From the NCBI RefSeq assembly GCF_041146345.1, contig NW_027191402.1:310001-374000 (forward strand): 64,000 nucleotides of DNA, given 5' to 3'. A program made the translations under genes and the position numbers. Within the stretch, counting starts at the first letter, position 1. Each line of letters begins with the position of its first letter. This stretch comes from Neodothiora populina (lineage: Eukaryota). The notes below the pieces were generated by a model. The model saw only the letters and a program-made list of their open reading frames with translations. It did no database searches and was not told where the DNA came from. This document shows positions 1 to 64,000 of the stretch, piece by piece.

Positions 1-672
1 AGGAGAGAGGGCGAATGGGTGCCAAACTACAGTAAAGTTGACAGACTCCTTACAGGACCCGTTTCTTTTGTTTTCTTTCGAGCAAGTAAAGTATTCCCCC
101 ACATGTCTGTATTCGAGAGTTGCACATGTACTAGTCTATAATATCAATCACTGGAGAACAGCCTTTTTCTTCTGTTTTGTATTTTGTCTGCCATGTCAAA
201 CCCAGCACTGCGCATGCTGATCAAGGCTCTGTACTTGTATATAGTAACGATCGTGGAGACGACGATTGCTGGTCTTCCTACGATTACTCTTTGCCGTAGC
301 CCGGTCAGGCATCACTCATCAGTACCCACTTGTGTGATTGATATAGCACATTGGGCACCTACAGGTACCAGAGCACGGTACTCGTCGCACACCCTCAAAG
401 CACAGGAACAAGCACAGACTTTCCGTCTGTTCCTGGCGGAGATTGCGGAGTTATAAGACCAAAAGTGCGGAGGGATTGAGCATGACAGTATGCCTTGTTT
501 TGAATGATCTATGGTATACAAGTACAGTGGTGGTTGATGCCTCATACATCTTTCGCTGGGCAACACTGCGGCAAACAAAAGTCAGGGGACTAGATACTTC
601 ATCCGTCTACCAAAAGACCAAAGCAGTATCGAAACATAAGAAACAAATCCACAGACCCAAGAAGCAAAAACC

Positions 673-1768
673 ATGGCCCAACCAACGACTACTCCACCAC
701 CAACAACAACAACAATCGCCCCTCCATTCCTCGACATCCCCGGCATCTCCAACTTCAGAGACATAGGCGGATACGCCAGCAACCTCCCCTTCTCACCTCC
801 CAGCCCCTCGGCCAGCAGCACGAGTCCCCGCGCTCATACCCAGAACCAATCTATCCGCCGCGCCCTCGTCTACCGCTGTGCAGACCCCTCGCGCGTCCAA
901 CCCGACGGGCTCGCGAGGCTCAGAGACCTCGGCGTCAGGAAGGTGTTTGATCTACGCAGTATCACCGAGATTAAGAGACTCGGGCCGGAGTGGAGTGGGG
1001 TTGAGATTGAGGATGGGGCGTTTGTCACTAGGGATTCGTCGAGGCGGGATGGAGATGAGAAAGAGGAGGGCGAGGAGGAGGAGGAGGAGGAGGAGGAGGA
1101 GGAGGATGAAGGCGTGATCGAGAGGATATGGTGTCCCGTGTTCGCGGACAAAGACTACGGTCCTGAGAAAGTCGCGATTCGGTACTCGCATTATGCGAAG
1201 AGTGGTAGTGAGGTATGTACTATACTGTACTATATCCCATCCCACATGATCCATCCCATCCCTCGATCGCTACTTCTCTTTCTATTAGCAGACGGAACTG
1301 ACCAGCGCCAAGGGCTTCGTACAAGCCTACACGGACATCCTGGAGAACGCATCCTCCGCCTACCGCACGATCCTAACGCACCTGTCCGGCCCGACTCCCG
1401 CGCCCTGCATCATCCACTGCACAGCAGGCAAAGACCGCACCGGAGTCATCGTCGCACTGCTCTACCTCCTCTGCTCCGTGCCGCCCTCCGTCATCGCGCA
1501 CGAATACAGCCTCACAGACGCCGGCTTGGCGCATCTGAAGCCGCTGTTCAAGGAGCGATTGCTCAAGAATCCGGCGCTGGCGGGGAATGAGGACGGGGTG
1601 GATAATATGATTAGCAGTAGGGAGGAGAACATGAGTGCGACCGTCGAGATGATTCAAGAGAGGTATGGTGGGGCGGAGAGGTATATGACTGAACGACTGG
1701 GGTTGAGCAGCGAGCAGATCGAGAGGTTGAAAGGGAATCTGGTTGTGGATGTTCAGCCTGTCTTTTAG
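673..1768 (+). CDS. Protein tyrosine/serine phosphatase (Y_phosphatase3/IphP-like); exons 673-1212, 1313-1768
   Basis: N-terminal NFRDIGGY and DLRS motifs. Removing the GTATGT..CTGAC..AAG intron 1213-1312 restores the catalytic HCTAGKDRTG motif. Contains a (GAG)n poly-Glu tract. Confidence 0.9.
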
Positions 1769-2571
1769 TCGGGGCTTGGGGTTATGCATATTGCTTGTTA
1801 TGACTACTGAACTTAGGTCGACTTGCGGGCTGGCCGCTACGACTGAGCAGGCCCATACTCCCTTCTCGACCCCCACTGGTCCTTTACCAGAGACGGAAGT
1901 CTGACTTTACTGGCTGTCTCACCTCCAAGCATCGTTGTGACGAGAAAAATAGGACAACGCTTAGGTTTCAAATGTTGCTACCCTTCTGAGCCTCATGCTT
2001 CTCCTGGCCTGAGGAGAAAAGGCAAAACTTGCTTGACTCAGACGCTTCCTCAAGCAAGCGAGTATACGTTCCGATTTCACTACGGACCGCGACAGCGACA
2101 GTAAACGATGAAAGGTTAAAGAACAGCGGATACAATAACAACAGAGCAAGTTTTAGTTATTTTTTCATTCAGCGGCGGACGACAATATCTGCCTTCCTTC
2201 CTCTCACCAAGATCCCCTCAACAAGGGTCTGCCCTATCCTGTCCCTGTGCCAGCAGCATATATAAGATACAATATGGAAAAAGACAGAAAAGAAAAGAAT
2301 ACAAGCCATCATGGTGTCTTGACCTTACCAAGATGGGGACTCAATATGACAAGAACTTGTCCACTAAAGGCACGAGAGAAATAAGAAAGAAAAAGGGGGG
2401 GAAACGCTACGCCCCTGAGCTCGCTCGACGCCTCAAATGCTGAAGCAGGGTATCTTTTTGTGTTGTTGTGAGGGGGATCAGGATGCATGGGTTGGATGAG
2501 AGGTCCGTATGTGCGTGTGTGTGTGTGGGTATGTGTGTGCGCATGTAGCATGATGCAGATGCAGATGCATG

Positions 2572-3756
2572 TTATCTTCGAATCGTCGGGGGTGTTCGTA
2601 AATCCTCAATTCTGCCTCCGTCGGCCGTGCGACCGGGCTTCAAGCATTTGCCCTTGTTGCCCACCTCTTCACGCAAGAAGGCCAGACGGGCCTTGTCACC
2701 GTTCCATCTGAAGTCCTTGCTCCAGAATCCACAGCCGATGTTGCTCGTCTCGCCCCTCCAGTAGACTTGCTTCGAGCCCACCTTGTCGACCGGTGGTCGG
2801 TATTTCTGCTTGTCGAGTCCGCCGATCAGACTCTCGCCCTCCATGTGGTGGAAGAGTTCCGGGTTGACCGTGTAGCATCGGAGGCCCTTGTCTCTGCAGG
2901 CGGTCAGGATGGCCACATCGTAGGCGTGAGGAATGGTTTCTTTCTGGCCGTTGACCGGCGCTAGTTCATCGATCAGTCGCTTGGCCGATGCGCGAGTCAC
3001 TGCATATCCAAAGGTACACAGTGGCGACTTGGACCTGTGCACGACACGAGTTTTCTCTGGCACACCCAATGCGGTGAGCAAAGAAGCAGTGTATGGGTGG
3101 ATGTTGGTTCTCTCGGGCATCGACTCATCTGGCACTAGAGCGTGAGCAAGACTGGCCAGATCCTCCGGGTGCACAACACCGACGCCGACGTCCTCGTCGA
3201 GAGATGTGAAGTAGTCACCGCAGTGTCCGATGTACATGAGCTCCCAGTCGCTGGGATGGCCCCAATAATATCTCTCTTCCGCGGGGGGAAGAATGGAACG
3301 AGCCCCTGCTGCTGCGATGGGTGTCTGGATGGTGCGCAAGCGAATGTCCCAGTCGACATCGTCCTCGAGGATCAGCGCCGTCTCCAGTCCCGACTCTAGA
3401 AAGGCCTTCAGCACCACATTGTGGCTCAGCCAGGCGCGAATCGATCCATTCGTGATGGTCGTCTTCTCATCATTATTCCTGAAAGCTGCAATCTGCTCGT
3501 CTGACCATTTCGGCAGCTCTGGGAATCTAAAGTGCAGGCCGGTGACGTTGGCCGACTCTATCAAGCCTTCCCGTCTCGGGCTGCCTGGTCCGGATACGAC
3601 AAATAAGCCTCCGAATCCGAGGGTTGCGTTGGCCGGCGTGAGGTGTGCTGCTGCGAAGTCTGTCAAGCTCGTCGATACACTGGAATGGAAATATATGACA
3701 ATAGTCAAGATGCCGAGGCAGAATAGAACGAATGTGGGTGGTACGCGTAGCAGCAT
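2572..3756 (-). CDS. Glycosyltransferase family 25-like type II membrane protein
   Basis: 394-aa ORF with an N-terminal TM, ALILEDDVDWD, W-x-L-x-Y-x-GHC and PLCTFGYAVT motifs typical of fungal GT25 proteins. Confidence 0.85.
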   Translation of the reverse strand: MLLRVPPTFVLFCLGILTIVIYFHSSVSTSLTDFAAAHLTPANATLGFGGLFVVSGPGSPRREGLIESANVTGLHFRFPELPKWSDEQIAAFRNNDEKTTITNGSIRAWLSHNVVLKAFLESGLETALILEDDVDWDIRLRTIQTPIAAAGARSILPPAEERYYWGHPSDWELMYIGHCGDYFTSLDEDVGVGVVHPEDLASLAHALVPDESMPERTNIHPYTASLLTALGVPEKTRVVHRSKSPLCTFGYAVTRASAKRLIDELAPVNGQKETIPHAYDVAILTACRDKGLRCYTVNPELFHHMEGESLIGGLDKQKYRPPVDKVGSKQVYWRGETSNIGCGFWSKDFRWNGDKARLAFLREEVGNKGKCLKPGRTADGGRIEDLRTPPTIRR

Positions 3757-5610
3757 CTTTGGTCGTAGGGATTTCTCGCCCGCACCGACGAACCGCCTCC
3801 AAAAGCAGTTCTGCAGTAGTACAAGAGCTTCAAGTCACAGCTGACCGGAGGTGGGTGAGTCCAGAAAATCTGCCTCCAGAAAGACTCAAAGACTCTATAA
3901 TCACCAGCGCGTAAATTTGCACCCCTCTATTGCTGCGACTTGGGAATAAAAGAAGGCCGTCGATCCAAGACAGTCAACGTTGCAGCGGCGTCGTTCGCCC
4001 GGTCTAGCGGCTTTGCGGTGACAACGTTGACGTGTGCGTGTGAAGGTGTGAGTAAGTGACTCGGCCGTGTGGGAGACGGTGGCTGATCAGATGCTGCTGA
4101 TGATGATGCCGTATTTATTCGTCTATGACGAGCAAAGAAAACATATCAGACGGAGCAAGACTCTAGGTGATTATGTACAGATACCGCACTGCGAATGGGA
4201 GAAAAGAGGACGAATCACGCCAAAAGGACAAGAAGAAAGCCGGTAAAGAGTGGCACAAGAAAGCGATGCCCGCCGCTTCCATTACACACTGCGCGGACAT
4301 TGATGTTCTGTAGGAGATGGGGAGTCGCGCAACGTGAGACGCACTAAGACACCCCTAAACACGCGCCAGGACCCACCCCGGTAGCCGTCCTGCGTGCGTG
4401 GACATGCTAACAACAATGGCCTACTGGTGGAAGCTGGGAAGAGGGGCCCAGAAAATGCAACTTGTCTCGCCTCCTGTCACTTCTGGTCGTTGTCTGCGCA
4501 AGCTTCCAGCCCTGCCCAGACTTTTGTCGTCCGACTCCCGAACGCATTGCCAAAGTGACGGAGAGTCAAATCTCCACCATTCCACTTGCATCACCACTTC
4601 TTTGGCTTCTGGTAAGGTAATATGAAATAAAAGCCAAGGATGCTGTCTGTCCCACTCCTCGTGGCTATTTTGTCTTTGCGGCATCCTGGCTCGTTGAACT
4701 TTCCGAGCCTTCTTTCCCACTACTTTCTTGTTGTCTATACCAGCCTCTCCGCTAAGTCTTGGCTTGATGCGCTGTGTGAGATACCCCTCTGTACAAGGAT
4801 CACACGGTGTCTGAACGAGGACCTTGCCTGTTCGTGCGAACTGGGTTTGAGGCCTCTCGGGAACACCGCGTCTTCTACTGTGTTATTCTCGTGTCCGTGA
4901 TCTTCTCCCGTGCTATACATACTAGGAGTACATGTACAGCACAGTATTGATAGACTGTACTTGTAGGGTACCTGCGCATATATATCAATATTGATACGCG
5001 GATCAGTCATGTCATGACTTTGCCGCACTTGCTTAGCACCAGTACCTACCTACTACAAAACGCCCATGCTAAAAGCCACCCGAAGATTCCCACTGGGCAA
5101 CAGACCGCACGTTCTGAGCACCGCGCGTCCAATCTTCCCACCACTTCCTTATACAGCAGTGCAGTGGAATAAGGCAAATTATCAAACTATCAAACTCCGC
5201 ACGCTCTCCGCATGCAACCTGTCCGAGCGTTGAGCCTTTCGAATCGTGCACGCCTCTTTTTTCCCTTTACTGTAGTTGCAAAAGGTGGCCTTTACTCTTG
5301 CCGGCCTTTTCCCACGAGGCGGGATGGCTGTCTGGACATTTGATTGCATCATCCCTCCCACCCGAACGAGCATGAATCATGCATTTGTCTAGCTTTGTAT
5401 ACATTGGTCGATTACATGGTAGACTAGCTGTACAGTGAATATAAATCCTTCGAAGACGTAGCGTCCTATTCTGATTCAACTCACGAATGTTACACTGGTA
5501 CAACATGCAGTGATACCAATATGAGCTAAGGTACCTAAGGTAACATCCAAGCATCTTTTGACTCGTCATATCTCGCCAAGCCGGCACGACAAAACCATCG
5601 TTCATGGCAG

Positions 5611-5641
5611 CAACAACAACAACAACAACAACAACAACAAC
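5611..5641. repeat. (CAA)10 microsatellite
   Basis: Read directly from the sequence. Confidence 0.95.
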
Positions 5642-6252
5642 GATCTCCAAGCAAAGGCCGACGTGGCAAAGTAAATCCTCATGTCATCCACCCTCGGTCT
5701 GGGCAAGCAGCGCGCAACGTCGAGTGTGAGTCGCTGCGGAATTGCTTTTCAGCGAATGGGACTATCGTCTCTTGCGACTTCCATGTGATCGATCTTCGGT
5801 GTCTGGTTGCCTGCAGGGTACTACTGTCTGAGTCGCGCTTCCACTCGACAACATTGCACCACTGCCCCAGGTTGCGATCGTCACGGCCGGATACTATATC
5901 TGAAGCGAACCATTGGTATTTCGTCATCTTAGGCAGGGTTTCGATCTTCGAAACATTGCTGTCGTTCTCATTTGCAGCTATCAGTGTCATTGCCTGTGAG
6001 ACAACAATGATTGCAGTGCAGTATAGCCATTTATGTAATATCAAGGTGTACAAACACATTGTAGACTTCCATAGAGGTACGACGTGTGGCTATACCCTGA
6101 CTGGAAAACAACTACAAGCAGCTGTTATGTGTTAGGCGGATATTTGTGGACAACATTGTACAATTACGCATTGTAGATTGACGTCGAAATGATGAGCATG
6201 TTTATGTTGATGTGCTTCAGGCTTAGCCTAATCCGCTTGCATTTTCATTATG

Positions 6253-8808
6253 TTATCTATCCATACTCAGTGATAATTTTGGTTCTTCGGTGATATTCCC
6301 ATCATGACGTGGACTATGGGACGTGTCAGCTTTATCCTGACCGAAGATGATTTTGTACAACGTCGCTTCTGCGACTTCAGGAGGCGCAATCAAAGTCCCT
6401 CTGGGCAGCTTGAAGAAGTCCCCTCCCCAGATGTCCTCGATGTGTCGAACGTAATGTAGCAGCGGGAGTGTGTTGTGTTGCTGAGCATGGCGATTCCGTT
6501 TGGACGCTGATCTCCCAGGTCCAAACAATATCCATAGTCTCAATTTCACTTCTCGTCCGATCTTGGAGTGAGTTAGGTCAACGCCTTGACCATGAAGTCT
6601 CTGTACCAGGGCTATCCCTCTTGCCCATCTCTCGGGTAAGACCTTGTCCTGCGGGACTTCTACAGCAGACGCATCGTCAGAGTTGGAGAAGGGCTGGTAT
6701 AGCTCGCGCTCATGGTTGAAAGGAGGGACTGATCCTATGAATCCCCATGCAATAGTTGCGCGTAGTAAAGGAGCCGAGAAGATCTCTCCTAGTGGTCTCG
6801 AAGAATCCTCCTGAGACACGAGCTTTGATGGGCTCGCTTTCCTTCCTGTCGCTCCACCTGGAAGATTCTTGCCATGATACGACACAATCCAAAGGCAAAG
6901 TCTTTCTAGCGCGAGGAATCGGTTCGTCATGCCATAGCGACGGAGCAGCTCTCGCCACAATGGGCTATCAACTACCCCACCATTGCGAGATATGGTAAGA
7001 AAAACGTTGCTCACAAAGTCCAGATCGCTGTGATAGCTTCCATTCACAATTGGTCTCTTACTCTTAGATCGAGGTCGGAGGAAGGAGTTCAGGATTGATC
7101 GCATAGAAGCATCAGATACAGACACTGCATTATGCCTCATCTGGTCCATGATTGACGTGACATGACGTCTATCGCGACTCTTGCTGTACGTCTGCAGCAG
7201 TAGGTTCCACATGAAATGGTCTGGATCCGATTGTGACATAGTCAGGATCTCCAGAGTGGCATGCGCTTGGGGCATTTTCCCCTCGGCGAGGAAGGACCTG
7301 AAGAGCTTCGTTTGGAGCTCTGTTTTCTCATAGCTATCCGGATGCTGGTCACTCTGGACCATGACGGCAAAGCTTTCATCCCTGCCGCTTTCGGCAAACA
7401 TCTTGAGTGCACGACTGTAGGTCGACTCTACGATCGCAATGCCCGCAACTTCCAGAGATCTGATAGCTTGGAGATATTGTGAGGGACCTTGCGAACGCAC
7501 AGCTATTTCTCTCAGGGCCAAGGCGCCGATGGCCTCAAGACCAAGCATCTGAAGCCCAGATGTGACCAATTGTATGGAGAAAGCTGAGGTAGCGAACAAA
7601 CGAGCGCAGAAAGCATCTCCAATCTTCTTTTGCCGGATGCCGTGTGCGTCGCCGATCATGGTGTTGACAGCCACTTGAGTCAGAGGAGGCAAGTATGATG
7701 CGCCTGGTTGGTGAGACTTGAGGGCGTTGTACTGTGTCCTTGCATCTGCCAGCTCTTTCATCTTTTTATGGTTTCCCATGTAATTACCTAGAATCTCTGG
7801 CGATAAGGCTGTCATGTGTTTGACGAGGGGTTTAGACTGCATAGCGAAGGATGGGGTATCCTGGTGGCTGACGAAGAAATTATGCCATGCGAAAGCAACA
7901 CGGAACTCGCAAGACTCGAAGACTTTCGACATGCAAGCATCGTATAGCCCTGACGCTTTAGTGTCAGCATAGATCTTCTTGAAACATTTGTAGGCCATCT
8001 TGGGGTGTAGACTATCGATGGTTTGCTCAAAGACAGAGGCGGCTGCACCGTCTGGAACGAGATATGCCTCCTCCATGCGCTTATGCCAGCGCATCGCAGT
8101 GAAAGGCATGGTGCGCAGTATAGGACCAAGTATATCGCGATAGAGGCTTGGCCGAGAGCCCGTGGGCGTTTGGCGAAGATGGCTGGCATGATCGCAGATT
8201 TGTTCAAGCAAGGCCTCGTCTTGCAGCGCAGTGTCGATGAAGAGTGACCAAAGACTATCAGCACTGGTACCAGTGATGGGTAGACACAAGTCACGCTGCA
8301 TCATGCCTTGCCAGATTTCACGGACACCGTCGTGACCATTCAAGCGCTTACGAAAACGTAATAATTCCAGCCATAAGTCCATGTTATGTGCATGTTCGGA
8401 GTGGTCTACCAAGCGTGGTCTGGAGGTCGGAGGGGCCAGGACGTCGGCTTCGTATTTCAAGGTGTCAAAAGGATCGTCGCCCTCACGGATTTGGTCGAAC
8501 AACGGAGCTCCGGTGTAGAGAGAGATGAGCATGGCCAATTGAGACCCATTCCCATGGCTCGGTGATGTAGCTCCATGCCACGCATGGTACCGATGGCGCC
8601 GGACATGGTGGCGCTGGCAATTCCTAGACAAGCAAGCGGATGACTGGAGCAGACGTATGTCGGAGCGAGGAGGAGTTGACGCTGAGAGTATTGTTCGGCG
8701 AAAGTAGAGAGACAAAGTAAGACACGAGAGGTCCTGGTTAGCAATCAGATGCCGAGGTAGGCCTAGAGCTGATGGGCGTGCCAGCAGTCTATGCAGGGCC
8801 GAGGGCAT
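6253..8808 (-). CDS. Mitochondrial pentatricopeptide-repeat (PPR)-like protein
   Basis: Intronless 851-aa ORF with a basic/hydroxylated presequence-like N-terminus and helical PPR-like segments (e.g. MWNLLLQTYSKSRD..IMDQM). Confidence 0.7.
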   Translation of the reverse strand: MPSALHRLLARPSALGLPRHLIANQDLSCLTLSLYFRRTILSASTPPRSDIRLLQSSACLSRNCQRHHVRRHRYHAWHGATSPSHGNGSQLAMLISLYTGAPLFDQIREGDDPFDTLKYEADVLAPPTSRPRLVDHSEHAHNMDLWLELLRFRKRLNGHDGVREIWQGMMQRDLCLPITGTSADSLWSLFIDTALQDEALLEQICDHASHLRQTPTGSRPSLYRDILGPILRTMPFTAMRWHKRMEEAYLVPDGAAASVFEQTIDSLHPKMAYKCFKKIYADTKASGLYDACMSKVFESCEFRVAFAWHNFFVSHQDTPSFAMQSKPLVKHMTALSPEILGNYMGNHKKMKELADARTQYNALKSHQPGASYLPPLTQVAVNTMIGDAHGIRQKKIGDAFCARLFATSAFSIQLVTSGLQMLGLEAIGALALREIAVRSQGPSQYLQAIRSLEVAGIAIVESTYSRALKMFAESGRDESFAVMVQSDQHPDSYEKTELQTKLFRSFLAEGKMPQAHATLEILTMSQSDPDHFMWNLLLQTYSKSRDRRHVTSIMDQMRHNAVSVSDASMRSILNSFLRPRSKSKRPIVNGSYHSDLDFVSNVFLTISRNGGVVDSPLWRELLRRYGMTNRFLALERLCLWIVSYHGKNLPGGATGRKASPSKLVSQEDSSRPLGEIFSAPLLRATIAWGFIGSVPPFNHERELYQPFSNSDDASAVEVPQDKVLPERWARGIALVQRLHGQGVDLTHSKIGREVKLRLWILFGPGRSASKRNRHAQQHNTLPLLHYVRHIEDIWGGDFFKLPRGTLIAPPEVAEATLYKIIFGQDKADTSHSPRHDGNITEEPKLSLSMDR

Positions 8809-9495
8809 CTATAGAATTGAGAGGTAAAGGGTTGGAAAGATCAGAAGACATGGCAATCCAAGAGCATAAATGGCGAGCCAAAGCGGTCCGCCGACTTGCA
8901 CGGGTTGATCTCTTGGTCTCGTGCTTCCAACGGGCAGCAGAGAGTTCAAGCCTCTCTACTACTCTCGTGAGAAGAATGGTTGAGAGGCGAGGATATTTCT
9001 TGATTGTGGTTGGAGTCTTGCACCTTCCTCGATCTCTGGTTTAGCAGGCTTCTTAGGTGATGGATATGGATTGACGGTGCCTCCCTCGGGTCTTTTCACT
9101 CCTCGATTTATCCAGACACAATTCTTCCAGGCATCCTAGAGCTGTAGAGTAGAATCCTGGTATTTCGAAGGCCAACTTGGATGCAGATTGACAGTGAAGA
9201 GCAGGTACAGTCCGTCCTCACAACAATCTGTATATTTCGAAACAATTAATGGCCACTGCTATCCGAATCCGAGGCAAGGGCAGGTTATGACGGAATTTGC
9301 CGTACTTCCTGCCAGGAAGCGCTTTCCGCATTGAATTTGCCGTCGCTGATTGGTTGAAGCTCGGCCATCAGCAGACACCACCAAGCCTAGAAGCATAACG
9401 CATACCATACAACCATAGCCAATTCTATAGTTCCTCCCTACCACAACTCCCGCATTACATCTCTGCTCGGCAAATTCACCTCCGACCTCTTCACA

Positions 9496-10224
9496 ATGGC
9501 TGGGTCAGTCAAATAATCCAACGTCGCCAGTCTATCAGGCGCGCGACGCATCCGCTGCTCTTCCCGTCCATCCACCGGCCAACCTCACCTCCTCCTCGAC
9601 ACGCTCGCTCTCGCCCTGGCCATTCCACACATCCGCTGACTCCTTTCGCACGCAGACTAAACGCTCCCGGCCTTTTCCGCCGCAACAACGTCCCTGCCTG
9701 GCAGCGCCTTCACCAGGCTCACGATGGTGTCAGACAATGGAACAAGGTATCCTATTCTTCCGCAAAACTTCCCGCACTCGGCCCTGCGTCAATCGCTCTC
9801 TCCGCAATGATCCCCGTTGTATTGCAGGAAAGAGGAGGAGGAGGAGGAGGAGCATGAAGAGAATTGACTCTCAACATCTCTTATTCTCCCACCAGAATAG
9901 CTCCAGGATGTTCTTGACTTCTTACATGGCCGTCAACTAATGCCTTTGTGCGCCGTAGGGTCCTCGCGCCAAGATGATGCTCTACCCTTACTACGGTCTC
10001 ATGATCGCCACCAGCTCTGGTATGGAAGCCCGATGAATGAATGAGTTCACTCGAGGACTGCTCTCTCTGCCGGTTTGACCTGTGCTGACTTGATTTTTCA
10101 CAGCCACCATGTACATGATGTGCAGAATGGTCCTGGTGCGTAATTCATGTTCTGTCGCGAAACGACATGCACTTTTTCTCGAGAAAACTAACAGCTTTTG
10201 TAGGGTCACAAGACTTGGTGGTAG
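9496..10224 (+). CDS. COX7: Cytochrome c oxidase subunit VII; exons 9496-9503, 9656-9746, 9959-10019, 10104-10135, 10204-10224
   Basis: Not in the ORF track. Four GT-AG introns with CTGAC/CTAAT/CTAAC branch points give MAGLNAPGLFRRNNVPAWQRLHQAHDGVRQWNKGPRAKMMLYPYYGLMIATSSATMYMMCRMVLGHKTWW, which fits the fungal Cox7 pattern. Confidence 0.88.
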
Positions 10225-10343
10225 ATGTCTGTTCACCGTCTGTTGCACCATTTCAGGGTGAATGTTTCTGTCTGTACATATATCATAGACAATATTCAAG
10301 CCTAGCCAGCCAGATATGGCCGACCTAGCCCTGCTTACACTAC

Positions 10344-10979
10344 CTATCCTCCAATCTTGAACAAGCCCTTCACTAGATCTTGGAACTCATTGCCTTCGAT
10401 GCCTGCCAACGCGGCCTTGATGTCTTGCACGGTCTCTTCCCTCAAGCCTTCCGCATGCCTGCAATATATGTCCACCCCAGCGGGCGTGAAGAGCGTCTTG
10501 GCGAAGTATGTCACAGCCCACGTATCTTCGTCTCGCCCACCGAGATTCCACCCCAAGACCTCCCAATGGCTGCTAGCAATCATGAGCCACCCTCTACCCC
10601 TCCAGTCCCACACATCTCTACCCTCGCCGCTCGCCTTGTCGACTCCGCGCACAGTGTGCTCCTTGCCAGACCTGACATCCTCATACGTGACCAAATCATC
10701 CAGCCTGTCCGTCTGCTCAATCGCAATCGACGGAGAAGAGGCTTCCAGCGGCGTGTACGTGATGCGCACTTTCCGTTTGTCCTTCCACATGGGAAGCGTC
10801 GAGTGAGTTACATGCCAAGTGCCCTTGAGGAACTCAATGCTCGGAACTCGGTACGCAGTTGTCGCCGTTGACGATGATGATGATGATGATGATGATGTTG
10901 CATCTGCTGTCGTCGTCGAAGCCGCTCCGAAGGCGCTCGGCGATCGGAGTATGGCACTCGCACTACCGCTGTTTTGCAT
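10344..10979 (-). CDS. Conserved hypothetical lipocalin/calycin-like protein
   Basis: GTWHVTHSTLPMWK (GxW lipocalin motif), WDWRGRGWL and FAKTLFTPAGVDIY. First ATG is at 10979. Confidence 0.75.
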   Translation of the reverse strand: MQNSGSASAILRSPSAFGAASTTTADATSSSSSSSSSTATTAYRVPSIEFLKGTWHVTHSTLPMWKDKRKVRITYTPLEASSPSIAIEQTDRLDDLVTYEDVRSGKEHTVRGVDKASGEGRDVWDWRGRGWLMIASSHWEVLGWNLGGRDEDTWAVTYFAKTLFTPAGVDIYCRHAEGLREETVQDIKAALAGIEGNEFQDLVKGLFKIGG

Positions 10980-13900
10980 TTTGTTTCTTTTCGCCTCCGT
11001 CACGCGCGCACGTTGGTTTCAGGACTATTTCTAGGTATGCGGGGCAGGGGGGTAGAACGCTGCTAGGAGCGGCGAGTCAACAAAATAGATGGCCAAACCA
11101 AAAATTTAAGAAAAAAAGGGTTAGGTTTTGTCTCTGCTTGAGCTCGTGTTTCGCAAACCGAGGACCCAAAGTTCGGAGAATGTGGTTACAAGATTTATAC
11201 TTTTGAGAGCGAATTCTGACATGTCATAAGGAGGAAGATGAAAAGGTAGAGTCGGCGAAGCATACGGTAGCGTTGAAGCTAAGCTTACTGTTTCGAATAC
11301 GAGAGCAGGAAAACGCGGGGAGGGCGACCCTGGCTTTGTAGGCGTGGGCGTTCGAAACTCAATCCTGTCTCCTGGGTCCACGCATGTCACATCACGCATT
11401 ACTTGGGAATTGGTAGGATTCGATGACACGAGAGACGAGAACTGTCACCCGTTGCGGCTCTGCGAGGTGCATAAGGTACTGTTTGCAGAGGTGTGACTGA
11501 CCGCTTCCATTTTGTCGTCTTGGTATTCACCTCTACATAGCTACGCCGAGTGAAACATACCAGCCATATGCTTCCTGCTCTGCTCATCCAGCGGATGTTT
11601 CAAGCGTTTCGTACCCAATGCACAATCCACAGGTTTCCAAGTCTCGCCATCGCCGGCAAGAATGGCGGTGGCGATGACATGCTTCAGGAGTGAGGCATTG
11701 TCTTTCCCCTCAGTACATCATGGTCGGGGGTTAGTTGCTGCCCAGTCGTATGCCTTTAGCGGTGACACCACAGCTGCCTATCACGACCTACCATAGCTGA
11801 CGGTACCACGACGGTCTACACATATAAAGCATAGCTTGACATGCAGATGGCTAGACCGTTCGAATCAGCACTTGCTCTGACCGCAGGCGAAAAGCATGCA
11901 TGCCAGGAACACCATGAACATGCTAAGCTTTTAGATAATCTGGACTTTATCCAAAGTACTGTATGTTTACCTTTGTCAAGAGCGATGGTCGAGCGTCAGC
12001 TCGCGTCTGTCAGACGAGCTTCTCCACTAGAACTTCTCGAGGAGAAATCTATACTTCTCGTCAATGTATTTTGGGAAAATGTCAGCCCCTCGACGCAAAG
12101 TTGCATCTATGTTTTGTGAGGCAGCTAGCACTGCGACGCACTTTCTATACGTATTGGCTCATGCGGTGAAGTTTTGTCTTCCCATGTCATGGATAGGCCT
12201 GCGATGCACGTCATCAGTTCCTGAGCGGGCATTGATCCAAAATGAGCCATAGCACAGGACGTTGGTCTGAGAGCACCGCATTGCTGGTATCGGCATGTTT
12301 CACGACCTACATTATGCGCAATCGTTGAGAGAAGGACATCGTTCGGAGATCAGATAACCGAGCACGCGAGAAGAAGCAACGACCAGATGGTGTCACATCA
12401 ATCGATATGCCTGAGAAGCAGAGGCATGCGGCGTACTGTAAGGCTACCGAAAAGCAAAAGAAAACAGCCAAACAGACATGGAAACAGCCTCCGCTGATGC
12501 GTGCGTCTTGTCATGTTTCATGTTAGACTTCTAGATCGTTTGCTTTCTATCGCTGTCATATGTTGATTGCGATCCACCCATTGGGTATGATTCTACCAAT
12601 GCACAGTCCTTCTTCACGATCGTGCTGCAAGTCCGTAGGTTGGTGCCGATAGAGTGATTGAGTGCACGATCTGGCCCCCATTGTGGAAAACCGGCAAGAA
12701 CAAACAAGTCCTCGATGCTGGCTTCGTCCAATGTATCGTCTCCATGGCATGGTAGAAGGCGGGGACATCCGGCGCATACCTGCATATTTCCTTCCATAAG
12801 TGGCAAATGCGGCCTGTGGCCGGATCTATGATTCCGTTAACTGCATCTGCAAGCCGGGCAACAATGTGTGGTAGAGACACGGTAACGGTAGCGTCACAGG
12901 AATGCCGGAATCACCTAGTGATGCGAGGCGCAGATATGGCCGGGCGTCCTGTGCGACACTATCTTCACTCTGACATCTCATTTGCTCATGCTTATGTTGT
13001 ATGCAGCGCCTACGCAAGATGCTCTCGCGACATGAAAAGCTGTTGATGGATATACATTAGCAAATAAGTCGGGATCGTCGCTGCACACAGATGGAAAATG
13101 CCAACTGCGAGCCCAGCAGCATGAAAACAACATATTAGTCCCAAGGAACGTGGTTGAAACTGGTCCCAAACCGGACGGCTCCAAGATGCATCTGTGTATT
13201 TGCATCATTCGAAAACCGGGTCGTTGGTAGAGACATGCATAGTTGCTGTCCGACTGTAAGGTTTGATCTTTCAAAACCTCGTTGTCCTGCGCTCGTGATC
13301 TTGGTTCGGAACGGCTGCTGCACTGGAGCATGTTGTGCCGTTACACAGCACAATGCGAGCCACAACAGGATCTGGCTGGCGGGCTTACTTGCAGTCGATA
13401 TGTGATTGGGTCAAAAACTGGTGACCGAACCTACAGGTCACTATCGGGAGCCCGAATGGCTCTTGTGTTCCATAGACGAGCATGCATATAGGTGGGTCTA
13501 CAAGCTGAAATCCAAGGATGTTTCAACTTTTGGCTGTACTAGGCCAATAGGGTGTGGAAGTCGTACCGTTGCTTTGGGCCGCGGACGTGCAGGAGTGCAT
13601 ACGGCAAATGGGCTTGTGCAGGTGGCATGCAATTGTACTCTATCAATGCTGTGTATGGCATCGCACTTGCTCGGAGAAGTAACAACTAACATATCAGAAT
13701 GCACTTGTAAGCTCGCTTCGCACAAAAACAATACGACGCGAGGTCTCGCGAAAAAAACCGTCCCTGAGGCGGCCAGGACCACAGCCGTTCCTGCGGCAGA
13801 CTGACTGGGGAATGCGAACACCTGGCAGCTGTCAAGCGGGAGACCCGCCCGTCTCCTTACTCCGACGGTAGGTTTAAAATCAGGAAGAGGATGGTGCAGT

Positions 13901-16577
13901 AGTGTCGAATTCATTTGTGCGTGAATGAAAAATGCCGGCTTCTGTGATGGAACGACATGGCTTGCATTGACCGTCTTGGGGGAATGAAACGTATCAAGAA
14001 CCGGTAGTGGAAGCAAGCGGACGGTGCCACCAAAGCCAAAAGCTCGTGACACTTCTGATCGGCGGTCTTCAGACACGATGATCGCTCGCTAGATTGGAAA
14101 GGGATAAACCCCGAATCAAATAGACCATGAAGATCAGGCCAGTACTCCCGGTGCTAAATATTGTACGAGGGGCTCTCACGCGCCCTGACATAGTATACCG
14201 AGCACACCTGTGCCGACCCGAAATTTGGCCCCCCCAACTTCGCTATAATGGACGCCCGAGCTAAGGCAAAGCAATGTCCAGAAATTCTGCAGTCCTTGGC
14301 ATGACTACTAGATCTCGCATGACCGCCATACCTTAATGTACGAACCGGCGGTGGTGTCAATAACCTGCAGTGCGCACAATTGAAGGCACTCTCGCAGCTC
14401 GGGTCGGGCGTGATCCGCATATATTGATAAGGTAGTTTGCGAACTCGCCTTTTCTGGCACAATGGCCCGAGAGTCGTAATACAAACGCTGCACAGCTTCC
14501 TCTGTGCCCGGAGATCTGCAGAATGAGATCCTCCGGGACTGATGCGCAAGATCGGATCTGCTGTAGATGCATCACGCCCAGCCCTCGAGCCAGTGGCTTA
14601 GGTCAGGTAGCTGTCAAGAAGCCAGCCCGCTTTGCAGAAGCTTTTTCGATTACTGAACTAGGGCATTTTCCTCTGACAGCGTGCGCAGCACGAGTCAAGT
14701 GCGACTAAATCCTAAATGTGGGCACTGGCCTCTGCACGTCAGTTCGTGCGGCAGGCCATGGGAACACAAACACAAATCACTGGTGGTGCTCCACGCCACC
14801 ACAGCTTTTCTGCGTCAGCGTCCGCGCACGTCGTAGGCCAGACCCTGGACGAGATGCGACACTCGTCTTCACCGTTACCGTCGTGTGCGAGTCATCGGAC
14901 ATTCAGAACACACCACCAAAGCGGCTTTCCCTTGGGGCCCACCGAACAGCTGTTGCATGCATGTTGTGATGCCCAAAAAGAGAGTCCCAGCACCGGGTAG
15001 ATGTTGACGCGCTGTTGCGAGATAGCCCTTGCAACGGAAAAAAACCCTGCAACCAAGTCCACGGTAGGTGTGGTATGCTTTTTTCACCGACGTTCTGACA
15101 GTGTCACAATGCAAACCAACGGATCCATGCTGAGGTCATTGGCAAGGCCTACGAAGTCTTGGTCGCAGGAGTTGGGAGTCAGGAAGTAAGTTTGCGCTAC
15201 ATTTCCACCATTGTCCATGTCTTATCTGGTCCATCTGCATGTGCAACCAACATACAAAGTACACTTATTAGGTTGAAACGGGCGAGCCCCGGTGAGCATT
15301 CCCATCTTTGAGCTATGACATACCCGTGTTTAGGTACGAGATGCCGATCGTCAATTTGCCGCGCCACATGTGGAGAGAGTTCATGCCCTGACTTCGTTGT
15401 CATATGTTGGAATCTTGCCCACATCCAATAGCAATTCTCCGTCGAGCTCGAGGCCGCGGCTGCAACTACAGTGGAGTTGTAATCTTACTCCTGATCAGAT
15501 CCAATTCGGACTTGGCCCCAAACTCGACCTTGTCTATATGGAAGCCCTGGGAAAATGTGCCCCGACGAACCAATCATCAGGGAACGGCTGTCACGATTCC
15601 CACAGGCAGCGATCATGGATTGATCTCGCGCTCAGACGTCTCAGGACGAGAATATATTTGCATTATACTTGTGTTAGATGTCACGCAAGCTGCACGAGAC
15701 CCTCTGCATCCTAGCTCACGCGGCAGGACCGCTGTTGATCGACTTGTCAAGTTACATTTAACCTCAGCTCGGGTTACGGCTTGTGCTCGAGTACAAAGCT
15801 TCGGCGACCCATTGATCTGGCGCCGGGCCTAGTGCACTCTCCTCTTCGGTCTCAGCACCAAGGCGCCAGGGACGGTTGTGACAGGTTGGCCGTCAGGCTA
15901 AGTTCAGCGATCCCGATCAACGAGGCAGCGATGACCCACGCTTGGGTATTGTCGGTGCATACGCCGGTAATACTATTGAAGATCGAAAGGGTCTCTTCTT
16001 CTATGATGAATCTACCTTTCTTCCCACTACATAGTGTCTAGCCTACTCTTGCACCAGGTAGTCTTCGCGAGAGATCCCTTTATTTTCTGCTCAAGCATTC
16101 GTCGCTCACATAGCCAACACACCCTAGCCAATCTGTAGTCTGATACACATCGGTTGCCTCTTCGACAAGAGCAGACAGGATCCGACAAGCCTTTGCAGTG
16201 CTGGCACTCATACCATTCAGGACAGCCTCGTGAACGTGTAGTGCCCGGTTTCATTGCCGGCGAAGGGTAGCCCACTACACGACTTCGAAGTCTTTCCTCG
16301 AGGTTTGCCATCTGCCCTCGCGTTCAGGCCAACGGCGACTTACCTAGAGATCATCTCAAACTTGTTGTGAGTCTATATGTGCTTGCCCGACGAGATTATA
16401 GATTGATTTATGGGTCTACCTCGATGTTGTTATTGTGGTTCTCTTCTGATCAGCTTCCCAGATCTAGTTGATAGGCATTCACTGCTATTGCATATCAAGC
16501 TCGGGTACTGTGCTGCATTTCGAGGGTTTGACTCAGATTTATGTGATTGGTCCTACAATATCAGACTACAAGCAAGC

Positions 16578-18076
16578 ATGGACGGCCTATCGGTTATGCG
16601 TCCATACCATCATCAAAGCCAACTGCCCGGTCACTCATCCCAACATCGAGATGTCAGATTGCCTTCGCTCCCCATGCCGGCCATGCGGGGGAGAGGCGAT
16701 CCTAACGATACTGGGCGAGGACAATCGCCAGCGGTCCAGTATTCTGCTTACCAAATAGATACTCCCCGCTCCAACGCCGACACACCGGGGAGTTATCACC
16801 ACAGTCCTGCGAGTGCTGGAGTCCGTGAGGATGAGCTTAGGTACCAGTCCGGTATCTCGGGTAATGATAAATGTCGGCCATCGCTGCCTTCTTTACGCGC
16901 GGTACACTATCATGCAGAGCCTTGACTTAATTAGACGGCTACTAACGGAGTGCTTAGGTCTTGGGAGAGAACGTAAGGACCCCACCTGCTACTCCACAGC
17001 ATCAAAAAACTGCTCTACCACTGGAGATGAGAGAGCCACTTTACGATCAGTCTTCGCTGAAGCCGTCTGCTTTGTATCCTAACAAACGGACACGGACAGA
17101 CTCTGGCTGGGATGGTGAGCATGCGGACGGAAAGGAAATTGAGCGTGCATCGATCACTTTGCCGTTCATAAATGGGCCATCGCACAATCGGGATGGCCAG
17201 CGGCAACTTGAACTACCAACTCTTAATGGCGGCAATCCCGCCGTCTACCATTACAGACGTTCCGGTAACGCTTTACATGCTTCTAATTTTTTCTGAACGC
17301 AACACTCATGGATCTATAGGCGACCTCGCTTCTCCCAAAGCGCGTGGCAGGAGTACGCAACTATCTGTCAGCCCTCCCGCAGCGCAGGCTCAGGCGTTCG
17401 ATATTCCCAGCAGGAGCTATACTCACTTCCACCATGTGGCACGCAACGAACCACCTGGAGACAGGGGTTACAGCTCGCATGCAACGCATTCGCGAAGCCC
17501 ATCTATCGCTGTTGCCGGTGATGGTAACCCTATGTACAATCATCCAGCCTCTCTACAACAATCATTCCCGGCAGACCACAACCGCGCATCGCTACTGCCT
17601 ACATCACATAACAACGTACATCGCGAAGACTACCATTTCCAGCCCAGACTCGACACGCCCGTCAACTACAACGCTGCAGCCTACCCATATTCGCAAGCCT
17701 TTTTCGTCCCTTCTCATTACGACTATCAGAATGGAAAATCTAGAAAGCGGAGCAATCTACCAAAGCAATCGACAGAAATCATGAAACGATGGTTTGGTAC
17801 GTCATATAGCATGAGCAACTCCATTACTTGTCAACGATCTAACGTTTTACAGACGACAACCTACAGAACCCCTACCCTAGTGAGGAACAGAAACGACACT
17901 TTGCTGCAGTAGCAGGAATCAACCTTACACAGGTAACTCCATCCACACATGCGTATCAAAACAAAACTGACAAGGAACAGGTCAGCAACTGGTTTATTAA
18001 TCACCGACGAAGATGCCCAGAGCTGCGGGAAAAACGAGACAAGGGTCGTGCTGGAAGCCGCGAAGAGTCTGTGTGA
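16578..18076 (+). CDS. TALE-class (Homeobox_KN, Cup9/Tos8-like) homeodomain transcription factor; exons 16578-16901, 16958-17264, 17320-17796, 17853-17932, 17981-18076
   Basis: Spliced product contains RKRSNLPKQSTEIMKRWFDDNLQNPYPSEEQK..INLTQVSNWFINHRRR, with the PYP loop and WFIN helix 3. Confidence 0.9.
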
Positions 18077-19708
18077 GCATCCTCACAGCTTTCCAACCAT
18101 TCGAACAGCATCATGCCATGCATGAGTCAGGGCAATGCCTATCCATATTCACTCAGAACATTTCAGCCTTTCCGGCTTTGGACGATATTACGAAGTCATG
18201 TCGTTTCGATCGTCGGACGAGAACACTACTATCCCTCTCCCTGGTCTATCATAACATTGATTACGTGCTATGCATCTGCACATATCAGCTTGGCCATGAT
18301 GTTTCAGATGAGACACCTAGCCTGGGCCAGTATTTGTATCGGATTCGGCCCGGTCAATATTCTCACGCAACGCAATGTCAAAATAGCCACAAGGTCCCAT
18401 CATGAATTCTGTATCTCATATATACCCACACCAATACTAGTCTACATTTAATCTTACTAATTCTACCCCTGCAAAACTAAGCATTGTCCAGCACTTTCGC
18501 TCTGTCAATCAGCCACATATGATCAAATAGAAGCCCCGAGGGTCCGACTCAGGACTAGGCCAGCGAAGGTCGAGAACGTCACAAGAACATGTCAATATCA
18601 TTACAAGTATCTTGATACAGAAGAATAAACATGAATTCAGCCACATTTCTAGCAGTGTTCGAAAGCTTCCTCAAATTGGAATCTGATTTGTGAATTAGGA
18701 GCCGGAAGTCTAATGGGTCTCGGAAGAGATGCATAGAGGCTGAACACTAAATATGCCGCGAACGCTGGGGTATTCTTCAGCGGCGTCTTTTTAGGAAATT
18801 CCAGAGTCCGCGCGCTCTTGCGGCTCTTGGCCCGCGAGGTGAGGTACAAGTGTAAAGGGCTGCCCAGCCCAACGCTATGGCCGTTTCTGACCAACGCCGT
18901 CCAAGCTCAGTCTTACTGGATAGGGTATTTGCAGACCGCTCACAAATTGGACAAGGCTCGAGATGAGTGACCTACTGTATCTCTGAGGAAAGGAAAGCAT
19001 GGCCTGTCTCTTGGCATTGTATCTACAGTATGTACGCTGGTAATGACATCGCTAAGAAGGCTGCCTTGGTTTGATCTAGTTATCGTCATAACTGACATGA
19101 CCCGAGTTCACGATTAACAGAGAAGGCAATAGTGAACCAAGGATGGAGTGAGCGAGCAAGATGCGAGTGGGTCCTTGGATCGGCCCTCGGTCGCTTTTAC
19201 GACTCAAGTAGGCTGGCGCAGCGGTTTGATTATTGTAAGATCGGCCAGACGTAGCTGAACTCTGTGCTGAGGTCAACGCAAGCAGGGGATTCCCTTGAGG
19301 ATCGTCCTGCGCGTGCGACTTCACCTCCATGCCCCGGGTGGCTAAACGGTCACCTGAATAAATGTGGGTATGGATTAGCAGATTGTCGTTGATTGGCAGT
19401 GCAGGGCAGATTTTCGAAGCTGTCAGATGAGACGTGACAGGTCGCTGATTAGCTGGACAAATTGTTTCGTTCGCCATCACTTATGGCCACCGAGGACTCT
19501 ACTGATAAGGACGAACGCAAAGCTCGTGACCCTTGGACCCTGATGCAGGTGACGCAAGCACTCCGTAGTCTTCCACGCACGCCCTCCTCGTACACCCTTG
19601 CCTCGACCTCTGTAATGGTAGCAACTGATTAATTCTATCCAAACACACCTAGGATATTCACCATATTTGTGTCTTCATCTCTGTAGTGCATTCAAACCTC
19701 CCAGAAGC

Positions 19709-20947
19709 ATGTTGAGCCATACAGTCGGCATCATCGCCGCACTTGCGGCAGGCACGAGTGCCTTCTTGTTGCCGCCCGGCGTCAGCAGCGATATGACTCC
19801 TGACAGAGAAGTCGCAGCGACAATCATCGACACCAATACCCAGGCCATCAAGCTGGGATGTCCTGACTGCGTTTTCCCGTTGAGCGAGAAGAAAGTAGCC
19901 GCCGATGGTGATGGTGACCTTTTCTGGATTCAAGGCGGTTCTACCGATATCATCTTCAACCTCACTGTATCAGAAGATGGCAAAGCACTCATGATCGACA
20001 ATAAGTGGCAGGTTTGGCCCATGACTCTTGAGACTCTCGATTTCCCGACCGTTGGTGGAATCAAAGAGTCGTTGTCTATCGCCGAGGCCAAAAGCCACCC
20101 TGAACAGGTCAATACAATGATTATCTCTGGTGCCGGCATCACCGTGGATGAAGAGCCGATCTCGGGAACAGGCGATAGAATCCTTAAGCTCCACTACCAG
20201 ATCATATCTCTCGAGGAACACCCAGTCACCGTTGACGGTGTCGAGATCCAGGTTCTGCAAGGCGGTGACGGTTCGTTGATGATCATCTCCTTGAACAACG
20301 TCCCCAATGTAGACCTTCTTCCCCATGCCCGCCCTCTGCAGCCTCCTACAACTGGAGTGGCCAAGGGCTGCGGTAACTTGCCCGCCTCGCTGTGCAAGAT
20401 GAAGAACATCATCGAGTCCAAGCTCGGCCACTTCAAGCAGGGTAACCCAGCTGCACCTCACCGCTGCGGTGGACGCCCTCGTCCTCACAAGATGCCCGGC
20501 CACATCCGGCCACACTTGGATTTCGTCGAGGGTCCCGAGGGACACAAATTCGGTGACGGCGAGGGATCCAAGCATCACCACGACCACCCTCACCCTCATG
20601 ATCACGACGGCTGGCAAATCGGCCGTCCCCAGGAACATGAACGTCGTGCTATGGCTTTGATTAGTGCTATAGTCTCGACCCTTATGCCCTTAATCGCTGG
20701 TGTCGTCATGGGCTTCTGCGTCAGTGTGATCGGCCTCGCTGTGGGACGATTCGTCTCTTTCATGTGGATCAGATACCGCCGTCAAACCCGCGGAGAGTAC
20801 GAGAGCGTGCGAGGATCCGACGCCGAGGACGATGAAGACGTCGTCCTCGAGAAGGGCGTCATCGTGCTCGAGCAGCAGACGGAGGAGCCTCTCCCTGTGT
20901 ACGAGGCTGCACCTGCTTATGAGGAGGCCCAGCCAGAGCACAAGTAA
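19709..20947 (+). CDS. Hypothetical secreted-pathway single-pass membrane protein with a His-rich luminal segment
   Basis: Signal peptide MLSHTVGIIAALAAG, CxxC, KHHHDHPHPHDHD, a TM near residues 325-355 and a cytosolic tail with LPVY/PAY. Confidence 0.8.
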   Translation: MLSHTVGIIAALAAGTSAFLLPPGVSSDMTPDREVAATIIDTNTQAIKLGCPDCVFPLSEKKVAADGDGDLFWIQGGSTDIIFNLTVSEDGKALMIDNKWQVWPMTLETLDFPTVGGIKESLSIAEAKSHPEQVNTMIISGAGITVDEEPISGTGDRILKLHYQIISLEEHPVTVDGVEIQVLQGGDGSLMIISLNNVPNVDLLPHARPLQPPTTGVAKGCGNLPASLCKMKNIIESKLGHFKQGNPAAPHRCGGRPRPHKMPGHIRPHLDFVEGPEGHKFGDGEGSKHHHDHPHPHDHDGWQIGRPQEHERRAMALISAIVSTLMPLIAGVVMGFCVSVIGLAVGRFVSFMWIRYRRQTRGEYESVRGSDAEDDEDVVLEKGVIVLEQQTEEPLPVYEAAPAYEEAQPEHK

Positions 20948-23333
20948 ACACTTCTGTCTCTTTTAATGGTTCGAAGCTTGACTTGAAGTCGCATCGGTCG
21001 TTCCCCGTGTTTTGATCTCCTCTTTTCTTTTCCTACTACTCGACGAATTCTCAAACTGTCACTACTCCCGAGATGATTTTCCCTGGGCGTTCCACTGAGT
21101 CGCGGCAGAATGCATGAATTGGTTCGTCCCAGTCTTCCATAGTAAAACAATACAAACCTATATGTTTCGTTTTAGCTCGGAATGCTCTGCTTTTCGTGTA
21201 TGCACTGCAGTCTTGTGCCGCGGCGTCAGTCTCCACTTTAGTTATTGAAAGTGATCATCTGTGGTCTGCACCCACTGCATCCTGTCTCATTCTGTCTAGT
21301 ATAGCCTGCTAACCTATCTCTGATGGAGAGATGCGATACACCACCCACTGTCTTTCTCCAGACAGACAGACAGACTTGCGATATGCACCTCTCTCGCACT
21401 GCAAGTAATCACCATGCTCATCACCATCCTCGCCAATGAACATAAATCAAGTGTACACCATGTATGAATCACGTCATATACCTAAAAACATGATCAAGAC
21501 AGTCAATTGTATACACCATGTATAAGCCGAGTCGAACACCGGATAACACGAAGCAGGCTGCAAAATCCTATCATATACAGCTTATCCAGTTCTATCGACC
21601 CTACACTTTCCCACCCTGCTCTACCCTACCATACGTCACCTACCATGAGACTCCGAGCCCATAACACAAAAGAGAGGAGAACATCATCACAACCCGAAGT
21701 CGGATGTGAACGACCCAGTTTGTACCGTCCACGTCCTGGTGGCTTGCGATCCATTTTCCCTCTCTCTACCCTTGCTGAAGACCTCGCAGCAACGACCCGA
21801 AACGACGAAGGCCTCAAACCTGGCCAAAGCGTTTAAAGCTCGTAGGCACGAGACAAGTGGAACAAAGGCGATGTTTCGAACAAGCGGGAGAAGAATGAGA
21901 GCTTAAAAACGCATACGTGAAGAGAGAGGCGGGAAAAGAAGACAAAGTCACCTCGATTACACGAATAACCCAGAGGAAAGAAATGGGTAGTGAGTGTAGC
22001 ATCGGAATACATGTATCGGTGTGGCAACGCTTGCCTTTTGCTTTTGCTTTCTTGATCATAGAATTTACAAAACATATATTGCTCTCTTTGCTGCGAGTCA
22101 AGTTCATGATATACTCGATATTAAAGGAGAGTGACTGTGCGATGCAACTGAAGATCCTGGTCGCCTCGAGATTATTGTGAGGCAGGTAGCGTATTTTGTA
22201 TGGTCGATTTGCAATGGATAATGCCTTGAAGGGAGCGAGGAGAGTACTGTGGCGTTTAGGAGGCTTGACACAGATACAACAGATACAGCCTGGTGGATGG
22301 CTCCTTCCTTTCTGGTGGACAGATTGATCAGATAGATGGGGTGTTTTGCTTCTCGTCCTCCCATACTGCCAGGGGGACACAACTCACGATTTGCGCGCAC
22401 ACCATAAGGTAATCTGACCTACCTTCCGAAAACAGCTCGATGAGAAAATACAAAGAAACCCATGTAGAGACATAGCATGTGAGAGTCAGACAAAGAAACC
22501 AAGGGGCGGTCCACTGGCAGTTGAGGCATTTCCGGGCAAATTGATCATAATTCGTTCCCAATTCTCGCAAAGAAAAATTGCGTTAGAGTCGGGGATTATT
22601 TCCCAGTTGTTAAAATGATTCCTCATCCCTTTCACGATTTAAGACGCCACAAAAAAACAAGTGCCCTGTCTTCTCTTGGAAAGAAAAAATTGCCCCATGC
22701 ACCACGGAACATCAACACCAATGCTGAAACATGTACCCCAAAGAGCTCACATAGAAATTCATGGACAACTTCCGGGTATAATTCCGCATCAGTGGCGCTG
22801 ATGCTTTGCTCCTGGGAGAGATAAAAACTTCCCGTTGGCAACATCAAACACAAGATACCCGTCCCAGAGGAGACACTGACCAGATGACAAAAAAGAGATA
22901 CTAGTAATGAAACGCAAAGATCACGATGAGCAGAACGCCGTAGACTCCATGGCAGATGTCTTGAGCACCATCTCGACAAGACTCCCGGATGGCCGAAAAA
23001 GGTATGTCAGTTCCGGGGAAAGTACGAGTAGCGACTCGTGTCTCTGCAGTGCCCGCTAGAAATACAGCCTCCAGGTCACGGTTGTGATTACGATCATCCA
23101 TGGATGGGGGATCAAAGTGTGCAAAATATCATTAATGGGGCTCCATCCACTGTGGGTCCCATAAAGGCCAAAGGTGGTCCATAATAGTGTAGACATCATA
23201 GATCAAGTTCCAGATGGAAGTGAACGTCCTCGGATATCATGTCCTGATGGTATGGTCCGGCAAGGCATTCACGACGTAGACACAGCAGTGTAGCCGGAAG
23301 AGAGGCCGGTCCGGACGCGCACATGGTATGTGG

Positions 23334-24546
23334 CTAGTTGATACGACGCCGACGAGGTTCGGGACCTTGATGACCTGAGGGGCGTTCCCGGTATACATCA
23401 GCGGATGGAGATTGACGGTAAGGCGGATCCGGAATGGATTGTGAGGGCGGAAAAGCTGTGAACGGGAAAACAGATCAGTACAAGCATGTCGGGATTCAGG
23501 TTGAAGGAGCGACTCACGGCGGCCGTATTGATCGTAGCGGACGGGGGGAGGATAGCTACTTCATGTATGGTCAGTGGCAGTCGAGATAGGATTCTAGGAT
23601 AGGAAAGGCGTCGGACCTCGGTGTTTGTGAGGGACTTGAGATAGGTGCTCCATTAGGGACCTGCGTGACGGGGGGATAGTTATACCTCATCGACTGGTCC
23701 TGATATTCCGGATTGTATCTTGGATCCTCCCTAGGGTCCCGTGCCGGTGGCGGTGGGTACGGAGCGTTGTACTGGGGTCCTCCGTACTTTGGCGAGCTCC
23801 TGAGATGAGATGGCGGCGGCTCATGTGCATACGATGGCATTGAGGCGTAGTAACCGCCGTCAGGTTGGGTAGTGTATGGCTGAGGGGGCTGTCTTGCGGA
23901 AGGATGGGACACATAAGACGCGGGGTCGACGTAGCCTGTTGTTTGTGGAGGGAGGGAGTGGGCGGGGTATAGGTTTCTGGGGTCGGCGTAGTTGGACATG
24001 TCTTGTATAGGCATGCTGGCACGCGAAGCGGGCGGCTGAAAGGGACCGTCGAGCTGGGGCGAGGAAGCTGTTACGCCGAAACCGGCGTGTGTAGATGAGC
24101 GGTAGGTATGTGAGTCCTCATAGTTGGTCACTGGAGGAGAGTCAGGTACAATGTGGGGACTTGAGGGTCGCGCACGCAGACTACCTCGTCTTGATGAGTG
24201 CTGTTCTCTATCCCACTTCTGAGTAGCAACTTTGAGGTCGTTGATCATCTCCTGTGGGGGAACTGGTCAGTAGGACGAATGGTGGAGAAGAAATGAAAGG
24301 AGAATGTACGGTAGTGAGATTCCTGTATGCTCGTATCCAATATCCATCAATCTGGTCGTTCATCAGTGCCATCCAACAAAAGAAGGTTGTATCCCTCGCA
24401 AGTCACACCTCTTGTCCATTCTCGTTATCCTTTCCAGGTCGTACAGTAGCATCGTTGCCTAGGTATCGCTGGATGTCGGCAGAGATGACCTCTCTGCTGA
24501 TTCCATCCTTGGCCACGAACCAGTTTCGAAGAATGTTTCCAGTCAT
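23334..24546 (-). CDS. RfeG-like putative transcription regulator (5 exons; introns 24408-24352, 24309-24252 and two near 23616-23456)
   Basis: Spliced N-terminus WFVAKDGISREVISADIQRYLGNDATVRPG..GYWIRAYRNLTTEMINDLK is characteristic of the RfeG family, followed by a P/Y-rich tail. Confidence 0.8.
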
Positions 24547-26299
24547 AGCGCCTCGCAGTTTTGTCGTAGATTATTATGTAGATGTAAAAAGACAGGCCGG
24601 AAGGTCAAGGGTTGGGTCTGTCAAGTCAGTGCCAGCGGGGAAGAGGCGCGCTGCAGTATGTGGGCTGGGGGCCGTGACAGTAAATCACTCCCGGTCCAGG
24701 CAGGCAGGAGACAGGGCAGGACACTTTCCAAGGAGAGTCAAGTGAAATGGCAACCGGTGGAAAAAGTAAGAACCAGGGCTATTATTCTCTCTCACAATAC
24801 ACAGACTGGATGATCCTCGAGTCCTGCGGAGGTCACGAAATACCACGGTAAGGAAGGATGGTTCGGCCTTGGGCAGCTTTTTCCCTTCCAGAGAGCGGTG
24901 CGAATGTGTTTCCCTGATGGCCTTGGCTCCTTCCAGAAACAATGGAGAAACGCCTTGTTTTTGCCTTCCTTGCAGGAGTGGAAAAGGGCAAGAAGCAGGT
25001 AAAGTGCAGTGCAGTCCTGTGTGGCAAGCTGTCACCTGGCAATCAGTGATGTGATGGGATTATGGTGTTGAAGGCAGCCTCGGCCTTTGCGTAGAGGGAA
25101 AGAGTGTAAAGGATGCGACGTAGGGGTGGTTCAAAGACAAACAAGGCTGTCGGGTGCACTGCAGCTGACACGCTAAATGAAGCCTCTTCTGGTGATGATT
25201 GGACTGTTTACTCGTCACGCCAGCGGTTGGGCTATGGACAGAAATGGCCAGGGCGAGCGAATGTCGTAGAGAATGAGGCTGAAATGGCAGAGTAGTTGGC
25301 AAGAGCGAACCAAGTCTTGTTTGTGCTCCGCCGATCCAGATGGTGGGGCTTGCTGCTGACAAGCCCGTCGGGCCCTTATCCAGAGCCCGAACGAGTAGTG
25401 TGGTCGAGGTCAATCACAAGCCCCTCGACAGGTACCGTCCAACTAGATGTCAAAGATATGCCGGTCCTACACTACTACCTTACCTTGTGCTTGGTACCTT
25501 GCTGTCTTATGGGGCACGTATAACACTACTACATATCTTGTCGTGTTCGAGAATGCTCCGAAACTCGAACTGTCTGTCTACTTATCGACCGTGAGGCCCC
25601 ACTTCCACATATTTCTATCACTTTTTGTTCGCACGGGCAAATCATGTCACAAGCATTTGGTTTTGTACTTTCTCTCACATGCCGTGGCAGCACATATTGG
25701 GCGCACCTGGTCGTGTACCCTGACGTGGCAGCCCTCACAGCGTATGCAAGTGAGCTTTGAGTTGGGCAGCAATGCCTGACCACAACGCGCACCTTACCAC
25801 CCTCTCCGCGTTACATTTTGGCCGAGTACCGTTGTCTTCGCCTTACCTTCTCCTGAAGCTTCCCGAGCATTCGCATACAACATCGGTCAAGCGTACCATA
25901 ATACTCTAGCACCTCGAATCTCCATTATTGCAGTAGCATCTAAGAGACTTGGCGGCTGTATATTGTTCTTTGGGTTCTATACTACTGTGGGTAGCCTAGT
26001 GCTGCCCGCACGTCTCCATTGGTGTCAACTGCAGCTAGCAAGACCGAAATTCAACGCCCAATCCCATTGACTATAACTCAATATTGCATTAAAGACTACG
26101 CTAGTTGCCTTCCATTCTCACCGAAAGACGAAACTCGGCTACTGCTGTGAAAGTAAGGCCCAGTAAATCCGTTGGCTGTGTTGCCTGAGGCAATGGCCAA
26201 GTGAACACCGTGGTAATGTAGAAGAAAAAAGCCATAACCGACGCCGTCTATGTATTCATAACCCAGTGAACGCCATCCACTATTCATCCGTGTCTCCGC

Positions 26300-28746
26300 C
26301 TATCCCATAAGACCTCTCGAGAATCCCATGTATTGCTCTAGGTTGAAACAGTACTGCATGAATTTCTGAGAGTTCATTGGCCACATCCAAACCCCTTGGT
26401 CGCGAAGTGACACCAGGTACTCGCGCGTGGACTCGTTTGCCCCCAGCCAAGTGCGTCTCTCGTTCATGGTAGAAAAGAGAAGCATAAGTACGACGATTAC
26501 CAAAGCTGCCACGGACCAGAATGTTGGCACCGAAGGAGTCAAGGCTTCCCTGATCGAAGATGGTTCGGGACGAGTGGTGTTCGATTTCGCTTCTTCCACC
26601 TTCGGCCCATCCTGAAACACTGTTTGAAGTGGTAGGTTTTGTGGGACTTGTTGACTCTGGTCTCCACTGTGCTGCTCCCGAACGGGGCCGCTTTCGTTAT
26701 CCACATGGTCTTGAGGCCGTGCTTGATGTGGTGGTGATCCTTCATGGCCTTCCTGCTCATGCCCGTCATGCTCCACCTCTCGCTGCTGCTCCTCTGCCTC
26801 AGCCGGCTTCGGTTCGGTCGGCGTTGGCTCTACAGCCTTTGGCTGACTGTCCTCTGTAGTCTCTGGGTCGGCTGGCGGGTCATCGTCCGAAAACTCTTGC
26901 TCTGTAGGCTCATCGCTGATTTGAGCACTTGTGTCGGCGATTGGCAATGCTGCTTCGCTTTCTGGGGCGTGGATCTCATCGTCGTGAGCCTCATCTGGAA
27001 ACTCAGATGCATGGGCACGGAGGTGATCGAGCACAAGGCCAAGTCCATGATCGCTGACGTCCTCGCCGACATCTTCGCTGAGGTCCTCACCAATCTCGTC
27101 GCTGATGTCCTCACTGATGCCCTCGCCAAATTCCTCACCGGCCTCATCTAGTCCACCCTCGTCTTGTCCGTAGTCCTCTTCCTCTTCGTCTTCGTCATCA
27201 AAACTGTCATTGTCGTCACCGAGCTCATCAGCCAGACTAGTGCTCCTGGCTTTCGGAGGACGGAGACTGGACGGAGGCGCATGGTGTTCCTCTTGCCATT
27301 CGGAGAGGACGTCACGAAGGGCTTCGGGACTGAGGTCGTTATCAATCTCAAAGAACTCTTTGAGGACGTCGTACATGTCGAGGAGCTGGTTACGCTCCAC
27401 CTCGAGGGTACCAACTTCGTTCATGATGCGTGCGGTCTCATCTTCGCGCTCTTTCAAAGTGTGTTCGAGGACAATGCTGAGTTTGCCGGCTTCGTGGCGT
27501 TGTCTCTCACTGCGTCCTAGCTCTGTCTGGATCTGCAGTGCTTGTTGCTGTGAGGTCGCTAGATCGCGTTTGAGAGAAGCGATGGTGTCTTCGTTCTTCT
27601 TGATCTGAGCAGCATTGTTGGGCAGGAGCTCCTTGGCCTTCTCTTCCTCGAGCTCCTTCTGGAGCTTCTCCATCAATGAATTGGTGTTGTCGTGTTCATT
27701 CTTCGTCTTGGTGAGTTCGTCCCTGAGCTTCTTCGCTTCGGCTTCGACTCTGTCGACATGGGCCTGCAGCTCGCCATTCTGCTCATAGTAGGCATTGTTC
27801 GAGCTGTCGAGGTCGTCGATCTTCTTCTCCAGAATCACCGCCTTGTCTCTCTCGCCGTCAGCACGTTTGTTGGCCTCGTCTGTCTGCTTCTTCTGCTCGA
27901 CCAAGTCGGCCTCGAGACTCGCAATCTTGAGCTTTGGTTCTTCCATGATGGCATCGGTGGTGATTTTGATGAGAGGATCGACGTGGGTGGTGAGGAAAGG
28001 AGAGCGATTTTGATCCCTGTACGGAGGCCATGGTCAGTATGCGTTCTTTGTGTCTCAAGTCTTTGTTGTTCATTGCTTAATTGCATTTAATTACGGAATG
28101 AAGCCGCCTCCACATCATCTGCCTCCGCATCTGTCACTTACGCTTCGGGATTAGTCGCGGGAGCTGCCGAGGAACGGAAGAGACCGCCGCCGCTACCGCT
28201 ACCGTTGCCGCTGCTGTTGCTGCTGCTGCTGCTGATGCCGAATAGCGTTGTTGGAAGAGTGGAAGGCTTAGGGCCTGCGTTGAACGCAAAAGTCACTGGG
28301 CGTGGAGGAGGAGGTGGTGCGACGGTACGGAGAGGGGCAAACTTGGGAACGAAGATGGGGCGGCCAGCACTGTTGAATTTCTGTTGTGGTTGCTGATGCT
28401 GCTGCTCTCCTGAGGGTTGCCGCTCTGCTGGTCGTGGTTGTTGCTGTTGCTGCTCTGCTGGTGGTTCTTCTTGTGGTTGCTGCTCTGTTATTGGTGGCTC
28501 TCTACCTCGCTTCCTCTGTTGTTGTTGTTGCTGCTGCTTCCCTGAAGATTGCTGCTCTGCTGGTGCTGGTGGTGGTGGTTGCTGTTGCTGCTCTGCTGAT
28601 GGTTCTTCTTGTGGTTGCTGCTCTGTCAATGGTGGCTCTTTACCTCTCTTCTTCTGTTGCTGCTTCTGCGCCTCCTCCTGCTGGCGTTGCAGGGCCAGCC
28701 TGCGTCGCTCCTGTTCGTTCTTTGCCAACTGCTTTCGAGACAACAT
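26300..28746 (-). CDS. Hypothetical Q-rich / coiled-coil / acidic protein with a C-terminal TM; exons 28746-28142, 28016-26300
   Basis: A GTAAGT..CTGAC..CAG intron (28141-28017) joins the 220-aa and 548-aa ORFs in frame (GC|G = Ala). Confidence 0.75.
28442..28663. repeat. Intragenic direct duplication, 138-nt (46-aa) period
   Basis: 28442-28525 and 28580-28663 are near-identical and encode KRG(K/R)EPP(L/I)TEQQPQEEP(S/P)AEQQQQ twice. Confidence 0.9.
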
Positions 28747-29549
28747 TTTCGATGCGGTACGAATATGAAGAGGAAATGAGTCTACAGCAACGGTAATCAC
28801 TTTGATATACCCACTCTTTTTCTATTGATGTTATTGTCATTGTACCATTCTATTGTTACTATTCTACGTATTGGTCCCGACAAACGGATGACTGACAGTA
28901 GTAGCAATCAATTGACCGCTTCACCAAGAGCTCCACCACAGTCTACACCTCACTTCAGACACTGTGTAGACAGCCATGTTCGCAAATGCAAGCACTATGG
29001 ATTATTGAGGCATTTCGTCCATGATCAATACCTACTGATAGAGTCTCAAAGCTGAAATTGATCTAAGCGCCCATTGTTCAGTCGATGAAGCGACAGTGTA
29101 CACTGAAGTGGTATGTCTCTGTGTTGTGAAACCTCTGGACGCTTGCAATCTGAAGCTTGCAATCTTAGCCAAGCAAATTAAAGACCTTGAGCATCTAATG
29201 CTACAGGTCTGGCCCGCCATCGAGCATCTTGCTGCCCCAATCTCGCGTGTCGTACGCTGTCCACTAAAAATAGCTCAGGAAGCCTTGGATCAGTGGTTTA
29301 TCTTCTCTCTGCAATGCCGATGATTGGGTGGTGTCAGCCTCATGCCCTCCACAACCTAGAGTCTGTCTTCTAACAATTGGTGCAGAGGGTCATGCATGAG
29401 CTCATCTCACGCATGCGCTTACGATACAAATACATGTATGCATTCGCTAGTGGTAAGCATAGCTAGACTCACTCATATGTTTCTTACATCTAGCTCGCAT
29501 TTTGTAGGTTTTGCTTTTCTTCTTGCTCTATTATACAGAACCTCTCAAA

Positions 29550-30743
29550 ATGCTGTTTCTTCTATGCTTGTCACTCGCACTGAATTTGGGTGTTGTGAGT
29601 GCTCACACAGTCATAACATATCCTGGATGGCGTGGTATGTGATGAGATGCCTTTCCTAGATCAAGTCATGATCCTCACAGTCATGCCACAGGAAATAACC
29701 TGATCACAAATGGCACATTGCCCGAGCATGATCCTTCAGCTCTTGGGGAGAACTATGTAGACGGTTCATATACCTTTCCATACGGGTGAGTAGTGATTCC
29801 GCTCATGAGAGACCCAACTGGATGAACATTTTCCAGCATGCAGTGGATGTATCCTTGTAGGTATTTCATCCGTATCTTTTTCAGGTCAGATACTAATACG
29901 AAAGAAGGTGGTGGCATGCCCACAAGTACCAACCGGTAAGAACCAGCACTGTCTTCTCAATCAAGCAGATGTCACTAATTCACGTGTAGGAGTTTATGGC
30001 CCGTCACTGGCGGCGCGTTGGCACTACAACCCGGCTGGTTTCCTGGTAAGACCGAACTTCTGCACGACGAAGGAACAACAACAGTTATTGACCCATGATC
30101 AGGACACCAAGAAGCCAAATTCTACGTGAACATAGGTATCAATGGACCAGGAGAAGCCGGTATGCTAGCCCACGAAACCACATGTAGAAGTTGAGCGGCT
30201 ACTGAAACCCTCCATCCAGCACCACCCAACATGTCACATAACGTCGTACCCGCCTTCTCCATCCGAGGGCCCATAAACCAGCAATACGACGGCACGATCT
30301 GCCTGCCTCAGGTGCCCCTTGTGCCCAATGTCACTTTCAGCATCGGTGACAACCTCACGATACAAGTCATTGAACTTGCGCAGCATGGGGCGGCGATATA
30401 CAACGTAAATATCTACTCTCTGTCCAGGGCGTTCAGATGGCGATATATACCTTGTGCTGACATGAGTCTCCCTGCAGTGCGCTGATGTAACGTTGGCAGA
30501 CCCGGCCGATGTGCCAGCGGTCAACTCGTCGAATTGCTTCAATTCCAGTGATATCGGATTTCAGGTATGTCAAAGATGGCGAAATGTTTCATCCGGTCCA
30601 GACTGTAAGGATGCTGACTCCAATCATAGCTTGTCTTTACTACCACCAGTCTTTCTGCAGCTGTTCCTCAAGTGACGCTGCCCACGCTGGGATGGACTCT
30701 CACGTGCATGCTTGCCATCTTATTCGCGGCAGTGAGCTGGTAA
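29550..30743 (+). CDS. GPI-anchored secreted protein (Bim1/copper-acquisition-factor-like domain), about 9 exons
   Basis: Signal peptide followed by H-TVITYPGWRG, then PYGMQWMYPCGG, WPVTGGALALQPGW, CLPQVP, ATIQV-like, YNCADVT and a hydrophobic C-terminus. Eight GT-AG introns. The Bim1-like call rests on the N-terminal His and recalled motifs. Confidence 0.8.
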
Positions 30744-31033
30744 TTGAGTGAGCACTACGGCATGCAGGAAACAAATCAAATGATATGGATCATACCATTT
30801 GCATTGACGCCCGATACTGGACAGGGTCGCCCTATCATCAGATATCGGGCTGGACGTGCTTTCATTCGTTGATCATATATATCATGCGTTATTTCATGGC
30901 AATCAGCTCAATTGCAGCCGAATTTATATGTGTATTATGCTGTAGGAGATCATGCTAGTCGTATCTTTGGTGTGTTCTCTTACTATTTCCAGACTTTTGC
31001 AGAAAGTGCCTGAAACTCATATCATCAAAACGT

Positions 31034-32886
31034 TCATTGCTCAATCAGCACCAAGAGCAATCTCATCCTAGCAGCGCTCATCTCCAGAACCTCAGCAGCG
31101 TGCTGGTCCTCGACGCCCCTCTCGACCCTCTTCCTCCTCGTCCCTGAACCGGCCGCTTTGTCTCGCCGCGCCTGGATCCCCAGCTCGAGATTCCGCTTCA
31201 ACGACACGCTTATTTGCAGATCTAGATGGCGCAAGAGCAGTCTCAGTAAGCCCTCTATGAGGATACTCACGCGTGCGTTCTCGATCAGACTGGCGTAGTT
31301 GGATGGGAAGGGCAAGTAATGCTTCTCGAATGCTTCCTGCGTCATAGTCATCGCCTTGAACGTGGGCGCGTCGGACGAGATGAGGGGTTGGAGCAGAGTC
31401 TGGTTCAATGTAGCTTGAGCGTGAGGCTCTAGGTATGGCGTGGTGGGCAGTGTGAACTGGACGAAAATCCGTAGTGGTAAAGGTCGGAGAGACTCGGTGT
31501 AGAGATCTAGTAGGCTGTCTGTATCCAGGAATGCTGATCTGTCGTACGAGCTGAGTTTGACTAGCTGGGGGAATTGTCAGTCTGCGTGCGTGGTGATAGA
31601 GCTTTGTTATGGAGGGAATGTTACCAGTGCCATGAATCGCTGCCGTAGTAGGATTGACTCTATACCACCAAATTCATTGCTTGTACTGGTGGATGCGTCT
31701 GCAGCATCAGTCTTTGTGGGAGACGAGTCCGAGAGAGTCCGCTTTCGTGTCGCGGAAGCAGACTGCAGGGGAGGTGCTAGGGTGTTGCTTTTTTCATCTT
31801 GCCCCTCGTCGTCGTCGTCATCGTCCACATCGAGGTAGTCGCCGAAATCACCTTCTGCGACATTGAGTCTTTGTCTCTTGGACGTGAACTCTTCCTTTGG
31901 CAGATTCACGCCTTTGGTCTCGTTCTTCCAGACTTCGCCGAATCCGGCCGTATTTTTCTTCGTACCGTCTGCTAAGATCGCTCGCATGATTTTCCGTTTG
32001 CCCGTTCGGCCTTCTCCTGCTGTGCGTAGGTAGACAGCTAACAGCGTACTCGACGTACTGGAATCGGACGCGGACCTTAGCTTTTCATTCTTCGACTCGC
32101 TGTCTGCTTGGCTTTCAGATGCAGATATGCTAGCCTCTAGATCGTCTTCCATGACATCAAGCATGAAGGTGAGCCACAGTTTCCATCTCTCCCATCGTTC
32201 CGGAAAACATGTCGAGGTGTTGAACGCCCACCCGACGACTTGCCAGAAGTCCTCTGCTGCACTCCACAGAGAAGCATGATTTGCAAGACCGATACGGAGG
32301 CTGCCATGATCGTCGTCCTCATCGTGCGCATCCTGTTGATGAGTCCGTCGCCGTCCCTGACGCGTCTGACTCGTCGCTCCAAAGTCAAAAGACGCGGCGA
32401 AGTGAGGACAAGCAGGACCCACGAGTGCTCTCAGATGGTTCAGATAGAATAGTGCATCGTTCGATGCTTGTGACTGTTCTTGAGAACGAGCACGGTTTGT
32501 CACCGAGGGATGCACGATCAACGTCGCTGCAAGAGCGATGATTTGTGATGAAGGCACATAAGCGTGGAGAGGTTGTTTATTGTCATCATCATCATCATCA
32601 TCAATATCCGCACCGGCAAGCAGAAGGTTCAATAAAAGAGAAAAGGCTTGGGAGTCTGCTCATTATTAGAGACTTCCCAGTAAATACTTCATGAATAGAG
32701 AATGACTGTACATAATTCTTCTTCTATGAACGTGACACAGTGCTGATTCAACTCGTATGGAAGAGGACGAGCAGGACGATATCGTCTTTGATTCTTGCTT
32801 ACTGACGCGACCTCGCTAAGTTGTGACAGAGGTTCTGGGTCGCCACCTGGCTGCGACGAGAGCAGATACGACGGACTGATAGCCAT
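31034..32886 (-). CDS. Conserved fungal hypothetical protein; exons 32886-32712, 32655-31625, 31564-31034
   Basis: Three ORFs are joined in frame by GT-AG introns. Motifs include PLPYEL, ATLIVHP, AEDFWQVVGWAFN and WERWKLWL. Confidence 0.75.
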
Positions 32887-33288
32887 ATGGAAGTGCTATT
32901 GATCACAAAATGTCAACGTCATCAGAGTAAACATACACCAGCGTGGACTGAATCGAGGTTTATCTTCGATGGTCATGGACGCGTTGACCGCGTCGCTTCG
33001 CAAGCCGACACTCGGTTTGACGTCAAACCACTTCCGGACTTTGTACTGCAGCTTGGGCTCCACAGACGTACACCGCTCACTGCACAACACTCTCTGTGGT
33101 TGGCCTCGTGACCGGCAATAAGTACATAGCAGTTGGCCATGATATAGCGACCTATTGTACATAACACGGGCAACTGATCATCTTCGAAGAATTGTCAAAT
33201 CCCCTCATGGTAACCTTTATTCCTAGCGAGGCCTGCGATATCTTTACCCAATCATACCCCCTCTGATATCCTATCGTGGTCTCTCATA

Positions 33289-34698
33289 ATGAGGACTCAA
33301 CTACGACGAATAAATGCCTCGAATTGGCAAAAACTCAAGGAACACCCTCTGTCTGAACTCTCAGGAGCACTGGGTGATCTAGGCACACTGCTACCACTTC
33401 TGATCGCACTGACTCTTACGGGTTCTATTTCTCTACCGGCTACCTTGGTCTTCTCAGGACTAGCCAACATCATCACCGGAGTGGTCTTCGGCATCCCACT
33501 GCCTGTCCAGCCCATGAAAGCTATTGCCGCGGTAGCCATCAGCCAGTCCTACACCAAAGAACAAAATGTTGGCGCGGGGTTGTTCGTAGGTGGTGTTGTT
33601 CTCTTACTGAGTGCGTCTGGACTCCTACGCTGCTTCGGACGACTGGTCCCAGTCCCAGTGATTCGAGGCATACAGACAGGCGCTGGACTCAGCCTCGTCA
33701 TAGCAGGTGGCACATCGCTGCTCAAGCCGCTATCATGGATTGGACCATACTGGTCCGACAACTGGTGTTGGGCATGCGGAGCGTTTGCATTTTTACTATT
33801 CGCTACACTAGCCCCTCGAATACCCTACGCACTCATCGTCTTCGTCTTCGGTCTGATCCTCGCGGGAATACGACCCAGTGCCTCTCCCAATGACAGCAGC
33901 GCGACCAGCGGCTGGCAAGCATGGCATCCAGAAGTCACCGTGCCCTCGTGGCCCATCTTCCGACAAAGCGCTCTCGAGGCAGGTCTCCCTCAACTCCCAC
34001 TCACCACACTAAACAGCATCCTGGCCGTGACCTCGCTCTCGGCATCTCTATTCCCGACCTTCCCCGCGCCTCCATCGCTGACATCCCTGGGTTTCTCGGT
34101 CGGTCTCGCGAACCTGATCGGGTGCTGGTTCGGCGCCATGCCCGTGTGCCACGGCTCGGGCGGCCTGGCTGGGCAATACCGCTTCGGAGCGCGCTCGGGG
34201 GCGTCGGTCATTATCCTCGGTGCCGTCAAGGTGCTTTTAGGTCTCGTGGCAGGCGAGAGCATCATTCCTCTCTTACAGCGATTCCCCAAGAGTCTGTTGG
34301 GCATCATGGTCATTGCCGCTGGCATCGAGTTGGCTAAAGTGGGCCAGTCGGTGGAGGAAACGCAGGATCTGTGGGAGGAGGCGGAGCAGGAGAATGAGGA
34401 GTCTGATGACGACGATAGAGACAAGAGGCATAGACGACCTGGCGAGCAGGAGCGCAGGGATCGCTGGGCTGTTTTGCTTGTCACCGTCGCTGGGTGCTTG
34501 GCTTTCAAGAACGATGCTGTGGGCTTCATTGCTGGTATGGTCTGGCATTGGGGACTACAGGTACCGCACCGGATGCAACAGTTGCGACTTGGAAGGTTTG
34601 GACGCCTCACAAGGTTCTTTACTACATCTGAGCATCATTTCAATGATCGCGAACATGAAGCTCTGCTGGGTGGCGCTTCGAATTCCTCGAGTCAATAG
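33289..34698 (+). CDS. Molybdate transporter (MOT1/MFS_MOT1 family)
   Basis: ELSGALGDLGT, PLPVQPMKAIAAVA and FGAMPVCHGSGGLAGQYRFGARSG signature motifs, with many TMs. Confidence 0.9.
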   Translation: MRTQLRRINASNWQKLKEHPLSELSGALGDLGTLLPLLIALTLTGSISLPATLVFSGLANIITGVVFGIPLPVQPMKAIAAVAISQSYTKEQNVGAGLFVGGVVLLLSASGLLRCFGRLVPVPVIRGIQTGAGLSLVIAGGTSLLKPLSWIGPYWSDNWCWACGAFAFLLFATLAPRIPYALIVFVFGLILAGIRPSASPNDSSATSGWQAWHPEVTVPSWPIFRQSALEAGLPQLPLTTLNSILAVTSLSASLFPTFPAPPSLTSLGFSVGLANLIGCWFGAMPVCHGSGGLAGQYRFGARSGASVIILGAVKVLLGLVAGESIIPLLQRFPKSLLGIMVIAAGIELAKVGQSVEETQDLWEEAEQENEESDDDDRDKRHRRPGEQERRDRWAVLLVTVAGCLAFKNDAVGFIAGMVWHWGLQVPHRMQQLRLGRFGRLTRFFTTSEHHFNDREHEALLGGASNSSSQ

Positions 34699-34972
34699 CA
34701 TAGCATGATACGTGCAGAGACGGACTAGAATGATTCAGATGATCTTTCATGGCGCAGCGCAACTTTGGGATGTTACGTGACGCTTCTGAAATGCAATGGA
34801 GCTGCCGACAGAGTCCCCATTTGACTTTATGCTCTCTTTTACGGCAGCTGAAAAGTAGTGCGAAAAACACATCTGATCGTGTGCTTAGTATGCGATGGAG
34901 GGCACAATAAATCGAAAAGGCGGCAGCATTACCGCTCCCCGGATTGTCCTTTCCGTTCTGCTCCATTACCCC

Positions 34973-37101
34973 CTATATGTCGATATCGATCCCGAGATCT
35001 ATCGAGCCCATCACTTCGTCGTCCATTGCCTTCTTCCTGAAGATGCCCACTTTCTTCGCCCCATTGGCGGGCGTACTGGTGCCAGGTGTGCCTATTTCAG
35101 GAGTTCCGCTTCCGTTCAAGGGAGTACCCGTACGACTGATGTCGCTGGCGTCGCCAAAGAGATCGTCGTTGGGATGAAGGAGCTTGTTCTTTGCTGCCTC
35201 GGCGGCGTCTGCCTCACGCTTTCTTGCTTTGGCGATAGCCTCGTCTCTGGCTTTTTGCTGGGCGCGCTTCTCGGCAATTTGAGCTTTGCGGACCTCCTCA
35301 CTGTTGGCCTTTCGATTCGCTTTATTGAGTGCGGCCAGACGCTCCTGCTGAACCGTGCCTTTGATTGTACCGTTCGATTTGGAGCCAGTCGTCATCTTCC
35401 CAGATGCACCACCATCCATGGCGGTTAACTCCTGGTTGAGTCTGGCAAGTGCCATATCGTCGCCTCTGGCGGCAGCTTCATCGCGACGCCTGACGATGGC
35501 CTCTCGGCCGTTCTTGGCGTATTTTGCGTTCAACGCTGCTCCGCGGTTGATCTTGTTCTGGATGTCTTGTTCCGTCCAGTTGTGGTCGAGCAAGGCGTGA
35601 ATGTCGTCGAGCTTTGCGTTGAGGAAGCGCTTTTGAGGAAGACGGAGATTATCAGTCGCAAGAGCCTGCTTGTAACGCTCGAATTCCGAAGGGGTAAATC
35701 TTGAGTCGGAACAGGCGGTGAAAGGCCAGTCCTTCTCCTGCTTGCCGTGTGCGAGGATGACGCGTTGGTCAATGGCGAAGGGCTTTCCGTGCGGACCTTC
35801 CATGTGATAAGGCTTGACTTCAAGGAAACCTGATACACGTCAGACATGTGAGCGAGCAAGGCTCGATCGTGGGACAAGAGTCCGATCAGACAAGACAGGC
35901 AGGAGAGGATGAGTGCGTACCTTTGATCTGCGCCATTCTATACTGCGGTTCACCGCTTTCCTTGTTGATGCCTATACTTACACGGCAGAAGCAGCCCTTG
36001 ATGGCAGACTCAAAGGTTGGGTAGAGGCAGACCTTGGCGAAGTTGGAACGACCAACACGAACACGCTCGAAGTCCCTAAGGTCAGGAAGGGGCTCTTCGC
36101 GAGTGCGGGTGGGCTTGACATCGTCCCACTCAACTTCGCTCTCGCCGTCAGCGTCGCGGTCCGAATCGACGTGGTCTCGCGAAGGGGAGGGCAGGTCTCG
36201 TCGTCTCTCTTCGCCCCTGGCCTTTTGGTCGCTCTTCAGCTGCCTCTGCTCTTTGTATTTGTCCAATGCCGGATTGAGACTGCGCTTTGCCCTGGATGCA
36301 CGAGAATCATCGGTGATGCCAGCGGCCTCTCCACTGCGTTTTCGGCTCTTCTGTTGCGCAGCTTCCTCGCGGCGACGTTGTTGGAGAATGCGCTTCAGTT
36401 GCTGGTCCTGCGCTCTCTTCTCGACCTGGTGAGCACGCTCGGCAAGAATCTCCTCCCTCTCAATCTCGGTCATGGCCATGATGGTGCTGCGATCGGCTTC
36501 GGAGCGGAACTTGCCCTCGATGGGATAAAGTGGCGCATCATTGTCGATGTCTCCAGGAGAAGTGTCGGAGTCGGATTCGTCCATCGCCGCGGATCCAAGG
36601 GTGTCGGGTGAATTAGGGGACGATCTGTAGATCCAAATGTCAACTATCATGTCCCGACGAGGATGAAGCCATGACGGAGAGCGAGTCTAGAGTGTGTTTT
36701 GAAGAAGGTGCGAGAAAGTGGGGGAAGGGAGAGAAGGAGGGGTGCAGATGCTGATGGAAGGCCTGGGTGCCTGGACTGCAGTGGTGCAGTGCCCTGACTG
36801 TAGATGCGTGGGCGCCTTACCCTTCACCTTCCAACTCGTGTCCATCACTCTCATCCTGTGAGTCCGAATCATCTCCCCTCCTGCCATTGCGCTGTCTTGC
36901 ACCGGATCCTCGCGCTCCTCGCTTGACCTTCTGCGCCGTGCCGCGTGCAGGTGGTGATTTCTGCCTGGACTTGGCGCCTTGTCCTGCATTGTCGTGAGAA
37001 GGAGACCTGGCGCGACTCGATGGTTGCTCAACGTCCTCGTCGCCGGAGCTGTCGTCACCAGCGAGAGCTAGAAGCTCGGCATCCAATTCGTTGTCAGACA
37101 T
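34973..37101 (-). CDS. RTF1: RNA polymerase-associated protein Rtf1 (Paf1 complex, Plus3 domain); exons 37101-36821, 36624-35921, 35829-34973
   Basis: LDAELLALAG, YPIEGKF..EIEREEILAER (histone-modification domain) and the Plus3 segment GCFCRVSIG..YRMAQI. Confidence 0.92.
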
Positions 37102-37127
37102 GACGGGCTAGTGTTCAGTGGGTAGCA

Positions 37128-37220
37128 AAGAAGAAGAAGAAGAAGAAGAAGAAGAAGAAGAAGAAGAAGAAGAAGAAGAAGAAGAAGAAGAAGAAGAAGA
37201 AGAAGAAGAAGAAGAAGAAG
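37128..37220. repeat. (AAG)31 perfect microsatellite immediately upstream of the RTF1 ATG
   Basis: Read directly from the sequence. Confidence 0.95.
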
Positions 37221-39067
37221 GTGGTGTTTCGTCAAGTATCTCCTGGGTATGCAAAGATTGTATAGACGCGCCAGTGATACTATGAGGAATTCGCCAAAGG
37301 AGAATGGGTGGTGGTAGTTGTATAAAGCGGCAGCACCAATAAATACCAGAGAATCTGGTTGTATGGTATTGTAGTTAGTCAGACTTATTCTGCGGTATTG
37401 TAATCGAGGATTGGAGAGACAATAGAATCAATGAAGACAATTGTCGAATGATAAGGCAGACTCCTATTCTTCGATCACAGGACAATAGGGAGTTGGGACA
37501 AGTTACAATAAACTGCAGTCACAAAAAGACTTCCAAGGTTTATGGGGAAGAGCCGAGTCAGCAGCCAACTTGACGTCGCAACATGTACATACAGCAAGGC
37601 TACCTATATAGGTACTCTACGTACTGTTCGCGTGTGCCAATGCAGTGCCGTGCTATGAGATGAGTTAACCATCTGATCCTGTGTGCGTATTGTATGTCCT
37701 GCAGCTGTACTACAGGTACTGCTTTCAATAAGCCACTGTACCGCGAGATACTCTACTGTAATTATATCGCACTGGGCTTACACAACCGATGATCGGTACA
37801 TCACAAGTATAGTACATAAATCAGTTGCGTCTTCTTGAAGCGAACTATCCGTGCAAGATGCTGGGGATACAGAGGCGTGTCTGAGGCAGGATTCCAAAGT
37901 GGTCATTGACTCAATGAACTTAGCAATGTCATATCTGGTGAGGCATCCATGCTTTCCAGGCCGCCGGCCAGCGATGCTTTGTCATCTTACAGCGGGGCCG
38001 CCGCCTGTCCGGCTTTTCCGAAAAATGGCTATCGAACACCGCCTGTTTCTTCCCCAGGTTCCTCTCCAGAGTGCTTTGCTTTGGCACTCGTGCAGGACAG
38101 TTGCCAACTCAGCACTGCTCTGTTGTGCGGTTCCTCCAGTATTGCATGGATACCTAGATAGTCTCAACTTCCATCGAGTGCAGTTCAGTAACACGTATAC
38201 AATATACCGAGGTGGACTGTCTCACACATTTAGATTGATATAGAGCACGACCTTGGCAAGGCTAGCTGTGAAAGGTAAAGTTGCTGTATGGCGTGCCGTC
38301 TCCTGGGTACGATCTTTGTGAAAACCCAATCGGCCCACGGTCGAATAATAATCCGACACCTCCCTGCAGATTATATTTCAGCCACGCGTTATGTCATTGA
38401 TTCCTACGAGCACCTCCGTCATTTCTGTGTCTCTTGACTTCTTGCGACATCATACTTGAGCGCGCACAGCTCGGTATCAGAACCCCGGTTACGCGTGAGT
38501 GGTATCAGTGTACCCATCGATTTTAAACAGCATACCGAATATACTGCATTTCAACGCCTAAAATCACGCGCTTTGAAGGCTCTTCTGTGGTCTCTTCTTG
38601 CGTCATCATTGCATTGCACGTGGTCACATTTCGACGTGTTTTCACCCTCGGGAGATACAGTACTCGCATTTCGAAGGATATCATTGCGAAAGCGATAGAT
38701 ATCGTTCGAACGACCAGGCAAACAAGGCGAGTGAATAGCCATCACTGCTAGCATTGCAGCCATACGAAAGTGAGATTTGTGCCGTCGGTAAGTCATTACA
38801 AATTTGCCACCCGGAAGCAGACGAAATCGAAGCGTCGAAGGAGATTGTGTATTTGGGTGCGCGACCTACTCTTGTAACATAACTGACAGTGTTATCTATC
38901 AGCTGAGACTCGAAATTGATTCGTTTTGAATCACTGTTATAAATTTCAGTCGAGTATTGCGGTTTGTGGTTTCGCGAGAGTTGAGCGAAACTTGAAAGGT
39001 CGACAGAACAGAGGAAGTAGCGGGATCTGCAGGACTTACATTGCGTTACGGCCATACGTCAGACGTC

Positions 39068-41015
39068 ATGGCAGATGTTGCATCTCGACCAACTCAGAGC
39101 ACAATGTCTCCTCCAAAGGACATTAAGAGCCAACTGAAAAGTGAACCAGGTATGTACTAATCGTTTCTAATCTTGCAAGCTTATTGTATTGTTCTGGAAT
39201 TTGTTGTTACATGTTGCTGTCGTCGTCGCCGTCGCCGCCGCCGCCATTCGTGCGTCATACTGTTTCTCCATCTGTACCATCACATTTCGTCATCACAAAC
39301 CCCATCACCATCATCCGCAGCGTCATCTCCCGTCGCGTTGTAACAAACGCGCTCATTGTCATTATCAGCTGGTGCGCTCAGGTACTCGTTGCCGAGCGAT
39401 GGCATCTAATCAATTCGACGAAGCAAAGTGCTAATGTTGAAGCAGACCAAGAACAGCCGCTCCCTATCATCAGGCAGCCTGAGGACTCCAAGTCTGGTAC
39501 CGATCAAAAGGACGCAACGCCATCAACAACCAATGCGCCTCTTGCTCCACCCCCACGACCATCGCAAAACGGAACAGAGGGCTCGGATTATTTCGCGACA
39601 AACCACGGAACTCATCTCGCAAAGGAACCTAACCCCTTCGAGAACGCATTTGGCAACCCAGTCGAGACTCCAGGAAAGACTCAGTTGCCCGGCGTAACAA
39701 GTTTGACCTCACCAGCGCCTTTACTACCAGGCAACACTCCAGGTTGGGCAGGCTCTCTCCGGTCAGGCCCGCTAAGTCCTGCAATGCTGACAGGACCGAC
39801 TGGCGGCAACGATTACTTCAGCAACGATCACTTTGCTGGAAGTTTTCCAACGCCCAACGAATCGTCGCTCCGTACAGGGCTCACTCCTGGCGGGGGCGGG
39901 TCTATGTTCCCGCAGCCCAGTCCTAATTCTCAGGCCATATTCAACGCTATCCAGAGTGGTGGTGCAACGCCGGGAACCCTCGACTTCCACCGAACGGCGA
40001 TGCACGCGCGTGCAGCCAGCCAGGGTGGTAACACCTACACGATGCCTCAGCCCACTTCTCAGCCTCAGGACCCCAACATCCAGCCCAATCTCGACAGTAA
40101 AGGATTCGGTCCGCAACGGGAGAATGATTCCTTTGAGCAGCACGACGCCAATGATGCTGCAAATGGACTTTATCTACTGGCCCAGGCTAGGAGAAACCCT
40201 GGTCAACCCCAGTCCTATCCCCCTCCTCCTCAACAGCCTCAGATGAGCTACATGGGTAACAACTCGCACATGTCAAACCAGATGGGACAGCAGTCTCACG
40301 AAAACTCGCCCCATATGGCAAATCGTGCGGCCAAGAACTCGGTGACAAGCAACATGTCTGGATCGACGCAAAACGAGCAGGGCGACTTCTCCGAAAGTGG
40401 GCACAGTGAAGACACTAAGCCTGCAGCCCGGAAAGGCGGCAAGAAAGGCTCGAGTGTCAAAGCGCCCAACAATGGACGCAGAAAGGCCGAGGACACTCCA
40501 GCCAAGGGGCCCAACAAGAGGCAGAAGGGCAACCATGGTGGCATGAACATGCCTGAGGATGAAATGGACTCGGACGACGATGATGAGAACAAGCTTGGTG
40601 CTGATGGTAAGAAAATGACGGACGAAGAGAAGCGCAAGAACTTCTTGGAGCGAAACAGGTACGTTGTGTGCGAGCATTCTTTTGCCTTTCATAGATTGCT
40701 AATTTCGATCGCAGGGTTGCGGCACTCAAATGTCGTCAACGCAAGAAGCAATGGCTTGCGAATCTACAGCAAAAGGTCGAGATCTTCTCGACGGAGAACG
40801 ACGCCCTCGCAGCGACGGTGACGCAGCTTCGCGAGGAGATTGTTGGGCTCAAGACGCTTCTTCTGGCACACAAAGAGTGTCCAGTATCACAAGCCCAAGG
40901 CATAAGCGGCATGGCAATGCAGAACATTGCTGGAGAGCCACATCAGTTCGCCAACCCATATGGCATGATGCAGAGTATGCAGCAAGGCATGCCCCAGGCA
41001 AACATGAGAAGGTGA
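39068..41015 (+). CDS. atfA: ATF/CREB bZIP stress transcription factor AtfA/Atf1; exons 39068-39149, 39446-40658, 40715-41015
   Basis: EPNPFE, LRSGPLSPAML, RTGLTPG (Aft1 OSA/HRA/HRR domains) and the bZIP EEKRKNFLERNRVAALKCRQRKKQWL. The N-terminal exon is less certain. Confidence 0.92.
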
Positions 41016-41807
41016 CCAACCGGCGGGTACGGAAGCCAGCAGTCTGGCCACCACGCGCCGGCTCGATATCAGGACAGATAAGCGTTGTGGTGAAAGAGTG
41101 AAGCTCAGAGGCTCGTATCAGGTGTGGTTGCGGCGAGAGTCGCTCGGCACGGTGTAGATTGATCAGAAGGCTTGATCGTCATTCGCGCTGAAAGAAACCC
41201 TTACCTTCGTTTAATCATCTGTACAGGTCAGTTTCTTCAGGGAGTTTATTGAATACAAATGGAGGGGATCCGGCGTAAGGTGGGCTGCAGATAGTGAAGG
41301 TCTGGACTGGGAGGGGTGTTCTGTCACTGTATTTATCCAAGAAATGAATGTTCTAAAGTCAGAATAATTAGGAGAAGCGTAAGATTTTCTGTTACAAAAC
41401 ATGCTGGATTTACCTCAGTGTTGCGAATATAACATCTGATCTGCCGGGGCTGCTGTATCTTTGTACAAGTGCAGTGTATCTCGATCAAGCTTCGCAAAGT
41501 GGGAGGATTGCTTGAAGCTCCAAGTCGCAGATCATGGACATGTGTGCGCATTTATCTCATCGATATGATATGATAGCTCGTAATTGCAGGACAAAAGGGA
41601 AATTGACAGGCATTAGATGTAGGTGATAACGTAGGATCACCGAGTTCAGGACCACAGCAAGGTATATCTCCAATCTGTCTTGGCTTTCCCCAAACAACAA
41701 ACACGTCCACCAAGCATCGCGCGTCAGAAACACTTTAGAAGTTGTGGGTGAATTGCAGCGATCGCACACGACAGAACCAGACTATATACGTCGGCCACCC
41801 ATGCTCG

Positions 41808-44800
41808 ATGGCGGCTCGAGAGCAGCGCGTAGACGACGCGTTGCAGCAGTTGATATGTCGATTGATACCATTTGATGAAGAAGTCGAGGACGAGGCGGCA
41901 GAAGAGCAGCGGCTCGAGGAGGGGCTGCTCTTTGCGCGAGACACAATAGGCAGGCATGATCCTTCTCTGATACGCAATTTGCAACATGCAGCCATGTGCA
42001 TTGCTGCGTGCTTTTGTTCATGAAGAGCGAGCTTGACTAATTGTCAACTTTACATACAGGCAGAGACGTCGTCCCTGGAACCGCAGAAGATGTGAATCAT
42101 GCCGCCGACCTGATCAAGAAGAAGCTTATCCGCGAGAACGACCGCCCCGACAAAGCAGCTAAATTCTCCAATCTGTATTCACGTTTGTTGAGCCAGCCAG
42201 TCCTCACGCAGAAATGGGCAATTCTGTATTTTCTGTATCGAATGGTGGATGCGCCAGACAGCATTGGCCCGTCAGCCGAGCCATCGCCTTCGCCAGCCGA
42301 AGCACAAGACAGCGACGTCGCCAGAGCAGGCGCTGAGGCGCAGCGAGCCAGATCGAGAGTCGACGAGACACGAGAACGCGACCGCCATGAACGTGGTTAC
42401 TCTGCCGACAGTCCGGCCTTTAATGCTGCCTTTTCGCGCAATGGTCTGCCAAACATCTCCCGGACCGGAGAAGAAAAGGAACCGCAACGGAAACAGCATA
42501 ACCCTCTCCATCAACATCAACAGCAACATCAGCAGCAACATCAAAGGCAGACCTCCTTGACCGGGGCCCGGATCCCTGCGAACTCGCCATTGCGACCACG
42601 ATCCGTCCAGCAGCAGCAGCTCGAGCAACGTGCGTCTGTATCGTCCGAACTCGATTCGACAATCTTATCAGGCCCGAGCGAGCCACAACTGTTGCGTGAT
42701 CTACCTTTCACACTTCAAGGTCTTTCCTCAAATAATCTGTTGTTCGCTGGTCCGGCGTCTCTCAAATTGCCCCCAGCTTTGCCTGTACCAATCCTCAGCT
42801 TGCTGCATACTTTGGCAGAGCCGTCACTACTATACAAGAGTCTATCGTCCTTTGTCGAGTCATCCGATGGTGGCTTGGTCGCGCAAAGTCTGCGTTCTGC
42901 CATTGCTGCCGAACTACGCGCATATCTGGGCCTTGTGGCAACTCTGGAAGGTCAGATCAGGCGGGCATTGACGCAGCTTGCTGGTTCACCGGGGAGCCGT
43001 GGACTAGGAAAGGCAGGTGTCACATTGAAGAGATGCGTTGTCTGGACTAGGGAGGCTACGATGGGCTTACGGCTGATGAGCATGCTAGTTGAGGAATCAA
43101 AAGGTGAGCAATCTTCGATAAGTTGCTAGTCAATACGCTAACAACATGTCAAGGAAAGAAAGGAGGCGAGTTGATTTCGTTGATACACACATACTCATCG
43201 TCTCATGGTGACCCGTTCGTCTACACCTTTGCCGAGCGTCTTCTCCTTCACGTTACCAAGCCATTCTATGCGATGCTACAACATTGGATTTACGACGGCG
43301 AGCTGGAAGACCCCTTCCTAGAGTTCTTCGTTGAAGAAAATCACGACCTTGATGAGCTTAGTCTCGACCCTCGCCGAGGTGGAGGCGCGACAAGTGTTTG
43401 GGAGGACAAGTACAGGCTCAACGAGTCCATGATCCCCTCCATTCTCACCCCCGACTTCGCCAAGAAGATTTTCCTCATTGGCAAATCACTGAACTTCATC
43501 AGCTATGGTTGCGGTGACTCCGTGTGGGTGGAAAACCATAGCAAGGACTCATCGCAGGAGCTAAAGTACGGAGACACCACAACGCTCGAGTCGTCAATAG
43601 ACTCGGCATACAAGAGGACCATGGCACGTCTGATTCACCTGATGGACACCAGATTCAAGCTGTTTGAGCATCTTACTGCTCTCAAGAAATATCTGTTGCT
43701 AGGCCAGGGCGACTTCATTGCTTTGCTTATGGAGTCACTTGCCTCCAACCTGGACAGACCAGCAAACAGCCAATACAGACACACGCTGACGGCCCAGCTC
43801 GAGCACGCTATCAGGAATAGCAACGCACAATACGACTCACCGGATGTACTGCGACGCCTCGATGCGCGCATGTTGGAATTGTCTCACGGAGAGATCGGCT
43901 GGGACGTCTTCACACTGGAGTACAGGGTGGACTCACCCTTGGACGTCATTGTCACACCTTGGGCGTCGAAGCAATACTTGAAAGTCTTCAACTTCCTCTG
44001 GCGCATCAAGCGAGTCGAGTTTGCACTAGGCAGCACGTGGAGACGGTGCATGACCGGCGCACGAGGAGTGCTGGGAGCTGTGGGCGATAAAGTTGACGCC
44101 GATTGGAAGAATGCCAGAGGCGGTATCGCAGAGATGATACATTTCGTCAGTCAATTGCAGCACTATATTTTGTTCGAGGTGATAGAGGCAGGCTGGGAGG
44201 GGTTGCAGAGAGCGATGCGAAACGTGAGTCGACGTCCCTGATCTATAGCTTTTTGACAATTACTGACGTTTTCTCTTTTTATTCCAACAGCCGGACGCCA
44301 CACTCGACACGCTGATATCGGCGCACACATCCTATCTACGCAGCATTACCCGCAAAGGACTTTTGGCATCGTCCTCCTCACAACACCAATCCGGGTCTTC
44401 AACAACAGGAGCAGCAGCAACGCCCGCAGCCGCAGCGACAGCGTCATCACCCGATTTCACGATCCAGCTGCACGAACTGTTAAAGCTGATGCTAGCCTAC
44501 AAAGACGTAGTGGACAATCTCTACTCATACTCCGTAGCAGAATTCACGCGTCGACAAGACCTCGCCGCCAAGATCGAGACCAGAACAGCGGCAGGCGGAT
44601 GGGGCATCAGCGAGAAGGACAACAACAATAACGACACGTCAGCAGCCTCATCCCCGGGTCTCGACAACAGCAGAACCAACAACAGACAAAGGAATAGCCG
44701 CAAGCGCGACCGCGAACCCTCAGACCCGGACTCCCCAATCCCACCCCTCGTCCCGCCCCTCTTCCCACCCTCTGCCTCATCCTCATCAACAATCCGAAAC

Positions 44801-45121
44801 CAAGTCGACGAAACCTCGATGCTGCTCCAGCTGCGTGAGAGACTGAAGAGTCTGGCAGATGAGTTCAGAGTCAGAGTCAATGTCTTGCTGGGCGATCTCG
44901 CTTATCAGCCGGATGTGGATATGAGGTTCTTGGGCGTGGTCATGAATTTCAATGATGTTTATTCGCCGGTTAGGAGGGGGAGGCGGCGGACGAATGCTGC
45001 TGGTGCTGCCAATGCCAATGCTAATGTTGGTGGTGGTGGCGCCGGTGCAGGGGGAGATGGGAAAGAGAAGGATAAGGAAAAGGACAGGAGTAGGCAACAA
45101 CAGCAGCAGCAGGGTAGATGA
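41808..45121 (+). CDS. SPC98: Gamma-tubulin complex component GCP3/Spc98; introns ~41950/41954-42059/42063 (GC-AG), 43104-43153, 44224-44290
   Basis: LLRDLPFTLQG, HGDPFV, WIYDGEL, ALKKYLLLGQGDF, GWDVFTLEY and QYLKVFNFLW GRIP-domain motifs. Confidence 0.9.
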
Positions 45122-45498
45122 CGAGTGCAAGGGGGTTATATCATTTTGTTCCACTCCCCCTTCCGTCCTCCTCAGAGGCTAGCCACGCCCAGTCAGCTAG
45201 GAAGTGGAAGTTGTACCACGATAGATGTTGAGAAACAAATGATGAATCACTCGGACTTGCCACCACACGAGCGAGTCGAGATCAAAAACAAGCTGCTGCA
45301 TTAACGCTCTGCGCTTGAAGCGTTTCGTCCTACACCGCCCACTATTGATAACACATGGAAAAGACAGAAGTGAAAAGTGTGAAATATAGTCTTCATTGTA
45401 TGCTCTCTTGCATGCATGCATGCTTGCTTGCTGTACTCAGACTACATACGTGATACGATATAATATATAAACTGTATTCTCGGGCGTCTCTATCGCCA

Positions 45499-46941
45499 TC
45501 AATCACTATAATCATCATCACTAGAAGACGAGGAAGAATCAGAGTCCGAACTACTGCTCGAGTCCAAATCCGAGTCAGAGTCGGATTTCGCAGACTTTTT
45601 CTTCTTGTCGCCGTTGACTACTGCTGCTTTTGCCATTTTCTTCTTCTCCTTTTTCTTGTCGTCGCTGTCGCTGTCGCTGTCGCTGTCGGAATCGCTGCCG
45701 TCGCTGTCGCTACCGCTGTCCGAGTCGCTGGAGCTGTCACTGTCACTATCGGAAGTAGCGGTTCGGGACTTTCTCTTCTTCTTCCTCTGTCTAGCCGTAG
45801 CGGGTATGACAGGTTCAGACTTCGAGACGGCAGCCGAGCTACTGGCTCTGGCTTCGTCTGCGCCATCGGCGAGTAGAGTCGTCAGGAGTCTCGTCGCGCG
45901 CTCGTCTTCTTCCTTTTTCTGGCGTAGCGTGTTGAGTCTGTCCTCGCTCTTCTTCTTGTCGTCGGCGGGATGTTCGAGCTCTCTCTTCTCGGCGGCCTCA
46001 AAGGCTAGCTTTCTCGCGGCCGGGTCGTGCATGGGGTCGTCTTTTGCCTCGGGGATTTCTTTACGGATGAAAGCGACGCTCTCGGTAGCGAGCGATCGCG
46101 CGGCATCCTTGAGTCGCTGGCGGGCGCCTGCGCCTTGTAGACCGGCGATGTAGTGGACTAGGGCATCGTTGAATTGAGGTGGCACGCGGTAGATGTTGAA
46201 GACGTTCTTGAGCAGGTCGTTTTGTTTTGACTTGTTGAACTTCCAGCTGGATTTGGCGTTGTAGTAGGTGTCTAGATACTGTACGTATTCCGGGAGGGGC
46301 TTGTTGGTTGGTTTGGCGGTCCGGGTCTTGGGTTTCTTTTCTGTACTTGGTTGTTGCTGCTGCTTGGACTTGGACTTTGCTGCCTTGGCCGGCTTGGTGT
46401 CTGGATTTTCGATCGAAACCTCGGTAGACTTGGTGGTAGACTTGGTGTCTGACTTGTCGCCATCCTTGCTCTTGCTCTTTTCGACCTCGGAGGACGAGGA
46501 ACTCTCGACATTCTGGGCACGCCACTTCTTGTCTTCTTGCTCCTGTGCTTCAATGTAGTTCTGCTCGGCTACCCAGGCTCTGAAGGCATTCTGGGCGGTG
46601 TCGCCGTCTTCCAACTTGGTGTCGTTGCTGAACGTCACCGACTTGCGACGAGCGGCGTCCGATTTGACTGGAGACTTCTTGATGCTGCTGGGAATGGACT
46701 TTTCGGGCGAGGCTGTGTCACGAGAAGCCGTCTTCCTCCTCTTCGGCGTAGTCAGGGGCGCTGATGAGGCGTCATCGTCGTCGTTGTCGTCGCTATGGGC
46801 TCGCTTGGATTTGTTTTGAGGAACAGCAGGCTGTTCTTTCAGAGAAGCAGCCTGGTTCACCGGCGAAGGAACGTCTTTGGCGTGTTTAAGCGTCAGACCG
46901 AGTCTCTTCCACGCCGGTACATGCTGTCCAGCCGTGGACAT
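45499..46941 (-). CDS. WKF-domain nucleolar protein (C7orf50/Ycr016w-like)
   Basis: N-terminal HVPAWKRLGLTLK, SSWKFNKSKQNDLLK and YIAGLQGAGARQRL, with SD-repeat and lysine-rich tails. Confidence 0.85.
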   Translation of the reverse strand: MSTAGQHVPAWKRLGLTLKHAKDVPSPVNQAASLKEQPAVPQNKSKRAHSDDNDDDDASSAPLTTPKRRKTASRDTASPEKSIPSSIKKSPVKSDAARRKSVTFSNDTKLEDGDTAQNAFRAWVAEQNYIEAQEQEDKKWRAQNVESSSSSEVEKSKSKDGDKSDTKSTTKSTEVSIENPDTKPAKAAKSKSKQQQQPSTEKKPKTRTAKPTNKPLPEYVQYLDTYYNAKSSWKFNKSKQNDLLKNVFNIYRVPPQFNDALVHYIAGLQGAGARQRLKDAARSLATESVAFIRKEIPEAKDDPMHDPAARKLAFEAAEKRELEHPADDKKKSEDRLNTLRQKKEEDERATRLLTTLLADGADEARASSSAAVSKSEPVIPATARQRKKKRKSRTATSDSDSDSSSDSDSGSDSDGSDSDSDSDSDSDDKKKEKKKMAKAAVVNGDKKKKSAKSDSDSDLDSSSSSDSDSSSSSSDDDYSD

Positions 46942-47500
46942 GATTGAGGAATTGATGAAGAAGATATATTCTCATCGGCTTATGTGTAAGATCTAAGCGC
47001 AGACAAAGACAATGGACGGATGTGTCTTGATACAAAATAATTGCTATATGGATAAAGTCAAATCAAAATTCATGTTTCATGAGGAAATATTCCATGTTCC
47101 CGTTTTAGGAAGTAGCGGGATGCGGAGGAGGAAAGAGCTGGACCGATGGCCGACTACCGACGCTCCGACGGCCAGCCCTAGGGCTAAGGGCCAACCAGTT
47201 CTTGTGTATGACGGACACAGTTGTACAGGCTGATAGGGCAGTCGCTGTCTGTACCTTCCAGTAAAGCTTGGGGACGCGCGATACCGAAGCTGCCTGTTCT
47301 GTTCCATCTGCTGTATACATTCGCATGCTCGGTGTCATTTGATTATTTGCTTCACACAATCCATCCATTAACAAACATCCGCAAAACACCCATCAGTGCC
47401 AGCACCAACACACATTCTCCATCTCCATATCAACTCGGCCTTGTCGACCTGAAAACATCCGCCACTTACACAGGCCTAGACCTAACCACAAACGCCCACC

Positions 47501-48596
47501 ATGTCTGGTACATCACCCATACTACGATCCAACATCCACCGCCATCGCACAGAGAATCAGCAGCTGATCATATTCATCCTATAGGCAGCGCGGGCTTCGA
47601 CAGGCACATCACCATCTTCTCTGACCAAGGACGTCTCTATCAAGTCGGTGCGTAATCCCAGTCACTCTAGTTCCATACATCGCCATCCTCCATCACATTC
47701 GTCTAGAAACCTTCTCTCTTCCTGGTGCGGACCCAACTAACTCATTTCGGGGGAAAAGAATATGCCTTCAAGGCCATCACCGCCGCCAACATCACTTCGG
47801 TTGGAATCAAGGGGAAGGACTGCGCCGTGGTAATCTCACAGAAGAAAGTCCCCGTACGTCTATACCCCCGAACACCCCTGTAGCCAGCTACGACTGGCTT
47901 CCTGCGCTCTGGCATCGTCTAACAGCCTGACAGGACAAGCTCATCGATCCCGACTCGGTCTCGTACATCTACAAACTCTCCCCGTCGGTAGGCTGTGTCA
48001 TGACAGGATCCATTGCCGACGCGAGAGCTTCTGTGAACAGAGCAAGAGGCGAGGCTGCCGAGTTCAGATATAAGAATGGCTACGAGATGCCGTGTGACGT
48101 CCTGGCGAAGAGATTGGCAAACATCGCTCAGGTCTACACGCAAAGGGTATGTCGCAACCATCTTTCCTGCACAAACATAGTGTAACCCTCGTACTGATCC
48201 GTCACGCAGGCCTACATGCGTCCGCTCGGAGTCGCGACAACTTTAATATCCCTGGACTCTGAGTTCGGTCCTCAGCTATACAAGTGCGATCCCGCAGGCT
48301 ACTACGTCGGCTACAAAGCCACCGCGTCGGGTCCCAAGGCCCAGGAAGCTATGAACCACCTAGAAAAGAAGCTGAAGAACAAGCAATGCGCAGACGGCAA
48401 CTGGGAAGAGGTCGTTGAACTCGCAATCACCACTTTGAGCACTGTCCTCAGCGTCGATTTCAAGAAGGGCGAGATCGAAATCGGCGTCGTGGGTGCTCCC
48501 CGACCCGGTTCCGATCAGGCTCCCAGCCCGCAGTTCAGATCTCTCACGGAGGAGGAGATAGACGACCGCCTGAACTCCATTGCCGAAAAGGACTGA
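47501..48596 (+). CDS. SCL1: 20S proteasome subunit alpha-1 (PSMA6 type); exons 47501-47507, 47585-47647, 47759-47853, 47934-48146, 48210-48596
   Basis: [36 protein letters not shown] and [11 protein letters not shown]. Confidence 0.95.
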
Positions 48597-49712
48597 GCTC
48601 ATGGACGCACCCTCCACCACACGTTCAACCTGCATGGAGACGCGAGCGTACACTCCGCACGTAGTCGCCGACTCGGCTTGCCAAGAAAGCCAAGCACCTG
48701 AATCGGGGGCGCATCGGCACCACCTTCCTGGAAACATATTTCGACTCAAGGCGCTACAGCTGTTCTCTTGCTGCACCTCGCGGCATCGTTGACTCGTAGC
48801 GAAATTGATCGGCCTGTATATCATGCACACCTCTGTAGGGTCGTCCCACTTCGACTATAATGAATCTGTTTCCTTATCGCATCACTTCCCGCTCTCGTTT
48901 CGTAGTGACCCTTGCCTGTCTCCAGCCGGTTCCCAATTAGTCCACTCTCAGCCACGCTTTCTGAGTCCTCTGAGCTTTGCTGTCTCGCTCTTGGCCCACA
49001 AACCTGCCAATCAGCAGTGCCCGTGGCGCCTCTAGCTTTCCACCCCCTCTAGCCGTTTACCTCTGTCTTCCATCATAGATCACGCACCCGCTAAGCCCTG
49101 TGCACGTGGAATAGTACCCTTTAATCGCGGTACTTTAGACTTCAGGACATGACCGACAAACCCGTACTATGCATAAACCTGGGTCGCTTGCGCTTGCATC
49201 GACAAGTTCACTCCCACACGTGGCTTGCCAGCACTACCATGTGTCAGGTGGAAGCTATAGCTGGAATCAGCCAAGTGTGTTGAGCCCTCTTACCTTTCGA
49301 GGTTAGGACTTCTCCAGTGTCGTCTTGACTCTGCGGCGCTGTGACGTCTTGAACCGTAGTGGCACCGCCCTCTTTCGAACCGCGAGCGGTTCCCTTATCC
49401 TACGCCAGCGTGTCAACCTGAGTATATCGTCTCTAAATCTGAATTCTTGTGTTTAATTAAGAAACGTCCGATCGGTATGCTGCCGTCTACTCTTACCGCT
49501 GCCATGATCTCAGCTTCGGATTGTTCACTGGTATAAGGTGACCTATGAGCATGGAGCCTTCCTTTACCTTACTTGTCAAGGAATCCCGAGAACGAAAAAA
49601 GAAAGATATCATCCCCTTGAACCCAGCCCTCATTAAGGGATTGACACATAGACACACTGCCCTGCCCATTGTCATTCCTCTCGCCAGTCACCATCTTTAA
49701 TCCTTGCTTTTC

Positions 49713-50547
49713 ATGGCCGACGGATGTTCGTAATCTCATCATCTACTCTTTGCCCCATGCCTTGTCGTCGTGCTGACTTCACCCAGTGAACCAAGCCCGA
49801 GCTATGAGGGTGGCTGAAATCATTGACGATTTCAGAAGCATACAGCACTTTCTCGCCTCTATCAGAGCGAACCCATCGGCGCATGTCTATTACGAAGAGG
49901 GTTATGCCGTGCTTCGTCAATGTGCCTCAGATTCCCAGGCACTGCTCAGTCAGCCTTTTGATTCGCAGGCTTTCGGTCCACATGGGGACGAGGAGGAGAA
50001 AAAGTCCCAATTGCGACGGTGAGTCTTGTCCTCTCGGTTTGGAATCCTTTGGTTTTATCTACTGACATTCGCACAAAGGGTCATCTTGGATGCCAGCGTC
50101 AGGCGCTTTGAAGCCCAAAGGATATATCTCCGAGCAAGCGCTGCGCTGCGCTGGGCAGAGTCTCGCAATGCCATACTCAGAGGCAACTTACCGCAAATGG
50201 TACACCAACCGGCCTTGAACCAGATACTCAACACCCTGCGCGCTGTAAGTAATGTGTGCTTCAACCTTGGGCACTGGCCGTAGAGAGATGATGCTGCAAT
50301 GGGGCAACAATCTCAAGCTGCGCGGTCGCAAACAACCTCTGAATGCTTAGCCCAATGCATCGCATTCAGCCTCAAGGCTAGCCTATCGTTTCATCTTATG
50401 CTAATTCATGGAATACAGGAACTTTGTTCGATCACCACAGAACGAGTGGAACTGTCTCTTCGCTCGAAAGACATCTCACAAGGCAAATGGGTGGCTGAAG
50501 ACCCTGGACTTCAGATCATGTATCGACTGCTTCGTACAGATCATTGA
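49713..50547 (+). CDS. Conserved Pezizomycotina hypothetical protein; exons 49713-49725, 49787-50018, 50079-50244, 50419-50547
   Basis: Three GT-AG introns join the ORFs into MADGLNQARAMRVAEIIDDFRSIQ..RRVILDASVRRF..GKWVAEDP. Confidence 0.75.
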
Positions 50548-52150
50548 GACGGACCACTCGAAACTGACAGTCGCCATTGTAAGATTTTCGTGCCATGCCT
50601 GCACCGAACAGCATGGCATGTCAGAGACATGAGCGATTGAGAGACTCGGCACTAACAAGAGCCTCAGGGAGATTCCTGACTCGAGGCATGTGGTAAACGT
50701 CCAGACCGTTACTGCAAATGACGATACCGCATGACAGTGGTATACCTAGGAAGCCAGGGCGACGACTCATCACGACCGTTGGCTATGTTATCCCACGACG
50801 GACATGATCGTCGGCCACTCCGTGGAGCCATGGCGTTTGTAGGCTTTTCGGTTGTTTCTACCCATGCGCATCTGTCTGTGCACCTTGTTTTGAGAAGGGC
50901 ATGAGGCTGGCGCCAAGCTTTCACGAGGGTCCGACAAGCCTATGTTGCCAAGGAGAGTCATCATGCAAGTTCAGGACAGATCCGGCGGGCCCACTCTACT
51001 CTATCTGGATATCACAACCCCGCAAACCATCATCGGGCAGTCTAATGCGAGATGGGGCTCTCGTGTGCGTCGCTTGCTACGACTGACCTCGAGTCGGTGG
51101 AGGCAGCACTCTCGTACAGATGAACGTGCATCGATTCAGAACAAAAAAGTACCACAACGTCTCATGATTAAATCCTCACTCTCCATATCCTTGCTCATCA
51201 TACCCTTGCTCTTCCACGTGCATGTCGATCCACCTGACGTACTGTTGGTACCTTGAGAGGTAAGCAGCTCCTCTGTACAGGACGAGGTAAGATACTTTAC
51301 CCTCTTTGGGACACAGTGACGTGCACGGAGGTTTATTATGGCATTAGGGGCTCGGCTCTGGTATACTTTGGGTCACATAGAACCACTCCCTGATTACCCT
51401 ACCTCACCAAGTGAAATGCTTTATACTCAGCGCAGACACGTTCTGCAATACGTCTGAAACGTATCTTAAACAATCATGATGGCTAAAAGTCGATAGAATC
51501 TGCGACACCGGGGTGCAGCTATCAATAGAGAACAGGACACAGACCACGAAAGCTTGCCGGCCAGATGCGAAAGTCAAGACCGATCAATAACAAGGTGTGG
51601 TAAACGGTGTGCATCACGACAAAAAGGTTTATAGAAGGTAAACTTAGCGTCGCGGAGAAGTGCCGTCATCGGAAATAGCACAAGGCCTTTTCGGATAATG
51701 CAGGCTAAAAAGCAAACACGTGCGGTTTCCCTGTCTTGCGACGACGGTGCGACCGCGAAGAGTTGCCCTATGACCCCGGCCAGACTTGCTGTGAATCTAT
51801 TCAATCATACCTTACCTTTTACCCCCCCCCCCATGCTGCCACCACCTGCTAGAATTTATACGCTAATCGTGGGAAGGGAAAATGGTACGTCGGCAGCTGA
51901 AGGCGGTTTTCCGATACAAAGCCTATATATGTCGTGACGCTTGCCTGCCCACGATCTATGATCCATGATCTATGATCTATATCCATCGGAGAGCCCGGAC
52001 TTAGTGCAGCAGCTCTACCACAAGAAGCTTCAGTGTAAGGTGTGGATATGATCAGATTGAAACGGATGGACACACCACCGCTTTTCTTCTTTTCTTGCAC
52101 ACGCTTATCTGAGCCTTGTTACTACGGCGCTGAAACGAGAAAGAACAATC

Positions 52151-52732
52151 TCACGACTGCGTCAGATCTGTGATTAAGATGTCATGATCTTGGGGATTCT
52201 GCCCGGCCGCTGCAGTGATACGACGGCGTTTAGTTCTGTTTGTCGTCGCTCCTCTCGTGATTACACTCGTGTTGTTCGCGGAGGCTGCTGCTGCTGCTGC
52301 GGTTGCTGCGGCTATCTGTGCCTTTTCGACTTCATTAGTCCATTTACTCAGCACAGCGTCTTCGGCTGGATTCTCTAGACTGTGAAAGGAAGCATGATGG
52401 TTGCATCCGTCACATTCAAATGAAGCAGCGGCCTGGTGAGAGCAGTGACACGTTAGTACCAAACAACAAAATGTCCTGCAACTAATTTGATCGTGCAATG
52501 CTTGTTTGATTGGGTTTTCTGGGTAGCTGTCCAAGTACATGTCGAGCTACATGCATTATCAAGCTCTGTTATGACATTTTGTCTCGATCCTTACCTTGAC
52601 TGGGTGAAGCATGAAGCGCAAACATGGACATGTGCCGGATATGATGCCATTGCGGAATCCGCATGGCCCCCTCGGAGGGATATAGTTCATCGAGCTCCAC
52701 ACACTATTCGCTGGGACATTGAGGGCTGCCAT
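52151..52732 (-). CDS. Small hypothetical Cys/His-rich protein; exons 52732-52595, 52432-52151
   Basis: A GTAAGG..CTAAC..CAG intron gives PPRGPC..CPCLRFMLHPVKAAASFECDGCNHHASFH. Confidence 0.75.
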
Positions 52733-53119
52733 GGTTCTTGCGAGGGAATCGAGCCGTGTGCGCGAGAGACTTCAGCAAGGATCGACGTATAGCATTGGTG
52801 GTTGATTTGGGTTTGAGTGTCCAATCATGGCGAGGTCAATACTTTTAATCTGTCCATATCGATCAATAGTTCGTGTTAGATGTGTTGTAATGGCACGAGG
52901 AATAGAAGAGAGGCGGAAACGACCTCACGTGACCTGACCTTCGGCTTGACTTTGTTTCTGTCTTGCTGTAATACAACGTCCAAGCCGGGGATGTCTGAGC
53001 TTCCCGTCCGCGTCTACAGTACAGTTACATTGCTGAATGCTTGATCTTGCGCCGGGACATCACAATCACCACTTTTTGTCTTCTACCACTCAGTCAGAGT
53101 GTGTCCAGAGTAATTCAGG

Positions 53120-53964
53120 ATGCCTAAATATAAGTACTCGTCCTCCGAAGTTTGTCGCATTGTGTACTGACATTCTTAGCACTCTTCTGTAGGTTTCCAC
53201 GCCATGGACTATGCGACTGGTGAGGGCAAGACCGAAAGGAATGGAACTAACACACCACCTTGCCAGGCGATTATTGCGATGTCTACCTCACTCACGACTC
53301 GATGAGCGTGCGAAAGGCCCATAACAGCGGTCGCAACCACCTGCGAAACGTAGTCGACTATTACCAACGTACGGGGACAACCAGCTTGACAGATTATGCA
53401 GTGTTTCTGACTTTGGACATGTAGAGATCGGACACGAAAAGGCACAATCAGTGATTGATTCCATCACTGCATCATACACAGATGCGGGACAAGCCAGTCA
53501 GAACCCCATGCTCCCTGGGAATGGACCTATGGGCGCTGGAGGTTTCGGTGGCATGCCTCCGTTTGGCTTCCCTCCCGGTGGTACGCTATACAAATCGCAT
53601 TGCATACTTTCATATGTAGGAACTAACGCCGTCATCAGGTATGCCGCCTCCACCTTTCGGTGCAGCTGGAGGCCCTCCTGGACCCGCTGGACGAGGCATG
53701 CCTCCCTTCCCATTTCCTCCCACCGGCATGCCATTCCCTCCACCAAACATGCCGTTCCCACCTCCGATACCCGGCGCCGCAGGCTCGCCGCCCGCAGGAA
53801 TGCCCTTCCCCCCTCCCGGAGCACCTGGGGCTCTTCCCTTCCCACCACCGAACATGGCTGGCGGAGTACCCTTCCCTCCCCCGAACATGGGCGGACCTAG
53901 CCCGATACCCGGCGCACCGATCGCACCTCCTTCCGGTGCCAGTCTGGATCCCAGACGGCAATAG
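53120..53964 (+). CDS. YHC1: U1 snRNP protein C; exons 53120-53129, 53183-53188, 53267-53368, 53425-53580, 53639-53964 (intron 1 is AT-AC)
   Basis: Spliced product is [53 protein letters not shown] (matrin-type zinc finger) plus a Pro/Gly/Met-rich tail. Confidence 0.95.
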
Positions 53965-54572
53965 ACGAAGCGCGCTTGTTTCTGCTTAGCGACTAGAACA
54001 TGGGGAACAGCGGTCTGTCGGTCTCTGATGGACTGGGAGGCAATGGGGTCATGGGCGGCGTTCAGGCGATGATATTGGGACATGCAAAGCCACGGCTGGA
54101 AAGACATTCAAAAAAGGGCGTCATGAGGATTTGCGCAGGGAAAGAAAAGGATTGTAGAAATAAGAGAATAGAGCTTCTGCTTCGAGCAAGAGTGGGCAAT
54201 GGGCGCCTTGCAAGAAAGATTACCACTGTCCTTGGACGGATGATGTGATTCATATGTCTAGCTGCTTTATATGTGTCGTGCTCAATCTCATCTGCGATCC
54301 AAAATACTCGTGACACAGTCAAGTATGTCACACCAACACTACTTACTGTATGGCAAGAGTACCTCAAAGGCGAGCCATAACGACGCCAAGCTACTGTACT
54401 GTACGGAGACTGTAGTTCTACTGTATCTTACCCCAGAGCTCGTCTTCGGAGCCCGGAAAATGACATTTGAGACAGACACTCAGGCCCGTCGATAAGATAA
54501 GCTACTCTTGGCTGCATGCATTCCCTCTGGTGGTGTAGTTACTGCTGCATGTGACGTCTATTGTTCTTGGTC

Positions 54573-54594
54573 TATACATATTTATATATATACA

Positions 54595-54625
<31 letters not shown>
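54573..54625. repeat. Imperfect (TA)n microsatellite
   Basis: Read directly from the sequence. Confidence 0.9.
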
Positions 54626-54629
<4 letters not shown>

Positions 54630-54853
54630 TTATACGACAGCATTGAACTGCAATACGAACTGCAGTCTCTGGCTTGGAAGACTACGGAGCCTTGAACCTG
54701 CTGTATCTCTAGGGATCAAACAACGACCGATCCCGAGGCTCGACTGTAGTTCCGAGGGTGTCTGTTGCAGGTGTATCGACTTACGATACCGCTATAACGA
54801 TACAACGAGGAAAAGAGTGAGACCAGAGGATAAGAACCCAGAACAAAAACACA

Positions 54854-56828
54854 ATGGCGACCGGGCAGTTCAGATCGAGCGCCATCGAGGCTGTATATAT
54901 CTTCAACGAACACAAGTAATGTCACACCCTCTTTGTTTTCTTATCACTATATCTCCTTTCCCCTCGTTGCATAGATCTGTGTATGGAAATATAAATAGAG
55001 GCTGACGACTCGTCGAATCAACAGTACTCCCATCCTATCCCATATCTACACGGGCCGACCACCGCCGCCTTCAGTAGTGCTACCCCAATACCTCTCCCAT
55101 GCAGCTCCGAGGCCGTCGTGCATCTATCTACCGAACACCAACCCTCCGACGCTGTTGTTCTCCATAGTCCAAGACAACCTGCTTTTCCTCTGTCCATCCT
55201 CGACGGAAGTCGAGCCGCTGCTGGTCCTGGAGTTCTTACATCGAGTCGCCGATGCTCTAGAGGAGTTTCTCGGGGCGCCGTTGCTTGCTAGTAGGATAGA
55301 GAGCAGCTACGATGTCGTTGCGCAACTCATGACGGAGGTGTGTGATGCGGGACTCATTGCGGGCACAGAGGCAAATGCGCTCAGGGATGCTGTCGAGACG
55401 CCTACTTGGATGGGGAAGCTGCTGGGTGGAGTTGGTCTTACTGGGTAATTTCTTTTCTTTCTAGTGGTTTGCAGAAGAAAGGACTGACGCGGATCTATAC
55501 AGCACGCCTCCCGCCCTGAACTCTTCATCAGCAGGTATAGCCGGCCTGAGCAATCCTTCCCTGACGAACCCGGCTTTGTCCAGTGCCGGCTCACAGATCC
55601 CCTGGCGCCGCTCGAATGTACGGCATACAAGTAACGAGTTATATGTCGACCTCGTCGAGACGATATGCGCAATCTTTGCTCCATCGGGCCGTCCATTATC
55701 GGCGTTCGCGAACGGCAGCATCGCATGCACGTCCAAGGTCTCTGGGGTGCCTGATCTGCTTCTCACACTCACGACGGGCGGCAGCGGCGGTGGAGCCGCA
55801 GGAGGCGACAAGGGGACAAAAGTACGCAGGACGATGGAACGGCCGGTTTTCCATCCGTGTGTGAGACTCGCCCGATGGCGTGAGCATGGAGAGCTGAGTT
55901 TCGTACCTCCCGACGGACGCTTTGTCCTCGCAGGGTACGAAGTCGACCTTTTGGATTCTGCAGCTATCTCTTCGCCCTTTGATGCCAAAGCCTCGACTCT
56001 TAATCTTCCGGCATCAGTCGAGGTCAAGACCGGTCTTGGAGCTGCAGGGCTGGACTTCGAAGTCCGACTCACAGTCAACCACCGCTCTTTCTCTACAGGC
56101 GCAGCAGGCAGCGGAGGAGGCAGCGGTGGATCCAGCAGCAGTATCGGTAACAACGGCCTCGGCTCCGCCCAAGCCAGTCTATCAAACCATCTCGGAAGAC
56201 CAACAGTCGCCGGAGTCCGCTCGCTATCAGGCGACTCGAAACAGCCCCTCATCGAAGACGTGACGGTAACGATCCCTATCCCGACCACAGTGCGAAGCAT
56301 CAGCGACCTGCGACCAAGCAAAGGCGAAGCGCACTGGTCTCCAGGCGACACGGCGGTGGAATGGAAGCTCAACGCCAAACAAGTCGCGACTCTCAATTCA
56401 TCCGCAGGCGCAATCCTCCGCTGTTCCGTCGTCGGCGCAGCAGATGACGACGAAGACGACGAGAACGAAGACTCGCAAGGCGGCGCATTGAGGCTAAGCA
56501 ACGGCGTCAAAGCAGACACCTACGACTACGACGACGGCGACGCCGCACCCCTTCTCCGCCGTCCACAAAATCCAACAAGTCCGCACCCGCACCAGACGCC
56601 ATGCAAAAACAGCGCCAGCAAAAACAGAAACAGCGCCAGAACGCCATCCTGATGCCCACGTCGGCGAGTCTGGGCTTCAGCGTCAAAGGGTGGTTGGCGA
56701 GCGGATTGAGAGTCGACGGGCTGATCATCGATACGAAACGGAGTAAAGGCATCGGAGAGGGACTGAGGCCGTATAAAGGCGTCAAGTATCTGACTGTTTC
56801 CAAGGGCGGGGTCGAGGTTCGTTGTTAG
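54854..56828 (+). CDS. APM3: AP-3 adaptor complex mu subunit; exons 54854-54915, 55025-55444, 55503-56828 with an apparent frameshift near 56550
   Basis: IEAVYIFNEH, LEFLHRVADALEEFLG, IPWRRSNVRHTSNELYVDLVE, FHPCVRL..SFVPPDGRF, and the C-terminal ASGLRVDGL..PYKGVKY in a shifted frame. Confidence 0.85.
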
Positions 56829-57638
56829 TCGTTTCTGTTTTTCTTTACTATAGGCGACGACGATGATGTTGTGCAAGTGCGAGGGGAAAGGGCTGCCTTT
56901 GTGGTATTGATGAACACAGTCGGAAGAGAAGCGGCAGAGTCTAGACTGTCTTGCTCTTCTGTGATAGGCAGACAGGCAGCATAGCGGATCACAGCATGAC
57001 ACAGCATATAGTAATGGCGAGCAGGGATACACAATCAATCCATGACAGATAGCGTGGATTCTGCGATGATCATGTCCATACATGACGACCGTCAATCCAT
57101 CCATCCAGGCAGTCACGGACACGCTCATCAACATGATACACATGATCACGATAAACGAGTCCAAACAAAGAAAAAGACTCAAATAGACGTGATTTTACAC
57201 GACTCACCGTCCTGGGGACGGCCATAACGACAAGTCTGGCGAGGAGCAAAACGGACGGGCGGGTAGACCTGAAGCGGGAGTAGTGAGGGTACCTTGGTTA
57301 CAACGAGGGAGGCGTAAGCCAGAGCAAGCTTGGCCTTTGTTAAGACCAGGAGCAGGAGCAGGACCAGTGAGCAGGGCTAGAAGGGTCTCAGATATTCTCT
57401 ATTCTCTTCACAGCTCTTCGAAACAGGGCAGACAGACGCGAAGAGATGCAGAGGAGACGAACGAGAAGAAGAAAACAGATGCCCCCCTCTTCTCTCATCC
57501 TCTCCATCCTTTCCCACCGCTCTTATCCTTTAGTATCCGACGCTATCCTCCCGTCCTTTCAGTGTCCTCCACTCATCTCCCCTTTCCTCTCTGTTGCTCA
57601 AGCCAATTGATAACCGAAACGAGTACGGTAAGGATTAT

Positions 57639-58506
57639 CTACAGAGTCTGGCCCTGAGAAGCAGCTCTCTGGTCCTCGAGCTTGGCGTAGAACAAATCGC
57701 GACGGCGGACGGCGGGGACGTGGTAGCCTTTTTCGTGTCGTTGCGCATCAGTACTCTTTTTCCTTCTATTGATTCATGACGGAACTTCTTCGTCGGTTTG
57801 ACTTCCTGGGTGTGGAGAAATATGGAGTCGGGGGTATGTGATCAGGGGATTATGGATGGCAGAGGGGGAAGAGAAGAGAAGACGGTCACTCACCGTACCA
57901 CCAGAGGTATCCGGCGGAGGAACCGAGGCCGAAGGCCACGCTTAGGTCGAGGACGAGGCCTCTGCGGAGCATCTGTATTTTCAAAAAGGTGTCTGGTCAG
58001 CCAAACTGGTCTTTCCTTCCTGCCTTTTCTTTCGGTTTTTTTCTTTTTTTTTTCTGGGAGTGGTGGCTGGCGTCTGCCTGTGTGTGGTGCTGTCGGATGC
58101 TGGAATCGTCGTCGCTGGGGGCTGCCGCTGCGAGGTCGTTATCCTCGTCCTGCCGTGCCCTTTCCGGCCAGGCCAATTGAGTCGTGTTTATATCCATATC
58201 ATCCTGTCCAAATCGATCCAACCCCCTCCTCTTACCCGTCGCATTCGCCGAATCGACTCCATTATACATGCCTCTCTTTCTCGCAGGGAAACCCATGCTA
58301 GATTCCGCAGCACCACAAACCCACTTAACCACCACAACCCAAGAAACACCACTGGCTGATCCAAATGCCGCCACAGCAGCAAGGACAGACAGACAGGAAG
58401 CCAACGCCGCACCCTCACCACTTGCCGCGAAAAGGCTAGGCTAGGCTCAAAGAAAGAAAAAAGAAAAAAGAGAGACACATACACCAGTAATAGGCTTAAT
58501 GGCCAT
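57639..58506 (-). CDS. COX9: Cytochrome c oxidase subunit VIIa (Cox9); exons 58506-58483, 57972-57894, 57727-57639
   Basis: Not in the ORF track. Spliced product is MAIKPITGMLRRGLVLDLSVAFGLGSSAGYLWWYGYHVPAVRRRDLFYAKLEDQRAASQGQTL. Confidence 0.93.
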
Positions 58507-58882
58507 TTCTTCCGTTCCGTAACTCTCAATGGGGATCGTCCCTCTAGTTGTATGGATTTACTTTTTCTGTGATTGCGCAAAGATACACAATCAACAAGGT
58601 CGATGGTAGTGGGTTGGCGGCCAAAGGTAAGGTGGTGTGTGTGTGGAAGGTCAAGACTTGGTAATGCGTTGCTTCCGTCGTCGATGGATGGACGTCGGTA
58701 GGGCCGAGGACGGGCTCGCGCGGGCGGTGGTGGTCCTTGCACTGCTGTTGCGCTGCTATGCGACGCTCGCCCTGGTGATTTGTGCTGCTGCTGCTGCTTG
58801 ATGAGAGACGGCTTTCTCCGTGAAGCTGCAGGCAGCGCATTTCCTGGCGTGAGGATTGAAGGCCGTTTGCTGGGGTTGTGAT

Positions 58883-58910
58883 TGGCTGGCTGGCTGGCTG
58901 GCTGGCTGGC
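58883..58910. repeat. (TGGC)7 microsatellite
   Basis: Read directly from the sequence. Confidence 0.9.
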
Positions 58911-59409
58911 TTTGGTTAACTTGCTTTACTTTCATCATTATACAGTCCTCTTGTGGGATGGTAGAGTTGTAGGTGTTTATCATTGCATCTTTTCCCGTAT
59001 CATTGTCTATCTTGTGATTATGATCATTCTTGCTATTGTTCATAGCACATCGGTGGAATGGACCGAACAAATGCTTGCATTTCTCATTGGTTTGATATAT
59101 AAGTGTCTCTACTCGACACGGTTACCGTGACTCTCAATCCGCGTCATGGGCTTCGTGCATCCTGTCTCGTCGTGTCTCATTCGCTGCGACACACATGGAT
59201 TGCTTCGGAGTATCGTCATTGCCTTTGATTGGCTCGACTGACCCAAATGCCTTGACTGCCGCCTTGAACGCCTCGAGTACCATAGACTACAACAAGGTCG
59301 TCAATGTTCAGGCTTGCTTATGAGCCTCCACCGTCCTCTCAATCTGCCCCCCTTTCCTGCCACCGCAGCGTCTCGTCTCCCCTTCTTTTCTGCCGACAAA
59401 AGCACTTCC

Positions 59410-61475
59410 TCAAAGACCAATGCCCTTGACTCGCTTAGCAAGTTGGTCTCCTCCATCATCATCGCCGTAGCCGCCATCGCCAGCAGCAGCATCAGCATAA
59501 GGGCTCGGGCGCTTCCTCGGTCTATCGCCGCTCATGTCCAATATCGTCAACAGCGTCTTCCAGCCTAATCGCACCATTCACACATAAACGTCAGTAATCA
59601 AAACCACGGCGGTTTTTTCAGATTTCTACATTTCAAGGATCGTTTGCAGAGTGGCCCAACCTGGTGTTTGCTGCAGCGCTGCACCGAGATTGGTGTCCTT
59701 GGTCGTCGCCACTTGGCAAAGGAGAGATAGTTCGTCCTGTGAAGTGAGATCAGTAAATGACTTGAAACATCAATCACGTGTGTCCTTCATACCTCGCTCA
59801 GCACGCCCATGCCCTGGATAAAGCACAACAGATGGAAGTCGGACAGCTTCGTGGTTCCCTCGGGTCGGTCTAGTCGTGCACCACTACCGAGTATCTTTCG
59901 AAGGTTGCGCGGCTCCTGCGTCTGGCCGACAAGTTCTCGGTTCTCTACGGTGAAGCTGGCGTCGTTGGCGAAGACCGGCTTTGCCTGGTCTGGAAAGCCG
60001 TGGGTCAGAGTGACGAGAAGATACTCGACCGGAAACGAAGGTTTGGCATTTTCTTGCACGTTGGCTCCATACTCGTTGATTTTCCGATAGAAGACTTCGG
60101 GGATGTATCGTGTGCGTCCAATGTCCTTTTCCTCGTCCTCATCCTGCACCAGCATGACGTTTGGGTCCGCCGAGGGCTCGACAATGTCGGCGCGCACCAT
60201 CTCAACGGCCGAGTCAGACGCCTGGTAAGCGGCGACGGCGATGTGATCCTCGTCGTCGCCGGAAATGACACAGGTAACAAAGTTGGAGCCAAAATAACCA
60301 GTCTCGCTCCATTTGGAAGGTCGGGGGTATTTGGCTTGATATCTCGAGGCGAATTGGATCTCCAGAGAAGAGAGAAAGTACGAGTCGATGTGGCGCTTGC
60401 ACACGACGGTGGCGTCGCCGGCATTGCTGTCAATGAGATCAGTAAAGATGACACCAACCCTCGTCAGGCCGCACAGGCTGGCCACGCGATCGACGTCGGC
60501 CTCGTTCTCCCACTGCGTAAGTGTGACCCCATCCAGTTCATCGACTTGGGGTGGCTCGTAGATGGCTTCCACGACCGCCTTTGTGCCCAATGGGATTGCG
60601 GTGTATTCTTCGTAGCGACCGTACAAAAAGCCTATTCTCTGGGTGCCAGAGTTGCGCCAAAAGTCCAGGATGGTGTTTATGATGGAAGGCGACGAGAACT
60701 CGACGTGATCGACCATGCGGTAGGGTTGCGGTTGCAGACTGATGGCGCTGGGCTGGCACTTGGAGCAGATTCCGGCGGGGAAAGGCTTGTGGCCCGAGGG
60801 GCAGTCGGGGCGGACACGATAATACGGCTCGGACAGCGGAGGCATGTAGGAGCTGCCAGACTCGTACTTGTTCTTGCCCTGGTTCAGCTTGCGGAGGTAT
60901 GCATGATAAGACAGGTGTTTGATCTTGTGTTCAGCCAGGTATTCAGCGTTGTAAGGCTCGAGAGGCATGCAGTAGTCACACATGCCCTTGGGGCCGTGTC
61001 TACACATCTTTGCGTCCTTGGGTCTGTGAATCTTGCCATCCTTGTTGTCTAGAGCGTCGTCCAAAGGCAGCTGCTTTACAGAGTCCCAAGGGTTCTTGAT
61101 GAGCTTCTGAGCGGCGGCGGACGGGGTGGAGAAAGCGACGCTGGCATCTTCTGCGGCGCTGACTTGCTTGCCATTCAATCTGTTTGCAGTGACAGGGTGA
61201 GCCTCGGCTTGTGCGGACGACGGAGGCTGTTGTTGGGTAAAGTCAAGAAAGATCTGATCGCCATGCTTCATGCCGAGGCGCTGGAACGTGACTCCCTGCA
61301 GACTCTGGATGGATCGAGAATCTCCGCCATGGCGTTGCGGACTGATAGTCACCGAAGCCGGGTCTGTGTCGGCAGGGAGCTTCTCGAGTGTCTGGGGCAG
61401 GATGGAAGCAATGTCTGCCGACGAGTCGATGTCTAGACGGAACTGGCCATTGCGGCTCTGGAATCTGAGTATCAT
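59410..61475 (-). CDS. NPL4: Cdc48 cofactor Npl4; exons 61475-59793, 59736-59661, 59564-59410 (long form) or 59736-59626 (short form)
   Basis: MILRF N-terminus, zf-NPL4 ([28 protein letters not shown]), [10 protein letters not shown] and [15 protein letters not shown]. Confidence 0.95.
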
Positions 61476-62318
61476 TGTATTGATGATGTTGTTGGTGCAA
61501 ACGTGAGAGTGGGAGAATCAAACAGAGATGGAAGCAGTTTGTAGTGGAGAGGTGAAGTTGATTATTGATCGTCTAGAATCGTCTGTCAGGTGTTGCCTCG
61601 TGATGATGACAAGACTGTTGTGGCGATGGGAATATGTGTTTTCTGATTATTTCATCACTGTATCTCTGGAAGGTTCATGGTGCACTTGTTTCATCCAAGG
61701 ACGCACAGTACGATTGAATGAGCCGAATATAACGGAAAGTGATTGTGATAATGTCAAGGTCATGTAACATGAGATACAGTAGTGCTACGGCAGCGGTGAC
61801 GTGCCGTTCTTGATTTTGTTGTATCCCCCTCAGGCCTGTACTGTATCGAGCTCCCTCGCACTTAAATGGAGTTTGGTGAAAGCGAGGCTTATCCGGCTGC
61901 GAAGAGTGCGCAGTACAAAGTCATAATTAACTGTTGCTCGCAGTTGAATCCCGGAGTAGACACGTTGGAGTAAGAAGAAGCTCGAGCCCGTAGCCCGTAG
62001 GGACGCTTTTTGGTAGTGTACAGGAAAAAAGAAGAGAGCAGTACAATAATACTTTACTACAACCACTCTAGAAGTGTACAACTTGGAACTCCAAACCCTT
62101 TGCACTATACACGCGAATCTCCAAAAAAAGAAACAGTACATCTGTCCACATCAAACGCCAACATCCCATCCCACATCTGGCTTGGATAACAAAACACTCC
62201 TTTTGCGCCCACAAGTCATGCTACGGTAGATCGACAACCCTTGCGACAAAAAGACAGACCAGATACTGCCCAGAATAAAACACACAAGTGCTCCTGACCA
62301 AAAGACAAGTCCGCAACA

Positions 62319-63195
62319 ATGACCATGGACTGGGTGGGCCTCCTGATCCCCCTGGCCTACCTCTCCATCCTGATCGGCTCGCTCGCAACCTTCAGCTCTC
62401 TATACCGCAAGCGCAAGGCCGCCAACTCGGCCTCCCTAGAGCCCTGGTTCCCCCCTCACCTGCAACGCAACGTCTACCTCTCCCTGCTGCACCTCGACCC
62501 CTCGGACCCATCCTCGACGCCCGACGACGCAGACAAGTCACTCAGCAAGATCCCGGACTCGATCATCAAGGCGGCGCTGCTGCGCCGCGCAGTCGAGGAC
62601 ATCCACCGCATCATCCAGGTGCGCAACGCCAAGCCTGCTCTCCAGACGCTGTTGCAGCGGGGCAGTGTCGGCGACGAGCTGTGGCAGCGCTTCCAGCGTG
62701 CGGAAAAGGAGATCGAGGACGAGGTCAAGGATGTCGTCGAAGAGGTATGCTTTTCTCCTTTTCTTTCTGCTCCGTTTTCCCTTCTCTGTTCTCATATGAC
62801 TGACATTCGAGTGCAAAAAGGCAAACGCGCTCGCCCCGGGCTGGGGCCAAATCATCTTCCAGTCCGCCAACGAAATCGCCAACAACCAGCTGGCCAAACA
62901 GCGCATGTCCGAGATCGCATCCCAGCTGCCCGCGGAGAAGACCTGGTGGGACGCCCGCAAGGAGAACATTTCTTCCGGCTTCATGAAAGAGCTCGAAGAC
63001 GAGGAACAGCAACAGCAGCAACATGGCAGGAACGGATCCGTCGTCTCGACCGCTTCTGTCGCTGCGTCTTCTGCGATGCCGGCTACGCCTACGAAGGGAG
63101 GTAGTGATGATGACGCTGTGCTTGTCGAGGCTGCACCGCAGCCGCCGGGGAGTGCGTCGAAGAAGAGGAACAAGAAGAACAAGGCGTCGTCGTAG
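62319..63195 (+). CDS. SEC66: ER translocation protein Sec66/Sec71; exons 62319-62744, 62821-63195
   Basis: N-terminal TM, FSSLYRKRK, WFPPHLQRNVYLSL, KAALLRRAVEDI and EEANALAPGWG. Confidence 0.9.
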
Positions 63196-63790
63196 TAGCA
63201 GCATGATCGATTCTTCTCCAAGGAGTTTTCGTCAAAGGAATCGCATGATTTCTTCCTCTTGTTTCTCCTCTTTCTTGTTCGTCACGGCTTACCTGGCTCT
63301 CTCTTTGAACAAGGGTTCCTGGCTACGGAGGTCACGCATGGCATTTTACACGGCCTGTCTGCCTACCTAGAAATGCAAAACAATTCATTGACATATTTAC
63401 CGTTCATAGTCTTCTGATACCGGAGAGTTTTGAACAAAACGGAAGACATCTGGTTTTTTTCTGGTATCTAGACGAAACGCAACACCTACAGAAAACAAAA
63501 GATTGGTTGGGACGAAGGCGAACCACGCTGCTGCTGTTGCTGCTGTCACTACTGCTGCGCACCGCGCACTGTCCGTTTGTGATATCTCGGCATATCTGCT
63601 TGTTACCCGCTTCATTGAGACAAGAAACAAGGACCGAGAGGGAAGATAAATGCGAGAAGGGAAGAAATGTTGTCAATTCGCCTGGTGCCCCTATGTGGCT
63701 TCTTTCGTCAAGCCATCTGACCGAAAGAAAGACAAAGAAAAAGAAGAAGAAACGCTTCGTTAATTAGACCCCTGAAATAAAAGACTCCCT

Positions 63791-64000
63791 TCACACCCCT
63801 CCCCTCGGCGCCTGATTCCACCTCTTCAGCATCCTCGGCGTGGCATTCACAGTGACGAATTTACTGCTCTTGGGCTCGTAGAAGCCCTGCACGTCGAACG
63901 TCATGACCGCCCTGCTGCCCTTGACCTGGATCAGGCCTTGCACGATGAAAGTGCCGCGCGGAGGCTCCATCTTCTTCGGCATCCAGTCTTTGGCCAGCGT
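63791..64000 (-). CDS. 3' end of a conserved hypothetical protein (truncated by the window edge)
   Basis: Open frame to the edge with coding-like codon usage: EPPRGTFIVQGLIQVKG..FDVQGFYEPK. Confidence 0.65.
   Translation of the reverse strand, partial: TLAKDWMPKKMEPPRGTFIVQGLIQVKGSRAVMTFDVQGFYEPKSSKFVTVNATPRMLKRWNQAPRGGV

Follow-up and report, generated by a model that had tools for sequence, protein, structure and literature searches.

Few kinds of intron are as rare as the U2-type AT-AC introns, and most of the known cases lie in animal sodium-channel genes, which are hard to manipulate. Sheth 2006 (PMC1557818) counts 15 of them among about 186,000 human introns, the animal cases given there being SCN4A, SCN5A, other sodium-channel genes, and TAF2. 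According to this survey and Gould 2016 (PMC5029451), the metazoan members share a strong /ATAAGT consensus. For fungi, Sheth 2006 (PMC1557818) mentions only "hypothesized" cases in xylanase genes, and AT-AC ends are described as rare in fungal annotations by Frey and Pucker 2020. An engineered AT-AC intron is reported to be spliced in yeast (Gould 2016, PMC5029451). In yeast and human, a change of the first intron base from G to A is rescued by a change of the last base from G to C, with splicing being less efficient (Sheth 2006, PMC1557818). A 2024 review ties this rescue to a contact of the first nucleotide with the last one during exon ligation.

Here, an AT-AC intron is described in a fungal gene for U1C, the protein that helps U1 to read 5′ splice sites. 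U1C is essential in yeast and human, and the gene is presumed to be essential in the fungi that carry the intron. The gene lies in a 64-kb stretch of DNA that was analysed as a whole and is called the window. The segment 53130-53182 is, with high probability, a genuine U1C AT-AC intron that is removed by the U2-dependent spliceosome, joining T53129 to T53183. The U2-type ("type II") AT-AC intron as a kind is known; the U1C intron is a deeply conserved case that sits beside a 6-nt micro-exon. A description of an AT-AC intron in fungal U1C was not found in open-access papers and preprints.

Gene structure

The features of the gene are collected in Table 1. Taking out introns 1 and 2 joins ATG CCT AAA T, TCTTCT, and GC GAT..., which together encode the conserved U1C start MPKFFCDYCD. 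The borders of intron 1 cannot be slid by a single base, as T53129 stands against C53182 and A53130 against T53183. Behind the branch site, the intron continues as ATTCTTAGCAC up to its end at 53182. Introns 1 and 2 are both in phase 1, and skipping of the micro-exon would give an in-frame product (MPKCDYC...) without Phe4-Phe5.

Table 1. Features of the U1C gene in the window
Feature	Position	Strand	Remarks
Exon 1	53120..53129	+	ATG CCT AAA T, encoding M P K and base 1 of Phe4
Intron 1, 53 nt, AT-AC	53130..53182	+	orthologue cut at exactly these borders in a relative's transcript contig (L005)
Intron 1 donor ATAAGT	53130-53135	+	
Intron 1 branch site ACTGAC	53166-53171	+	branch A 53170, at 12 nt from the intron end
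Intron 1 last bases AC	53181-53182	+	intron ends GCAC
Micro-exon TCTTCT, 6 nt	53183..53188	+	rest of Phe4, Phe5, base 1 of Cys6
Intron 2, 78 nt, GT-AG	53189..53266	+	donor GTAGGT, branch CTAAC 53247-53251, acceptor CAG
Exon 3, U1C zinc-finger core	53267..53368	+	starts GC GAT TAT TGC; Pfam PF06220 match
Intron 3, GT-AG (GTACGG...TAG)	53369..53424	+	position of the intron that is missing from L005 and L077 compared with genomic L002
Exon 4, ending ...FPPGG	53425..53580	+	3′ border approximate: donor 53581 or 53578
Intron 4, GT-AG, predicted (GTACGC...CTAAC...CAG)	53581..53638	+	frame change between ORFs
Exon 5, proline-rich C-terminal part	53639..53964	+	ORF 53620..53964; stop TAG 53962-53964

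The identity of the gene is illustrated by its third exon, which alone matches the Pfam family zf-U1 (PF06220) over profile positions 7-38 of 38 (E 4.9e-17, 61.9 bits against a cut-off of 22). The six profile positions that are missing from this exon are exactly those encoded by exon 1 and the micro-exon. The N-terminal U1-type C2H2 zinc finger by which U1C (Yhc1) is defined is present, and the protein has 550 homologues at E <= 0.001, with PF06220 found in all of the best 120 listed. The exon 4 region is 98% identical to a database protein (P0012), and the closest named protein among the matches listed for the middle region belongs to Rachicladosporium (64% identity). Intron 4 is without a counterpart in Aureobasidium-like loci, and the genomic locus L002 has no intron at that place. 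The end of exon 5, ...DPRRQ, is common to the window and two relatives (P0122, P0142). The nearest metagenome loci are L049 and L069. A GT-AG locus (L001) also seemed close to the window, which could be traced to chance similarity in read-through intron 3 and does not reflect kinship.

Canonical splicing does not account for the protein start. All paths with one or two GT/GC..AG introns of at least 35 nt were enumerated from ATG 53120 into exon 3, and 12 of them keep the frame without meeting a stop. None of the 12 gives the conserved start, in line with the first-pass annotation of this DNA, which had stated that no GT-AG reading from this ATG would do so. The nearest canonical route removes 53154-53266 from a poor donor (GTCGCA) and adds seven residues. 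Stepwise canonical splicing through nested or recursive introns, without any AT-AC step, was likewise rejected, because the final ligation would still have to join T53129 to T53183 at a junction that cannot be slid.

Conservation of the intron ends and taxonomic spread

Metagenome contigs were scanned with the 57-aa ORF that holds exon 3. Among 583 pattern matches, 335 were confirmed as relatives; the 80 loci listed out of these were analysed, so that 81 sequences including the window were parsed from the start codon to the DYCD codons. At the position of intron 1, AT...AC ends are found in 39 of the 81 (the window and 38 loci, with 29 distinct intron sequences). GT...AG ends are found in 33 and GC...AG ends in two, amounting to 28 distinct sequences for GT and GC together. 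Five transcript-like loci have no intron 1 (L005, L044, L046, L068, L073), and two end before the start codon (L041, L054). Among the 74 intron-bearing sequences, the mixed combinations AT...AG and GT...AC do not occur at all. The covariation of AT/AC and GT/AG is therefore perfect, which agrees with the proposal of the first-pass annotation that both ends changed together, and the orthologue alignment that it had called for finds AT..AC kept in 38 related loci. With the same ends at the same codon position in all of these loci, the pattern is far beyond chance.

Conservation is confined to the splicing signals. ATGCCNAAAT occurs in all 29 distinct AT-AC sequences, and the micro-exon reads TCTTCT or TCTTTT in every AT-AC locus (TYTTYT in the GT-AG loci). 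When the 29 sequences are aligned, the interior of the intron is saturated, while A1, T2, G5, T6, CT.AC, and the final AC are invariant, and the micro-exon and the donor that follows it are invariant or nearly so. The same alignment contains no conserved sequence beyond the donor, the branch site, AC, the micro-exon, and the next donor, and RNAalifold predicts no pairs (0) for intron 1 across the 29 sequences.

Annotated proteins carry a second record of the intron ends. Errors in gene models are informative here because failed models translate intron DNA, and the read-through of mis-predicted models was classified in 221 database proteins taken from two listings of the best 120 matches each. 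The intron and the micro-exon defeat gene predictors to such a degree that only 61 of the 221 listed U1C proteins have the correct start MP[KR][FY][FY]CDYC. Ten begin with MPKY.., corresponding to a donor T-ATAAG that was read through, and six of these ten additionally contain HSSVG, YSSVG, HSFVG, or LFCR, as expected when AC-TCTTCT-GTAGG is translated. Seventeen contain ..VFC.., which stems from read-through of AG-TCTTCT, and two of the 17 begin with MPKC.., the signature of a GT donor. Mixed signatures (AT with AG, or GT with AC) are absent from the 221 listed proteins.

The AT/AC signatures come from three classes, namely Dothideomycetes (Rhizodiscina lignyota, Aureobasidium sp., Microthyrium microscopicum), Eurotiomycetes (Aspergillus terreus, three Penicillium, Polytolypa hystricis), and Lecanoromycetes (Lambiella insularis). 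GT/AG signatures come from Botrytis sinoallii (Leotiomycetes) and from Gaeumannomyces tritici and Nemania serpens (Sordariomycetes), and models of Hypocreales (MPKFFCK...) indicate that intron 1 is absent there. The class was looked up for six of these species. On the evidence of these named taxa, the double change most likely arose once, in the ancestor of Dothideomycetes, Eurotiomycetes, and Lecanoromycetes. The gene tree of 219 coding columns is poorly resolved and requires six switches on the best tree, one of which is forced by well-supported branches. A single AT-AC clade is not rejected by the AU test on these 219 columns (p 0.465). The tree has no outgroup, and the direction, GT-AG first, was assumed.

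The same comparisons bear on the accuracy of the sequence itself. If A53130 were an error for G, a GT-AG intron could end at the TAG at 53177-53179, which exists and would be in frame, and the product would start MPKSLFCDYC, a derivation of the first-pass annotation that proved correct. The chance of such an error is practically negligible, as A stands at this position in 38 other loci from many organisms, always together with AC. Of the 29 distinct AT-AC sequences, only three have AG at -5/-4. The product would also differ from the 61 listed proteins with the correct start in having an additional residue ahead of the first zinc ligand. A53130 is also read in a 156-nt unspliced contig that covers 52990-53145 with 0 differences at a depth of 3.8. 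This contig is one of two short unspliced contigs from X1, the single public run that holds the stretch (share 0.27). The run, which shows no splice joints and is not on record as RNA, is probably DNA and may come from the same source as the assembly, so that its A, the outcome of the suggested check in reads, is not independent of the assembly. The TAG lies 3 nt upstream of AC, and some AT-AG use at this site, giving MPKSLFC..., may occur in the window.

Processed transcripts of a relative

Two contigs from an Aureobasidium-like fungus, L005 (1030 nt) and L077 (1045 nt), share 96.9% identity over 947 nt and have an identical 5′ leader. Both lack intron 3, which is present in the genomic loci L002 and L024, and hence derive from processed RNA. 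In L005, introns 1 and 3 are gone and intron 2 is kept, so that ATGCCGAAAT is directly followed by TCTTCT and GTAGGT. In L077, introns 2 and 3 are gone, and ATAAGT...CTGAC...CTAC is kept in front of TCTTCT. In this fungus, as seen in one contig pair, the AT-AC intron is cut out between AAAT and TCTTCT, as predicted, and the pattern of the two contigs implies that introns 1 and 2 can be removed in either order. At 96.9% identity the contigs may stem from two strains, and the genome behind L005 could in principle be without intron 1. As a control, L044 and L068, two transcript contigs with 99.6% identity to the genomic GT-AG locus L079, have the same exon junction. Gene models with the correct start MPKFFCDYCD are available for Aureobasidium pullulans (in a cluster of 61 sequences) and for Rachicladosporium, which means that the intron is already implicit in some public annotations. 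In the window's own organism, the 53129/53183 junction is expected from the sequence.

Architecture of the AT-AC intron

The AT-AC introns are built more tightly than their GT/GC-AG orthologues. They measure 49-56 nt, compared with 50-102 nt, and the branch A lies 10-12 nt from the intron end in 29/29 distinct sequences, compared with 10-30 nt. TAAGT occupies positions +2 to +6 in 26 of the 29 and in nine of the 28 distinct GT/GC-AG sequences. In front of the donor, Lys is encoded by AAA (A at -2) in 29/29 and 18/28, respectively. Fisher and Mann-Whitney tests on these AT vs GT/GC features are nominal in that they ignore relatedness. Differences extend into intron 2, whose donor begins with GTAG in each of the 28 AT-AC sequences that possess this intron and never does so in the 11 GT-AG sequences that possess it. 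As a consequence, AC is always followed by TCTTCTGTAG and then G, that is, by a pyrimidine run and TAG. Both introns and the micro-exon are kept in all 28 genomic AT-AC sequences; in the GT/GC-AG group, 17 of the 28 distinct sequences have lost intron 2 and 11 keep both introns and the micro-exon.

Judged from these patterns, the tight build looks like a compensation for the lost +1 pair with U1. In addition, the 3′ end of the AT-AC introns looks as if it were chosen by its distance from the branch point and not by an AG.

Spliceosome type

AT-AC ends together with a fixed branch-to-3′ distance of 10-12 nt would also suit a U12-type intron that is removed by a minor spliceosome which has gone unnoticed in these fungi. 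A short and fixed distance of this sort is typical of U12-type introns. The internal signals make this reading exceedingly improbable. The 29 distinct AT-AC sequences have the donors ATAAGT (26), ATGAGT (2), or ATATGT (1) and never ATATCC, and their branch motif is CTGAC (20) or CTAAC (9), the ordinary fungal CTRAC that their GT-AG orthologues contain as well. The U12 donor ATATCC / ATATCCTT and a TCCTTAAC-like branch site are absent from the window and from the 29 sequences. With ATAAGT-type donors and CTRAC in 29/29, the assignment of the first-pass annotation to the U2 type and not the U12 type is strongly supported.

Its further statement that a minor spliceosome is not known in Pezizomycotina is in keeping with the surveys, which report none in Ascomycota or Dikarya. 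U12 splicing is absent from these groups according to Bartschat and Samuelsson 2010 and Larue and Roy 2023, and neither minor snRNAs nor minor introns are reported in Ascomycota in these sources. An Rfam scan gave 0 hits within the window, a result of little weight at only 64 kb. Dependence on the major spliceosome is thus suggested by the motifs in combination with the literature on Ascomycota.

Persistence of the AT-AC ends

Published work implies that an intron starting with A would fail in exon ligation if it did not also end with C, since its terminal nucleotides would pair in a non-Watson-Crick manner (G-G or A-C) during the second catalytic step. Such pairing would account for the joint difference of the two ends and for the absence of one-sided reversions among the 29 distinct AT-AC sequences. 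Were one end alone to revert, a defective pair (A-G or G-C) would result, so that both ends would be held by epistatic lock-in, and the remaining signals would be kept near-perfect to compensate. We give this combination of lock-in and compensating signals roughly even chances as the explanation for the persistence. A regulatory role is not required to explain why both ends are conserved, since an intron with one end reverted (AT-AG or GT-AC) should be defective in splicing.

The neighboring micro-exon invites an adaptive explanation. The AT-AC ends could be adaptive and not a frozen accident, in that a two-letter pairing code made up of the AT-AC intron and the GT-AG intron next to it would force the inclusion of Phe4-Phe5, and the invariant TCTTCT-GTAG would serve as a pyrimidine tract plus AG for early recognition of the 3′ site in an intron without its own AG. 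We regard this proposal as rather unlikely. In a weaker variant, the A+1 mismatch would make the synthesis of U1C depend on U1C-loaded U1 snRNP.

Taken by itself, the idea that orthogonal ends (AT-AC next to GT-AG) force inclusion of the micro-exon appears to have a small chance of being correct. By the first-last nucleotide rule of the literature, ligation between the AT donor and intron 2's AG would fail, and AC would be closed to the GT donor of that intron. In favour of the idea, both introns are in phase 1 and the skipped product stays in frame. The 28/28 genomic AT-AC sequences that retain introns and micro-exon, set against the 17/28 GT/GC-AG sequences without intron 2 and the loss of intron 1 in Hypocreales models, indicate that lineages without orthogonal ends have often dropped the micro-exon. 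Orthogonal ends are nonetheless not required, given that 11 distinct GT-AG sequences keep both introns and the micro-exon, and the contrast in intron loss may merely mirror lineage-wide loss rates.

The host gene is striking enough to suggest a sensor, in which a deliberately weak AT-AC intron would tie U1C output to the level or fidelity of U1C or U1 snRNP. In vitro, U1-C increases the affinity of U1 for certain mismatched sites, a +1 mismatch among them, and it touches the backbone of the 5′ splice site from -2 to +3 (Kondo 2015). In human cells, proteins of the U1 snRNP are cross-regulated through splicing (Rösel-Hillgärtner 2013, PMC3798272), and one transcript contig of the relative (L077) retains intron 1. 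Retention is not specific to intron 1, however, as L077 is balanced by L005, in which intron 2 is retained. Dependence on U1C would moreover amount to positive feedback and not to homeostasis, and published yeast work assigns most of the cost of A1 to the second step, in which U1C has no part. The intron has no conserved element other than its splice signals and no predicted consensus structure. Far from being weak, the splice signals that remain surpass those of the GT-AG orthologues in strength (ATAAGT in 26/29, CTRAC in 29/29, fixed spacing), which contradicts the selected weak intron of the first-pass annotation. As lock-in alone accounts for the conservation, we consider autoregulation through this intron very unlikely.

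Comparison with known systems

The distribution of the intron, with AT-AC ends in three fungal classes and GT-AG ends in two, repeats in nature the classic double-mutant experiment on the terminal intron nucleotides. The AT-AC lineages include easily engineered moulds and yeast-like fungi, in which two-base swaps could address 3′ site recognition without AG as well as expression cost, protection of the micro-exon, and sensing of U1C.

The closest relatives of the U1C intron in terms of signals are the animal U2-type introns. As described for these, AT-AC ends are combined with a U2-consensus 5′ site (/ATAAGT) and are kept for long by orthologues. Unlike them, the present intron is fungal, lies in the gene for U1C, measures 49-56 nt, is directly followed by a 6-nt micro-exon, and is matched at the same position in sister classes by a GT-AG intron. 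With the engineered introns of yeast and human, in which G1 was changed to A and the last G to C (Parker and Siliciano 1993 and later), it shares the same pair and the same rescue logic. The reported double mutants are less efficient laboratory constructs, whereas the U1C pair is natural and fixed across three fungal classes.

An AT-AC intron nested in RPL30 of Saccharomyces cerevisiae (Gould 2016, PMC5029451) is comparable in that it is spliced in an ascomycete without a minor spliceosome. The RPL30 event affects 1-2% of the mRNAs, uses a 5′ site unlike /ATAAGT, and is described as unproductive (PMC5029451). In contrast, removal of the U1C intron is needed for the protein, and the intron fits the U2-type consensus. 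The U12-type AT-AC introns resemble it in their terminal dinucleotides and the short branch-to-3′ distance and are distinguished by an /ATATCC donor and a TCCTTAAC-like branch motif, neither of which the U1C intron has. A final likeness is to the feedback systems of U1C/U1-70K in human (PMC3798272) and of U11-48K and U11/U12-65K (PMC5473595), in which an snRNP gene likewise carries an unusual splicing signal of its own. Those systems are reported to combine a conserved regulatory element with a defined unproductive isoform; in the U1C intron, it is the splice signals alone that are conserved.

Sequence features associated with AT-AC ends of intron 1

Among the loci listed, the AT-AC form of intron 1 is uniform in its geometry. 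The branch-point A lies 10 to 12 nt from the end of the intron in all 29 distinct AT-AC sequences, the window included, and 10 to 30 nt from it in the GT/GC-AG orthologues. The AT-AC introns measure 49 to 56 nt, against 50 to 102 nt in the orthologues with GT/GC-AG ends.

The Lys codon preceding the donor is AAA in 29/29 AT-AC sequences, so that its synonymous third base is invariably A; the listed GT/GC-AG sequences comprise 18 with AAA and 10 with AAG. This invariance is compatible with selection for a U1-pairing A at position −2. On the 3′ side, the intron-2 donor next to the micro-exon begins with GTAG wherever an AT-AC sequence contains intron 2, in 28 of 28 cases (the window and, at the same place, AT-AC loci within L002–L080, the related metagenome loci), as GTAGGT (19), GTAGGC (6), GTAGGA (2), or GTAGAT (1). 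This donor type occurs in 0/11 listed GT-AG sequences having intron 2. Because every AT-AC sequence with intron 2 carries the GTAG donor, TCTTCTGTAG/G (slash, splice site) always directly follows the AC of intron 1. The string resembles a pyrimidine tract with a consensus TAG acceptor. It may play a role in early 3′-site recognition of the AG-less intron 1.

Intron loss and other states of intron 1

Intron 2 is gone from 17 of the 28 distinct GT/GC-AG sequences (L016, L019, L020, L025, L028, L032, and others), which therefore have the micro-exon fused to exon 3. Hypocreales U1C models start with MPKFFCK (in the protein set with P0014, P0038, P0048, P0059, P0109, and P0120), and intron 1 has thus been lost there. 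Both introns are retained throughout the AT-AC group, in 28 of the 28 genomic sequences listed. Two relatives, L039 and L055, carry GC-AG ends (donors GCACGT and GCAAGA), a third state of intron 1.

Other features of the gene and its flank

An in-frame GT-AG alternative would join an internal donor to the intron-2 acceptor and leave the CxxC intact in its product. Given its poor donor and the lack of conservation among relatives, it is probably a chance occurrence. A predicted fourth intron of the window's gene, located within the Pro/Gly-rich part, is absent from Aureobasidium-like loci.

Coordinates of features at the U1C gene in the window
Feature	Position	Remark
Lys codon before intron 1	53126-53128	AAA
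Branch-point region to intron-1 end	53166-53182	
Micro-exon and start of intron 2	53183-53194	GTAG donor
GT-AG alternative	53154-53266	donor GTCGCA
Predicted fourth intron	53578-53638	two in-frame donors 3 nt apart
First donor	53578	G/GTGGTA
Second donor	53581	G/GTACGC
TA-rich simple repeat	about 54540-54650	3′ of gene; IYIYIY runs in ORF translations

Public U1C gene models

Among the 221 database U1C proteins listed, only 61 have the correct MP[KR][FY][FY]CDYC start, and the N-terminus is wrong in most public models. In many of the faulty models the start lies within intron 2 (..GDYCD) or at Met18 (MSVRKAH..); other models are in some cases fusions with neighboring genes (Penicillium, 592–780 aa), and three, from Hymenoscyphus, Tolypocladium, and Pyricularia, skip the micro-exon (MPKCDYC).

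Follow-up and report, generated by a model that had tools for sequence, protein, structure and literature searches.

Splicing that gives one protein two C-terminal targeting fates, introns gained through duplication, and exitrons are all known kinds of gene behavior. In Ustilago maydis, a peroxisomal isoform of GAPDH is made via alternative 3′ splicing (Freitag et al. 2012, as described in PMC3798809). Introns can be born by tandem (segmental) duplication of an exon piece that contains AGGT (Hellsten et al. 2011, PMC3265369), and the RdRp gene of potato provides another case of an intron formed by duplication (PMC4974935). Exitrons are exonic introns (Marquez et al. 2015, PMC4484396). Among the partners of p97/Cdc48, import signals borne by the cofactors VCF1/2 raise nuclear p97 in human cells (PMC10541173). 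Here we report on the 3′ end of the NPL4 gene of the fungus Neodothiora populina, which likely acts as a splice switch with two outputs that makes two functional Npl4 proteins.

The window, by which we mean the whole 64,000-nucleotide stretch of DNA that was analyzed (contig NW_027191402.1 of assembly GCF_041146345.1, positions 310,001 to 374,000), comes from a member of the Dothideales, within the subclass Dothideomycetidae. Its gene belongs to the NPL4 family, as judged by matches to Pfam NPL4 (PF05021, E 5.6e-126) and zf-NPL4 (PF05020, E 1.4e-70). The match to UN_NPL4 (PF11543) at residues 1-78 falls below the cut-off of 21.9 bits, with a score of 20.0 (E 9.6e-4). A relative (P0028) gives a full-length match to the solved Npl4 of C. 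thermophilum (E 3e-222) and to that of yeast. All features of the gene lie on the minus strand. Exon 1 (61475..59793) holds 561 codons for a putative UBX-like N-terminus, the zinc-finger region, the MPN region and most of the C-terminal domain. Intron 1 (59792..59737), of 56 nt and phase 0, runs from GTATGA to CAG and is followed by exon 2 (59736..59661), which comprises 25 codons and the first base of a Gly codon that is common to two copies of a terminal helix.

The two protein ends differ in the fate of a second, retainable intron (59660..59565), whose 96 nt extend from the donor CAG/GTTGGG, where the slash marks the splice junction, to an acceptor TAG that ends at 59565. With intron 2 retained, the reading frame continues through helix copy 1 to a TAG stop codon at 59628-59626 (copy and stop together, 59661..59626), and the product is a short isoform of 597 amino acids. 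With intron 2 spliced, the frame of exon 2 would run on into exon 3 (59564..59410), and the product would be a long isoform of 637 amino acids. Exon 3 contains helix copy 2 (59564..59533), whose Gly codon is completed by base 59661, and a tail of 40 amino acids (59532..59410) that closes with a TGA stop codon at 59412-59410. A branch-site-like TACTGAC (59596-59590) lies 26 nt upstream of the acceptor. The two helix copies in the window share 8 of 11 residues, and translation of the tail reveals two basic clusters, RPRKR (59523-59509) and KRVK (59436-59425). A preliminary description of this DNA had proposed the read-through end, the 96-nt intron with its motifs and in-frame join, and the basic clusters of the extension; translation bears out each of these, and all of its positions and motifs are correct. 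The public N. populina model AAFC00_001723 (597 aa) matches this gene at 100% and represents the retention form. A 228-nt contig from one run, probably of DNA, is colinear with the genome over 59497-59724 and contains no splice joint.

As in the dual targeting of U. maydis GAPDH, one gene would have two C-termini, with a short putative targeting motif in one of them, and splicing near the stop codon would decide between them. NPL4 differs in three respects. Its putative motif resembles a nuclear import signal rather than a peroxisomal one, a structural helix is also exchanged for a paralogous copy, and the unspliced default product differs among fungal classes.

A scan of metagenome contigs yielded 80 loci with DNA, 20 of which have the two-copy layout (18 distinct sequences); together with the window, they provide 19 distinct two-copy loci. 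The layout is identical in all 19, and so conserved an arrangement is more than a chance feature. Helix copy 1 begins with CCA GGT TGG GC in 19/19 loci, and its last residue is directly followed by a stop codon (TAG, TAA or TGA) in the same 19. A CTRAY motif located 20-45 nt before a YAG acceptor that is in frame to copy 2 occurs in 18 of the 19, the sole exception being L020, from whose GTTGGG donor no in-frame acceptor was found. Among the 18 two-copy loci that have an in-frame acceptor, all carry an open tail of 38-52 codons after splicing. The homologous intron 2 of relatives is 70-203 nt long, with all three length classes modulo 3 occupied. Protein matches from the Dothideomycetidae end either in ...GWATL[QE]TILxM or in ...GW[KL]SL..I.. 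followed by a tail that contains KR and LAKRVK, and some species have both endings on record.

The preliminary description had also proposed a comparison of how orthologues encode the basic tail. In 35 distinct single-copy loci, one helix continues into a tail (...SGERPPKR...LAKR.KG.SL) that is flanked by GT...AG, and the same succession of single helix and tail is found in named proteins of Leotiomycetes, Eurotiomycetes, Lecanoromycetes, Sordariomycetes, Botryosphaeriales, Trypetheliales and others. The Gly codon after the helix is GGT in 35/35 of the single-copy loci, and it is followed by GAG in 33 loci and by ATG in 2, which creates G/GTGAG or G/GTATG; the neighboring Glu codons are GAA in 24 and GAG in 9. 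A branch-like GCTAAG lies inside the L-A-K codons, and an AG located ∼17 nt later, near the end of the ORF, would complete an intron. Removal of the stretch from G/GTGAG to this AG would shift the frame onto a stop codon hidden in the G-[AV]-S codons and so truncate the protein immediately after ...ESG(G), with ends such as ...ESGG, ...ESGS and ...QSTG. These predicted ends agree with the short ends observed in single-copy lineages. For example, what is missing from contig L021 is precisely the GT...AG stretch, which in L030 measures 128 nt; the flanks match, and L021 reads KESGG before its stop. The Logan-derived protein P0116 (KESGG) falls in the same 90% cluster as P0240, the long Lepidopterella palustris model, and the Logan-derived P0161 and P0238 (QTTG) fall in the same 90% clusters as the long Hyaloscypha models P0234 and P0236. 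We infer that the tail of single-copy Pezizomycotina is an exitron whose spliced form is seen in cDNA-like contigs.

This tail resembles the exitrons of PMC4484396 in being open, conserved as protein, located inside the last coding exon, bounded by GT...AG and removed in cDNA-like sequences. Unlike those exitrons, its removal causes a frameshift and an immediate stop, and thus a clean truncation rather than an internal deletion, and the lineage of the window has a stop-containing retained intron instead. Two other single-copy sequences, L072 and L075, were considered as exitron-spliced cDNA and rejected; relative to L079, the donor is lost to an 11-nt gap and what is left of the tail is out of frame, which makes both cases of tail loss. 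Contig L041 ends in ...ETAA, and L019 fits the exitron reading loosely because of its poor alignment to L024.

Npl4 of S. cerevisiae (6oa9_G, 580 aa) ends in ...ILQESG, and that of C. thermophilum (6chs_A) has the tail. Since the yeast end lies near the end of the short form, the short form corresponds to the yeast protein, with the tail as an optional addition in Pezizomycotina. The loss of the tail in L072 and L075, together with its absence in yeast, indicates that the long form is dispensable in some lineages. The presence of an exitron in other Pezizomycotina suggests that the alternation between short and long forms predates the duplication found in the window.

Intron 2 most likely was born by tandem duplication in an ancestor of the Dothideomycetidae. 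Copy 1 is colinear with the ancestral helix, and copy 2 together with the tail is colinear with that helix and its tail; once spliced, the product matches the outgroup GW..L..IL..SGERPPKR in the same colinear way. The start of intron 2 is homologous to the start of the downstream exon, and both helix copies align to the single helix of outgroups. Intron 2 itself was not found in the 35 single-copy loci or in named outgroup proteins from Botryosphaeriales, Trypetheliales and other classes. The donor junction is CAG/GT in 19/19 two-copy loci. At the junction of copy 2, AG/GT occurs in 5 of 18 loci, AG/GC in 9, AG/GG in 3 and AG/AT in 1 (the window has TAG/GC), a variety that is compatible with later synonymous drift. 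The locus is more than the duplicated terminal exon that was initially proposed; it fits an intron that arose when an AGGT-containing piece of the last helix was duplicated in tandem.

In several respects this intron is like those of PMC3265369. It opens with a copy of the sequence that begins the next exon, its donor lies in the AG/GT of copy 1 and its acceptor before copy 2 (where AG/GT can still be read in 5/18), and splicing restores the single-copy reading of outgroups. Unlike those introns, its intronic copy is undecayed, has gained a stop codon and is held more tightly by purifying selection than its exonic counterpart, and the new intron is an alternative coding end and not a silent spacer. 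In two-copy loci, copy 2 no longer carries the exitron donor. This loss, combined with the colinearity of the copies, suggests that the ancestor of the Dothideomycetidae swapped a splice that drops the tail for a splice that adds it, such that the new intron would have replaced the older route to both forms. That two architectures, an exitron and a stop-containing retained intron, yield the same protein pair argues that both proteins matter.

What the tail might do can be approached from its structure and its motifs. In a mediocre AlphaFold2 model of a long relative (P0011; mean pLDDT 58.9), the last helix is confident and the tail falls below 50, and thus the tail is predicted to be disordered, as judged from this relative. 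A classical bipartite nuclear import signal consists of KR, 10-12 residues, and K(K/R)X(K/R). Between KR and K[RK]V[KR], the linker spans 11-24 aa overall and 11-14 aa in 12 of the 18 two-copy loci (window included). The linker of the window, at 24 aa, exceeds the classical 10-12, and in single-copy lineages the basic clusters are up to about 90 aa apart. We consider it a serious possibility, although one somewhat short of an even chance, that the tail acts in nuclear import as a bipartite signal and so increases the nuclear share of Cdc48-Ufd1-Npl4. The division into cytosolic and nuclear isoforms put forward in the preliminary description would follow only from the KR...KRVK pattern. As with VCF1/2 (PMC10541173), the nuclear amount of the complex could be set by a basic motif of import type borne by a p97/Cdc48 partner; unlike in VCF1/2, the putative motif would be part of Npl4 and under the control of splicing. 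Judged by eye, the end of the tail does not fit the consensus patterns of a peroxisomal signal, a PIP box or an APIM.

The main alternative to import, which we regard as possible but rate lower, is that both isoforms are made and that the tail serves as a cofactor- or substrate-binding motif, as a segment that is regulatory or phosphorylated (KRPSP), or as an element that affects stability. In that case, splicing would adjust the activity or the partners of Npl4, not its location. A fixed bipartite signal would hardly be expected to have a linker that spans 11 aa in some lineages and about 90 aa in others, and the disorder predicted in the relative's model would suit any short linear motif. 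Moreover, animal Npl4 has a ubiquitin-binding zinc finger at the position of the fungal tail. In favor of import, however, the pattern K[RK]-x11-14-K[RK]V[KR] present in 12/18 loci matches the classical bipartite consensus, and import signals borne by cofactors are known to raise nuclear p97 (PMC10541173).

Transcript-like sequences bear on a further alternative. Of the 71 metagenome loci in which intron 1 was measured, 63 contain it and eight do not (L016, L019, L020, L021, L023, L041, L072 and L075). Because intron 1 is absent, these eight contigs probably are assembled cDNA; as a check on this origin, the gene neighboring NPL4 in L075 was found to lack introns that are present in L065. The three two-copy contigs without intron 1 (L016, L020 and L023) all retain intron 2. 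Several proteins from Logan and JGI contigs of 2-3 kb, from which intron 1 has been removed, end with copy 1, and transcript-like short-form proteins are found in two-copy lineages (P0024, P0246, P0107, P0114, P0115 and P0158). P0246, present on 54 contigs, falls in one 90% cluster together with a long gene model. When a long-tail profile was used against the longer proteins and the members listed of 20 clusters, with up to 40 read in each, were considered, the long forms of two-copy lineages among those members were NCBI gene models in every case, and no spliced long-form transcript of these lineages was found among them outside such models. The retained short form appears to be the main transcript. 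Both isoforms are present in some public annotations: records of Pseudocercospora musae, Cercospora kikuchii and C. beticola hold both at one locus, with the first 584-585 residues identical. We dropped these same-locus pairs as transcript support, since the annotation of C. kikuchii was made by BRAKER2 with protein hints only (PMC8496228).

That every transcript-like sequence of two-copy lineages is short would be expected if the short form alone mattered in Dothideomycetidae, with copy 2 and the tail a slowly decaying ancestral remnant and splicing negligible. The missing in-frame acceptor of L020, the tail losses in L072 and L075 and the tailless yeast protein agree with this, as does the weaker constraint on copy 2. 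We nevertheless consider this reading improbable, given the state of the donor, the acceptor and the tail. The Gly codon that contains the donor is GGT in 19/19 two-copy loci versus 3/35 for the same helix-start codon in single-copy loci (Fisher 2e-11) and versus 5/18 for the Gly codon of copy 2 (Fisher 7e-6), although these values overstate independence because the two-copy loci are related within a clade. Other synonymous sites within the nine codons of copy 1 have three to five variants and are near saturation, yet the third base of the Gly codon, which is fourfold degenerate and the only free base of the donor, is T in all 19. This argues that splicing itself is selected, and that the splice signals of intron 2 are kept by selection. 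The branch motif and in-frame acceptor persist in 18/19 loci, and the tail is open in 18/18 even though intron lengths span all three classes modulo 3.

Constraint on the protein sequences points in the same direction. Pairwise Nei-Gojobori counts were made over 18 distinct two-copy loci, with L020 excluded for want of an in-frame acceptor. For L[AT]K[RK]V[KR], the motif of the tail, pN/pS is 0.17 (pS 0.82, pN 0.143), which is hard to reconcile with slow decay, and the first basic cluster of the tail has a pN/pS of 0.31 (pS 0.839, pN 0.258). For helix copy 2 the ratio is 0.36 (pS 0.71, pN 0.26), and for nine upstream exon codons it is 0.35. The lowest value, 0.07, belongs to the nine core codons of copy 1 (pS 0.58, pN 0.041). 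Purifying selection is thus found on both alternative coding versions and on the tail motif, and the earlier suggestion that both helix copies are under protein-level selection holds. Mean nucleotide identity across copy 1 is 82%, versus 28% in the 27 nt after its stop. This collapse of identity, along with the low pN/pS, indicates that the “intronic” helix is translated and is better conserved than copy 2.

Very improbable is the converse reading, that the long form alone is real and that intron retention is unproductive noise or lowers expression: retention is the commonest and often a non-functional splicing variant of fungi, according to the literature, and many NCBI models of relatives are long, but copy 1 has the lowest pN/pS and a stop of varying identity (TAG, TAA or TGA) always directly after it, identity collapses past that stop, cDNA-like contigs without intron 1 keep intron 2, and the short form ends near the yeast Npl4 end.

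The preliminary description had called GTTGGG a weak donor, which is reasonable. Set against 58 distinct donors of intron 1, its G at +4 and its G at +6 are off consensus, each being shared by 3/58. However, it retains the consensus G at +5 (present in 49/58 intron 1 donors), and its bases are also fixed by the Trp-Ala codons of the helix. We think it probable that the long mRNA is produced in N. populina.

A two-output splice switch, the reading that we favor, would operate as follows. When intron 2 is kept, copy 1 would be read to its stop codon and give the 597-aa protein, which ends directly behind the final helix of the C-terminal domain, near the end of S. cerevisiae Npl4. When the off-consensus donor G/GTTGGG is used, copy 1 and its stop codon would be removed, and the paralogous helix copy 2 would be brought into frame together with a 40-aa tail, predicted to be disordered and carrying KR...KRVK, to give the 637-aa protein. 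If the tail promotes nuclear import, the long protein might provide a larger nuclear share of Cdc48-Ufd1-Npl4. More doubtful is the broadest form of this proposal, in which a splice switch sets the nuclear share of Cdc48-Ufd1-Npl4 across Pezizomycotina, with its polarity inverted in Dothideomycetidae and its outputs conserved.

A full-text literature search, which covered sources other than subscription journals, returned no paper describing isoforms of fungal Npl4. The combination of features at this locus, and the swap of mechanisms with both outputs preserved, is new as far as we have seen. The switch accounts for the disagreement among public NPL4 gene models, which are variously short, long or chimeric. 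It also gives experimental access to the way in which filamentous fungi set their nuclear and cytoplasmic pools of Cdc48-Npl4, for one synonymous change in the donor Gly codon should delete one isoform and leave the other untouched.

Intron retention in fungi is mostly considered noise, and NPL4 would provide a clean, deeply conserved example of functional retention, in which the intronic copy of an intron born by duplication has turned into the better-conserved coding end. If the conserved switch with inverted polarity is real, then it would be a rare documented replacement of an alternative-splicing mechanism whose outputs were conserved.

The exitron tail, the basic extension of long Npl4 that splicing can remove from single-copy loci, appears to have been lost in one lineage. 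In L072 and L075, a pair of cDNA-like contigs (loci lacking NPL4 intron 1), an 11-nt gap relative to the related locus L079 removes the GTGAGC donor and leaves the remnants of the tail out of frame (L072:1805-1870; L075:1981-2050). This lineage appears to make only short Npl4, which ends after the last helix. L041, another cDNA-like contig, encodes a protein ending in ...GWATLLAILETAA*, and inspection of the contig (1798-1830) revealed no recognizable tail after this stop. A further single-copy lineage (L043, L045 and L047, about 4823-5010 in each) has G|GTATGC as the donor rather than GTGAGC, and its tail finishes differently, with ...KRRKW* and no LAKR motif.

Among two-copy loci, in which splicing would join to a second helix copy and tail, L020 is an exception (1904-2150), carrying the usual donor without any in-frame acceptor. 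An alternative join from the GT within ATG-TAG to a nearby CAG would keep the frame, a speculative reading of the locus. The short gene model of Dissoconium aciculare has a protein end identical to that of L020.

The upstream neighbor of NPL4 in the window is a divergently oriented gene for Sec66, a preprotein translocase subunit (62319-63104, plus strand; PF09802, E 3e-56). Several related loci have a similar antisense reading, also upstream of NPL4.

Public gene models are inconsistent at the NPL4 3′ end, being short, long or, in several cases, chimeric joins (discordant models: P0124, P0177, P0075, P0042, P0284, P0029, P0182, P0188, P0205 and P0206). Cladosporium models include one chimeric join with its acceptor 27 nt inside copy 2. 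The NPL4 3′ end is a systematic annotation problem.
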